Of a stretch of 64,000 bases of DNA, positions 1 to 64,000 are shown piece by piece; the stretch's first letter is position 1; every line of letters starts with the position of its first letter. The stretch covers positions 1 through 64,000 of the forward strand of contig JALMLS010000336.1 of NCBI GenBank assembly GCA_038496445.1, read 5' to 3'. This DNA comes from Trichosphaerium sp. ATCC 40318 (taxonomy: Eukaryota > Protista > Tubulinea). Made by a program: the position numbers and the translations under genes. Under the pieces are notes generated by a model, which made no database searches, was not told where the DNA came from, and saw nothing but the letters and a program-made list of their open reading frames with translations.

Positions 1-209
1 AATTGTATTGTTGCCAGCTTGTTTACTAGCAGTGTTAACATCTTCATATGTAATATTTGCGTAAGAACTCCTTCAAAGAAGCCTGGCAAGAATCAAAAGG
101 AGATACAACAATCAATTAAGATGGCAGACTACATTGAAGTATGTTAGTTTGTTTGTAAGGCGTAACCAAAGTACATCAACGTCAAATTCACCGCAGTGCT
201 ACATTTAGT

Positions 210-3200
210 TTAAAGTAGGATCAGTGCTGCAACTATGGCACATAACGTTGATTTCACAATCACTGTTGCAATGCTCTGCCCTATTGAGTATTTTAGTAAG
301 CTTAACTATATTTTGTTTTTTACCTTGGTTGGTGTCCTGGTAACTTGAGAAGAACACTTGTTTTGTCCGTTAGTTTCAAGACTTGGGCCTGCAAAGATAC
401 TACGCCAAAATGTGTCTACCGTAAAGTAGTTAGAACCTTTTTAAATCACGTGTATCGACATACCCAATTTCAACTCATTTGTAGAACTTTTTACGACATT
501 AATTCGTAGCATGTACTCTACACCTACTAGGAATTAATACAAAAATGATCGTAAGTATAACGTACCATCTGATATGTCATGTCCAATAGACACTGGCATA
601 TCTATATGCCCTTCACCATCAATTACAACCTGGCTTGCACCTCCTCGCCATAGAGTATTACTTTCCTTGAGAACATCCAAGTCAAGAATTAAAGGCTCAT
701 CTACTCTATATGCCACAATCAGATCGAATGTCTGACCTCCTAACACAATCTTTAGCACTTCTGTTTATACAAACCATGAGCCATTTACATACGTTTGCTA
801 GGAATTTTTGTGACATTCATCTCTAGACATAAAGCAATCGCAGGTACAGGTTCTACTTAAAGTATACTTAACAACGTATAATACATGATGAACTGTACCA
901 GCACTAGGGGCTGAAGGCGCAGTTGGAGCTTTTGGAGCTGTAGGAGTATTTGATTGTGATCTGTTGTTGGAGTATGCGTTGGGGCAGCCGTTGTAGGAGG
1001 AGGCATAGGTGGTACTACACGTTGCATACTACAAGGATTGTCACTTTCAAAAGCGTTCGTGCCTGCTTGTAAAGTGAAAGAAGGTGCAGGTAGCCATGGC
1101 TCCTAGTTGTAAGTTTGTTAGAACAGGACCTATTTTTAAGTGTGTACTTGTGAAGATAATTTGTTGTACAGGTACACAATGCCAAAGTTGTTGTTAGCAT
1201 AGGATACACTCTGAACAGTAATATGTTGTGATACTTCTAGTGTCAACATGCTTCATTACACCATCTCTCAATACTGTTGTAGCATTAGCTACAGGTATAT
1301 GACTAATGTTGAGTTAATGTGGCTTTGTTCTTTGTTGCTGTTAAAGCGAGATAGAAATTGTTAATAGAAAACACGCACACTACGTTGTTAATATCAACAA
1401 CCTCAAACCTTATAAAACAGTCAGTTAACTGAAAATATTACTAGCATGTACCCAGCACACTGAGATGTAAGAGGACTAGTCCACTCAGGACATACAGCTG
1501 ACATATTCAAGTACAGTCCATCAGCTACTGTATCATCATAAAAGAACACTGTGACAACAGTAGGTGTAGCAGGTACCGTCATGACCTAAAAGGAAAAATA
1601 ATAAGTATGATATGATGTTCATTGTTTCAAGTAAGCTGTACAGGTGTTGCTTCAAAGTAGTGCGCTACAGGTCCATATGCATTTTCTGAAGTGTTATATA
1701 TCATTCGAGATATCACACGTTCCATACGTTCACCTACTTGTAACTTGTAACGAGGGTGAATAGCACCGCCGGGGCTGAAAAGATCATAAAGATCAAGACC
1801 ACTTGCAAACCTTATCATAAAGTAAGTTCATTTTAGTGTCTTCATTTACTTACCCAACATCATCCAATTCACATGCTTCACGTTGTGCTATTCGCATAGA
1901 AGATATGGATAATTCTGGTTCCACTGGGTATGGTACTAGGTTCATGAAGACGAAAGGGAATGAAGCTCCAGTTGCTGAACCTGCATCCCATTTTAGACGC
2001 CACTCCTTTATCATTTCTTTGACCAAGCACCCATACTGAACAGCAAATCCAGTAATAACATTCGTTTCTCCTTGGTACCATAAAGCACCAGTGATGGTCA
2101 TCTACAACAGAATGTAAGATATTCTTCAAAAGTTCAACTATTCATACCTTTGTAAGCGGAAACATCATAGCGCCCCAATTACGAGTTTTGCTTCCATCAG
2201 CCTCAGTGTGGGGACATTTACTTAGTACTGAGGCACTGACCATGACTACAGTAAGTTAGCATTGAATGAGAATAGGCCTTGAAGAATAAAGTGTTCACGT
2301 GCCTCAATTGAAGACCCGCCAAATGCACTTGTTATCAAACCAACAGGTATGCCTGTACGTCTATGTAAAGCTCTTCCAAAGTACCAACAAACACCACTGA
2401 ATCCTAGATCGTCAAATCTATCAACAGAGTCTGGTGACGAAGGAACCCAGCCTTGCCAAATAGTATTGAATTCTTGGAGTTCCTTAGCAATCAATGTCAG
2501 TTTTACCACCTTCTTTTTGTTTACTTACAATGTTGCTTCCAGTAAGTCTACCAACAGTAAATAACCGGATTCCTGGGATCCCTGCTTGTGGACGTAGAGC
2601 CATAAAGTCACTTGTCTCGGAGAATAACCACTCCATGTTACTGGAAAGTATACAAATTACACCCAAGAATGCTTTTTTTTTACCTTTGTCCACTACAAAC
2701 GAACACATCTCCAAACGTTACATCCTTTGTATAACTATTCAATACTCTCTTACGAAAATATACAAGTACTACTTACTGTAATTTCATCCTCAGAGTATCA
2801 TTGATGCCAGGTAATGAGAAGATTACTTTTGCACGTATTCTAAATGTTGTAAACAATTACATGTCAAATAAAAAAAACCGCTTGACACGCACGTGTGGGT
2901 ACCACCAGCAGGTTGAGGAGGCTGTCTAACATTCCACCTACCCTGAAAGAGTTATGTAAATGTTATATTTATGTGTAGTTATTACCAGTTCATCTGCGGT
3001 AGTAGTGTATTCAACGAGTCCAAAAGTCACAATTACCTATGTTTACAAATTTAAAAAATGCACTCAACACCTCTTCAAATACATACTTCATCCCCTGAAA
3101 CAGCTTTACCCCCATAGCTTGCTTGGGTGCTCTATGAAGTACCATATGACTTCCCATAGCGTTCGAAAACAGATCCTTGCAAGTAGAGTTAACTCGAAGC

Positions 3201-3662
3201 TTCAAACAACAACACATACGCAGCCTTTGCAACTGTAGGCGTGAGTCACAGCAGTTGTACATTCTCCAGGGGTTGTAGAGCAAATTTGGTACAAAGGTTT
3301 AGCTGGACCACAGTAATCTGCACCAGACTCTATTTTTGCAGCGTATACGCGCCCAGATGGCGCAGGAGTGCATTTGCCGCAGTTGCTAAAGATTTTGTGC
3401 GCTTGTACTTCTTCGTTGGTGCACGGAGCGATTGGGAATTCATTTACGCTGTTCTTGGTGCTGTCCATGTACAAGGCTTTTGGATACCGTCAACTGTTTG
3501 AAATCCTCTATTGCAACAATTACGCGTAAAACTTCCGCTACCGTCGTTACAAACGGAAAACTGGACTTGAAACGCAGTATTGCATCTGTACAGAAGATTA
3601 TGCTGAGATTTCACTGTACTGGTTACTAGTAGAAGCAGTACGCTAACACAGAACCAGTGCAT
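210..3662 (-). pseudogene. Sialate O-acetylesterase (SASA) family surface protein: signal peptide, Cys-rich N-terminus, PT-rich linker, FN3-like region, GPI-like tail; frameshifted
   Basis: Spliced motifs GSHMVLHRAP, DVTFGDVFVCSGQSNM, FSGVCWYFGR..PVGLITSAFGGSSIE, GALWYQGE and IHPRYK..VGER. Signal peptide MHWFCVSVLLLL; hydrophobic end IVAALILL*. Frame breaks near 3110, 2780 and 2238. Confidence 0.8.
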
Positions 3663-3979
3663 AGCTCTTGGTTGTTTTTTATAATTAGTAAGAGCAGCAG
3701 ATTTGGAAAATGTTGCATTAAACGAAATCTTTGGCAAGTGGCTAGAAGTTGGTCGTCCGCTACAAAAATCTGTAGACAGAAAGGCAAGGTGGGAATTAAG
3801 TAGACGGCTCGACCCAGTACGACTTATTCGCTAAATCTAGATTGATCGCGTCTTAATTCCAGCAAAACCCATACGTTGCCGTATCTTAGCTCTTCGCAAG
3901 CAAAGTAATCGCTTGTATAAGTTCTTGGTCACAATTTCACGCCTAACGCTTCGACAGTACATCTCAAGGTATCACAACA

Positions 3980-4519
3980 AGACTTTTGCTTTGTGGGGAG
4001 GCGTTCCAGTAAAGGAGACGATGCGATATGTACCATTTATTTGCGCAGGTATCACGTTTTTTTAAGCCGTTACAAACGAGTTTTTAATTAGAAATAGTGA
4101 ATGGGTAAGGGACCTTACTCTTTTTGGAATCCAAAACCTATTTTTCAAGGTTCAAATGGAGTAGAAGTTGTACCCATTGAAGATCCTTATATGTGGAAGG
4201 ATAACCGTGGATACCATATGCTTGTACACGCTGAACGCAATACTCCATACGTAGGAGGGTAAGCTATTTGAATATAGATGAGTACAACAGTAATGTTATC
4301 AAACAAGGTATGGCTATTCTGAAGATGCTTATAATTGGGTATACTCTCCAGCAGCATACGCTAGAAGTCACATTTGAAGGAGGACTATTGAAGAAATACA
4401 AAAGACGTGAGCGACCACAAATATATGTCGAGCAAGGGGAACCACCTTACATTTTTAATGGTGTAGAATTACCTGATGCTGGTGCTGCATCTTATACTGC
4501 TGTACAGCAATTCAAATAA
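3980..4519 (+). pseudogene. Degraded GH43-like beta-propeller glycosidase remnant
   Basis: Motif remnants WGGVPV/KGDD/MYHLFAQ, W-KGPY, EDPYMWKDNRGYHMLVH, YSEDAYNW and RRERPQI..IFNGV. They lie in different frames (breaks near 4010-4025, 4105, 4360) and the central part is missing. Confidence 0.7.
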
Positions 4520-5049
4520 ACTCATTCTCATGCCACATCTACAATAGATTGCATTATTTACAGGCAGGCATAGAAGAGGAAAGCTCGTTGCTGGTAATTT
4601 CTGTTTGTTCGTTGAACTAGCATATCAAACTATCACTTGTTGCCCAGTGCTGTTCAATGGTAATGACCATACTTACACGTGCTTTTGAAAAATGTAAATT
4701 GCAGCAGTTTTATCCAACAAGCAAATGCTACGTATTTGTACTTTATTTTTTCTTTTCAGTATATTTTCATTTTTGCGAATGCTATTGTAGAGCAGGTGTA
4801 TTGTCGTGCATTGCTCTCTTTAGCTATGTACGGTGGAGCAGGCTCTATATATCTTGTCTGATACAAATCATGGCTTATGTGATCTTTGCGAATATCTACA
4901 AAAAGAAACAAAGTTGAGACATCAAGTAGTGATGAACAGATATTTCAACCTTTACTTTACATAAACATGTAACAGAATTTTCAGTAGCCAATTACAACCA
5001 ATAATACATGTTCAATTAAATTTTGATTACTTCCAGATGAGTCCATCTC

Positions 5050-6483
5050 TTATTTCCCTATTCTTTGCTTAAGCATTCGGTTTAAAGATCCATCTTCATT
5101 CCATTCCTTGTACAGACCTTTCTCTAAACCATTGATAAACTCACATTCAACATGTTGCTGTCCATTTCTATGCCATTGTTTAAAAACACCATCCTTTTTA
5201 CCATCATTAAATGTACAATGAATATGGAGTTGTCCATTATCATAATACTGTTTGAAATCCCCGTTCCTTTCATCATCAGTGTAAATACACTCCAACTCAA
5301 TCACACCATTCTCATGCCATTGCTTACTCTCACCTAATTTTTTACCATTTACATACATACACTGCATAGTAAGTTGTCCATTCTCATACCACTGCTTAAA
5401 CATACCATTTTCCTTACCATCAACATACGTACTTTGTATTTGTAGTTGTCCATCCTCGTACCACTCTTTATACTCGCCATTCTCTTTACCATCAACAAAC
5501 ATACTCTGTATAATAATATTACCATTTTCATACCATTCTCTATGCATACCATTTTCTTTACCACCAGAAAAAGTACACTGGATATTAAGTTGTCCATTGT
5601 CATACCATTCTTTGTACTCACCATCTATTTCACCACCAACATAAGTACACTCTATTCCTAGTGTACCATTATCATGCCATTGCTTGAAATGTCCATTTTC
5701 TTTGTTGTTAACATAAACAATTTGGATACTAAGTTGTCCATTCTTATGCCATTCTTCGAATAATCCTTCTTTTTTATCATCAACAAACATCCACTTGCAT
5801 TTAAGTTGTCCACTCTTAAACCACTTGAAATACTCTCCTTGTTTTTTACCATTAACAAACATACATTGACCAAGCAACTGTCCACATTCATAATACTGCT
5901 TGAACTCACCATGCTTCTTACCATCAACAAAAGTAAACTCAGTCCTCAGTTGACCACCCAAATACCAACTTCTATAATCACTATTTTCTTTACCATTTAC
6001 ATAAGTAAAGTTTCTCTTTAGTTGCCCATTCTTGAACCACTGTTTAAACTCACCATCTTTTTTATCATTAACATACATATACTCTGTCTCAAGCTGTCCG
6101 TCCTCACACCATTGTTTGAATTCACCATTTTTTCTCCCATTGGCATACATACACTGTATATTAATCTGTCCATTCTTATACCACGTCTTGTAATACCCAT
6201 TCAACTTTCCATTGATAACATTGAATTGTTGCTCTATTTTTCCGTCTGGGAACCATTTTAACCAAATACCATTGGGTACAAGCTCATTATTGTAGTGAGT
6301 ATTGATTGCAGCTCTTTTTGATAGCACGTGATACTTATTAAACACTTCTGCATTGAAAGTACATAAATATACTTGAATATCACTTGGTAGGTCTAATATA
6401 CTGCTACAAGTAGTATCTTGTACAAGACATAGACCTCTCTTTGGCAGCACGTCAATTTCTGAGTTATCTAAGGTAACCATCAA
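5050..6483 (-). CDS. F-box-like + MORN-variant (MORN_2/YwqK-type) repeat protein
   Basis: 477-aa uninterrupted ORF with ~16 24-aa repeats (G.FKQWYENGQL...C.YVNGKK). N-terminal ILDLPSDIQVYLCTF is F-box-like. A short upstream exon cannot be excluded. Confidence 0.85.
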   Translation of the reverse strand: MMVTLDNSEIDVLPKRGLCLVQDTTCSSILDLPSDIQVYLCTFNAEVFNKYHVLSKRAAINTHYNNELVPNGIWLKWFPDGKIEQQFNVINGKLNGYYKTWYKNGQINIQCMYANGRKNGEFKQWCEDGQLETEYMYVNDKKDGEFKQWFKNGQLKRNFTYVNGKENSDYRSWYLGGQLRTEFTFVDGKKHGEFKQYYECGQLLGQCMFVNGKKQGEYFKWFKSGQLKCKWMFVDDKKEGLFEEWHKNGQLSIQIVYVNNKENGHFKQWHDNGTLGIECTYVGGEIDGEYKEWYDNGQLNIQCTFSGGKENGMHREWYENGNIIIQSMFVDGKENGEYKEWYEDGQLQIQSTYVDGKENGMFKQWYENGQLTMQCMYVNGKKLGESKQWHENGVIELECIYTDDERNGDFKQYYDNGQLHIHCTFNDGKKDGVFKQWHRNGQQHVECEFINGLEKGLYKEWNEDGSLNRMLKQRIGK

Positions 6484-6708
6484 TAAATTAGATTACAACA
6501 TGAAAACAAACTAATCAACAAACGTTTCTAGCGCTATATTGGAGTTTTAGAGCATTAAAAAATACTCTCATTGCATGTAACAAGCTAGGTATACTACTTA
6601 TGCTCATCTCCGATGAGAACGGAAATGTATAGCTGTGAAAAATATGATGCAAGGGTTTTTTCAAAAAGTGATTGGTTTCACACTTGTACAACATTGATGT
6701 GGTTTTTG

Positions 6709-6867
6709 TGTTAGGCCGTAAAAGGAGATGATTTTTATAAGGCGAGGATGTCTTATCTAGGGTTGCTGGGAGATATGTAACGAAGATTTTGTACCGCTAA
6801 CATAAAGGAAAAAAAAAATCACGTGGACTAATTACAACTCTTTATCATCTCTTTTTACGGTCTAACA
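6709..6867. mobile_element. MITE-like element with 24-bp terminal inverted repeats (TGT...ACA)
   Basis: TGTTAGGCCGTAAAAGGAGATGAT (6709-6732) matches the reverse complement of 6844-6867 (TGTTAGACCGTAAAAAGAGATGAT) with 2 mismatches. Confidence 0.65.
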
Positions 6868-7312
6868 GTTGCGCTCATAAATAGACGGTTCATATTCATT
6901 TTGTTGTGGGTTTTCGTTAAAACTTCAGTAAAAAAGTAATAGTGTGGTATTTGCGCGTATTAAATAGCGGTAACGATGTTTTTGCTTTAAACGAGTTAAA
7001 AACAATTGGGTTCTGTTTTTCATGAGAAGCTCTTTTCTGCGATGTATTTAGTCTTTTGCGTACGTGAACTCATCTTTGTCGACTGAATTGCGTCTGATGG
7101 ACTAATAAAGCCTATGTTGGTTAGTTTTATAGTATTTTAAACAAATAATAAACTAGAGCATACCGAAGCTATACTGCCTTGTTTGTGCGAACTTCAATCT
7201 ATTAACTAGAGGTACACTACCTCCTCAATTTAGTTCAGGAGCCAAATGATTGTGGGAACAAATAAAAGTCAACTCAGGTAACGAATTGGTGTCAAAAAAT
7301 AAAGTTAAAACG

Positions 7313-9374
7313 ATGATTCACACTTTCAGTTTAAAACGTGTTTCCTATGACGGCACTCTTGAACTTAGGTAAGAAGCAGATGAACCCATTTTAACCGTTT
7401 TTTTTTTAATGGTTACGTTGTTTTTGATGCCATCCCTTGTTCCGCGCGTTTATTGTCTTTAGCGAAGGAAAACACGTGATTGGGAGAAATAAACTTGGAG
7501 TCACATCCAAAACAGTATCGAGGAAAGTATTCGCGCTTATAGTTACTCCCTCAGACGTGACAATCTATGTTGAGGTACGTTCACAACAATAACGTACTTT
7601 TCTCCCTTGTTCTTTCTTTTTCCTTTACCTTGGATAAAGTAGAGCACAAGTGGTGATTGCGAATTAGTCTATGTTTATTTTTTTTTTGTTGTTGTTGAGT
7701 GTTTTTTATCTACTGTGTAGCCTGAATCCAAAAACGATATGTTTATTCGTGGAGTAAAACTAGAGAAAGGAACCCAAGTGCGTGACTCCATCTATTAAAA
7801 ACAAACATAATTAAAGTAACTTTTGTTCGATAGCTCGTTGCTCCTTTAGATGAGTATATTCAAGTTGATTCCAAAGGATGTGGTACAACTTATGTAATCT
7901 CTATAGTATCTTCTGAGGCAGTTAAACCGCCTGAGCCGCCACCACCTGTGCCTCAACTGAAGTACTTGCGCCAACAAAAAAGTTTATAGTAAACTCTCTA
8001 ACGAAGCGTTCTTAGACTTGTTGTGGCATCTGATTATACTGACATACCTGAACTACCAGCTCCTCAAAAGTACATTGATCTCATTTATACTTTACACTCT
8101 AACAACAACGCAGAATTGTCGTACAAAAAGAAAGAGCAGTAGAGTCAGAGGAAGACATTTTTGTTGATTCTCAAAAAGAAACTGACGCAGAAAACCAACC
8201 TGGCTCGTACGTCTACACGTCATACAAAAACCTCCTTACTCCGGGTTTTCCAGGCAAGCTGAAACTCAAATTCATTCCCAAAACTTTCTTGATATAGACG
8301 AATTGCTTGGTATAACCAATGAACACCAACAAGTTGAAATAAAACAAGAACTTGAGGCAGTCACTAAAAAAGTGGAAACACCTTCTAAAAAAAGAAAAAA
8401 ACGCTATGCACGTGCTTCTTATACAATGATATTTTTTTGAATGACGTGATTGTTTCCTTAGATTGAATACGAAGACCTTGAAAGCGACAATGACCTATCA
8501 TACATGAACTATACTCCGAACCGTACAAAGCCGCAAGGGCATCCAAATGATGAACCAATAGATGTTGATGATATCGAGCCCCAAAGGAAAAGAGATCCAC
8601 CGAAAAAAACGGGTTCTATTCGGAAAACAAAGGCTACTGGGAAGAAAGTTAAACCGTCCTTCATTCCATATCAGTGCGCTAAGAAATCAGGTTACAGTCC
8701 AAAAAAAGGATCGTTCAAGCGGGCACTAGCTAGAGGAGGAATGATTGTCGTGGATTCTAACGAAAGTCTTTCATTGTCAGAAAGCTCTGATGATTATAGC
8801 GCTGATTCATTCGTACCCCTACAACAAGAAAACACACCAATTTCTCTATCCATATCTGGTGCGGTTAAAAAAGATGTGGAAAAAAAGTCATTTTGACAGT
8901 ACTAACCTACAACAACTTTCTAGAAAGTGAAGAGGAAGAAGACAAAGAATTTGATTTGGAAGATAATGAGAGTTCTCAAAACAGCATTGACAAATTAAAT
9001 AAGGCCAAAGAACTTGAAAATGAGGAATCTCTTAGAGACATATTAAGGGTAAGATACCAACAAAACAAACAAAAGAAAGAAAAAACCAAGAAAAAAACTT
9101 TTCCACGCACCACTGCAATTATCTATCGAAGCTATTCAAACTTATCTCTTCATATCTTATATTATTTTAGCATTACCATTACTTCATGAGCGAATCAGAT
9201 TCTTCCTCAAATGAATCTGATGGAGATTTCGTTTTAGATTTCGAAGAAGAAGATATTATTTTTCCTCCACGCAAAAAGTTTAGATACTGGAAGAACGAAG
9301 CACTGAAAAAAGGATTCAGCCCACAAAAGAGATTAGCGTATGTTATTGCCGAGAAAAGAAGGAAAAGCCTGTAA
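7313..9374 (+). CDS. Protein with N-terminal FHA-like (PNKP/aprataxin-type) domain and disordered basic/acidic tail; paralog A
   Basis: Spliced MIHTFSLKRVSYDGTLELSEGKHVIGRNKLGVTSKTVSRK carries the FHA IGR...SR motif. Multi-exon, with SPKK motifs in the tail. Confidence 0.65.
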
Positions 9375-9911
9375 ATCACAGCAAACCTGTTTATGAAATA
9401 AACAGCTTAGCATTGTTACATTGTTCAAGGTCTCTCCGACTCCACTTTATCAACCACATACTACTTTTTCAGTGATTTAGTTCGATTGTCCTCAGAGTTC
9501 GTTCTCGGTATTGTTTGATGATCAGTATGTTTTAATTACTGCGTCACCCCTCATTCATCACTTTCACTGGTAGTAGCAAAGATAAAAGTACCGCTAAGAC
9601 CACCTTATCTTTGTTAAAGCGGCTGTTCTATTAAAAAGTTCAGTTCAGACAGGTATTATGGCGAGCATGCAATAAAGCTTACAAATTACATCACAAAATA
9701 TAGCTAGAAACAAAGCCAACATACTAAACTTACCTACAACTACCGAAGTGAGCCCTAAGGTTTAGAACTACAAGGAGAACTGCTGCAAGTTTGAGAATAA
9801 GCATTTTAACTTGCAAGAGCCCACAAGCACGTTTTCAATCACCACAAACCTGGTCAAAACAAAAAAAAACAAATGGCAGCCTGTTACAAAAGTTTTTCTT
9901 TTTTTTATTGT

Positions 9912-11449
9912 TTAATATGATACAAGACTACCAAGACCTAGTCCACCTGTTTCTTCTTCTTCTTCTTCTTTTTTCTTTACAACTGCACTTTTTTTCTTGA
10001 TAATAAACTTTGGTTTCTTTGATTTCCTTTCAGGCTTCTTTCTGATAATGAAAGAATGTTTTTTTGGATATGAGCTCTCTTTTTTTGGATCTTCCATAAT
10101 CGAAACAATTTCAGCTGCAGCTGCTTTTTTATCCTTAGGCATACGTGGTCCAGGTTTTTTAAAACCATCTTCACTTAGACGTTGCTTTTTTCTAGGCTTT
10201 AATAGTTCCTAAGAAGTAACGTAAGCCAAAAGGGAAACAGCATTGTGACGAGTAAAACATAAAAATAAAAAGCTTATTTCTTTTTTTGTTTCCGAGTGTT
10301 TTTGTAAATTAAAACTCTCAAGCAACAATATGAATTGTCATTAATCAAGGACATGATAAATAATCCGCTCGAGTTTGAACCATAATAATAGTTTTGATCA
10401 CCAAAAAAAAAAAAAAAGAAAGAAATGTCACAAAAAAAATTTAAATGTTTGTTTTCTCTTCATGCTTACCGCTTCCCAATTATCGTTATCAGAAACTCTT
10501 TTTTTCTTTGCTTGAGCTTGTAAGAAATTAGAGAATTTTGCAGATTCCTCTTCTGTTAAGCGGTCTGCCTCTTGAGCTTGTTTCATTAAATTTTCTTGAA
10601 TGACAGCTTCAATATCGACATTTTCATTTCTTGCATTTTCTGTTCGTATCTCATCTAATGCATCAAGAATATCCATCTCCTGCTTCGAATCTATTTTATA
10701 TTATTAATACACATTCATTTTAATAAAGATAAGAAACAAAGTCGCCTACAGAGGCGTACAAAACAGAATGAAAAGAAAAAAAATTAGTTCTTTACCTAAT
10801 GTTTTTGTTTCCAACTTTGTCATTGCGTCTCCTTCTTCAACTTGTTTCTTATCATCTCTGTGTTCCTATCATATAACGTATAAGTAATGAGATGATACTC
10901 AGGTAGCGTTAAAAGACTTCAGAAGGGCGTTAACTGATTAATTTGAACATACCTCCAATGCCTTTTCTTTTTTACGCCATTCTTCGACTAGACGTTGTCC
11001 GCCGGCTTCTACAATATAATCTGAATTCTTTGGGTCGGTTCTAAGCGTTAGTTCGCTAGCACAACGCGTGCATTTTAAATAAAAACGGTAAATCCTAATG
11101 CCAAGGTATTCTGCGCCTTCCACAGTTTCCTAGACGGTTTTAGAATATAATTAAAACGATTATTACCAATTTACCTTGCGAGCATTAAATTTACGTCCTC
11201 TACCCATATATTCGCCGCACGTAAAACATCTAAATACTGTGTAAACAAAATAATGGATTTCGCAATGCAATGTACCTTATACTGAACGGTATCATAGTCC
11301 TGACTTTATATTGATCATTTTTCGGCTTATTACCTTTGTAAACATTTAATACTCTGATAATCACATCAAAAACGATTCATACCGCGTGGTAATAACCTAG
11401 GGTCAAAGTCTGGTGGGTAATACTTGTTTAAAACCTTTCTCTCACCCAT
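9912..11449 (-). CDS. YJU2: Splicing factor YJU2 (CCDC94/CWC16 family)
   Basis: [70 protein letters not shown] and MDILDALDEIR; canonical introns. Confidence 0.93.
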
Positions 11450-12496
11450 CTTGCAAAGTTGTTGGTGACACTGAAGAGCCGCACTTATTGCAACACCGGC
11501 TAAACTTAAAACCGGAATTTTAAGTGCCCGGCGAAATTACAACATTTTCTCTACACCCGGATTATTTTTGGGGCAGGAACAAGTTTCAAACAGTAAAGAA
11601 AGGTAATTCGTATTCGGATAAAAAGTTTAAAGCCTTTTATGAAACGTGAGATGTCGGCGAACATTTAGCCGATTTGCGGAGTTCCTCGCTGGTCAGTTCA
11701 TTTACTTTTAGGAACTTGTCGATGATACACACTTGCAAATAATGTTAGGAGTATGCACACCGTTCGGTATAATCGGGTATACTGAGGATAAAGCTACAAC
11801 ACCTTCTACTATACCTACGACAACGTTCGAAGCCAGAGAAGTACCTCAAGTAGCTGCCTGCGAAAACGTGGAAGCGCATGAACAGCCAACGTTTGAGAAA
11901 CCTCTGGAAAGCCAATCAATAACCCTTGGGGGCGTAGCTGAACTACTATTAACCCTGCATGACGCTCCAGATTGTTTTGTAACGCATTTATATTACACAA
12001 AAGCTACACAGAGCGCAAACCGGTCTAAGCGAAGCCATCGTAGTAGCAGGTACGCCCACTGTCTAAAATTGTAATACCCAAAAACAATTTCCTTGATCGG
12101 GCAAATAAATGGGTTATTTCTCCCAGTGACCCCATGTAGGTACCCTGGATATTACAAGGCACCTGTTAACACTTCAAGTGCTTCTAAACCAGGATATTCT
12201 TCACTATTTACTGGAGTACGTTAAAACAACTTCAAAACACTGTTTCCTTGGTTTGACAATAGTTTCCATAGTTTTGTGTAACGTTTTTAGTAATCTCGTT
12301 TTAAACCAGTTTGTTTTTTTGTTTCCTCTTATTTTACGTCTCTACGACGCGTTAAATAATAAAACCCGGATTCGTAAAGTTATGGCGACATTTTCTTACG
12401 CAATAATTCTAGGTTCAACAAGCACGAAAGCGCCAAGCAGATGGTCCACCTACAACCTCTTCAATACCACCTTTCAAATATAGAAAAATCAACAAT

Positions 12497-15400
12497 ATGC
12501 CGGTAACTCGGGCTACCGGGGCCAAAAATTGCCCGCCGGTCATTACACCTAGTTTTCTTCCTTTGTCTGTTGGAGGCCTTGGCCACTTTTTTACGCGAGA
12601 AGCTATAGCAAGGCAAAGAGAAATGTTGGGACAACAAGGAAAAACAAATCATAAGCAAGCTATGCACCAAAGCCCTTTCACAGTACAGGTCTTTGATATA
12701 AAGAAAGGCCCAAAGGCAGTGTACCAGTACGTAGTATTTTAGAGTTTTTTTATGTTCGTGGTATTGATTTATTCCTTTTTTACAAACAAACCCCTTTTCC
12801 TGAAATGTCATTTAGAAACTTCGTGCTAGCACGGTTCTTTTGTTTAATTTGGGTTTATGGTATATTTATAGTTTTGCTATGTAGGATGTATGTTTCTGAT
12901 TCAAAGCATCAAGTTTTAGCGCAGCTTGATCAAGCTCTGAACCACCTTGTTGAAAGTGCTTGTATAAGAAACTACAGTATTGTACGCATAACAGGACTGC
13001 GAAGGGAGCTCAACAATGTATTTATAACTGGATTGGAACCAGTAAAAGGAGCTTTGGCACCTGTAAATAAGCTAGGTAACCCTCAGACAATAGCGTTTGG
13101 GGTGCCGCAAGCCGTGGTATGTGTTTTAGTACACAACTATTTTTTGAACAGAAGTGAATTATCTGAAGTTCAAAAATAACGTTACCGCTTCATTATTACT
13201 TATATCGCCTGCTTACACCATTTCTAGTACAATAGCCCTTCCCAAAAGTTGACACCACCTATTGAAGTTTCTGTTGCTTCTCCTACACCTATAGTAACAC
13301 CATCTCTGTCTATTCCAACGCCATCGCCGCAAGTTACGCTGAATAAAAGTGCGTTTACGACGTGTTCCTACTTTTCGTATTTTTCCGTTTTTATTTCTGT
13401 CCTTACTTATGTTTAATAGCGCGTTACCAATGCCCTCTTCGATATTGTACTACTCAATTTACTACATTTGATCGTCTCATGACCCACACGAAACAATGCA
13501 AAAAATTACAAGGCGCTGTAAAGTAAGTATTGACTGTCTTGAAACGTTCTTGATGCTTTCCGGTTTGTGCCGGCGCGGATAAACAATTTTTCCGATCGTT
13601 GACGATTCTGATTTGTATTTTCAAAAGGGAGGACAGGCAAAACCATCCATGTGGCAGGAGTTGCTCTGGAAATGTTTCTTCATCATCAAAGTTGGCTACT
13701 GCGCTTGGTACTTGTAAAGATAAGACAAAAGCAGCTAGACTTATTCTTGTTAAAATGGGTAAGTATTACTACAGGCGTTAACGCGAAGTAAAAAGGGCTT
13801 TGAGTTTCGAAGATCAAAAACCGAAGTTCGGCCAACTTTTTTGTTTCGAAAGAAAAAAGCTAGTCTACAAAAAACTAACTTGTTGTTTAAAAGGTGAGGA
13901 GACAATACAAGGGCATACATATAGTTTGGTTGGATTATTTTCTTGTCAATGTAGACGGTGGTTATCAGTGCATGATAAAAACTTGGTATGTCGCCATAAC
14001 CTTGTGTTACTTAATCTTCACAACCGTTGACTTATATTTTTTTGTTAAGTATGCACTAAGCCGTGATTTTAATCCAAAAAAATCAACCTTTCTCATTGAG
14101 CAAAAACTCAAGGATGGTAAAATGTTTATTCGTCTACGCACTGGAGAGAAGTACGAAAATGCAGTCGCCTTTGGTGGCCAATGCTTAAAAATAACTTCTG
14201 ATATTGCGGGTAAGAAGAAACCTTTCTCAAGTGAAGCGACTTCTGACACTTTGTTTTTGTAGAAAATCAATTTTTTTGTGTACATAATGTAAACGCTCTT
14301 GAAGAGCTTCTTGAACCGATTTTTGGTATGGATAAACTGAAACAAAGATTAAGACAATTCAGAAAGAAATTCTTTTGGGAATTAGCGCTTAAAGCACAAG
14401 TACGTTACAACGCTGAAAACTTTCTGTTTAGGTTTTCTTATTTTTTTCCGATATCCTTAACTTATTGTTATCTTCAGAGTGCAACCGTTAAGTCTACTGA
14501 TATGATGTCTATGGCATTTATGGGATCTCCAGGGACAGGAAAAACAATGATGGCTCGATTAATCGCGCGGAGTACGTACTTGTGGCTCATTGAAAGAAAC
14601 GATAAAATTTTTGCTTGTTAAATATCATTCCTTCTTTCTGGATCGCTTGCTTTTTCTTATTCTTTTTAGTGATGCATCGTTTGGGTATTGTAACATCAAG
14701 TAACGTATTAGAAGTACAAAGGAGTGATCTTGTCGGTAAATACGTCGGTCACACAGCAGCGAAGACTAAAAACGTGATGCAACTTGCTCAAGGAGGTGTA
14801 TTGTTTCTTGATGAAGCTTACAGACTCTCTGATTCTGGCTCATCAAACGACTTTGGAAAAGAAGCTATTGAAGAACTAATGACTGCTATGAATCCTGGTA
14901 AGTATCGAACATTTTCCGCGAAGAAAGGAAACTTGTTTTCAAGTGACTTGTTTTCTCAATTTTGTTTTGAAATTCTTTACTCTTTGTCGCAAATATAATC
15001 GGTTCCTGACTTACAATATTGTAAAGTCATATTATCGAGCGGCTTTTCCAAAGGCCCTTGAGATGGCTGTTTTTTCTAGAGAGAATTCTAATTTTTTTCT
15101 GTTTTTTGTAGATTTGCCTCCAGAGAAGCGAATCGTTTTCATTTTTGCTGGCTACAAGGATAAAATGAATCAGTTCATGCGTACCAATCCAGGACTATTC
15201 AGAAGAACACCACATATATTTGATTTTCCTGATTATGAGCCTGAAGAGCTTGTTGAGATATTAAAAGAGAAGATATCAAAGAAGGGTTATTTTATTGATC
15301 CTAAACTTACTGATAAAAAGTTTAAAGATATAATCGTTAATGGTACTACACCTGAAGCAAGAAGTAAAGTGAATGCTGGTTTAACAGACGTTCTAATACC

Positions 15401-15638
15401 TGCTGCTACAAGACACCTTGTAGATAGACTTGTAAGTACCCAAAGAACTCCATTTTGTTTAAGTTCTCTTTTTTTTTCCTTTTTTTTTCTTCATCACTGA
15501 CACATGTTTTTTCAGGACTTGGGAGTCGATTTCGGTAGAAAACTACTTGAGTTGAATGAACAAGATTTCAGGCTTGGTATTGCTGAGCTACCTAAGGTAG
15601 ATCAAAGCGAATCAGGATTACCACAAATGTATTCTTGA
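12497..15638 (+). CDS. CbbX/SpoVK-family AAA+ ATPase with N-terminal RPA70N-like OB fold and C2HC zinc finger
   Basis: AAA motifs MAFMGSPGTGKTMMAR, EVQRSDLVGKYVGHTA, GGVLFLDEAY and FAGY..MNQFMRTNPGLFRR. N-terminus PFTVQVFDIK..YQMYVSDS..LNHLVES..IVRI..KLGNP. Finger YQCPLRYC..F..LMTHTKQC. Exons join in frame with GT-AG introns. Confidence 0.8.
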
Positions 15639-16035
15639 AGTGTTTTTTTTGTGAAAACATAAAGATAGCACTTATGGTTCCCTTTAATTTCTAATTAATC
15701 AACAACTGTAATACTGTAATAAACAAAACCAAGTTGTATTTTAACAAAAACTTTGCTCTTGTTGATAGGAAAAAAAACACTCCTTTCGTGATGTACCAGT
15801 GAGCTAAGTAAGATGTATATTTGATGTCGCCCACAAAAGAAATCTGTCACGTTTTAGCAAACAACAGTATGTCTTATGACATAAACTGTGTGCCCTTACG
15901 TTTACTGTATTGCTGGCTTAACAATACGGAGTATGGCATACTTACTCTGTACTGTTTAGAATTGATTGTACGAGCAGATATTTTGCATATCATTTTTTTT
16001 TTGATTCAGTTTGTATTTGCACTATCAGAGGTAGT

Positions 16036-17285
16036 TTATATCTCCAGTTTTATTTTATTAATACTTCTATCAGTTGAGAAGTACATATACCCCTTATTAT
16101 AAACTAAACCCATAGGAAAACGAAGCTCTACATCAAGTTTAACTTTTACAACCTCTCCTGATTCTGGAAAAAGACGAAACATCTCATGTTCGTCAAAGTA
16201 ATATACACTCTCTAGTGGTAATTGTTAGTATCGCAAGAGTTTTAATTAGATATATGGGAAACACTGATTTCATAGTGAGAGTGTCATTTACCTCTTGCAC
16301 AGCAAAGAAACCAGCCACTGCTTGTACGATGTGATGAACACATTTTTGGAATGCTATCACTATCGAGATTCATCTTCCATACAGCCTTTGTTGTACGGAA
16401 AAACAAGTTTCCATTCCTATCTACATCAACGCCTTGTGGTGCTCTAAATGTAGCCTGTATTGTTGATGAAATTACACGGTTGGGATTCTTTGAATCAAGA
16501 ATATTGATTTGGTGCTTGTCAACATCACTAAAAATAACTTGATCATTTTCTCCAATGACAATCCCGCATAGCCATTTATGATTGCAACTAACTGCTGATA
16601 TATCTCCAGTAGATGCATTAATTCTTTGTACACTCTAGTTGATGAAAGAAGAGTTACAAAGAGAAACCTCAAAGTGCCTGCAAAAAAAAAATTGCATACT
16701 TTCTAGTAAAAATCACGTGCCCTATTGTTTGCGTCAGTAATATAAATATTATTCTTACTATCCACTGCAACATCATGAGGGTATGAAAGATAATCAGCTG
16801 TGCATTCAAAGGTTGAAACCTTGTTTGTCTTCAAACATAGCTTGCGAATGCGATGGTTTTGATTATCAGTTATAATAAGCTAGAACACCTAGTTATATCA
16901 CCAGAAACGATTTTAATAAACACTTACATTATCATCAGAATCAAACGCTAAACCGAAAATATCATGAAATTTAGCAACATCTGCTGAGCCTTCGTTTTTT
17001 ATTAAACCAGTGCTGGAATAGCGTTAAATAATTGACTATGTACCATCTGCATAGCCTGCGCGGTTGCTAAAACCTGTTACAGCAATAACTTTGTAAACTG
17101 TTGTGAGCTCCTAAACTTCAGGTTAGAACGTTAAAATTCATGGTAATGTCACGTCCTTTGTACAACAGACAAGATTTTGTGAAGATATTGAACTGAGAGC
17201 AAATCTGAGCCACTGATGAAAGACATGACGGTGTCTTGATGAATTCTAGTATGTGTAAAACCATTTCTACAGGTAATGAATCCAT
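16036..17285 (-). CDS. F-box + NHL-repeat beta-propeller protein
   Basis: MDSLPVEMVLHILEFI (F-box), then AGYADG..AKFHDIFGLAFD, PHDVAVDSKNNIFITDAN, FRAPQGVDVDRNGNLF and LRFPMGL. Confidence 0.8.
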
Positions 17286-17558
17286 TGTGCTGGCTACAGT
17301 GTTTATTACAACCGATTATAAAATAACTTCAGTGAATCCTTTGCGGCTGTACCAGAAGCGGACTTATCGTAGCAAGAGAAATCTAATCTTTGAAGAACAT
17401 ATGTAAATACTATTTAAACATTGAGGAACCTCATACGGCAATATTTTTTTAATGTATTACAAAGGTGCGACAAGCACATTGACCTATACTTAGCATACTA
17501 CTGACTAACGTGTATAACTATCTAGAAAGCAATTATGAAGATAGATGTCATATTTGTT

Positions 17559-18975
17559 TTATTTTACTCTTGTTTGCACACAGCTTTAGTTGCGCTTCTA
17601 TACCTTTTTTCTGGACTAAATGCTTTTTCTTCTGCTTTCCTTTTTGGTGTCTCTTTGTTTTCGCCATTATATCTTTTTTCTTTTTTAATTACCTCTATAA
17701 TTACACAGTCATCATCATCGTTATCATTAACAGGGCTCACATCTAAATGAAAAAAGTAAGAATACCAAATTTTTCTTGTTTCTTTCGTATTTATTCATAA
17801 AACACGTGTCTCAATAACGAACCTTTATTTTCTTTATCATCAAGCTTGAATCTGTGTTTATCTAAGAGTCTTTGGAATGATCCTTTCTTAGGACTTTTAC
17901 GAACTCCTTTGGGTGATTTCCTTGCAAATCCTTGTTTCAGTTTTCTACGTGGTGTTGGTGCAGGAGCTTTGTTTGGAAACTGAGATAGTCCCATTAGCTT
18001 TGGTGGAGGCGCTTTAGCAGCCTCGATATTAAATATATGGGTTCTGTATAATCTTTGTTCCCTGGGTGTATCATAAACTGAGGATGTTCCATTCGGTGGT
18101 TGGTATTTGGGTGAAACATCCTTGAGTTTTGTACTGTAGCTAGAGTAGCTCATTTCATCGTCACGGCTGCTACTCATTGTGTTGTTTATCTGACAATAAT
18201 ATAAGTAAAGCAAGTTGCAAATAAAACACAAACCAGTCTTCTTCTAGTTGGAGTAACTGTATGCTTTTTTTGGACTTCCATTGCTTCAACGTTTGTATCT
18301 TCCCTTGAAGTCAGCATGCTTGAACGTCTATTTGGGCTTTTTGGTTGCTTTGGAGAACTGAGTCTAATTTAGTAGTGACTCTTTAAAATACATGATACTT
18401 ACGTCTGTGGAGGCTTCAGGGGTTCAACACGTTTGGATGATAATTTTACCACCTTGTAAACTGTATTGATTCCAGTGACAACTTTTATATCCGTATTGAG
18501 TGGAACAGGGACCTTTAGTGTTAACAAACAAAATTAAGCAACTCTTATTCATGACCTATTCTGATCGATAAAAAAAACATACTTCCTTTCCTGTTTGTAT
18601 CTTTTTTGAATCAATGTAAACAGGTCGAGTGTCTTTAGTCTTAAAAATGGAACTAGTTAAAATCCAAAATAAACGCAACTCAAGAGGAAACATAAAACAA
18701 CTTACTTCGACAACAAGTATTTTAACATCTGAGGAAGTAACAATAAGCGTGAACAAGTTCTCGGATAATTTTTTGGAAGTGACGCCAAGTTTATCTCGCC
18801 CTATTTCGTTTTTCCCAACACTAAGAAACACAATAAACATGAAGAAACGCCAAGAAAACATGCAATAAATCCAAAAAAAAATAAAAAAAAACGGTTAGAT
18901 TTGTTTGTCTTTGTAGTGCCTTAGTGTAAGTGTCTCGGTGTAAGAAAGACGTTTTAAACCGAAAGTGTGAATCAT
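17559..18975 (-). CDS. FHA-like domain protein, paralog B of 7313-9374
   Basis: MIHTFGLKRLSYTETLTLSVGKNEIGRDKLGVTSKKLSE. Shares the first intron position and the SPKKGSF and FSP.KR motifs with paralog A. Confidence 0.65.
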
Positions 18976-19321
18976 CGTTTTTTTTTAATAGCGTATTAGT
19001 GACACAATGACCACAATGCCTATAAGTCAGTGAGGAAATGATCACTCGGTTGAATGTACCGTTGTTCACTCGTAAATAAAAAAAGTCTACCCTGGTAAAC
19101 CAGTTTAAGGCTCAAGCTATTGCATGGCAGTTATAAATGTTCAACTAGCGGCAGCATTGGTAGGCCTTTCGCCTAAACGATTTTTGTTCGTCACGTGACT
19201 GAAATAGACTTCAAGTCGATGGTCTAAAAGTTGGTTGTTTCTTTTATCACTTTACAAATCCATATGGTGCTGTACATATCTCATTACCAGAGAACAAAGA
19301 TGAGAAAAATTGGTTGCTTTT

Positions 19322-19572
19322 CGTTGAACGGGAAACCCAAATATGTAGAACTTTGTCAAAAAAAAGTCGAAAATTCGGCACACTAATTATCCTATATTAT
19401 GCCATAGGAACCATTTAGAAAGCCCCCCTTTTAGGGGGGGTTTGTGGGGGGAGAGGCTAGCGGCGACTGAGCGCCATAACCCAGTTGTCTCCCTTTGTGG
19501 CGAACAGTTCAATATCACTTTGACATTTTTTCGACTTTTTTTTCGACATTTTAGTACACACCCGTTGAACGG
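19322..19572. mobile_element. Short element with subterminal inverted repeats and internal GC hairpins (MITE-like or structured ncRNA)
   Basis: TGTC(A8)GTCGAAAA at 19354-19373 is inverted at 19528-19548. CGTTGAACGG occurs at both ends. Hairpin CCCCCCTTTTAGGGGGG lies near 19423-19439. Confidence 0.5.
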
Positions 19573-19701
19573 CTTTACAGCCTAGAAAAGGAGCTGCAAA
19601 GACTTTCATAGCAAAATCAACAGCTGTTGAAGATTCCTATATTTTGAAGGTATTGGGTAAATATTCATGAATAGTTCTTCATCAAACTAAATTGGTTATA
19701 G

Positions 19702-21358
19702 ATGAGTAAGCTGGTAAGCTAGTTATTATTGCGTATTTAATACGTTGTAGTGCGTAGCTTCTATCATTGGCATTGTAGCCTCTTTAGCTGCAGTCGGTTG
19801 GTTTTTCTCGGTTCTATTCGTTTTGATGTATCCACAGAAGAATAGTGCAGTGCTGACGCTGTTTCTATTGTTTTTTTGAGCGTTAATGTTACTTGACTCT
19901 AAAATAGCGTACCAGAGATCCACATCAACGCAGACTATAAACCGTGAGTCCTCGAGGTACTATTTGATGTGTTAAAGTCATTTAGGGCTATTTGTACTGT
20001 GGTAGACTCTTACATTGTTGAGTACAAGTGTTGCCGCAAGAGATGCTACGGATGCTCTGAGTGCAGGCGAGTTTTGGATATTTTAATACTTTTGATCTGA
20101 TACTAAACACAGCCGAAGTAATCCATCGTGTTCAACACGTTTGAGAGTACGCACAACAACACGTGTTATAACAAAAATAAAACTAAACAATTTATTTTTA
20201 GAACGAAGATCCTGGTCCTTGTTGTGATGGTTATTATTGTTGCCAAGATTGCTGTGATACTTGTTGTAGTACAAACAGCAAAGGGAGGCAAACATGTACT
20301 AAAGCTTGGTTTAATGTGGAAAGGCATTATTTGTTCTCACGTGATTTTTTTTTCGTTTAGGTCATAGCTGTAATTGTCATTGTTGTAGTTCAGTTTATGA
20401 TCAAGCTTGTGAAGTAGTTTGTCCTACTTGCTACAACGTGATTGTTGATGTACGAAACTCTGATTTTAGGTTTAGTTAACACACGTATTCTAACATCTCT
20501 AGTACGATTATGAGTGTCTACTACCAAATCAGACTTGTTGTGATAATGGTCCTGGATACCACCAACAGATAAAAAAGTGTAGCACGTCTTCATCTTGTGC
20601 GAATAACTTTAAAACTGAACATGCGGTACAGTTCATTTTATCAGCTGGAGCTTTAACTAAGTTCGCAATAGCGTAATACCTCGTTTGCTTGTTACTATGA
20701 TCCTCAAAAATGCACTGATGTTTCGTTCTATAAAGGATATATATGGTGGAAATGGTTACTACTTATGATACCTGCAGTGGTAATCGTAGGAATTCTCCAT
20801 TTAATAACGTTCTTCGCTGGAATTATGCTCAACTGCAAAGTACGTTTTCTTATTTTTTTCCGGAATATGTTCAAAACTTCTTTTCGTTGAAACTCTTCTT
20901 AGGGCAGACAAAGCGCTGGTTTCACAGCTATCGTTTGGTGGACTGTTTTGTTTCCATTCATATTCTTTCTTCCTATTCTTCTTGCTGGAAACCCTAATAT
21001 CATTAACAACGCAGTAAAACATGGGCTAACAATAACTATATGTATTTCAATATCTTTCTCACTATCTGCTGCATCATTACTTAACTGGAAGATAATATTT
21101 CGCCCAGCAATAAATAACATAGGAGGTGCTTTGGCGGCTTGTACTTTCGCTTTTATTGTGCCTATTGGTATGGGTGTACCGCTTACTGTATTGACGTTTG
21201 GAACAATTATTGGGTGGGTAGCGTTAGCTCTAAGTATTGCATCGTTCTTGAGCGTTATTGGCATCTTAACCGCTTGTTTTGTCTATGACAATGTAAAGCC
21301 AAAACATAGCCTTTCTGTACAGGATAATGATCATTCTTATCAATCTCTCGCTTCGTGA
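19702..21358 (+). CDS. Multi-pass membrane protein with a large Cys-rich extracellular loop (KCNMB/TipE-like topology)
   Basis: Spliced: N-terminal TM, AICTVVDSYIVEYKCC, GPCCDGYYCCQDCCDTCC, FACYYDPQKCTDV, then ~5 hydrophobic helices. One GC-AG intron. Confidence 0.7.
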
Positions 21359-21999
21359 ATTACATATACAATAAAGTACAAAAGTCTTTTTTTTCTACTA
21401 TTCTTTGAACATACCTTTGTCAGCTTCGTTCCCGTGTTGGTTAATAGTCCATTTATACGTTCTATGACTTTACATTGAATATAAAACTAACGCTTGTGGC
21501 AGAAGAAAGCGCAATGGAGCAAGGTAGAGTAAAACAGTTTAGTCAACATAATGTTTTTAACAGTACTCAAATCACTATGGTTGTTCCTATCTAGGGTGTT
21601 CTAAGAATGATTCTCGTCCTTTCTTGCTCCTAAAAACACGCAACAAACTGTGTCATGCCAAGCATGGAACAGACTTAACTGTTAAAGACAATTCAGAACT
21701 AAAATTCAGAGCAACCTTCAATGCGTCTTTGAGTCGAAGAAATTCTTGAGTATCTATCGTTAGTTGAGTTTGTTGAACCTAATCCCACAGTGGTCCACTG
21801 CTAACCACCAAAGAAAAGCGCATACGTACCATGTGCCAGTGTTAATGAAAAGGATGGTTGTAGCAAACAAAAAGATGTTTAAAAGTGAAGAAGCAGTATT
21901 AATTGTATTCAGTGAACTGTTTTATGGTTCAACGGTTGATCATATTTCAAAAGAACCAACATACATAACATCGTGGCTTACCTAAACGCGAAAACAACT

Positions 22000-22682
22000 A
22001 TGACTACTAAACAACAACAGCAAACATCACCAGTCCGCGTCACAATCCAGTTTGACATTGAGCCAGAACAAATTTCATCAACACTCAAAAACATTCTCAA
22101 TTGTGGTGTTCAAGTCGGTCCAGTATCAATACAAAACGTACGCCAAAACCATATTGCGCCCTTTTAATAAGTAAATCTCTTACACATAATTAGGTATCGG
22201 ATAAACCTTCAACTGAACAACATGACGAATCAGAATCTAGCAACAGCGAAGAGAATGATAGTACAGAGTCAAGCAGCACCGACGATACAGAATCTAGCGA
22301 AAATGTGGATTATGAAGACAACATTGGTCTTGCCAACACAATCAAAAAATGCCCTCGATTCTTGAAACGTGTCCCATTAGATCAACAAGAACAATGGATC
22401 AAAGCAATTCTACAACTTCAATCTGAAGGATACAAGAGATGGAGACCTTGTCTCAATGCAATGCTTAAAGTCGGATTCTCAGGTGACGTTCAACAAGTGA
22501 TCAATGCCATGGAAGAACAAAAGGCATTTCGCATCAAAAAAAGACAAGAACGTAAAGAACAGAGGGATTCAAAACGCAACCAAGGTGCCAAAAAGTGTAC
22601 TCAAAGAGGTGCCAACAAATTCAAATACAAGCACGCTTACACGCAGCAAAAAACAGAATGTGTCAAGCGTACCAAAGAGTAG
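22000..22682 (+). CDS. Hypothetical protein (2 exons)
   Basis: ATG 22000, GTACGC..TAG intron at ~22138-22193, open acidic-then-basic frame to TAG 22682, AATAAA downstream. Confidence 0.65.
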
Positions 22683-23284
22683 AGATACTTACCAAATCCA
22701 TATTATTGCAAAGCACTACTATTCGTATAAATAAATACTTTGATCCTACTATATTCATTGACTGTTTGCTAAAATTGTATCGAAAACAACATAACATTGG
22801 AGTTCATCCTTCTTTGTATCACTTCTTCTTTTTTTATTTTGGGCTAGCTGTAGGTTATACCAATCTAAGTGCAAATCAAAACGAGAAAAAAAACCTCCAA
22901 TAAAGCTTGTTTGCTCTGAAACCGTTATCTGATTCATCAAATAAGAAATAATAGGATGGATTGCGTTGTTCAAAACAGAAAACGGAAAATAACAAGAATA
23001 GAAATAGCCTCGTTGGTGATGGAGAAGACCGAACCTATACAGCTGCGCTGGAAACAAGTTAGCCATTATCTGCAAATACAACATGAAAGTCACAGATTTT
23101 TTTAGCACGTATTTTCAAATAAAAGCAGACAGCTATGTTTATGATTCATGCTAGAAGTTCCCCAAACTACTCATTCACGTTTCACAGAGGCGTTTTTACG
23201 GCCTATTGCTTCACTTGCGTTTCAGAAGCTGCTTCTGCTTCTGTAAAGTGATAAGCGCTTCAAACCCCTTTAAATACAGATACA

Positions 23285-26200
23285 ATGAGCCACAAGCGCG
23301 TCTTGAGTAAAGTAGTAGTGATTGGAGATAGCGGGTAAGTAACTTGCACAAGATTAGCTCTTTCGCCATTAAAACGTATCAGAGTGGGTAAAACAAACGT
23401 TTTGACGCGATATGTCAATGACAAGTTCGCTATCCATACAAAGGTGACAGTTGGTGCTGATTTTATGTCCAAGGAGGTTCAACTTTGCGACGGGACGTTC
23501 TCCACCCTCCAAATCTGGTGCGCGACAATAGAAGCCGCTTCGTTTTTGTTTTATAGTAGACTAACCGAAAAACCTGTAGGGACACTGCAGGGCAAGAGCG
23601 ATTCCAAGGAAAGCAAGATCCTAACAAATCTCCGACTGACCTTTCTTTTTAGGCCTCGGTACTGTATTTTACCGTGGTACGGATGTATTCATCGTCGTTT
23701 ACGATATTTCGAAACGATCCACTTGGGAACACATCTCGGACCAGTACGATCTTTTGATACTGCCTTGATTTTTTTGTCATTAATTAATGCTGGTGATTTT
23801 AAGCATTAATGAAGCTTATGCATCTTGCTCACGTGATACGCCTGTTCTTATTGTTGGAAATAAAACAGATCTCGAAGTAAAGAGGCAAGTGTCACCACAA
23901 GAAGTTGCTGCTTGGTACGTCTAGTTGTTTTCTGTTCTGTTAAAGCCATCAATTTGTATATGACGTAGTTATCTTAGTTTTTTCTTCACAGGTGTAAGAC
24001 TAATCGTCCGAACGCTTACTTCACTGAAGTATCAGCTAAGACAGGGTTCAATGTATCAAAGATGTTTGAGGTTGCAGCTGAGATGGCGGTTGGCCGAGAG
24101 GTTGTATGTGACTATAACTACAAGCCTAAAGAAGTACCACAAGATGAGGATACTGAATCGCCACCAGTATTCGATATCAACGAATCAGTACGCGCTGTCT
24201 CTTGTCTATTGTTCTGTAGTTTTGCTAAAAGTCTTTTTAAAGTCGTTTCGCTTGTGGGGTCCTAAAGGACATTCTATCCCACTTGCTAGAGTGGACGTTA
24301 CTTCTCACGTGATTGATTTCTTGGCGAAAGTAACAATCAAGCAGACTTATGTCAATATAGGTATGTGCATAAAGACGCAATGCAAATCGCTTACAACTTG
24401 TAGAAAACAATCCTATTGAAGCAGTTTTTTCATTCCCTTTGGATGAACGCGCTGCTATATGTGGCTTTGAAGCACGAATTGATGGAAAAGTATATAAGAG
24501 TGTCATTCAGGTACCATCTTAGTACAGTTATTAAATCACGTGCTAATGCAGTACTAGGAAAAAGAAGAAGCTAGAGAAACTTACGATGACGCTATTGCAG
24601 AAGGAAATGCAGCCTACTTGGTTGAACAACACAAGGTACTTGATATTTCTAGGTACTGTATGTTGGCTAAAAGCTTCGTTTTAGCCAGATATATTCACTG
24701 CTTACGTGGGCAATCTGCCGCCAAAGAAATACGTTGAGTTGTCTTTTACTTATGTCACTGAAGTATCCGACTACCAATTCGTCCTTCCTTCATACATTGC
24801 TCCTAGATACTCTCATAAAAAGATTGACGAAGGTAAAACATACACAATTCTATAAATAAGCCATCTCACTTTGATCAGATGAAATAGAAGGCGGAGTTTC
24901 ATCTCAAGGTTTTGGGTTCAGCCTAGATTTAACTTTTGATGTACCCAAAACGTTCAAGAATGTTGTCAGTACGACCCACAATATCAAGTCACACTATGAT
25001 ACACATGAGACTGGTGTTAGAGGTACCAAGTAAACTTCAGTTCGATCTTTGAACTAAATTGTGTTTAAAGGAACTGTATCATTCTCAAGGGAAGAGGCGT
25101 ATTTAACAAGCGATATTGTAGTACAGTTTGATGTTCCTCCTTCAAAAGATAAAACTTTATGGGTTACACGTGATCTTAAAAACCAACATGAAGCTATGTT
25201 ACTCTCCTGGGATGTCAGTAATGACTTAAATAATGCGAATGTATCAGAGGAGATCATTTTCATTGTAGACAGGTTCAAACACATTTTTGTTACCCACATG
25301 TTTCCTGACTAGTCGATCAAGGTCTGGAAGTATGAGCGGCGAGCCCATGAGAAGAGTTAAGTCGGCGCTGCAAGTATTCCTTCGTAGTTTACCTGTAGGC
25401 TGTACATTTAATATTGTTGGTTTTGGATCCTCATATGAGACACTCTTCCGTTCTAGTGTTCCATACTCAGATTATAACCTTGCTAAAGCATCAACCAACG
25501 TTTCGTCAATGCAGTACGCTGTGGTTTTTGTTACCCTACCTTTCATTTTGGAACTAATGTTCTGTCTAGAGCTAACCTCGGTGGAACGGAAATACTCACC
25601 CCTATTAATGCCGTTCTAAGTAGAAAACCAAGCAAAGGAACTAGACGCGTTGTTTTCGTTCTTACTGATGGACAAGTAAGCAACACTGATCAAGGTATTT
25701 ACCTCGTTCACCGAAACAAGTGTTTTTACTAACTCTTCTTTTGCGTGCAGTTATCAAAACTGTTCAACGTTTTTGCGAAGATGATGATACAGTTGTTTAC
25801 GGATTAGGCCTTGGAAACGCAGTATCACATCATCTCGTAAATGGCTTGGGTAGAGCTGGAAAGGTAAGTCAGAAATTGTTTGGTAGCCACTAACTTTGTT
25901 GTTAAAAAAGGGAGATTCTGATTTCATAGCAGGCGGCGAAAATCCTGGACCTAAGGTTTTGAGAATGCTCAAAAGATCTCTAAGAGAAACATGGCAGAGC
26001 GTATCCCACCTCTTTTCTTTTTTTTTTTTTTGAAATACAGATTTGTTTTGATGTTAGTCTCCTTGACTTTGACAGCTTTCAGTCACTCGTAATGGAATAG
26101 AAATAACGAGTACACCGTCTAGGCCTGATTGGGCATTACTAGGAGGTAGACTGAGATTGTTTGTTCTGAACACGGACCCAACTTCACTTAAGGACGATAC

Positions 26201-27229
26201 TTTGAGAGTTGAAGTAAAAACTACCTCTGATACTTTCTCATGGGACATTGACTGTAGTAAAGCTACTACAGTTAAAAACTCCGGTGTCATATTCCCAATG
26301 CTTGCAAGACAGATGATACGGTAAGCAACATAGAGATGTCAGTTGCCCAAGTTTTGCTCATTCCATTGTTTAAGTGAGGGCGAAGAGTTAAGTAATATCT
26401 CAAACGCTGAAATTGTTCGTGTTTCCAAAGCTTACGACATCATGTCAAGCCATACTTCTTTTGTGATTGTAGAAGAAAGAAAAGACAGAAACGAAGGACC
26501 AATGGAACTAAGAAAAATCGAAGCAGTGAAGCAAGTACAACATCAAAGTTCGCCTTTCACGAGTCTATCGGATGTATCAAACACAGCAGGATATTCGTTT
26601 AAATTAGGAAGCAGATCATCTAATCAAGATATGTCTTATGCTTGCGTTTCTCTATCAGCCAACAATTACCAGGCTGAGGCAGTATGTCTATCAAGTTTAT
26701 TGCAAGACGTCTAACTCATTTTCATAGAAAGGATGCTGTGGTGGCGGAGGATATTCTAGGCCATCGTATAATCGCCCTTACAGACCTCCAATAACAAATT
26801 CATACAACAGCCCTCCTTCTATAACATCGAATACATCTACTACACCCGTTAAAGAGAACTCCTCGTCACAAGCTAAACATAAAACTCCCAGAGAACAATT
26901 TGATGCTTTGGTTTTATTACAAAGTTCAAAAGGTTCTTGGTCACTAACTAAAGAGTTATTCGATATCCTAGGGAAGCCTTTCAATGATAAAACCACAAAC
27001 AAACCAACGAGTGCTCAAGGTACCTCATCAAAACAAGCCTTGATTTTTGCTTTGTAATTGATGTATTTTAGATGACGTCTGGGCAACAGCACTTGCTGTT
27101 TACTTTATTGAAACAAACATGAAACAATTCAAAGATGAATGGAGCATGCTAATAAAAAAATCAAAGGAGTGGCTTTCCAAGCAACCTTGTTCACGCGAAT
27201 GTACAACCGCTGCTAAACAGTTTCTTTAA
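23285..27229 (+). CDS. Rab7-like small GTPase fused to VIT + vWA (VWA5A-like) domains
   Basis: GTPase motifs [51 protein letters not shown] and EVSAK. These splice in frame into VIT (NPIEAVFSFPLDERAAICGFEA, EKEEARETYDDAI, GNLPP), vWA (IVDRSGSM, LGGTEI, LTDGQV) and C-terminal LQSSKGSW/WATALA. Confidence 0.88.
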
Positions 27230-27829
27230 TAAACTCGCTTTTAAACAAAATTACTACTTTGATCAAGTCAACCAACTATACTCCCTTGTGCCTTCTACCA
27301 AATCACATTAGAAGTGCCTAATCACTTGACATTAACACCCCAAGTATGAATGTCTACTACGTAATTAGTCAAAAAACTGGAAAGGCAAAAGGTGAGCATT
27401 CCATGCTTCTGAATCGGTTTGAATTGTTGAAATGTTCGCAACTTAATGGAGGAACTCAATAGCACTGCGGTAGAGGGGATTGGATGCATTTGTATATTTC
27501 CACCTACTACGTATACTAGTTGTAGTGGTCCGATTGACTAGGTATGATAAGCGACACGAAATTGTTTTAGTACTTTTCAAAAAGAAACATGTACACCATA
27601 GTGGTCCACTAACTCGAAATACCTCGAATACATTCACGAGAGTGAAGTGTGTTACACACTTACTTGTTTTTCAAAAACTAAACGCATGGATGTGTCGCCT
27701 CCAGTTGCCGTAACAATGTCGTTAAGTCATGTAATCATCTAAGTTAACTGTGGAAATCAAACTTTTACAAACCAGTGTTGTTTACACGTGTAACAAAACA
27801 TAAAAAAAAGGTGGATTAAAAAACGCAAG

Positions 27830-28771
27830 TTGATAAGAGAAGAAAATAATCTATCCGCATATATTCGCCAGCACTGTTATTTTGAAGAAAAATGCCACCT
27901 AAGCGGAAACAGACATCAGAACTCCCTATGTGCTAGCAAACAAAAACAGCATAAGACTAGCTCAACGGAAATTGTACAAACCTCGCCTTTTGAGGTGTAC
28001 GATACTGCAGCAATGATAACGAAATTAGCGTTTTCTATTATTCCACTATATGATGTATGCTCGTGGATACGATTGAATAAGGTATTCCACGAATTGCTAA
28101 GCGAAGAATCCACAATGTTTTATTACTACTCAAAGTTTCTTCCAAATTCCGAGAATAGTGAAGACCTCCCAACACCTTCACTAGCTCAAACATTCGTACA
28201 CAACCGTCTTAGATTTGAACACAAGTATATATTCTCTTTTTCATTCTCTTACAACGTACAAAGTGGATATGTAGGTCCACCAGATATCCCTTTTGAACAG
28301 ATTATGACAAACCGAAAACATGGAACCGCTGACATCTTTTTCGATAGTATCGAAGAAACAGTACGCTACGACCATGGAGAAAGAAAAGATCTCAAGATAA
28401 AAGGAACGGTGTTCCCACAAAATGTATCTGTTGGCATAGATTCAGCTACTTTCGATATATCTTTTTGTACACGTGTCATTGGTGGAGATGATTATAGATT
28501 CAACATAAATATTTTTCTAAATGGTAACAGCATACTTGAAGCTGACTTGGATTGCGGTATGGCACTCAATATTAATATTGAACGTGCTCGCTTATTACAG
28601 GAGCTATTGAGTATTGATGGTGAACAATATTGTGAAATACCTTATGGACCTGAGGTGCAGCTGTTGGTTATGTTTGTACATTGGATGAATAAGCATTGTC
28701 AGAAAGTACCTGTTGATGTGTTTCTAGCCAATGAAACACATGAAAGAATTAGGAACATCAAATACCTTTAA
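27830..28771 (+). CDS. Intronless hypothetical protein with F-box-like N-terminal segment; possible 5' frameshift
   Basis: 313-codon open frame; FSIIPLYDVCSWIRLNKVFHELL is F-box-like. The natural-looking start MPPKRK at 27892 is out of frame. Confidence 0.65.
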   Translation: MIREENNLSAYIRQHCYFEEKCHLSGNRHQNSLCASKQKQHKTSSTEIVQTSPFEVYDTAAMITKLAFSIIPLYDVCSWIRLNKVFHELLSEESTMFYYYSKFLPNSENSEDLPTPSLAQTFVHNRLRFEHKYIFSFSFSYNVQSGYVGPPDIPFEQIMTNRKHGTADIFFDSIEETVRYDHGERKDLKIKGTVFPQNVSVGIDSATFDISFCTRVIGGDDYRFNINIFLNGNSILEADLDCGMALNINIERARLLQELLSIDGEQYCEIPYGPEVQLLVMFVHWMNKHCQKVPVDVFLANETHERIRNIKYL

Positions 28772-28930
28772 GATAGATATACGATTCATTTGACTTCTTA
28801 ACACAGAGATCCATAAATTGTAACTTTCAGTAAATCAAATAAATCATTCTCGAGTGCAACAATGAAGTGACAAATAACTGTGGTTCAACAAATCATTACA
28901 AAATACATGTTTTTTACAACTCGTGGTATC

Positions 28931-30926
28931 CTACACCTGCAAAAATAGCAGTAGCATTATCAAGCAAGCGCTAAATGGAAAGAATACTGACAAGTGAATG
29001 GTGGCGCTTTTACATCCAGTATCAAACACTAGAGCAAGCAAGCTTCTTTCTAAATATTGTCAAAAAAAACCTTTTCCTTTTTTTTTGGATATTTGTTTCT
29101 TTCTCACCTTGAATTCTTGTAGTGACAGGACAATCATCTTTTAATACAGTTGCAGATTCAATAACACCCTCTTCACAATTTCTTTGCCATTGCAGAATCT
29201 TTGAATTCACATCAAAGTCAGAAGCAAGAAAAATAGTCCCTTCAATCGATGGACAAGATTCAATAGTTAATATTGCTCCACTAGAAACTCTAATCCCTGA
29301 TTCAACGTCTACACTAAAGTTTCCTATTGAGATAGATAAGTTATTTAACCACGTGATTGTATTATTTTGAAAAAAAGAAAGTAATGGGTACCAGGAATAG
29401 TCGTATCCACGGTTATCTCAACAATTGTGTTCGCTATGTACATACTTAAAAAAACAACCAAAATACACTTTGAAAAAAACGTACTTAATACAGCCCAGTT
29501 GCTCATGTTACAACTATACCCTGCTGGTGGACTTTCGCATATAAACCCGATAGGAGCTACTGGTTCATTGGTTGGTTCAGCTGTTGGTTCACCTGTTGGA
29601 GAAACGGGTGATTCAGTTGGTGATAACGTAGAGGGTGCTGCTGTTGGTGGTAATGTTGGCGCTAAAGCTGTTAAGGTATTTCACCCGAGTTCGCGTTTTG
29701 TGTACCCTCTGTTGTATTGACGCTTCCAACCAGTATTGTAAGATTCTGTTGCGTGATTATATCCAAGAAAGGAGTACCTTAGGCTTATTAAGGTTACATT
29801 GAGAAAAAAATAAATGCTTACTGCTACTAAAGTCAAACGAGTGTATGTATGTTGGTGATACAACTGACGTGTTTTTCTGTGCAACATTCTTGATGTCTAA
29901 ATCTGACAGAATACCTTGAAAAGCGTGGAACTCGCGAATATATCCCTACAGCCCGTAACCATTAACAAATTCCTCCTTTTTTGGGGTGAGAAAACGAAAC
30001 GTGATTTTTACCTCAAAGAAAAAGTCTGGTGCAGGCTCTTTGCCTTTCCCCATACATCCAATACGTAATGGAGCGACGTTTGATAAGTTTTGGGGGAATG
30101 CAAACTCGCCTGTTGATGATATTACACCTTGAAAAACGAGTAAGGTAAAACCGCAGAGTGTCAAGAAGTAATCCTTTTCAGCACTTCTAAAAATACCTTG
30201 CTCGCTAATTACAAACATTTCCACGGAATTGGAACCTCGTCTAAAGCCAACAAACACCTGTAAGTCAAAATAAGTTTAAAAAAAACCCAGCAAAGCCAAT
30301 AAAAAGATCTTGTTCTTTTCTCACCCATTGATTTGTAACAATCTCACGTGCGACGCTATTCTTAACGCTGCACTCTGGTGCCTCCATTTCCTTTGTTTCT
30401 ATGTGCATCTCTCCAGAAGGATCTTGCATAAGAGAACCATAACCAAAGGCAAAACCATACTGAAGTTCGCTCTCACGTTGAGTCATATCAACGGGTTCAT
30501 TACAACCCGAGTTCTTCGTTGACGCTATAATTTCAAGCCTACAGTTTTCTACACCACCACATGGTACAGCTCTAGGGTAAAAACATTACTATCGCCCGAG
30601 AGCATCCAAGTAACGCTACACAAGAAATCTATTTCAAAAATATTTGAAATTTATCACGTGACCTTTAAATGTATCTCCGGTTTTAATGGTATACTTTTTT
30701 ACGTACCTTGTGCTTTTTATCCAAGCCCCAACAGTAATCTCGCCCGTTTGAAAATTATTTGGCATTTCCAAGCAGCTAGAGCCATCAAAAAACGCTCCAG
30801 TATCGTTAGTCATCGCTACGACTAATGGTTAGTAAACCTTTTATGGTAGAAATGTGCTTTACAAGTACCATTAGCTAGAGAACAATACAGTGCTATAACG
30901 GGTAGTATGAATAGAAACTTGGCCAT
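28931..30926 (-). CDS. Secreted/GPI-anchored LamG (ConA-like) domain surface protein with PT-rich stalk
   Basis: Signal MAKFLFILPVIALYCSLA; FDGSSCL..ITVGAWIK, PLRIG..FFEGYIREF; PTAAPS/EPTAEPT repeats; hydrophobic C-terminus ACLIMLLLFLQV*. Confidence 0.75.
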
Positions 30927-31465
30927 CTTGAAATGTTTTACAGCGTTATAAAGTTGGCCTTGTTGAACTAAACAGGACCGGTTTATTTTAGTGCTTTTAT
31001 CACTTGAATAGAAAAGCCACGTGCGTTTTATGCTAACAACGGTGTGAAACAAGTAGTTTATTCTACTTGGGCAGAAAAAGCGCTGCCTTCGGTTCAACAA
31101 AGGACACCCATTTAGCATGTCTCTTCTATTGTGATAGCACTTAGATAACTTACAGCCCTTGTAAGTAACATTTGCTCTCAAACCATCGAAAAACTACGTT
31201 TGCTAACAACGTCTAACAAACCCACTAGAGATGTACCTAGGCTAGTGTGCTGAAAGTGTATTTAAGCATTTAAAGGTGTACGTAAAATGACAGTTGTAAC
31301 CATCTCAAGTACATGCTGCAGTATTCGCATCGACGACATTAGAGTTCTGACAAGGTAAAAAAAACAGGTGTGGAAAGTGATTAGATAAAACAAATAGAAT
31401 CCGTTAAGAAAACTCTAGGAGAGCAGATTGTTCTCTGTAAATTTTATTGGAATTAATTAATACAT

Positions 31466-32582
31466 CTAATCATCTCTATTTGGTGCTTCAACCATTTCTA
31501 CATTACCATATTCACCTAAAATAAAACAAACATAAGTCGAACAAAACCTTTCATTCTAAAATCTGTTTCATACGTGGTCTCTTTGGCTTTTTAAACCAAC
31601 TATACGCTATGTACACTATGATGATTAATGTAACACCACATACCATAACAAGTGCCCAAGTAATAGCGGATGAGTAATAACGCTAATGGCTGTCAGACAA
31701 AGAAAAAAAAAGCAAAAAAAACCAAAACAGACTTACCTTGTTGATAATACTAGGTACTTCTGGGCCTATAATTTTGAATAAACCGATATTATATAGTTCT
31801 TCAGCAACCATTTTAAGCTCTAAAAAATATTACTTTAATATCAAGGCTATCAACAAATAGCTAATAATAAGACAAAATAATACAAAAAAATGAAAAAAAC
31901 AAGAAAAAAAAAACAATACCTTCATCTGGTGTTATCGTTGCTTCATTTGGTACCATAGCGCCTATGACTGTTTCTAACGCTTGTGAAAAGTCTGTGCTAT
32001 ATTTTGGCTGAGTGTTGGCTAGGTATAAAGCAGCAGTGATCGCTGCACGGTAGTAGTTGGAATGACCATGTAAAAGGACCGAACAGTTTTTGCAATCTTG
32101 CAAAAGAGCGCTCAGAGTTAGCACTGCTCCAGCTAGCTCGTGTCTCGTCTTTGTTGCATCTGTTTCATTACAAACCGCACAAATACCAACCTACAGCAAG
32201 TTAAAGGTTTCGTTGAAAGCGCTGCGTGCCTTTCGAAAGGTGAATGCGAGAGTGTCGTTATTATACGCCTAATACGATCAAAACGCGTTAAGAGGTTAAA
32301 TTGTACCGTTTCAGGGTACTTTAAGTCTATTTCGCTTGCAATACTTATAACATCTCTAAGAATAACGTAAATCTAGTATTTGAGCGTAAGAGAAGGTAAC
32401 GAACGTTATTTTATTCTGTTTTATTTTCGCCCACGTTGCATCGTCTTTTGTGCCTATAAGTAGGTTCGGTATAAGCTCTTCACACCCTAGTACGCGTCAA
32501 TTTGATATAAGAAGCTGCATTTCTTACAAGTGATAGTAATACCAAACAGAAGGAGGGCTATAATACACCGCATACACTGCAT
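31466..32582 (-). CDS. Type I membrane protein with an extracytoplasmic dual-specificity-phosphatase-like domain (pseudophosphatase)
   Basis: Signal peptide; EELIPNLLIGTKDDA..KITDVISIASE; VLLHGHSNYYRAAITAALYL where the DSP consensus is VLVHCxxGxSRS; C-terminal TM and short tail. Confidence 0.72.
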
Positions 32583-32859
32583 TATGTATGCTTCAAATAT
32601 GTACTAAAGCGGACTCAATTTCCATACTTAACCAAATGACGTTGTTGACAGTTTAAGCAGTATTTTCATCTTTTTCTTTTCCAGCTGCAATTGTCACTGT
32701 CCCGTTAATATCCTTCAAGAAGCTTTGCCGTAGCTTTTAAAGTACTAAAGAAGACATACAGACCTTGGTTATCACGTGACCAAGTGTAAGAGTATGCAAT
32801 CTTGAACTTGTCTTTAAAGATAGTAGTTTTTTTACTTATTTACATAGTTCTTCTTTGCT

Positions 32860-34562
32860 TTACAATAGTGCATCTGTACTGAATACCAAGTACATAGAGT
32901 AAAAATATACAGCATATAAAACAATAGCAACATAACTCTCTGGTCCTGCACTTTTCAATAAAGGCTTGGCATAACTTTGAACCTAAACTTAAAAGTCAGA
33001 AAAAAACACGAATTTCAACCACAAAACAACGTCACGTGCCAGTACCAATTTACCACCATGTAGATATTCAGTCATCCATTGAAATGGATACTTAGTTACA
33101 GGGCTACCAGATAATCCTGTATAGTTTGTCAAGTAGTACGGTGGGTACTGTTTAAAAAAAACAAGGGATTGTTGAATTAAATGTTCTAGTGAGTCTTCAA
33201 GTGGAGGTAACCGATTAAGAAAATGTAAAACTTGTGCATAGTTACAAGATACTTGCATTAGTTCTTTTTTACGAAATACTACAATCTACGGGAGATAAGT
33301 ATGTAAGTAGTACAAAGACAAGCAACTTTTTTCAAAAATTATCAAAATAAAAATTTGAAAGAACAACCAAATGACGTCCGTACTGCTGCTGATAAATACA
33401 AGCTCATAAGTGGATGAGTGGCCAAAAAATAATCGTATAATCGTGAAATAGATTCTAAATCGTCTACAACATGTGAAAACCATGTGAGTACCCAGGGTAA
33501 CGCAAAATAAGCCTACACTAAGTTACACCTAACACCAACAAGTAAGACTACTTACATTTACTTCAGACTTGCTTAAGAACGCATAAACTTCTGGATCTAC
33601 TTTAGCTATTAAAGGTAATAACAGATCTAACTGCGCAATAATAGGCTTCATAGTTTCATCATGGTGATCACTACAAATTGTAAACAGAAGTTAACTTCGC
33701 AAAAAACTAGAAAAAAACTGCTCCTATAAACACTAACAGTTACACTGAGAATACAACATCCTAGCTACATGCTATATCTTAATATAGATACGCGTTCTTT
33801 TGTGCCAGGTGATTTGTGTAAGCTTGGAGATTAGGCTTGAACGAGCAATTTACGTTTAAAAATGAGCAAATGACGTACAATAAATGGTTCAAACTGACCC
33901 TCTCTAAAAGCGCATAGCCTAATCGTTCGCCACATACAAGTAAGAATACAGCTGCTACATCGTGGAACCCTGTATGTAAATTAATACAAAGGTGTAAGAC
34001 TAAAAAAGATTGGAGATGGAAATTTCAATTTACCTTGGAAATAATGAAGTTCTGGGTGGTTCACTAACACTGTATTTATCATTCTAGATAACGCCAAGCG
34101 CTTCTTGGCTCTTTGAACTTCATCAGGTACAAGTTTCCACTGGCAATCGTTACAAAATATTAATTGCATTAAAATACGTACCAATGAGCGTTCTACGTCT
34201 CTAGCGACTTGATCTTGCTCTTTTGGGTCTTGTATTGTCTCTATTGATGTTACAACAGATCGGACAGTTGAAAACGTACTGGGAACATAATTAATGCTTT
34301 TCACATCGACATTGAGCAGATACGGCCAAACCTAACACGTTTTAAAATAAAAAGCGTATAAAATGCTCAACCTGTTTCCTTAATGACCCTGGAACAATAC
34401 CATGCTTTGAATACTTGCGTAGAGAGTGACAGTTTATCTATAAATGTCAATGCTATCTAAAATGCCATTTTTACGCACAAGATTACTGTGTAAGGCGATT
34501 TCAAACCTGCTGCGACGGTTCCCTTTTACAATTGCATTAGTTCTTCTCTTGCGCTGTTTCAT
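32860..34562 (-). CDS. TBC1D20: TBC-domain Rab GAP, TBC1D20/Gyp8-like
   Basis: LRKQVWPYLL, QVARDVERSL, LHYFQGFHDVAAVFLLV, YFALPWVLTWFSH and a C-terminal TM tail anchor. Confidence 0.88.
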
Positions 34563-34744
34563 AACTACGAGTGCGTTGCTCCAAAGTACCAGAGCAATTA
34601 TACTACCGTACAGCAACCTAGCAACGGTAGAACCGAAAAACATCGGTCAGGACAAGTCTTCCAGCTACAAGCAATTAGCTTGCTTTTTAACGTTGACGTC
34701 ACTGTACTTGGCCTCGCTTCGGCAACGCCAACGAGTCTACATGT

Positions 34745-37700
34745 ATGCAGCCTCCCACTGCTGTAACGGAGCAATTTCAAGTGCGGTTAAACTCTGCACG
34801 TAATTTACAGCTTCAAACATTAATCGGTGCGTATTTTGGTATTAATTAAAGGATCTTTTCAAAAGTCATCTTTGATACCCGAACGCACTCCAATATGGCA
34901 CATTTGAACCACACGCATGCCATGCTTTCGGCGGTATTAGTAATTCTTTGTTTTGTCATTTAAACTGCGTGTTTAAACACGGGCAACGCCTAAAACTTTG
35001 CATGTTCCTCACTGCAGCCAATTATACTTTTACGTCCGTTTCTAACTGTAAACAGGCACAGAAGACCCGTACTGCGTCGTCAAGGTTGGTTCAACAACGC
35101 ACAAGCTATCAACGCCAGACGACGGTGTAAAGGGCGACTTCCAAAAGCAAAAAGATTTTTCTCCTACCTTCAACCATGAGGTTGTATTCAACCTCATAAA
35201 TGGCGAAAGACCTCCGTTAGAGATAGCTGTATACGACCAAGATGACTTTAACGTCGCAACACAAATAGGTAAAGCGACTATACCAACAGATAATCTCACT
35301 ATAGGAGAGCCACTGGTACGTTATATTATTTCTCGTTACTTTAGTCCAGTATCAAAAGCTTTTGGGCGCACATTTTGGCTTTTTCGAATTTTTTTTTCAA
35401 CAAAAAAAGTGAACATATTGGAACACGTCATTTTTGTGTTAAGACGTCTTTCTTCGCGTTGAAACAATCGTCATATAAACCTAGTATAGATGTTTAATAC
35501 GTTTAACACTAACCCCTATCATTAGGCCAATTGGTATCCTCTCAATAAAGGGAACAGCGCTATTAGTATAGTTATTCGGATAGTTAGAGTTGCTCAAGGT
35601 TCGTATTTGTACAGAAATAGTCTGTACAGAGCTCTATATATTATATATTCGTTGCACGTTATGTCCTTTATTTTTAAAACTTCCTGTACTACAGCACGCT
35701 TTCAAACAAATGACTTTTGCTGAATACAAGCACAAAATGTACCAATTTTTTTTTTTGTTTCTGTCTTTGCACGTCAACAAAAAAAAATGAGAGAGAATCG
35801 GGCATGACGAGTAATAACACCCGTGCTCGAAAGCTATCTTATAAAAGAAAACATTATTCTTTCCCTCTTAGCTATTGTACGCAATTTGGATCTTTATGAA
35901 AGCGTTTTTTTGTTTAAAAAACGTCTAAAAGATAATCAAATGGATCGCTATGAGCTTCTGATGACTTTATTATAACAAAGGAACGCGCTAATGATCGTTG
36001 TAGCAACAAATATTACCCATCAGCCTCAGAGTAGTCCTACAGGGATACCAATGATCCATGGAGACCAAGGTGTATCATCTAACATGCCGGGACCTACCCC
36101 AAACGGCACAAATGATTTGGTCCAATTCGATCCCGGAGACCTTGTGCGCGTGTTTCCACATATTGGTATGTACCATCACGTGATTCTAACATCAAAAACG
36201 TGTAACCTCTTATTTGTTTGTATTATAGGTAAAGGAACCTATGGCGTTGTGTTTAAGGTAATCAGCGGTTTGTTTTGGTTTTTTTTACACAACAGTCTTA
36301 GTTTATTTTTTTTTTTGTTTTTTTTTTGGTTTGTTGTTTTTTTGTTGTGACTAGAAGGTACTTGGTGGCGTTGGTATCTATTAAAAATAGAAAAAACCCG
36401 TGTACCCAACATAGCCGAGTATGTACTCGGCGATTCAGGGAACCAATGAATAACAAAACGTCAATTTCGTTGTTGAACAGCTTGGCGCTTGAAATCAAAA
36501 AATTATTAAAAATCTGAAATTACTTTTTATGATTGCCCAAGATCTCGTGTGTATTATGTCTATGCTTTTTGTGTAGTATACATTCGAAGACCTACGCTTT
36601 CGTTGTGTGAAGAGTAGTGCTTGAATTGATTAATCCTTTTTTTTTTAGGGCACTGTGAAGGGATATTCTCTTGGAAAGCAGATCGTCATTAAAGATATGG
36701 AAGTTAATAATAGCCAGTCATTTGAAGAGTGGAAAAGAGAAGTAGTAATGCTAAGGTACATACTAAGGATATGTCTGGCCTGTTTGAAGAGTCGTTTTAT
36801 GGTCATTTTGTATTTTTACCTAAATTGATATTTTTTCCGCGTTGCTGATTTTCTAACGTTATCATTTTTAGCCAAAATCGTAGTCCTTATGTTGTTGAGA
36901 TATTTGGTTGGTGTAGTTCAAAAAATATACTGACGATTGTGATGGAATTTTGTGAAAAAGGAACTCTATTTGAGCAGCTTCACACGTACGTGTCATGAGA
37001 TTTTAATTTTAATTTTACTTTCTTTTTTTTATCAAATTTATTTTATGCCACAGAAATTTGGCATGTTTTTACTTTTTACTCACGTGTGTATTCTTTATTT
37101 TTCTCTTTTTGTTGCGGATTCAGTTATTGTGTTCTTTTAGTGAACCAAGAATAAATAGTGGACTAATACACTGTTCTAGTAATAATGCACGGCTCAGTCT
37201 TTTACAAAGACTTCGAATGGCACGCCATTGTGCTCTTGGTCTTATGCATCTACATACAAACGGTGTAATACATCGAGATGTTAAAAGTTTGAATATTCTA
37301 GTTACTTCCGATTGGTCTTGTAAACTAGCAGATCTTGGTACGCCGTGAGGACTTTTTTTTTTCGAAATGTCAAAAAGTTTGAATTTTTTTCTTTTTTGAA
37401 ATTTTGCATGATGCAAAATCCACCCCTTCGAACTTTTGGTTTAAAAGCAAACCATGGATCGACGTTAAACTCTCTTATATATATTTTGCACGCTATGCGG
37501 TTGCTATAGCGCGATGTTAGCAAGTTTTGAGTGGTGTATTCTGACTTTAGCTTCTGATGCGTTTTATTAGGTTGTGCTAAGCTGATTAGAAGCCAAGGCG
37601 CTCCAGAAACAGTTATGCATACAGCAAATAAAGGAACACCATTCTGGTACGCTTTTAAACCCAAAATCAATTCACAGTTTTCAGCGAAAATTTGTCTTTT

Positions 37701-39950
37701 TTGAGATTGGCTTTTGTTGACACAGTGTCATGCTGCTTTATGTGGTGTTCGCTCTCAGATAGTTTTATATTGTTAATGTTCTTTATAGGATGGCACCTGA
37801 AGTGAAGCGTGGCCAGTATGACTTTTCAGCAGATATTTACAGTCTTGGTCTTGTACTCTACGAAATTTTTGAAAACAAGCTTCCGTTTTTCGACCAGACA
37901 CAGCAAAAAGTTATATTACCAAGTAAATTTCGAGTACGTATATTATTACATGGTTGTGTGTATCGAGTTACATTATCAACATTTGTTGAGACTTTGATAT
38001 ACAGTTAATACCAGTAGAAGTTTACTAATTTTATTTTTTTGTTTAGTCTTGCACTATTGTTTTTCCTTGTACGAACATCCAGCCAAGTAGTCGTCCTACA
38101 GCTATGCAAGTTGTTGAACATTTGGATAAGATGATTCGTGCTACTATAACTGGCATACACAACATCATGGCTGGTAAGTATCTCAGACGTTTTTTGTTTG
38201 TAAAAATAGTTGATTTTCGTTTGTTTCTTTTTTTTTTTTTGACTTGGTTGTAGAGGAAGAACGTAATCAGTTCAGAAGAAATGTTTCTGTGCGTGAGCAG
38301 TTAGAACAAATGTATAGATATTTCATTAAAAAGGATCCGGATCACGTCGATAGTTTAATTGAAAGGTAAGCTGTTTGGTTATAAAATAATTTGAACCTGT
38401 TGTTATTATCTGTTTTGTTATTGACGAATCACAGAGCGTTTCCAAATTCTGTACCCAGACGCAATCTTCCCGCAAAATACACAGCTGGTGGGCCAGCAGC
38501 ACAACCAGCAAGACCACAATCACCAAGGTAAGGCAGTTGTAGCATGTTTAACAAGTTCTTTGTAATTTTTTTTGGATTTTTTTTATCGATAGCACAATTA
38601 CTTGTTTAATGGGTACCCTGTACTAAATTATTACTAAAGGGTGGCAAGAAGAGTACCAACTTCACCAACACTTCAGTCTCCTTTTGTGCCTAGCTCTACT
38701 ACGCCATCAGTTAAACCAAATCCTCTTGCAGCGCCAAGTGCACGAGATGGTTCTCCTTTTACGCGAGATTCTCCTCCAACCAACCCATTGGCTGAGATTA
38801 ACCCACTGGCAGATATAAATCCATTGGCAGATCCTAACGTACGCAGTGGTTTATGTGATTCAAGTTTTTGGTGTAGAGCTTTTTTTATTTTTGTTTTTTG
38901 AAGCGTTTGGGGTAAAATCTCGCGTATGACTTGTGTCACGTGCCCAAATACTTTGTGTTGAAAGTCTGAAAATTTTACTCGCTTTACTGCTTGCTGTTTT
39001 TCGTTCTGGAGTTAATACACCAGTGCCGCTTGCTGGCCAAAGTAAAAAACACGCCAACAAGGTGTGGTGTCTTTTTCTCCGACTCAGCTGGGAATTTTTT
39101 TCTTTTGTAACAATATTTCTTTTATACTTTTGTTGCGTTGTTTTGAAGCGTGAGAAGTAACTTATTATCTTTCTAGAGAAAACGTGTTGTTGGGAAATCA
39201 CTCACAAACTCTGCGAATGATGTGACAGTATCTCCAAGCAAAAGCGATCCTTTACGAGGCTCTCGTAAGGGTAGAAAAAAATTAATCACTTTTGATCCAG
39301 AAATTACGCCACAAGTCAAGAAACGCAAGTCTAAGGGCCACAGAAAGTATAGCAAATCTTATGATCATCGTGATGTTACTAGGAAGGTACATCACGTTGT
39401 ACCTAGTGGAAACCTTGACAGAGAACTTCGCGAAGCTAAGATGCATTCAGCTAATCAATTGATCGTTTTTGAAAACACTATTTCTCCTGTTGTTAAGCCT
39501 AAGGCTTCACGTCAAGATACTAAAAAGAAGCATAAGGTTGATAAGAAGATTGAGAAAGATCCAACATCACCAAGGCAAAAAAGAATCAATCCTTTTGGGA
39601 ATATAAGAAAGAGTACAAAGAATTCTACTCTTATTGAGAGTGGTGACCAAAAAGGTGGTCCAGAAGGTGATCTTGTTGTATTCACACCTCCTATGGCTCG
39701 TGTTAAAGGACATAAAAAGAAATCAAGCAAGGAGGCTAAGAGGAAGAACGGAAAGGATAAAAAACAAATCGCTTTAGAGTCACCTAATACTTCAACAAAT
39801 GGTTACAATAATGACTTGTTAAATTTTCCACAGACAGGGCCTGGTCGTGAGGGTACATCAAAGAATAGAAAGAAAGGGAAGAGTAGGTCTTTACATGAAA
39901 TGATTGACTTGATTGACTTGACAGATGCTAATAATAGTACAACAACGTGA
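34745..39950 (+). CDS. C2 domain + TKL-family protein kinase with long Pro-rich and Lys-rich C-terminal tail (5' end uncertain)
   Basis: C2: DPYCVVKVG..SPTFNHE..LEIAVYDQD..IGKATIP. Kinase: IGKGTYGVVFKG, IVMEFCEKGTL, HRDVKSLNILV, ADLG, GTPFWMAPE and ADIYSLG. Confidence 0.85.
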
Positions 39951-40626
39951 AATTTTTGATTGATTCATTCGAAAAAAAAAAAAAAATATTGCTCTTGATT
40001 TTCTTTGTTTTGATGATGTGGAGATAGCTTCATGTACCTCTCATTTAACAAAACAAAGAAGTTAAGAAACTTACTGATATTAAAGTACTAATGATTCCTT
40101 CTTCATTCTATTACGAAGAGAACCTCCATCCATTTTGTGTAAAGTGTAAATCAAAAGATAAAAAAAAAACTCAGAAATAATAATTTTCTTTGGCCATAAC
40201 ATTTGTTTTCGATGTTACAATGCCAGTTTGCATTTGAAGATATATACATCTATGCGCAGCCGTAAAAGGGAAATCTGGAAGTTTGAAATCTGGCTGGTGC
40301 CACCCTGTAACAACTTGCACATTCTCTTCAAATTTATGTGAACAGAATTTATGGATCCATGATATGATTCGCCTTTTTGTCTTCACAACATGATAATTAC
40401 AAGGTAGATTGTGATACATATGTTTACGCGAATGCGAGTCTGTAAGAGAACATGCATTTAAACCGCAAGTTAAACCCAGTGTTGGTTTGCACGTGAGCAG
40501 AATCAACGATTTAGTCATCTCATTAGAGCTAAATTACAAGTTGATACTAACCCTTGTAAAAATACTATGTTTTATTTTTAGGACGCCTTTGTGTTGTGAA
40601 CAAGGGGTCTTACACAAGAGCAAAGA

Positions 40627-42880
40627 TCACATTTCCATATTTTTACTAGTGAATATTTCGCCTGAATCTCCCTCAGTAACCCTAATAGACCGCGATTGGG
40701 ACATCATTGCTTTTTTAACTGAAAATCCTTTAAGTTTGATACATCTATTCGTTAAGTTAGATATCGTTTGGTTGTTCATGTGTGGCTGTACCTGTATAGG
40801 TAGATTGCAACGCCTACTAGTATGGCTATTATAACTACAGCACATACTACCACTGGTATTATAATATGCAGTGAAGAGTCAAACGGATCTGAAGCAGAAT
40901 CACAATCATTGTTATCAACAGTTATTGTCAGCAAAACACCTCTGCTTGTGCTCTTGGCGTTTACACGTAAATGCTCACATGGCACCTATTATTTATTTTA
41001 GTTCTAAAGAGAGGGATTCAAAGTTAACAACACGTACTTCTGTTTGACCGCCATCAAGAACAAAGTTTGTTTGCTAAAAAAGAACTTTAAGAAAAGTTGA
41101 AGAATTCAAAAAATATTGCTACCTCCATGTTGCAGTGTGCGAATACTTCCATTATTACTTGACCTTCCCTGTATGTCTCGTTCTGTAAAGAAATAGAAAT
41201 GTTTCTTGTAGCCGTCATACATCCTTCAACTTCGAGCACTGTGTTATTAGACTCAATAGAGATGGAGCCTAAACCACTATTAATAAAAGAGACTTTCTCG
41301 TTTTTTTCTTTTATTACGCTCCTACCTTCTACGTTAAAGTCTCCAACAATCGTTACATCACTACGTATAACAACTGTATCAGAATCAAGTATATTACCTT
41401 TGATATCGCCATCAATAACAACAGTAGTATTCTCGCAATCAAACGTTTGACATCCTTTGACAAAAAAAAGTAAACACACGAGTCTGTTATCCTTGTGATG
41501 TACCGATTTGATCTGGTAATAATGTTGTATAACCTAATGTATCCATAGCAACACGTATACCTTTTGTAGCGCTACATAAAATCAATACAAGACAACAACC
41601 TTGACAAAAATAACAAAGGAGGAATGTCTTACTCCAGAACTTCTCTTTGAATTTCGACTCTCGTAATGTTCAGCCCAGGTGGCATGTTTATGCAAAACCC
41701 GACTATAACGTGAGTAAGCGAGTGCGCAGCGCTTCCAATGGCATAATAACTCAAAAGCGAAAATACGGTAAACGTACTATCAGTGCCGTTGATTGGCTTA
41801 GTGTTTCTAGTGAACACTTGCACTCCATTTACAGTGACTGTTCCATCATTACGATTCTGAAGGTCCCTTACGTAGTCCCCAAATCCAAAAGGTGCAGTAC
41901 AGAATGTACAAAGGCGAGTGTAAGCGATAAATGGTTCGTGATAAGGGAATTCTCCGACTAATAACGAGCATAAACAATTTTTTTTTTTCCTTCGTCAGGT
42001 TTAGAAAAAATAAACGCACGTGGATCCTTGTAAGTAAAGCACGTGAAGCGAACTGGTAATGGTGTAAATGTCACTGATAGTATAGGAGATGATGTAGAAG
42101 AGCTATTACACGTGTAGTTAAGCGGACCCGGCGCTATTTCCTTTTTAGTTTATCCCTTCTGATATTTTTTGTTTTCAAAAGAATAAGTGACTCACGGGTT
42201 TTAATAAGCCATCCTCTGTTTATATTAGCTGGATCCGACCATTTAAATACGCTTTCGTAAACAGATATATTTGTGAATTGTTTATCATTGATACCATTAT
42301 ATGTGCCTACTTCTGTATCGAGGTAATCTAAGCCACTCACTAATGGGCTTTGTTATAACAAAAAAGTTGTCATTTTTTTTTTAAATTTCCTTACCTGGGC
42401 CTTGATTGTTTGGGTACGAAGACCACTCTGTAGTGTTCGTCCATGGCGTCTCAACGTCATACAATGACAAAGAAACAGATCGGTTCACATTGGACTCAGG
42501 AATAAGCAGTTGAGCGCCAGTCACTATAAAGCCAACAGGGAGAACACCGAACCCGCCTGTACGCTAATTTCAGTACGAACAAAAAAGTTGAAGCAAAGTA
42601 AAAAATTAGAATTACCGTCTTGGAGAAATATATCAAAGTGCAGTAGATGTATCGAATAACTCTCGTTGTAGGTATCTAGTAATCTAACGCTTGTACACTC
42701 AAGAAACTCTGCTTCTCCAGGTAGTATCCAAGCCTCGAAAGACTGACCTTTTTTAAATTAGTGAGCACGTGGACAACACAAAGTCTTCAACCTAGCACTT
42801 TTCTTTTTGTAGTTACCTTTAGAAAATACGAAGTAAGTTATTAGTATTATCGCAACGTTGCATATTGTATGTTTAAACAT
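40627..42880 (-). CDS. Type I membrane surface protein with DNRLRE-like N-terminal domain
   Basis: Signal peptide; LPVGFIVTGAQL..LYDVETPW....W..VFKW...NRGWLI; TM IIIPVVVCAVVIIAILVGVAIYLY; short tail. Confidence 0.65.
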
Positions 42881-43340
42881 CGGGGGCCGGGAGGAACAGG
42901 GAAGGGAAGTATCCAAAAAGCTTTTTAGAGCTGCGACTTAATCAAGTTTAAAAAACTCGCAAATCCACCGAAGCACTTTCCAAGTGATATTCTGTGTTAC
43001 ATTACCTGCGAGTTTTCTAACTCGGGAAACAATTAGTCCGCCGTTTTATTGTTTTCTGGCAACTCACAAACAGCACGACAACAAACGAATTGTTTGTATT
43101 TTTGATTAGAGTTTAAAAGACAAGGTATTTGCGCATCAGTTACTAGATTAAGTGATACGCGCAAACGTATTTAGGAGTGTCTGATAATAGGGAGCTAACA
43201 AGGTTATATTTGAAAAAAAGTTGCTTGATCACGTGTACATGACCAAAAGGATACACTACAAGATATCGTGGCGTCGTGAATGATTTACGTTGTTGATTAA
43301 GTTGACTTTGTTTCGTTGCTTTTTTCTTGTTTAAAGAGAC

Positions 43341-46300
43341 ATGTGGGTAAGCTTTTCGCCTCGTCATACGTATGGTCGCCCTATGAACTGTGTTGAAGCA
43401 GTTAAAGCATCAAAAGATATAAAAAAGCTTCCCAGTACGACAAAACGACCTAACAGTGCATTTATTCGCCAAAAATACAAAGAAACAAAAGAAACAATTT
43501 ATTCAAGCGCATTGCGAAGAGGTACTTTAGTTCTACACACCAACAGCTCCTCTAGTTATTGTAAATAGCTAAAAAGGAGTTAACTATTCAAAATTGGTTT
43601 TTTTTTTGTCCTAAAAAACACGTGCCATTAGGCGACTTGAATGGAGTTTTGGAGTCAATCGATGAAAATCAGTCTCTTCTCAGCTTTGAGGGTGGAAACA
43701 CCGAGTTACATATGCTTGTGCAATGGCCTACAGAACCTTGTTGGCGTGTTTCTGCGTATCGTATTGTAAATACGCTCCTTAGCCGAGGTACAACCTAAGA
43801 ATGTCTTTCTGTTTGATTAGACACCTGGCATATTTTTCGATATTTCTGGACACGTGATTGACATGTAGGAGGTGTTGATATTAATGCACAAAACAAACAA
43901 GGAGACACACCAATGCACATTGCCCTTTATCATAGAAATGATACTTTCATCAACATATTGCTAGATAAGGGAGCGGACACAGCAATTCCTAACATGCACG
44001 TTTTTTTTTCTTTTTTTTTTTCTTTTTTTTTTTTTCATTATTTATTCTTGGCAAGCATGGGTTTAACTGCTGAAATATGGACGACAGTCATTGTGCCTGA
44101 TAAATGTAATAAATGGCTTAAACGAAGGAAAATATGGCTTTTCGGGCTAGTAATACATGACTATACAGAAATGAAAATGATGTTCCGTTCTGCAATCGAG
44201 GGAGGTAAGCCATAGTTTTGGAGTTTTTCGTACCGTACCTTGTTTGATTCTTTTTTTTACGAATCAGGAAGTGTGTCGATAGTTAGAGCGTGCTGTTCCC
44301 TTATACCTTGGGATAAAGACAGTAGTAATATGGCTGATAAAGCGAAACAAATGATAAAAACTCATTGTAATGATATTGCTTTTTGCCTGGTTATAATGGT
44401 CATTGTCCGTTCGTTTCTTGGTCCAAGGAAAGCGTTATTTAGTATAATGGGATGTAATCCGGAAAAAGGAGCACACCAAACGTTTGCACACGCTGTAGAA
44501 GATCTCTTGGATCAAGGTACAACGCAGCGAAATAGTGTTTACTAAACTTATGGTATTTCTCCATTTCTAGTTCCTGATATCAACGTTTGCAACTCTGATG
44601 CTAGTGATACTCTACTACACTATGCTGTAGTTCATTCCAATTTATTTGTAGTGCAATGGCTATTAGAACATGGCGCTGATATTAGAGTTTATAACAAGTG
44701 AGTAAAAAGACAAAGAAAATGTACAACTAACCAAAAGTATGAAGATTTCATGATACAGCGCTTCATTGTGTATGATATCAAGACAGATGTTGAGGTCCTT
44801 TGTTTATAGTTGTTAGGCTGCTCGAGGAGGTAAGGATGATATTATGACGGCTATTTTACGACACGTTATTGAGAGCAGATGCGAGTATCTTCTTTTGGAA
44901 AAGGTCAATTTTCTGATTTGTTTAAATGTAAATGGTTTTTATAGGGCAGTGATGGAACGGCTTTAGATATTATACTTAGGAGACAACCCACGCCTGAAAA
45001 AAACGCAATGATTGAGATGCTAAAGAAACACATGCCCAAGAAATCTATTTTTTCAAGCATGTTGCCTTTGTCTCTTTGGTTCCATATTCTTTCCTCTCTT
45101 TCAGATACTGTAGATATTGTATGCTCTGCATGGGCATGTAGGACTTTTGCTTCACTTTGTAGTCATGTCCTGGCAGCTAGATCACACGCAATAGGTAAGA
45201 ATCTACATTCTACTGACACATCCTTACAGTTATTGTTTTAAGGAAGACAATACTTGAGGAATGGCACTTACGCAGTGATACCAATAGCTACACAACTTAT
45301 TAAAACAAGAGGTGAGTATATTATCTTCAGAACCAAACATACAGCCATGAACCAATTACCTAAGATATCTATTCAAAAAATAAGCAAAAGAAGTGGTGTA
45401 TTGATTCTGTGATCTACACGTGACAAACCATAGTTTTAACACTGTTTAGAATTAATGTATGAGCAGATTATAACACGAAAGGAAGAAGGAGTTAATAGGA
45501 AATTAAGTCGAATAAAATCTCCTAAAAAAAGGAAGATGTCTATGCTTGGTTTCATAAAGAATAAGAAACAACAAAAATCTAAGCATGATTACCAGTTCAA
45601 CTTTGTTGTCACTGGTTGCTCTAATTCAGGTGCATGACAGTACATGATTATTTGTTAACACCATTCAACAAAAAAAGGTAAATCATCATTGTGTGAGTGC
45701 TTTTGTGGAAGACCAACATCAGTAGACTTTGTACGCCTAGCATATCTATTTACTGCATAAATGATACTAAATATAGGCTATACACAACACTGTTGTTAAT
45801 GACAAACCAGTGAAACTTGTTATTGTACGGAGACATGTTTGCTGGTCCAAGTTTTTTTTAAGTGATTTAAATAGTGGCAGTTAAAAAGAAGTACCACCCC
45901 TCAGGTAGATAGATTGAGAACAATGGCACTGGGAAGAGGTAATGTGATTATTATATGTTGCTCTTTGACTGAAGAAGATGGTAAGAACCGAAAATTATAC
46001 ACAACCCTATTCACTGAAACAGTACCCGCCAAAATGCACTAAAAACCAACCAAAACAAAAAAGGTTTGTAGTATAGGAGAATGCAAATACAAACAATACA
46101 TAGCGATGCTTGCTGTCGGTATTGCACGTTTGCAGTTCTTACAACAAGAACCTGACCTTTTGTCTGTCAACTTTGGGTTTTCTTTCTTTGTTTGTTGGTA
46201 GTGTTTACTTTCTTTTTTAACTTGTACTATAGCCTTGGCACAGTTAGAGGATGAATTGCGTGAAGTAGAGAGATATGCAGCACCAGATGCGAGAGTTTTG

Positions 46301-46544
46301 GTTGCATTCACTAAATCTGACATGATACAAGAGAGAAAGATTTCTTCAGAAGAAATACAGGTGTGTTTTCTTGTAATTTTTTGCCATTGTTAATGAAACT
46401 CAGAAATATCTTACCAATAAGATGGATGCCTATGAATATGAAGTCCCAGCCATAGAAGTGACTATAAATCAACCAGCAATAATCAAATACATTTTTGAAG
46501 ACATGGTGAAATGGTTAATAAGTAGAGAACCAAAAGAATCTTGA
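43341..46544 (+). CDS. Ankyrin repeats + F-box + degenerate Ras-like small GTPase domain (5' end uncertain)
   Basis: GDTPMHIAL..LLDKGAD, DTLLHYAV..LLEHGAD; LPLSLWFHILSSL..ACRTF; FNFVVTGCSNSGKSSL..VLVAFTKSD...RKIS. Confidence 0.75.
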
Positions 46545-47134
46545 CTAATGTTAAAAAACAAACAAATAAACATATAATAATCAGCATAATTATTTAACTG
46601 ACAAGCAACAACATAGGCAGTCATAATATCTGACATAAACAATCACACGTAGTCTTTTTGGTATTTTGAACAAAAAAAGTACAAGATCAGTTGAGTTTTC
46701 AGCATTTCGTCACGTGTATTGCATCAAAATTACACGGTTACCTGTCTGTCCTGTTGAATATTTTTAAGCTCCTGTGTAACTTTAACATACTAGTACGTGC
46801 TATTTTAACACTGTATAAACAACACGTGTACATAACTGTTTTATTACGTTGAAGAAATAGATGTTGACATCTTAGCAATGATAGCTTTGTATGTAACTAA
46901 CGTAATTGACATGAAAAACAGTCTTTACATTGTATCTTGTAGCCATTATTCCGTCATCTATTTCCAAGATGTGTGACTAAGACTAGTAGTACGCACAGCC
47001 TTAAGGGATTTGATGCCGAATTTTGCGTATTTTTTTCTGCTGCACGAATGCAACAATTCGTATGATTTCAGAAAAAGCTCCCCCAATTTTAAAACTAGTG
47101 TTAATGTACAAGTTTTTTTTATTGTAGGTATTTG

Positions 47135-51573
<4,439 letters not shown>

Positions 51574-51736
51574 TGTGTCAAACACGCCAACCGGAAATTC
51601 GACAAGACTAAAAGCGACTTTTTTACCTCTCATTTCTCACAAAACAAAACAGCTACGCATTGCAACCACAAAGTGGCGTAGGTACGGTACGGTCGTTATT
51701 TCTATTAACTGTAGGCAACGCTAGAGCGTTGTGTGG

Positions 51737-52367
51737 ATGCAAGTCGTCAAGTTTTTCTTGCGTCTTTCTCCAGTGCAATTGTTGTACAGATTATCGCGTA
51801 GAAGTACTGTATGTGTAAGGGTACGCACTTTTCTCTCCATCTAAAGCTTTTTCTTTAAAATTTTTTTCAAAATGATTATATCGATACATGAATGGAATTA
51901 CCATACGGGTGTTCCTGTGATTTATGATAATAGGTCGTATGATTACTTGATTTTTCTCTTTTTGACTTTTTTCGCGTTGCCTTCGACCACAACTAACGCT
52001 CTAAAAGGTAACCTCACGCGTCGACAGAACAATAAGTACCACAATGTGTCTAAATAAAATCTAGTTGCTAAACTTCTTGTTTGTTATTCTTTGTATGTAT
52101 CTCACTGTCTTTCACTGTCCTTGTCCACTGTAATACCACTATTATGCCTTTTTATAAACCCAACATTTTCTTCACACAACGCAACATCTGTTAATACACA
52201 ATAGGTCTAAGGGTAATACGGCTGGTCGTAATGAAGCAACACCGCCTTACTACGTCGTAAAACCTGTAGAGCAGGTACCCGTGCAAACAGCCAATAAAAT
52301 ACGTTCATGTCAAATTGACGAGCTACGTTGATTCCTCTAGATCTATTGGCAGTTCCATGACAAATGA
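51737..52367 (+). CDS. Possible small multi-exon hypothetical gene
   Basis: Several clean donor/acceptor pairs and terminal exons reading SKGNTAGRNEATPPYYVVKPVEQ|IYWQFHDK*, followed by AATAAA. Internal structure unresolved. Confidence 0.3.
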
Positions 52368-52921
52368 GATTGTGTATTTGAGACTATTAAGAATAAAACA
52401 CGTGAATATCACAATGTGCTTTTCTTTTTAATGTTAAATCTAAGCCGAGATTATGTACTACATTGACTTCTACCTGTCATCCTAACGGTTGTATCTGAGA
52501 GGTGCGGGTTTATTTAACCGAGCTTAGGTTTCCGGAAAATAACTGTACGTGGGCCGGCGGTGAAAAAGAGTTTCATGAAAAGTTACGGAATATCACAATA
52601 AACTACACTACTGAAGGTACTTCCTCTATCAGACGTTGTTAGAGTATATCCATACCTGCAGTGCTTTGTAAAGGATAGTGTGATGACGTCAGAAATGACA
52701 AAAGACAGCTCACTCGTAAATGTTTATACGCAAGATGGAGCGGGTTTTTATTATTGTCCGCTATTGTCGGCCAATCCATAAACGTGTATAATATTGTATT
52801 TTAATACCCGTATAAGCTTAATACTCGTGTTAAGCGCTTTCGGACAACACAATTGTGATTGTCCTGAAAATATCTCGGTGTACTAAGAATGTTGAACATT
52901 AATTTCGAAACACCGCACGTG

Positions 52922-55478
52922 ATGAGCAGCAACTCAATTACTCTTAAAGTAGTACTATTTCTTTCTGCTATAGCTCTTGTATCTAGTGGTACGTTATAAA
53001 AGGATAAATTCAAACGCAACGCTCACAATTCTGATCTTTTTTTTTATTAGCTTTCTTTTCAGCGTCTATCGTTGGAGATCAATCGTGTCGTCAAAGATCA
53101 AACCCAACGAACTTACCAAAAAGCAAACTCACGTGGGGAAGTAATGGAAGGTTCTCAGTCATTAAATTCAGTATCTTTGATGACGAAGGTGGTTCAGTCC
53201 CACGTGGATCTACTATCGACTCTGCCACCTTGACTTTTGTTGGTGAAAATAATGGTAACTATCGAGGGAACATCTATAAATCGGCTGTTGAATGGGAAGA
53301 ATGCACAGTTAGTTACGACAACTTCGGTGCTACTCCTGGAGCTGATACAGTAGATTTCAGTGGTCCGTTGATCGCTGGATTCGATGAAACACGAAGGAAT
53401 CGACATCTTGTTATTGATGTTACAAGCGCTGTCAGATCTTGGAATACAGGTCAAGATAATTTCGGTTTTGTAATAATACCAGGTAAACAGTCAATAATGA
53501 AAAGCTTTTTTGATGTTGTGCATAGATGGTGCGTCTAGAGGATACTCATCAGTTTACTCTTCAGAATCACAACATAGCCCATTGCTTGAGGTTGAAGTGC
53601 ACCAAGAGTACCAAGGATACGATGGCTCTGATAACAACGTTAATAACCCTACGTATGGCGCCGTTTACACTCCCCTGTTGCGTCAAGTGATGACTGACAG
53701 AGGTAACGTTGACATACCAACGGCCTTTGGTGATGGTCTGTCTACAGTACGATTATCTGTCTTTTTTTGTAGTTGATGTTATTAACTGTATTCCTAGCCA
53801 CGTGAATTTGATTCTAATGGTGACCCTCTACCATTAGTTCGATTGGTAAGTAATCTTGTTGTTGGCCATGTTGAGGAAAGATTACGTGCAAGAAACACAA
53901 AAAGGTAGCTAACTTTTTCAGCAAACAAAACCATTTTCAATATGTTTACTACTACCCCTTTTCTCACTTCTTGCATAGACACAATGATTTGTTGACATAT
54001 TTTGGTCAATTTATCGACCATGATATAACCTTAACACCTGAAGGTGGCGCTGAATTCAATATTGAAGTACCTGCCAACGATCCTATCTTCTCAAACGCAA
54101 TTCATTTCACAAGAGGAATAACAATACCAACACCTGCAGATCAACCTATTGAGCATCCAAATGTGCTTACTGCTTACATTGACGGTTCTATGGTATATGG
54201 ACTCAGTGTTGATCATGCCAATAGTCTGAGAACATTGTACGAACTTAAACTTTCCAGCTTATGAAATTGTTGCTTAAGAAATGTTCTGATTAAGTTATGT
54301 CTAGGACCAACGGACTAATGAAAACCAGTGATTATGATTTCTTACCTTTTAATCTTCCTGAACTTAACCTTGTGATGGACAACATTGGATTCGTTTCAGA
54401 TAGTGAAATATTCGCTGCTGGAGATGTCAGAGTTAATGAAAATGCTGTGTTGACTTGTTTGCATACTCTGTTTGTTAGAGAGCATAATAGAATAGCTGCA
54501 GAGCTTCAAACAGCTAACCCAGGTTGGTCAGATGAAACACTATTCCAAGAAGCTAGGCGTCGTGTCATTGCTATTCTACAATCCATTACAATGTACGAAT
54601 GGCTTCCAGAGATCATTGGAAACATTCCAGACTACACTGTACGCCCTAATTGCTTTGTCAAAAACGCCAATTCCTTACTGTTTGTAGGGTTACAATGACA
54701 GTGTCAATCCTAGCATCATAAATGCATTCTCAGGGGCAGCATTCCGCTTTGGACACAGTCTCATCAGCACTGTAATTCACAGAGTTGACCCGAACTTTGA
54801 TTCCATCTCACAAGGACCTATTCTACTTCGTAATGCTTTTTTCAACCCTGTTGCTTTACGATATGGTATTGGTTCCATGCTAAGAGGCACCATGATGCAG
54901 CGACATGAGGCTGTTGATGTACTTGTAACTGATGACTTGCGGAACTTTCTATTCCAAAACGTTGGAGGAGGTGGCGAGCAAAAACGTGATTTGATATCGT
55001 TCAATCTTCAAAGAGCCAGGGACATAGGTTTACCTGACTACAATACAGTTCGTGCTGCATACGGTTTTTCAAAAAGAAACGACTTTTCTGACGTGTCGAG
55101 TGACCCTGGAACTGTTAATGCGCTTGCTACTGCATACGCTAATGTGAATGACATTGATCTTTTTGTAGGAGGTCTAGCTGAAGGTACTACTTCATTACTT
55201 AACTATCACGTGACTTATTTTTATTTTTAGATCAGCTACCAGACAGTAAACTTGGTGAGTTATTCACAGCTATAATTAGAGATCAGTTCCTAAGATTAAG
55301 AAGTGGTGACAGATTTTGGTTTGAAAATAATCAATTTAGCGCTCAAGAGACTGAAGAGTTGATGAATACTAAAATGCTTGATGTCCTAATCCGTAATACT
55401 GACACGAAACCAGCAACAACTCGATTGTTTAGATCTGCTTTTTCTGTAAGCCACTCATGGGATATAGCTAACTTGTAA
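52922..55478 (+). CDS. Secreted animal-type heme peroxidase (peroxidase-cyclooxygenase superfamily) with N-terminal DNRLRE-like domain
   Basis: Signal peptide; VPRGSTIDSATLTF..IDVTSAVRSW...NFGFVI; YDGSDNN, FGQFIDHDIT, TAYIDGSMVYG, AGDVRVNEN, REHNRIA, AFRFGHS and NLQRARDIGLPDYN. Confidence 0.93.
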
Positions 55479-55581
55479 TACAAAGTACCTTACTCTTGTA
55501 AATAAAACTCTTATCGAAAGCTACAAGCATACTTTTCTCACTTGATTTATTTGCACTATGTGCACCCACGCTAATGATTGG

Positions 55582-56314
55582 TCATGGAAGTATCCACCCA
55601 TAATACTGAGTATTCTCGTTATTTTCTGTACCAACTTCATTCCATGTCTTGCATTCTTGCTTGAAATTATTCACATAAGTACACTCACTAGACAATTGAC
55701 CATTTGAGTGCCAACTTTTAAAGTTCCCTTCTCGTTTGCCATTAATGTAATGACACTCCACCATTAGTGGTCCAGTACGATGCCACTTTTTATATTTTCC
55801 ATCACGTTTATCATTAATGTAGTGACACTCCATTGCTGGCTTTCCATTTCGTTTCCACATTTTTAACTCTCCTTCAAGTTTAGTATTTACATAAAACCTC
55901 TGTTCACTACACTGACCATTGTCGTGCCAAGACGTAAACTCACCTTCAAGCTTATCATCAACATAATGGACTAAGTTCTTTAGTTGACCATTTTTATGCC
56001 AATACTTGAATTCTCCATGCCGTTTACCATGCTTCCAATGCTCTTCACATGATAATTTTGAGTTTACTCCTGTTTTAAGCCACTTTCCATGTTTATTCAA
56101 GTCACTGTCGAATCTTGTCATCATTGCTGTTTGTTTCGATAAAATAGGTACTTTGGAGTACACTTCTGAGTCCAAATCGATGATATCAAGTTGTAACTCG
56201 ATAGGGAGACATAGTAGACGACTGGTTTGATGTAAATTACCTGCGCTTACCTACATACGCAGTTAGCTACTGAAAATTATCATGAAGAGTTACTACATTG
56301 CGTTTTAGGGACAT
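55582..56314 (-). CDS. F-box-like + MORN-variant repeat protein (short paralog of 5050-6483)
   Basis: LLCLPIELQLDIIDLDSEVYSKVPILSK aligns with ILDLPSDIQVYLCTFNAEVFNKYHVLSK; ~6 MORN_2 repeats; probable short 5' exon from ATG 56314. Confidence 0.8.
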
Positions 56315-58083
56315 TGTGAAGACAAACAGTTTTCTGGTGCCAGCTGACTTATTATTATTGTTGTCTTAACACGTAAAAATATACCGCACAAAGTCAACAG
56401 GTTTCTTTGTACTGATTGCAGCTTGTGCAATGGATCAATCATGAACGGTTTTATGGAAGGAAAAATCAACTTCTACGCTTGGCGTACTCGTACAACCTTT
56501 TCCTCGCGGATTGGAAGTGTCATCAATTTTTTTGTCACATTCGAACCCATGGCCTTTTGCATTATTACCAGGGAACACCAATGTCAAGAATGACATAACG
56601 CGTTACACTAAATCTGCCTTTCACCGTGAAAGTGGGCATAGCATACAATTCTTAGTTTGTTCAAACCAACACAATATATGTCATAACATATTCGCCTTGA
56701 CCGGTACTATCTCAAAATACGGTGTCCTGCAGGGGAACTGTTCGGCAATTTTCTCCCATATAACCACGTGTTTTTCAAACAGAGCAGGAGATGTTTTAAG
56801 GGGGTGCTTTTCATCGCTTGGCACTCAAGGTGCCGTAATACATTGATTGATTGACAATTATTATCCCTCAAGTGTTTCTGTTATCACACACTAGTTACTA
56901 GACACAACCTTGCTCTGGTAGCAAGGTTTGGCGTTTAATTACTGTTCTGTTGTTACTATCAATTTGAGGTGATTGTTCACACATTTTATTCTAAAAGCCT
57001 GTAAAAGTTTGCAGGAGTTCGAATATAAAGTTTCGAGAAAAAGTGTTACAACGCAAACGTTCAAAAACGGCCGTACGGTTCGCTTTCGGTCAGGCCGTTA
57101 TGCGAACTATATACAGTTTAAATCACGCCTCAAGACGCATTGGTTGTGGTAACCACCGCTTCCGTTTGTCCGCTAGAAATACCAAAAAAGTTTTGAAACA
57201 CGTGGGTTAAACCATTGATTCCAAAAAATGTTTGCAGTCTGTCAGAACAGCTGACAGAAACTTTTTTTTTTCAAAAAGCAACAAAAACTGAAGTTCTTCT
57301 GAGTGTTGTTTGACAAAAAAGAAAAAGGTACAACAAATGCAGGCGTCTTCGCCGGTCTTTATGTATACAGTTAAATGCTCTCAAGCGATGTTTTGTGGTA
57401 TTCACACTACATACCAAGTGATAAAATATCAGTCACTCCCAAAAAAACTGAAGCTGTTCTTGTCACATTATTCATGTGTTATGCTCATTGTGTATCACAC
57501 AGTTAAAATATCATCACTATGTGTACATCACTGATTTGTGCATTCATTTTAAACTCTATAGCACGAAATAAAAACATCAACCAGAGGTTTTTTGCTATTA
57601 TATTGTCACTTCATTGTTCTATGCAGTTTGAGAGTGTTTCGTTTTTTAAACTGTAAGTCGTTGAGCAAGCAAAAAAAGAGCCCAAAGGTATGTAGCTAGC
57701 ACCCCTCATACGAGAATCTAGAGCGAACAAAAACAATACAACAATTTTCAGTACCTGTTTGTGTTCGTGCACCTGTTATTGTAACAGCACAAATAATTTT
57801 TTCTCAAAGATTCCATGTGTTGCTCTCCTTCGCAAACAAGTAAAAGTACATACTAACATTCTTTGTTATCTTTGAAAAGAAAAAGACTGTGGGTTGTGTA
57901 CAACCAAAGCGGTTCATAAAATGTTTTCAAAGTTGTATCACGTGACAGAATCTTTCAATACGTAGTATGGGTAGCCTGTAAAATTTCTGGCGTTCAGTAA
58001 ACAATGAGCCGGTTGCACATAAACAGTGCACACAGTACTTAACCGCCAACAAACAAAAAAACAAACAACAGCAATCATATACT

Positions 58084-58599
58084 ATGCGCACCTTCTTGTA
58101 TCTCGCTGTATCTTGTATACTCCTGACAGTGTGTATTGCAATTGAAGAAGACAAAAAAGAAGAAGAACAATACTTTGTCATCTGGAAAGAAGCCTTCGAC
58201 AACGGTGCTATGGATGCTGGATCAGGTGGAAGCAATGGACAGAGTGTGAAAATTAGAGTTTACGACCCAAACGATCATGGTCAGCACTGGATCGAGTCAC
58301 ATGCCTCGATATCAGGTTACTTCAACTACCGCAAAAGGGACACGAACTATTGCCTGGATGCCAGCCATATAGCGGCAAACGGAGAGGACGTCAAGTTGTG
58401 GTCTTGTGACGCACACGAAACGAATCAAATGTGGTACAGAGTCTCGTATGGTTCAAACTATCGCCTGTTCCGACACCCTTACACGTCCGCTTATGTGGCT
58501 GATCACGCCGGACCCAGTGACAATGTACACATGTGGCAGAACGTTGGAAATGGTCATCCTGACACAAACAACCAACTTTGGGAAAGGAAAGTCATCTAA
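58084..58599 (+). CDS. Secreted ricin-B (beta-trefoil) lectin
   Basis: Intronless 171 aa; signal peptide; QHW/QMW/QLW repeats; YCLDA...VKLWSC. Confidence 0.88.
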   Translation: MRTFLYLAVSCILLTVCIAIEEDKKEEEQYFVIWKEAFDNGAMDAGSGGSNGQSVKIRVYDPNDHGQHWIESHASISGYFNYRKRDTNYCLDASHIAANGEDVKLWSCDAHETNQMWYRVSYGSNYRLFRHPYTSAYVADHAGPSDNVHMWQNVGNGHPDTNNQLWERKVI

Positions 58600-59158
58600 A
58601 GTTAAATAAAACTGCGTATTACCGCCCTTTAATATGCCTCATGTTTTGTGTTAAACAAAAAACCAACTCTTGGTTACTTTTTTACAATTGCTACTGTCGT
58701 AGCTTTGAGCTGTGTGGTGCGCATGCGAGGTAACAAAATGCCTTATCCTGTTCATTAGAGAAAGTTGTTGTACAACCCATCTGACTTGTGTTTTCCTTTT
58801 TATTTTCAGTCTTTAAAATAGTCCATGCAAGTTTACTTTCCATAACATATACGCATGTATCAAACACATGTTAACAAAGGATGTTACAGTTTAGCCAATC
58901 AAAGGGATAATAGTGGCTTCTTCGCTCTCATGAGGGGAATCTATCTCAGGTAGGGGATACGTACTTCATAAAACTACCAGTTTTGGTTTTTAGTTCCGAC
59001 ATATTTTTAGTTAGCGGTCGTTGTTGGTTTCAGATTGATATTATTTATTAACAAGAAACGTGGTTTATATTTAAATGGCGTTTTTATTATTGTTGGTGGC
59101 GAACACGTGCTTTTTGATTGAAAGCGCTTACCACGCGCTGTGGTGTTAGGCATTGCGT

Positions 59159-59265
59159 AGTACAACCCAGCGCTGCCATCCTACTCGCTAATTATTAGTG
59201 ATTGATCTCTAGTACTTAACACCAGCGCTGCCATTTCACTCACGCATCCGCATTATTGATCACTT
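59159..59265. repeat. Degenerate ~52-bp tandem duplication
   Basis: AGTAC..CCAGCGCTGCCAT..ACTC..ATTGATC occurs twice in tandem. Confidence 0.55.
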
Positions 59266-59599
59266 GCGAACTCTAGCTCTGCCGAAAGAACTTCAAGGTT
59301 AGATTTTATGGTAGTCTACTTTTTTGGTACTATCCTACCACTTTCAGGAGCTTTAATGAATGAGGTTGAAAGAAACATGTAATATAGGTAACAGTTTTTA
59401 TAAGTGCGAGTTTCGTGTACTTGTTGCAATATTGAAGCAGACAAGTATTTGGGTTAAGTAGCGTTATGTTGCAGAAGATATAGCAAGATTTTATAGAGAT
59501 TGACTAGGTTTATCAATAAAAGAATGCAAACCTTCTAGAAGGTTCCATGAGAAAAATCAGTGAAATAATCATGAAATAAAGTACAACACTTTTACCTTG

Positions 59600-60411
59600 A
59601 TGACAACACCTGCTATATCTACTGTACAACAACATTTGCAAAGATATTTAGACCTAATCTTCTTCTAATCTAGGGCAATGTTCCTCAATTCAAAATTGTT
59701 CTTTGTGGTGATGGAGGAACAGGAAAAACAAGCCTTATGAGAAGACATATTAGTGGTGACTTTGAAACAAGATATTATCCTACTGTAGGCGTTGAAGTAT
59801 ATCCTTTAGCCTTGAATACTACAAGAGGGCTAGCAATATTTAATGTATGGGACGCAGCTGGGCAAGGAAGACAAAGAGATGCATTCTAGTATGTCCACCA
59901 TTTGTTGCAATGTTATGATGTTGTCATGCTAAATTCTCTTTTAAGCTTAAATGCAAGTGCAGCTCTTATTATGTTTGAAGTGACTTCTAGAATTACTTAT
60001 AAAAATATATGCTTCTGGTACAAGGATGTACTGCGTGTTTGTGGTGAGATACCCATTGTCTTGATGGGCAACAAAGTCGACATCAAAGAAAGAAAAGTAT
60101 GAGTTTTTTTTTCTTGGTTCACTAACATGTGATGTAGGTCAAGCCACGTCACATTGTTTTTCATAAAAAAAAAGTATTCAGTATTACCCTATATCAGCAA
60201 AGGCAAACTATAACATAGATAAACCGTTCAAATACTTGCTTGAAAAACTATCTGGGTACAAACTCACACATACTACAGTTGTTGCTCAATTGTACTTAGC
60301 GACTGTAACATTGAAATAGTAGGTGGTATAGCTTTAAAGACACCTGAGAAGAATATCACAGAAGAACAAAAAAATAACTTGGAACAAGAGTGTAAAACAC
60401 TCAGTTTATGA
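59600..60411 (+). pseudogene. RAN: Divergent Ran GTPase paralog with an apparent frameshift in an A9 run
   Basis: [59 protein letters not shown] and [12 protein letters not shown]. The frame breaks at 60165-60173. Confidence 0.8.
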
Positions 60412-61196
60412 GTCGTTCTATGTGCCTTTTTTTAACTTAAAGGCAAATCAATTATAAATACCTACATATTGATGTCAATGATCAAAGGAATCTAAGGATT
60501 TGACCTGAAAAAACGCTATTTTGTGTTAGCGACGCCCAGTTTTTCAGACGGTTTGTGAACATAGGTAGCCTTTGCAAATCTGCCAGCTATACCATTAGTG
60601 TATCCATATGGAGTACTTTACGCTAACATTCGAACAGAAAGTCATGTGCGTGCTACTAATCGGGAGAGGCTGTTTAAAAAGTAGACTTAACGTTACTATA
60701 AAACAGTGTTATTTCAACGACTGTCTCAAGGCTAATTTACTCGTAAACGCACTGAATGTGTGTATTCTCTGAGTACTTGTGCTTAGCAACCTTTATAGTC
60801 TTGACGCGTAGTGGAGGTACGCTTTGGCTGATAGTTAGTACAACATAGCACATGGCGTAGAAAGAAGAAACTGAGTAACATTAACAAAAAATTGTTCTCA
60901 AAAAATTACCGTTAAAGAAATAGCATGACTTTGCTTCTTGTGGAGGAAAGAGGGGAACTAATGAAACAGGACCATCACGCTTAACTTAAAATAGTATAAT
61001 AAGCACCAGGTACGATTACAAATGTACAAAACTTCTCTTCCTCTCGAAAAAGGTACTTGTTTTCAGGCATTTTCACGTGTATGCGAAAAAAGTCCACAGT
61101 AAATTTCTTACCAGTTAAGTATACATTACGCAATTTGTGCAAAACGACTTAACCCAAAAAAACTGACGCCTCCACTTTTCCTCAAGAAGCCTCTTT

Positions 61197-62042
61197 TTAC
61201 TTTGTACTACATATTTCAGGGATTACAAATTTAGAAGCATCTATAGTAGGATTCTCCTCCCAATCTCCAAAATCCCATCTGTTGTATCCCCAGAAATTAC
61301 TTTGAAAAGCCCACGGTGTAAAGGAACCAGGGAGATAACATTGTTCTACAATACCATAGTTCGAAACAGATGTTTCAAAGCATTCAACACTTGTGTTCCT
61401 GTATATTTTTCTGCCAACGTCCTTAGAGCTTTCTGTTGGAAATAAAGTATAGAAGGGCGTTCTGTTTGAATGACCGTTCCAATCACTCTTTTCACACTCG
61501 ACGGGTGTTCCATCCTTTGTCTACACAAAAGAGCGTCAATAAAAAAAGTAACAAACAAAAAAGCTGTTAACCAACACCAGCAAGGTTACTACTGAGCTAA
61601 AAACAACATGGATTTCAGGCCAAGACATTATTAAAAATAAGTGACAGAATTTGGCCACGTGCACCACAACCCCAAAACGAATAACTTGCAAATTTCATGG
61701 TCAATAAATAAAACGTACCAAATACCAGAAGTAGTCAACAAGACGTCCGTTGGAATCTTCCATCACAATGTCCACGTGATAAACTTTTGTTGTATTAGCA
61801 AATCCTGCCCCTAGACGGTATTGGAATCTTGTTTTACTGTTGTAGCGGATAAAGTAAGCAGTTCCTGACTCAGAAAAGAGCTCAGCTCCATTGTTTGTAT
61901 CTTCATTAGGCGTTATTGTCGTCAATAGCATTGACGCTTGATAGTTTTCAGGGTATGCCTTTGCTAGGACTTTTTTGGCTTCAATGCACGTGACAAATAT
62001 AAGGAAGAACAAGAATGTAGTTTGTAGAAGAGCGTAGGCCAT
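61197..62042 (-). CDS. Secreted protein, possibly ependymin-related/LolA-like fold
   Basis: Signal MAYALLQTTFLFFLIFVTCIEA; beta-rich exons; ends IDASKFVIPEICSTK* (F.IP..C pattern). Confidence 0.55.
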
Positions 62043-62346
62043 TTTTCCTCGACAAGTGAATTCGTTGATATCTAACTAAAAACCACGAGTTTTCTGAACG
62101 CCTTTGACCCTGCTGGACCATGGCTACATTCATATTTCATCTGCTAATTAAGGGGCAAACCCCAGGTTCGATGGAGAACCTGAGTTATACTAAAAAAGTA
62201 ACGCGAAACAGGATTTTTTCAACAAAATTCAATTTTTAAAGTACGCTATCACAACAACACGTGTTTTTACAAAAAAAAGTCTTTTATTTTTCTAATTAGT
62301 TTGTCATTTTTGGCACGTAACAAGAACCTTTCCGGGCACCATAACT

Positions 62347-64000
62347 TAATCACCATAGGCGCTTACAGCTGTATCTTTACACGTATTTAAGCTCCGCTTA
62401 AGTCAAATAAACCAAACAAACAAACATTTCATCTGCTAATAGGTGCTTTCCCAAGCTCGATGGAGAGCTTGTGTTGTACACTGTAACGCGGATCGCGGTA
62501 AAGTCCGGATCAAATCAACGTATTTGCAACAAGTATTTTATTATTGTACAGCATTTTGCGAGAGAGGGATTGTTCATTCACATACCACTATCTTTCTCTA
62601 TAATTTTGTTCATAGCATCGATTATTTGCATTAATGAAGGGCGACCTTCAGGAACCAGACATCGACATTTGTTCATCAAATCCTAAAATGAAAACTTAGC
62701 ATACGCTTGATAAAAACAATAGGATTTGGTGTTTCAACGTACAACAACTAGTTCAGGTGCATCATCTGGTATATCTAACTCTGGCATTTTACCTGCCTTT
62801 GCACCAAGTGCAATATCAATAACGTCAGTATCATCATAAGGTGGTCTTCTTGCAATCTTTAAGTACTTAGTTAATACAAAGTTTCTCTTACAACTGTTTG
62901 TGCTTTTTAGGCTTACCACTTCATAAAGCATTGTTCCATACATGAAAACATCAGAAGCTATAGAGTATTTTTTATGTGAGATAGATTCTGGTGCCATACA
63001 CTAAACACAAAGAACGGTAAGTAGGCTTTTAAGTCAGTGAAAAAATATATAAAAGAGGGTACCTGAATGGGACCTCTGTAAGATGTTGATCGAAGATACA
63101 TTGCATTATCTTCCATAAACTTACTGACACCGAAATCAGTTATGACAGCTTGCCAGTTATTCCTAACAAGAACGTTTCTTGAAGCTAATAAAATAAGATT
63201 AACTATTGACTAAACCAAAGTTCAAATTGTTTATCAAAGAAAAGAGTTGATAGATAGGTAAAAATGACGTTCAACGCCTGGCTTGAAGAAGTGCTTTAGT
63301 AAAGCAATCAAATCATAGCAAAGGCAAGAATAGTCGTATGACCGGAATCAAACAGGTAAAAAGTGTCAGTAAAGTCTTCCGTACCAACATCTCGATGTAA
63401 TAGATTATTACTATGTAAAAATAAAAGACCATTAGCTGCATCAATAAGCATCTGGTATATTGTTCCCATAGAAACTGAATCCTTTTGTTTTATCAAAATA
63501 TCCCAAAGTGATCCCTACACAAAAAACCACGTGGGTCAGCCGACAAGCAACAACAAAAACTTAATAAAAAACTAGGATGAACTCAAAAGATAGTTGACTC
63601 GTACCCTTGGACAGTATTCCATAATGATAGACAACTTATCAGTAGAGCTTATAGAAACACCTATTGTCTTAATAACATTCTGATGGTTACCCATTTTAAT
63701 CATAAAAGCAGCTTCTTGTAAACCAACTTGAACATTCTCAAGAAATAGTTGCTTCACAGCAACTTTCTCTCCTTTGTATAGACCCAAGTACACGGTCCCC
63801 TGCAATACAAATTCAATAAGAAAAACAACAAATAACTACTGAAGAAGGAGAATATAATAGACGTACAAATGATCCTTGACCAAGAGTCTCATGTGTTTCA
63901 ATTTCATCACTTGAAATGTTTTCAACATTAACATACTGTTTCCTAGGTTTGTTTTCTTCCTGTAATAGATCCTGAGGCCATTCATTTGCTTGAGGTTGTA
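62347..64000 (-). CDS. Tyrosine-kinase-like (probably receptor) kinase, 3' part; runs off the window
   Basis: LGQGSF/GTVYLG..VAVKQL, IIMEYCP, HRDVASRNVLV, TDFGVSK, GPIQCMAPES, ASDVFMYG and RPS. Confidence 0.88.

Follow-up and report, generated by a model that had tools for sequence, protein, structure and literature searches.

We find that positions 12497-15638 (+) of contig JALMLS010000336.1 from Trichosphaerium sp. ATCC 40318 probably hold a single 12-exon gene, whose predicted product of ~656 amino acids would join an RPA70N-like domain, a zinc finger and an AAA+ ATPase in one polypeptide. The DNA analysed here (the window) is a 64,000-nt stretch of that contig, whose composition is eukaryotic, with ~37% G+C and short introns. 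From its N-terminus the protein is predicted to carry a short extension, an RPA70N-type OB fold, a linker rich in Pro, Ser and Thr, a C2HC finger, ~130 amino acids that lead up to the motor, and an AAA+ module of the SpoVK/CbbX/EccA clade. The fusion of an RPA70N-type domain and a finger to such a motor would probably be a novel version of an AAA+ type that is already known.

The gene model comprises 1971 nt of coding sequence, or 656 codons plus a stop, and has no internal stop codons. All 11 introns are bounded by GT and AG, are 53-214 nt long, and join exons in consistent phases throughout. The start ATG at 12497 is the first ATG after a stop, the terminating TGA occupies 15636-15638, and an AATAAA lies ~80 nt 3' of that stop. 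The start, the stop and the motifs given in the first-pass annotation of this DNA are all present in the sequence where it had placed them. Exons and introns differ in composition: the exons have 31-47% G+C (exon 8 alone being below 35%) and 23-33% T, and the introns are lower in G+C (30-40%) and higher in T (mostly 38-52%). Since stop codons occur in the contig at a frequency of 5.6% per codon, chance alone would not be expected to produce long open frames. An Rfam scan of 11500-16500 gave no match to a non-coding RNA. Comparisons with known families, folds and structures were all run exon by exon, and the values below refer to individual exons unless a sum is given.

The question that bears most directly on this model is whether its two halves belong to one gene, and it centers on the hinge at 13759-14049. 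Upstream of the hinge lies exon 5 (13628..13758), a Cys-containing segment that ends in phase 1, and downstream lies exon 7 (14050..14209), the segment before the AAA+ module. An 11-exon model that joins them directly has one frame clash, between 13758 and 14050, and the clash is removed by a 92-nt exon at 13894-13985 (exon 6), with GTATGT as its donor and a branch-like motif, CTAAC, 15 nt upstream of the acceptor. Predicted continuity across 13759-14049 rests on this modelled, frame-restoring bridge, the weakest part of the model. In a crude codon-usage score, for which the confident exons served as the training set, the modelled frame comes out ahead in exons 3, 4, 5, 7 and 8 and has no support in exon 6.

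It is this region that gives some plausibility to an alternative that we nevertheless consider unlikely, namely that there are two adjacent genes, one for a small protein with the RPA70N-like domain and the zinc finger and the other for a stand-alone CbbX-like AAA+ protein. The first gene would read through the exon-5 donor to a stop at 13779-13781, and the second would start either at ATG 14122, within exon 7, or at ATG 13972, which would give it a hydrophobic, anchor-like N-terminus. The sole frame problem of the simple model sits exactly at the proposed boundary, stand-alone CbbX and SpoVK proteins of ~300 amino acids are the norm, and the reading frame of exon 7 has no stop from 13894 onward and includes the ATG at 13972; the silence of codon usage on exon 6 also counts in favor of two genes. 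If there were two, both would be ordinary.

Several features of the hinge argue against such a division. Only 190-340 nt would be left for the 3' end of one gene and the promoter of the next, and the alternative stop (13781) has no AATAAA after it. Exon 6 lies in a frame that stays open for 68 codons and is in phase with exon 7 over a canonical 64-nt intron, and ATG is absent both from exon 6 in that frame and from the first 24 codons of exon 7. Because no ATG occurs in these exons until codon 25 of exon 7 (14122), an upstream coding exon is needed, and the donor of exon 5 is in the phase required. Both hinge introns also resemble the other introns of the gene: a YTRAY motif lies 15 and 19 nt from their 3' ends and is shared by five further introns of the gene, and the density of this motif across the window is 0.01 per nt. 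If translation began at ATG 13972, the translated sequence would include 13986-14049, a stretch that resembles an intron in composition and has a codon score below zero. Counting against a single gene, a bridging exon of comparable signal quality was found in 4-6% of controls (shuffled or real 291-nt sequences), a figure for which the acceptor threshold was relaxed after the data had been seen. On this sequence logic we regard one gene with one transcript as quite probable.

Other ways of crossing the hinge were also considered and set aside. One joined exon 4 to 13853-13985. Another joined exon 5 to 13955-14209; it has no branch-like motif at the usual distance from its acceptor and would translate intron-like sequence. 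A third used an in-frame alternative acceptor at 13813 to make a long exon 6, and there too no branch-like motif is found at the usual distance.

At the N-terminal end of the single-gene model, exon 1 (12497..12726, donor GTACGT) begins with the ATG and an extension of ~30 amino acids and then contributes to the RPA70N-like domain its helix alpha1 and strand beta1 (..FTREAIA.. and ..TVQVFDIKK..), and exon 2 (12885..13116) supplies the core of the OB fold (MYVSD ... LNHLVES ... KLGNP). Exon 2 alone matches the Pfam family Rep-A_N (PF04057) with an E value of 0.0042 and 17.5 bits over profile positions 43-77; it falls under the gathering score of 26.7, as an exon with only part of the domain would be expected to do. 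When language-model features were compared in the protein atlas, Rep-A_N clusters ranked top for exon 2 with a score of 0.90, and at least 10 of the matches listed share the family set. We also compared both exons with a profile built from 22 fungal RPA1 N-termini, which itself retrieves human RPA70N structures at an E value of 3e-21. Exon 2 aligns with columns 59-129 of this profile (hhalign, 95.7% probability, E 8.9e-9), and residues 55-72 of exon 1 (..SPFTVQVFDIKKGP..) align with columns 26-43, a match that is weak when taken alone (E 0.01). The two alignments are collinear, so that there is profile-profile homology over the domain, in order. The RPA70N-like domain therefore spans intron 1 in register, which supports the splice at that intron.

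By these comparisons the N-domain is homologous to RPA70N, and the earlier proposal that the N-terminus follows the pattern of the RPA1 N-terminal domain is upheld by the hhalign match and the collinear tail of exon 1, together with the Pfam match below the gathering score. The features shared with RPA70N (OB-F) of RPA subunit 1 are helix alpha1, the ..QV..IKK strand, the ..Y..SD motif, the LNHLVE helix and the final KLGNP; the present protein differs from RPA subunit 1 in that no DNA-binding OB folds come after the N-domain. Exon 1 alone gave no Pfam match, and a search of solved structures with exon 2 alone returned just chance matches to protein A repeats. AlphaFold modelling of exon 2 alone gave a pLDDT of 54.

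Exon 3 (13228..13348) translates to the linker rich in Pro, Ser and Thr, and of its three frames the modelled one scores highest in codon usage. Exon 4 (13420..13522) encodes a single putative zinc finger of classical type with C2HC ligands (C-x4-C-x12-H-x3-C). Its full pattern, Y-x-C-x4-C-x3-F-x5-L-x2-H-x3-C, agrees with the classical pattern for PF00096, (F/Y)-x-C-x2-4-C-x3-F-x5-L-x2-H-x3-5-H, everywhere but at the last ligand, where Cys replaces His. The match of exon 4 to Pfam zf-C2H2 (PF00096) has an E value of 0.007 and 17.2 bits (cutoff 25.2), and its best matches among solved structures are finger 1 of WT1 and Zif268. The C2HC finger that had been described after the N-domain is where it was said to be. 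The ~130 amino acids encoded by exons 5-7 have no Pfam match, and exon 7 has no match in the protein atlas.

We searched for relatives of the N-domain and for other proteins of the same architecture. An exhaustive phmmer search of 1.84 billion representative proteins found no orthologue of exon 2; its matches were two repeat artefacts and one real one, a protein of the fungus Tetrapyrgos nigripes (library-wide E 1.6e-4) that has three tandem Rep-A_N domains (Pfam E 3e-57). BLASTP of exon 1 against this three-domain protein gave no match, and a metagenome scan with exon 2 gave none either. A survey of architectures reached via the T. nigripes protein found ordinary fungal RPA1 proteins only, none of them with an AAA domain. 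The database searches returned no protein with a recognisably similar N-domain, and our literature search found no paper that describes an RPA70N domain, a zinc finger and a CbbX/SpoVK AAA+ module in one architecture. The first-pass annotation had stated that no protein of this kind is known to have been described, and the literature and databases searched here agree with it.

The functional residues of RPA70N are not conserved in this domain. In RPA70N, residues R31, R41, R43 and R91 are required to bind peptides of HelB, BLM, RMI1, WRN, MRE11, RAD9 and ETAA1 (PMC10479964). In our alignment R31 is replaced by K, R41 by V and R43 by Q, the RPA70N sequence PRYRLLMSD reading AVYQMYVSD here, and the R91 column holds a non-basic residue with two arginines a few residues upstream. 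Given these changes to the canonical arginines of the cleft, the ligand of the adaptor is probably different from the acidic helices docking on RPA; as judged from these residues, the canonical docking mode is doubtful for this domain, and the RPA70N fold has probably been reused for a different ligand. These replacements weaken the earlier suggestion of a module that docks checkpoint proteins and of recruitment to replication or repair complexes, and the cleft residues lend no support to a role at sites of replication or repair.

The loss of the canonical binding arginines from the N-domain and the failure to find an orthologue might also be expected of a gene that is unexpressed or decaying, or of a mere chance chain of open exons. 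We consider this very improbable, given that 12 exons with canonical splice signals remain open throughout 1971 nt and that the core ATPase motifs are all intact.

Those motifs belong to the AAA+ module, which spans the last five exons. Exon 8 (14263..14399) encodes the N-terminal helices of the AAA+ module (..LEELLEPIFGMDKLKQRL..), and exon 9 (14478..14571) encodes Walker A (GSPGTGKT) and matches Pfam AAA (E 1.5e-4) and the NCBIfam models for SpoVK, CbbX and EccA. Exon 10 (14670..14897) carries the pore loop (KYVGH, within LVGKYVGHTA) and Walker B (LFLDEAY, within VLFLDEAY). Exon 11 (15112..15431) carries the sensor-1 GY (FAGY, within FIFAGYKD), the arginine-finger region (NPGLFRR) and the greater part of the lid subdomain, and matches NCBIfam SpoVK at 4.6e-16; exon 12 (15516..15638) encodes the end of the lid and then the TGA. 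All five are collinear on a SpoVK-like profile, at positions 19-40, 58-79, 83-151, 155-223 and 260-274 respectively, the last of these matches being weak. The best solved relative is CbbX (3zuh), with which exon 10 shares ~55% identity over 73 residues without gaps (E 1.2e-19) and which exon 11 matches at 1.4e-9; the next is EccA1. The NCBIfam models for SpoVK, CbbX and EccA rank together.

[quoted passage not shown] By its sequence the ATPase belongs to the SpoVK/CbbX/EccA clade of classical AAA+ proteins and has an intact catalytic core and pore-loop Tyr, which bears out the initial assignment to a CbbX/SpoVK ATPase with intact Walker A, Walker B and arginine finger. It does not fall within either of the named families, however. 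For the CbbX equivalog (TIGR02880) exons 9, 10 and 11 score 16.3, 82.5 and 53.0, a rough per-exon sum of ~152 bits against a cutoff of 459, and for the SpoVK equivalog (TIGR02881) they score 22.8, 83.3 and 58.7, a similarly rough sum of ~165 bits against a cutoff of 423. Because both sums are far under their cutoffs, we regard the protein as a member of the clade that is neither CbbX nor SpoVK.

CbbX, the red-type Rubisco activase (PDB 3zuh, 3syl), is a hexameric AAA+ protein with a narrow client range and no N-terminal adaptor domain. It shares with the present protein the LVG-x-Y-x-GHTA-x-KT pore-loop block, Walker B, the GY of sensor-1 and NPG...R. In the arginine-finger region, the Arg at +6 from the Asn is conserved, and the first Arg of the CbbX sequence NPGFRSR is shifted by one position here (NPGLFRR), so that it stands at +5, not +4. 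The sensor-2 Arg seems to be missing here and replaced by Gly (VNAG, versus GNGR or ANAR in relatives), in an alignment made by eye, as the HMM alignments end earlier. That the protein is simply a CbbX, with upstream exons that encode a targeting or unrelated region, is scarcely credible in spite of CbbX being the best solved match with ~55% identity in the Walker B/pore-loop exon, since the summed score is so far below the CbbX cutoff, the SpoVK model scores slightly higher, and the N-terminus, made up of an RPA70N-like domain and a finger, is no signal or transit peptide.

What the fusion might do can be approached through the better known members of the clade. The clients of CbbX, SpoVK and EccA are Rubisco, MurG and type VII substrates, respectively. 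[quoted passage not shown] The present protein shares with SpoVK and EccA both the clade signature and the plan in which a variable N-terminal domain brings a dedicated client to the conserved AAA+ motor; it differs from the reported members of the clade, for none of which a zinc finger or an OB fold of RPA70N type has been described. Since the characterised members are remodellers of narrow range, the protein would by analogy assemble into a hexameric ring and pull on a single dedicated client or a small number of them, with the variable N-terminal region serving as an adaptor for client or location, in this case perhaps a repurposed RPA70N fold together with the finger. Eukaryotic members of the SpoVK/CbbX/EccA clade are barely characterised, and an RPA70N-type fold as adaptor would be a new way to target the motor.

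Nuclear or DNA-linked work is possible. A zinc finger and an AAA+ module are also combined in WRNIP1/Mgs1, which acts at stalled forks and in which an N-terminal finger targets the ATPase; in WRNIP1 the finger is a ubiquitin-binding UBZ4 finger and the AAA+ module is of the clamp-loader clade. The likeness is one of layout only, since the present protein has a finger of classical C2H2 pattern and a motor of the CbbX clade. More speculatively, the RPA70N fold may have become a general-purpose adaptor in this lineage, and the protein may be a dedicated AAA+ remodeller whose OB fold and finger dock it on a nuclear or ssDNA-associated client, which it would extract or reactivate. We think this specific proposal unlikely; if it were true, the CbbX/SpoVK/EccA clade would have a eukaryotic, chromatin-linked job that was previously undescribed.

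Finally, the nearest relatives in metagenomes have only the AAA+ part in common with this protein (35-50% identity), and their N-terminal 250 amino acids are unrelated to it. They are intronless open reading frames of ~490 codons on contigs with 23-25% G+C. A giant-virus origin was suspected from that low G+C and was set aside; the only ones with a named source are AAA ATPases of Bacilli MAGs.

An alternative to a single gene joining the RPA70N-like domain, zinc finger and CbbX/SpoVK-type AAA+ ATPase is a pair of genes, the second of them a separate CbbX-like AAA+ gene that starts at ATG 13972. Such a gene would be founded on the unspliced reading of 13972-14049 (+), which is in frame with exon 7 and encodes a 21-residue hydrophobic stretch that looks like a membrane anchor; however, this same segment is intron-like in composition, which speaks against its translation from ATG 13972. 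Within the introns of the single-gene model (12727-15515), a YTRAY motif, often CTRAC, is present in 7 of the 11, where its A precedes the 3' splice site by 15-25 nt, and this motif could be of use in modelling other genes of the same genome.

Upstream, a Thr-, Pro- and Glu-rich open frame (11733-12074, +) ends about 420 nt before the start codon at 12497 and may be the final exon of a neighbouring gene; if so, the promoter region of the gene is short. A 116-aa antisense ORF (12461-12811, -), which overlaps exon 1 and intron 1 and is without any gene feature, is probably spurious.

Among metagenome relatives of the AAA+ part is a large family of SpoVK-like AAA ATPases, each some 490 aa long, on contigs of 23-25% G+C; those members that carry a source name are from Bacilli MAGs, and the N-terminal ~250 aa of each has no match in Pfam. 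In another metagenome entry (L016), DUF285 repeats are fused to the same SpoVK-like AAA type. Finally, the 383-aa protein of the fungus Tetrapyrgos nigripes, the only real phmmer match of exon 2, consists of three RPA70N domains in tandem (Pfam E 3e-57). Its gene and that of an RPA1 paralogue have consecutive locus tags on one 438-kb contig, an arrangement suggesting that the docking domain by itself was duplicated locally.

Follow-up and report, generated by a model that had tools for sequence, protein, structure and literature searches.

A probable in-frame fusion of a Rab-type GTPase to a VWA5A-like VIT-vWA module in Trichosphaerium sp. ATCC 40318

A Rab-like GTPase and a VIT-vWA protein are encoded next to each other, on the same strand, at positions 23285-27229 of the window analyzed here (64,000 nucleotides, positions 1 to 64,000 of contig JALMLS010000336.1 of Trichosphaerium sp. 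ATCC 40318). Are they parts of one protein or the products of two neighboring genes, and what would a combined protein do? We consider it rather probable that the locus is one gene encoding one cytosolic protein of about 976 amino acids, in which an anchor-less, diverged Rab7-derived GTPase is joined to a VWA5A/Vwa1-type module; this protein would act as a GTP-dependent endolysosomal scaffold.

Gene structure and the Rab/VIT junction

Reading of the sequence gave a single plus-strand model of 20 exons with a total length of 2931 nt, that is, 976 codons plus the stop codon at 27227-27229 (977 codons counting the stop). The introns range from 43 to 75 nt, and 18 of the 19 are GT-AG, the sole exception being a GA-AG intron at 23609-23652. 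Searches with the spliced model were run exon by exon; the Pfam matches are collinear along it (Ras, VIT, then VWA_3). The features of the model are as follows.

23285-23334, plus strand: exon 1, with the start codon and the N-terminal half of the P-loop (G1, GDSG...); the N-terminus of paralog C26 is equally long
23383-23517, plus strand: exon 2, remainder of G1 (VGKT), then switch I (TVGADF) and beta2-3 to QIW; Pfam Ras 11-52, E 1.9e-6
23580-23608, plus strand: exon 3, G3 / switch II, from sequence reading
23609-23652, plus strand: intron 3, non-canonical GA-AG, 44 nt, phase 1, obligatory for the Rab frame
23653-23743, plus strand: exon 4, RabF4/F5 region (FYRGTD, VVYDIS); Pfam Ras 66-91
23804-23914, plus strand: exon 5, G4 (NKTD at 23859-23870); Pfam Ras 96-127
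23992-24187, plus strand: exon 6, G5 (SAK, 24032-24040), helix 5 and an acidic/Pro-rich linker of about 29 amino acids without a stop; Pfam Ras 134-158
24188-24242, plus strand: junction intron, 55 nt, GT-AG, phase 0, with the Rab linker ahead of it and the VIT module starting right after it
24243-24360, 24404-24510, 24558-24635 and 24685-24832, plus strand: exons 7-10, VIT domain; Pfam VIT 2-25, 29-62, 63-87 and 89-111
24879-25022 and 25071-25272, plus strand: exons 11-12, VIT-vWA spacer, ending ...IFIVD; exon 12 matches paralog C26 by TBLASTN
25322-25513, 25570-25694 and 25751-25863, plus strand: exons 13-15, vWA domain; Pfam VWA_3 10-68 (E 2e-9) and 74-111 in exons 13-14
25911-26000, 26076-26320 and 26375-26681, plus strand: exons 16-18, post-vWA region typical of VWA5A-like proteins; TBLASTN matches collinear with C26 and homologs
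26728-27019 and 27072-27229 (including the stop), plus strand: exons 19-20, low-complexity linker, then putative C-terminal helical domain (...SSKGSW..., ...DVWATALAVYF...)

The in-frame splice proposed in the initial annotation (GTACGC..AAAG, about 24188-24242) was found as described, with GTACGC at 24188, the end of AAAG at 24242 and phase 0 on either side. No in-frame ATG occurs in exon 7, which thus lacks a start codon of its own. With the junction intron retained, the Rab reading frame would run to a stop at 24264 and end in the tail ...VSLVGS. The VIT frame of such unspliced RNA has no stop between exon 7 and the upstream ATGs at 24051 and 24144, from which a product consisting of VIT-vWA alone is conceivable.

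The layout recurs. Two diverged paralogs in the same genome, called C26 and C71 after their contigs, have a Rab, a short phase-0 intron and a VIT domain in frame; the intron comprises 45 nt in C26 and 49 nt in C71, and its acceptor likewise lies just before the VIT domain. The linkers of the paralogs vary in length and sequence, and their identity to the fused gene is 35-65% (TBLASTN against C26 gave 45% for exon 17 and 39% for exon 18). The first VIT exon of C71 has no usable ATG, as in the fused gene, and in C26 an ATG is the third codon of this exon; in both paralogs a TAG at the acceptor closes the VIT frame. Outside Trichosphaerium, the Stenamoeba stenopodia entries EP01102_P010911 / EP01102_P010912 (P0110, P0270; EukProt EP01102, "ORF type: complete") carry Ras (15-173), VIT (210-314) and VWA_3 (458-604) in one ORF. 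The paralogs and the Stenamoeba transcript thus support the proposed in-frame fusion, and we infer that the junction is spliced in vivo at this locus.

The library searches for a transcript or protein of this locus retrieved no Trichosphaerium sequence: there was none among the best 150 matches of the exhaustive search with exon 13 and none that reached 85% identity to any of the loci retrieved; none in a word-indexed search with P0110, the output of which was dominated by Rabs; none among the three matches of the same search limited to the VIT-vWA region of P0110; and none with a profile of P0270 and exon 13, where Rab11-type proteins dominated the output and the length window was evidently not in force.

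The GA-AG intron and the published annotation

A scan of 23580-23652 for a GT or an in-phase GC donor found none, and only the 23609-23652 splice restores a 13-residue stretch of the Rab. The flanks of the GA donor (AAG/GAAAGC) are otherwise consensus, matching from -3 to +5 except at +2, and paralog C26 has a GT-AG intron at the equivalent codon position. Such a donor context reportedly leads to efficient use of GA donors in human FGFR genes. Judging from the sequence, intron 3 is probably spliced at this locus.

The published annotation of the genome has two models here, TRSP11853 (85 aa, "Rab7") and TRSP11854 (882 aa, "VWA domain-containing protein"). The split between them sits at the GA-AG intron and not at the Rab/VIT junction: reading through intron 3 leads to a translation stop after 85 aa, which is exactly the annotated "Rab7" model. 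TRSP11854 exceeds the VIT-vWA part counted from exon 7 (772 aa) by about 110 aa, so it must itself use the region of Rab exons 4-6. The simplest path with true introns yields 880 aa, and the length of 882 aa is compatible with the exon 6-7 splice but not decisive; we rejected it as proof of this splice, since many stop-free paths of about 110 codons exist both with and without it. Gene predictors disallow GA donors, and the annotation is therefore no evidence against splicing of intron 3. With the gene split owing to this intron, similar Trichosphaerium genes may be mis-modeled too.

The GTPase and VIT-vWA modules and their relatives

The Rab half comprises exons 1-6 (204 aa). The G1-G5 boxes that had been recognized in it are all intact (GDSGVGKT, the switch-I T in TVGADF, DTAGQ, NKTD and SAK), and comparison by eye with the published consensus identified the RabF motifs VGADF, TLQIW, RFQGLG, FYRGT and VVYDIS. 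By its motifs, the module is predicted to be competent to bind and hydrolyze GTP. None of the four fused proteins has lost G1, G3 or G4, which speaks for selection on nucleotide binding; G5 reads SAK in the present gene and in C71, SSK in C26 and SAL in Stenamoeba. Their Rab domains do not fall clearly into one subfamily, so the fusions need not share a single origin.

The resemblance to Rab7 noted initially is confined to a part of the domain. All best PDB matches of exons 2 and 4 are Rabs; for exon 2 the best solved structures are Ypt7/Rab7 (E about 1e-8 to 4e-7, other subfamilies 3e-5 or worse), and for exon 4 Ypt7 is weakly first, but exons 5-6 are diagnostic of no Rab subfamily and not Rab7-like. 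The protein is not the Rab7 ortholog: the canonical Rab7 of the genome, with an exon translating to the classic Rab7 switch-I sequence, is located at C3:537809-538364, and exon 2 is only 49% identical to it. The fused protein thus shares with Rab7/Ypt7 the five G boxes, the RabF motifs at switch I and II (GADF, FYRG) and the similarity of exons 2 and 4, whereas its C-terminal half is not Rab7-specific and it lacks C-terminal cysteines, hence a geranylgeranyl anchor and a GDI cycle. The absence of a prenylation motif is borne out for both possible ends, as neither the spliced protein (...AKQFL) nor the product of the retained intron has CaaX, CC or CXC.

Rab-type GTPases within much larger proteins are known. 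The large Rabs (CRACR2A/Rab46, Rab44 and Rab45/RASEF) have EF-hands and coiled-coil regions in front of a prenylated C-terminal Rab, and RJL/DNAJC27 has an N-terminal, anchor-less GTPase with an effector-type J domain behind it. The fused protein resembles RJL in the position of the GTPase and the missing lipid anchor, but neither group is known to carry VIT-vWA. Its assignment to the large Rabs has to be abandoned, given an N-terminal Rab, no EF-hand or coiled-coil Pfam match in any exon and no prenylation motif.

The VIT-vWA part proved to be complete and VWA5A-like, as had been suggested, with Pfam VIT 2-111 in exons 7-10 followed by VWA_3 10-111 in exons 13-14. The MIDAS is intact: D-R-S-G-S spans intron 12 (Asp at 25268-25270, SGS at 25323-25331), the T of GGTE is at 25586-25588 and the D of LTDG at 25667-25669. 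Use of another possible acceptor, at 25313, would insert three amino acids and disrupt the DxSxS spacing. The N-terminus of the protein is the Rab beta-1 strand, which makes a signal peptide implausible. The library search with exon 13 produced 1823 matches at E<=1e-3, and exon 20 aligns with the C-termini of VWA5A-like homologs at 28-46% identity. The linker in exon 19 opens with KGCCGGGG (26728-26751); a CCGG motif before the C-terminal domain is also present in paralog C71 and Stenamoeba P0270 and in none of 150 non-fused homologs.

The nearest VIT-vWA relatives are named VWA5A/VWA5B (Gonapodya, Balamuthia) or are amoebozoan transcriptome entries. The sequence places this part in the intracellular VWA5A/BCSC-1/Dictyostelium Vwa1 group, to which it appears to belong, and not specifically with PARP4. 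Human VWA5A/BCSC-1 and Vwa1 share with it the VIT domain, the spacer and a vWA domain with complete MIDAS, and probably also the disordered linker, the helical C-terminal domain and the lack of a signal peptide, but the known members begin at VIT, while here a 204-aa Rab GTPase precedes it. The link to vaults, PARP4 and conflict systems drawn initially, and with it the suggested defense role, found no support: cytoplasmic proteins of the VWA5A/VWA5B type make up the nearest relatives that carry a name, and none is PARP4-like; there were zero Pfam matches to PARP catalytic or BRCT domains in any exon. PARP4 and the ITIH heavy chains have the VIT-vWA pair in common with the fused protein, but PARP4 also contains BRCT, PARP catalytic and MVP-binding parts, the ITIH chains are secreted proteins, and both lack a GTPase.

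Two groups of amoebozoan proteins come closest in architecture. The Stenamoeba proteins have the same order, Ras-VIT-vWA(-CTD), and CCGGG before the C-terminal domain, but their identity to the fused gene is low, about 34% for the Rab and 50% for the vWA exon, their Rab looks Rab11/Rab5/Rab1-like and not Rab7-like, and they are at most putative orthologs. The other group combines a VWA5A-like scaffold with a circularly permuted Rab (Pelomyxa schiedti KAH3745480.1 and the Trichosphaerium loci C1, C190/C401 and C447); the vWA exon is 58% identical, but the Rab lies behind the vWA domain with the P-loop moved after G5, whereas the Rab of the fused gene is N-terminal and in normal order. The architecture is therefore unusual, as had been proposed, but not unique, being found in at least two amoebozoan lineages and, as the permuted variant, in a third. 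A literature search for Rab plus VIT-vWA found no paper describing it. In the ESM Atlas, P0110 retrieved plain VIT/vWA clusters only and no large cluster joining Ras to VIT-vWA; neither metagenomes, scanned with exon 7 aligned to its paralogs, nor viral contigs, scanned with exon 13, yielded a match.

Other close relatives bear other modules: UBA in P0036, P0041, P0113 and the Trichosphaerium locus C60, a UBR box (zf-UBR) in the Balamuthia relative, a SNARE motif (Synaptobrevin) in Stenamoeba P0002, and EF-hands in some amoeba proteins. Together with the permuted Rabs, these additions point to a trafficking or ubiquitin-linked scaffold. A UBX domain ahead of the C14 paralog, suspected by eye, was not confirmed by Pfam.

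Alternative explanations and possible function

The locus could be explained by two genes, a small anchor-less Rab-like protein and an independent VIT-vWA gene a few bases downstream, the in-frame "intron" being a coincidence or a spacer. The two annotated models, the upstream ATGs of the VIT frame and the ATG in the first VIT exon of C26 would fit this. However, the annotated models divide at the GA-AG intron, the longer one drawing on Rab sequence; the in-frame junction is present in three diverged paralogs and in the Stenamoeba transcript ORF; no Rab of the paralogs has a prenylation end, nor does the retained-intron product; the upstream alternative ORF is not kept in the paralogs, where it meets the TAG at the acceptor; and a spacer of 6-55 nt is far below eukaryotic intergenic size. 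We regard two genes as very unlikely. A recently disabled copy, in which a T-to-A change at donor position +2 blocks splicing of intron 3 and leaves an 85-aa stub, or VIT-vWA made from an internal start, is also unlikely, if less so. GA-AG is the sole non-GT donor among the 19 introns, C26 has GT at this position, and a transcriptome-guided gene predictor ended the Rab model there; but such predictors do not permit GA donors, the donor keeps its consensus from -3 to +5 except at +2, and the other 18 introns, 976 codons and all catalytic and MIDAS residues are intact, which would not be expected after long neutral decay.

The remaining alternative accepts the fusion and changes its purpose: the Rab would be bait for Rab-targeting effectors of pathogens or giant viruses, while VIT-vWA-CTD senses or executes, as in plant NLR decoys, and other VIT-vWA proteins of the genome would carry other pieces of host proteins as bait. 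Amoebae host intracellular bacteria that target Rabs, and the close relatives bear varied additions. The Trichosphaerium genome also shows heavy traffic of giant-virus genes (PMC10521059). On the other hand, the Rab module, only 49% identical to the cell's own Rab7 over the most conserved exon, imitates it poorly; UBA, the UBR box and EF-hands are common domains of adaptors or sensors and not baits; Pfam found no executioner domain (nuclease, pore-former or NAD-ase) in exons 7-20; and the viral-contig scan revealed no viral relatives. We hold a decoy to be no more likely than a disabled copy.

Under the preferred reading of one gene and one scaffold protein, we infer the following function. 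The flexible Rab tail would be kept and, instead of ending in prenylated cysteines, would run directly into VIT, vWA, the disordered linker and the helical C-terminal domain, leaving a Rab module without membrane anchor or GDI cycling. This module may serve as a nucleotide-dependent docking or switch unit that engages regulators and effectors of the Rab7 type on endosomes, lysosomes or phagosomes, and the vWA domain may use its MIDAS to bind an acidic residue on a client. Depending on GTP, the fused protein could thereby deliver a VWA5A-like scaffold to the endolysosomal system together with its clients, which might be ubiquitin-ligase adaptors as in the case of Vwa1. Vwa1 of Dictyostelium, the sole characterized amoebozoan relative, is a cytoplasmic protein with conserved MIDAS residues, its C-terminal domain is predicted to dock on vWA, and during development it acts together with a subunit of an SCF ubiquitin ligase (PMC10539598).

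Fusions of this kind are "Rosetta stones" suggesting which proteins cooperate. For Rab biology, the locus represents an uncommon case in which the lipid anchor would be swapped for a large protein module with all nucleotide-binding motifs kept. VWA5A/BCSC-1, conserved and cytoplasmic, has a reputation as a tumor suppressor and no known mechanism. Its amoeba relatives are repeatedly joined to trafficking parts (a normal or permuted Rab, a SNARE motif) and ubiquitin parts (UBA, UBR box), and the human VWA5A co-immunoprecipitation list includes RAB5A/B/C, RAB7A, RAB10, RAB11B and RAB35 (PMC12540739). The amoeba modules and the presence of Rab5 and Rab7 in the human pull-down predict a role of the family at endosomes and lysosomes. 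A wider, rather speculative proposal, which we consider improbable, is that the amoebozoan VWA5A-like scaffolds form a modular family steered by plugged-in host modules (Rab, permuted Rab, SNARE, UBA/UBR), the Rab-bearing members being either GTP-gated "integrin-like" phagolysosome adaptors or integrated-decoy sensors that trap Rab-aimed pathogen effectors. If true, either version would provide the first mechanistic handle on human VWA5A/BCSC-1.

Gene model and Rab/VIT junction

The window is eukaryotic, with a GC content of about 38% and tiny introns; the assembly comprises 70.3 Mb in 642 contigs, and a mean intron size of 75 nt has been reported for Trichosphaerium, a marine amoebozoan (PMC10521059). 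Reading of the interval 23100-27500 (+) yielded a 20-exon model, whose exons sum to 2931 nt (976 codons and a stop). All 19 introns are 43-75 nt long and 18 have GT-AG borders, the exception being a GA-AG intron (23609-23652). The model was searched exon by exon, the joined protein being used in no search, and the Pfam domains were collinear: Ras in exons 2, 4, 5 and 6, VIT in exons 7-10 and VWA_3 in exons 13-14.

Exons of the Rab-VIT-vWA gene (basis: sequence reading, or the Pfam piece named)
23285-23334, +, exon 1, sequence reading
23383-23517, +, exon 2, Ras piece
23580-23608, +, exon 3, sequence reading
23653-23743, +, exon 4, Ras piece
23804-23914, +, exon 5, Ras piece
23992-24187, +, exon 6, Ras piece
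24243-24360, +, exon 7, VIT piece
24404-24510, +, exon 8, VIT piece
24558-24635, +, exon 9, VIT piece
24685-24832, +, exon 10, VIT piece
24879-25022, +, exon 11, sequence reading
25071-25272, +, exon 12, sequence reading
25322-25513, +, exon 13, VWA_3 piece
25570-25694, +, exon 14, VWA_3 piece
25751-25863, +, exon 15, sequence reading
25911-26000, +, exon 16, sequence reading
26076-26320, +, exon 17, sequence reading
26375-26681, +, exon 18, sequence reading
26728-27019, +, exon 19, sequence reading
27072-27229, +, exon 20, sequence reading

The junction intron (24188-24242; 55 nt, phase 0) is as the initial annotation described it. If it is retained, the Rab frame stops 77 nt on; neither this tail nor the spliced C-terminus (AKQFL) carries a prenylation motif, in agreement with the earlier claim, and every G box and every MIDAS residue is present, the MIDAS thus being intact as proposed. 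Intron 12 has two in-frame acceptors 9 nt apart, 25313 and 25322; the canonical DRSGS results from 25322 only, while 25313 would add three residues, breaking the MIDAS.

Exon 7, which contains no ATG, starts exactly where the VIT module does, in the stretch in which human VWA5A also begins. In unspliced RNA the VIT frame runs back from exon 7 through a further 64 codons without a stop (24051-24242); this stretch includes ATGs at 24051 and 24144 and overlaps Rab exon 6 in another frame. A VIT-vWA-only isoform from either ATG is conceivable; the open frame is probably due to chance, since the paralogs do not share it.

The GA-AG intron and the published annotation

The segment 23580-23652 has no GT donor and no in-phase GC donor, and 18 residues are restored by the GA-AG splice alone. 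The GA donor context is otherwise consensus (AAG|GAAAG), and in the paralog on contig C26 the intron at this very codon position has regular GT-AG borders. The sequence context suggests that the GA-AG intron is likely used in splicing; that the studied copy was instead recently disabled at this donor seems improbable to us.

Table S2 of the published annotation lists on scaffold 90 TRSP11853.t1, "Putative Ras-like protein Rab7" (85 aa), followed by TRSP11854.t1, "VWA domain-containing protein" (882 aa) (PMC10521059). Exons 1-3 with read-through to the TAG at 23650-23652 make 255 nt, exactly 85 codons; the predictor therefore split the gene at the GA donor and not at the Rab/VIT junction. TRSP11854.t1 exceeds exons 7-20 (772 aa) by about 110 aa and so extends back into the Rab exons; as proof of the splice path its length was ruled out, as enumeration showed that several paths fit it. 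A second Ras-family gene at 59692-60099 (+) (Pfam Ras 1-122, 87.8 bits), in which a TAG inside the match probably marks an intron, may correspond to a scaffold-90 small GTPase in the same table. Directly downstream of the studied gene lies a 313-aa open frame (27830-28768, +) with no Pfam match.

Conservation of the fusion and the VIT-vWA family

The case for the fusion is comparative, made by paralogs and a Stenamoeba transcript. TBLASTN of single exons against the other VIT loci of the genome identified a collinear paralog on C26 (minus strand), matching Rab exons 4-5 and VIT-vWA exons 7-20, and a more distant one on C71. Both have the order Rab domain, unstructured linker, short GT-AG phase-0 intron (45 and 49 nt) and VIT; their first VIT exons begin at the same alignment position as exon 7, a TAG at the acceptor closes the VIT frame, and the C71 exon start, like that of the studied gene, has no available ATG. 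The three genes have linkers of unlike length (about 23, 29 and 41 aa) and sequence, yet each of them keeps the frame. Within the genome exon 7 has a single further relative, the C26 copy (65% identity), which indicates that these two genes duplicated from an already fused ancestor.

When the library was searched exhaustively using the vWA exon, Stenamoeba stenopodia EP01102_P010911 was, among the matches listed, the only one with its vWA match equally distant from the N-terminus (467-527). It is a complete transcriptome-derived ORF (Ras 15-173, VIT 210-314, VWA_3 458-604), and a 1044-aa isoform also has the C-terminal domain; another class of Amoebozoa therefore has this architecture on one mRNA. 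Paralogs and transcript together support the in-frame fusion proposed initially.

The best library matches were amoebozoan transcriptome proteins (Stenamoeba, Cavostelium, Luapelamoeba), Balamuthia "VWA5B1", a choanoflagellate protein and chytrid and fish "VWA5A"; the top named ones bear out the VWA5A-like assignment. By sequence, the VIT-vWA half belongs to the intracellular clade treated for Dictyostelium Vwa1, whose partner is the F-box protein FbxwD and in which the vWA domain is the predicted docking site of the helical C-terminal domain (PMC10539598).

Close relatives carry other modules: an N-terminal UBA (P0036, P0041, P0113 and the Trichosphaerium C60 locus), EF-hand pairs behind the vWA (four relatives) and a UBR box (Balamuthia). 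At C60 (G000:C60:270500-280499, 3590-7660, +) same-strand VIT-vWA exons are preceded, at a distance of about 0.8 kb, by a UBA_4 domain (E 6e-10), an arrangement resembling UBA-VIT-vWA proteins of Luapelamoeba and others. In S. stenopodia, residues 632-678 of the VIT-vWA protein EP01102_P008144 form a synaptobrevin (R-SNARE) motif, another trafficking module on this scaffold. In Pelomyxa schiedti KAH3745480.1 the Rab front lacks the first strand and P-loop, and a P-loop motif follows G4 (G3 at 717, G4 at 775, G1 at 838). This circularly permuted type occurs in Trichosphaerium at C1, C190/C401 and C447; at C1 (G000:C1:1194000-1203999, about 5300-8800, +) the Rab-like domain follows the vWA, and GDANVGKS is encoded after the G5 segment, in the same order as in Pelomyxa.

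A DTAGQE-type motif was present in three of 153 inspected sequences (the best 150 matches and P0270-P0272), and no large cluster combining Ras with VIT-vWA was found in the ESM Atlas, suggesting that Rab-bearing forms are, as far as seen, few and restricted to Amoebozoa. In the C71 paralog (about 3540-3773 and 3226-3354 of its locus, minus strand) the MIDAS is degenerate (DASQH for DxSxS, VSPG for LTDG), and metal-dependent binding has probably been lost. The low-complexity linker that precedes the C-terminal domain opens with CCGG(G) in the studied gene (26734-26751), and likewise in the C71 paralog (about 2003, minus strand) and the Stenamoeba isoform P0270 (840-844); the motif is absent from the C26 paralog and from all 150 non-fused homologues, and may be an S-acylation site standing in for the lost prenyl anchor.

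Rab identity and possible role

The label "Rab7-like" holds in part. Exon 2 matches Ypt7/Rab7 chains best (E-value margin roughly 60- to 2000-fold over other subfamilies) and exon 4 is weakly Ypt7-first; exon 5 is nearest to Entamoeba EhRabX3 and Ral, and exon 6 gave no significant match in the subfamily comparison. For the genome's own Rab7, on C3, the translated exon has the classic Rab7 sequence and is only 49% identical to exon 2, so the studied domain is not Rab7 itself but a paralog that derives from Rab7 and has diverged. Rab domains lean to Rab21/Rab5 in the paralog and to Rab11/Rab5/Rab1 in Stenamoeba, so it is not established that the Rab part arose only once. All four fused proteins retain intact G1, G3 and G4 boxes, while G5 varies (SAK, SSK, SAL).

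The defence role suggested initially, or a decoy role, appears unlikely, because the Rab module copies the cell's own Rab7 poorly and per-exon Pfam searches found no executioner domain. We favour a GTP-dependent adaptor, given an anchor-less Rab with intact switches and a MIDAS, the site through which vWA domains usually bind an acidic residue on their partner. The post-Rab linker resembles a Rab hypervariable tail, with VIT-vWA standing where the lipid anchor would be. Lacking prenyl groups, the Rab module would neither insert into membranes nor use GDI; with its switches intact it could still read, or mimic, a Rab7-like GTP state in contacts with effectors, GEFs and GAPs. The C-terminal domain may autoinhibit the vWA, as proposed for Vwa1 and VWA5A, and ubiquitin-ligase adaptors are candidate clients. 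A human VWA5A pull-down list (one co-IP data set) containing RAB5A/B/C, RAB7A and other endocytic proteins (PMC12540739) fits this adaptor, which would link a scaffold of the VWA5A type to the endolysosomal or the phagosomal system.
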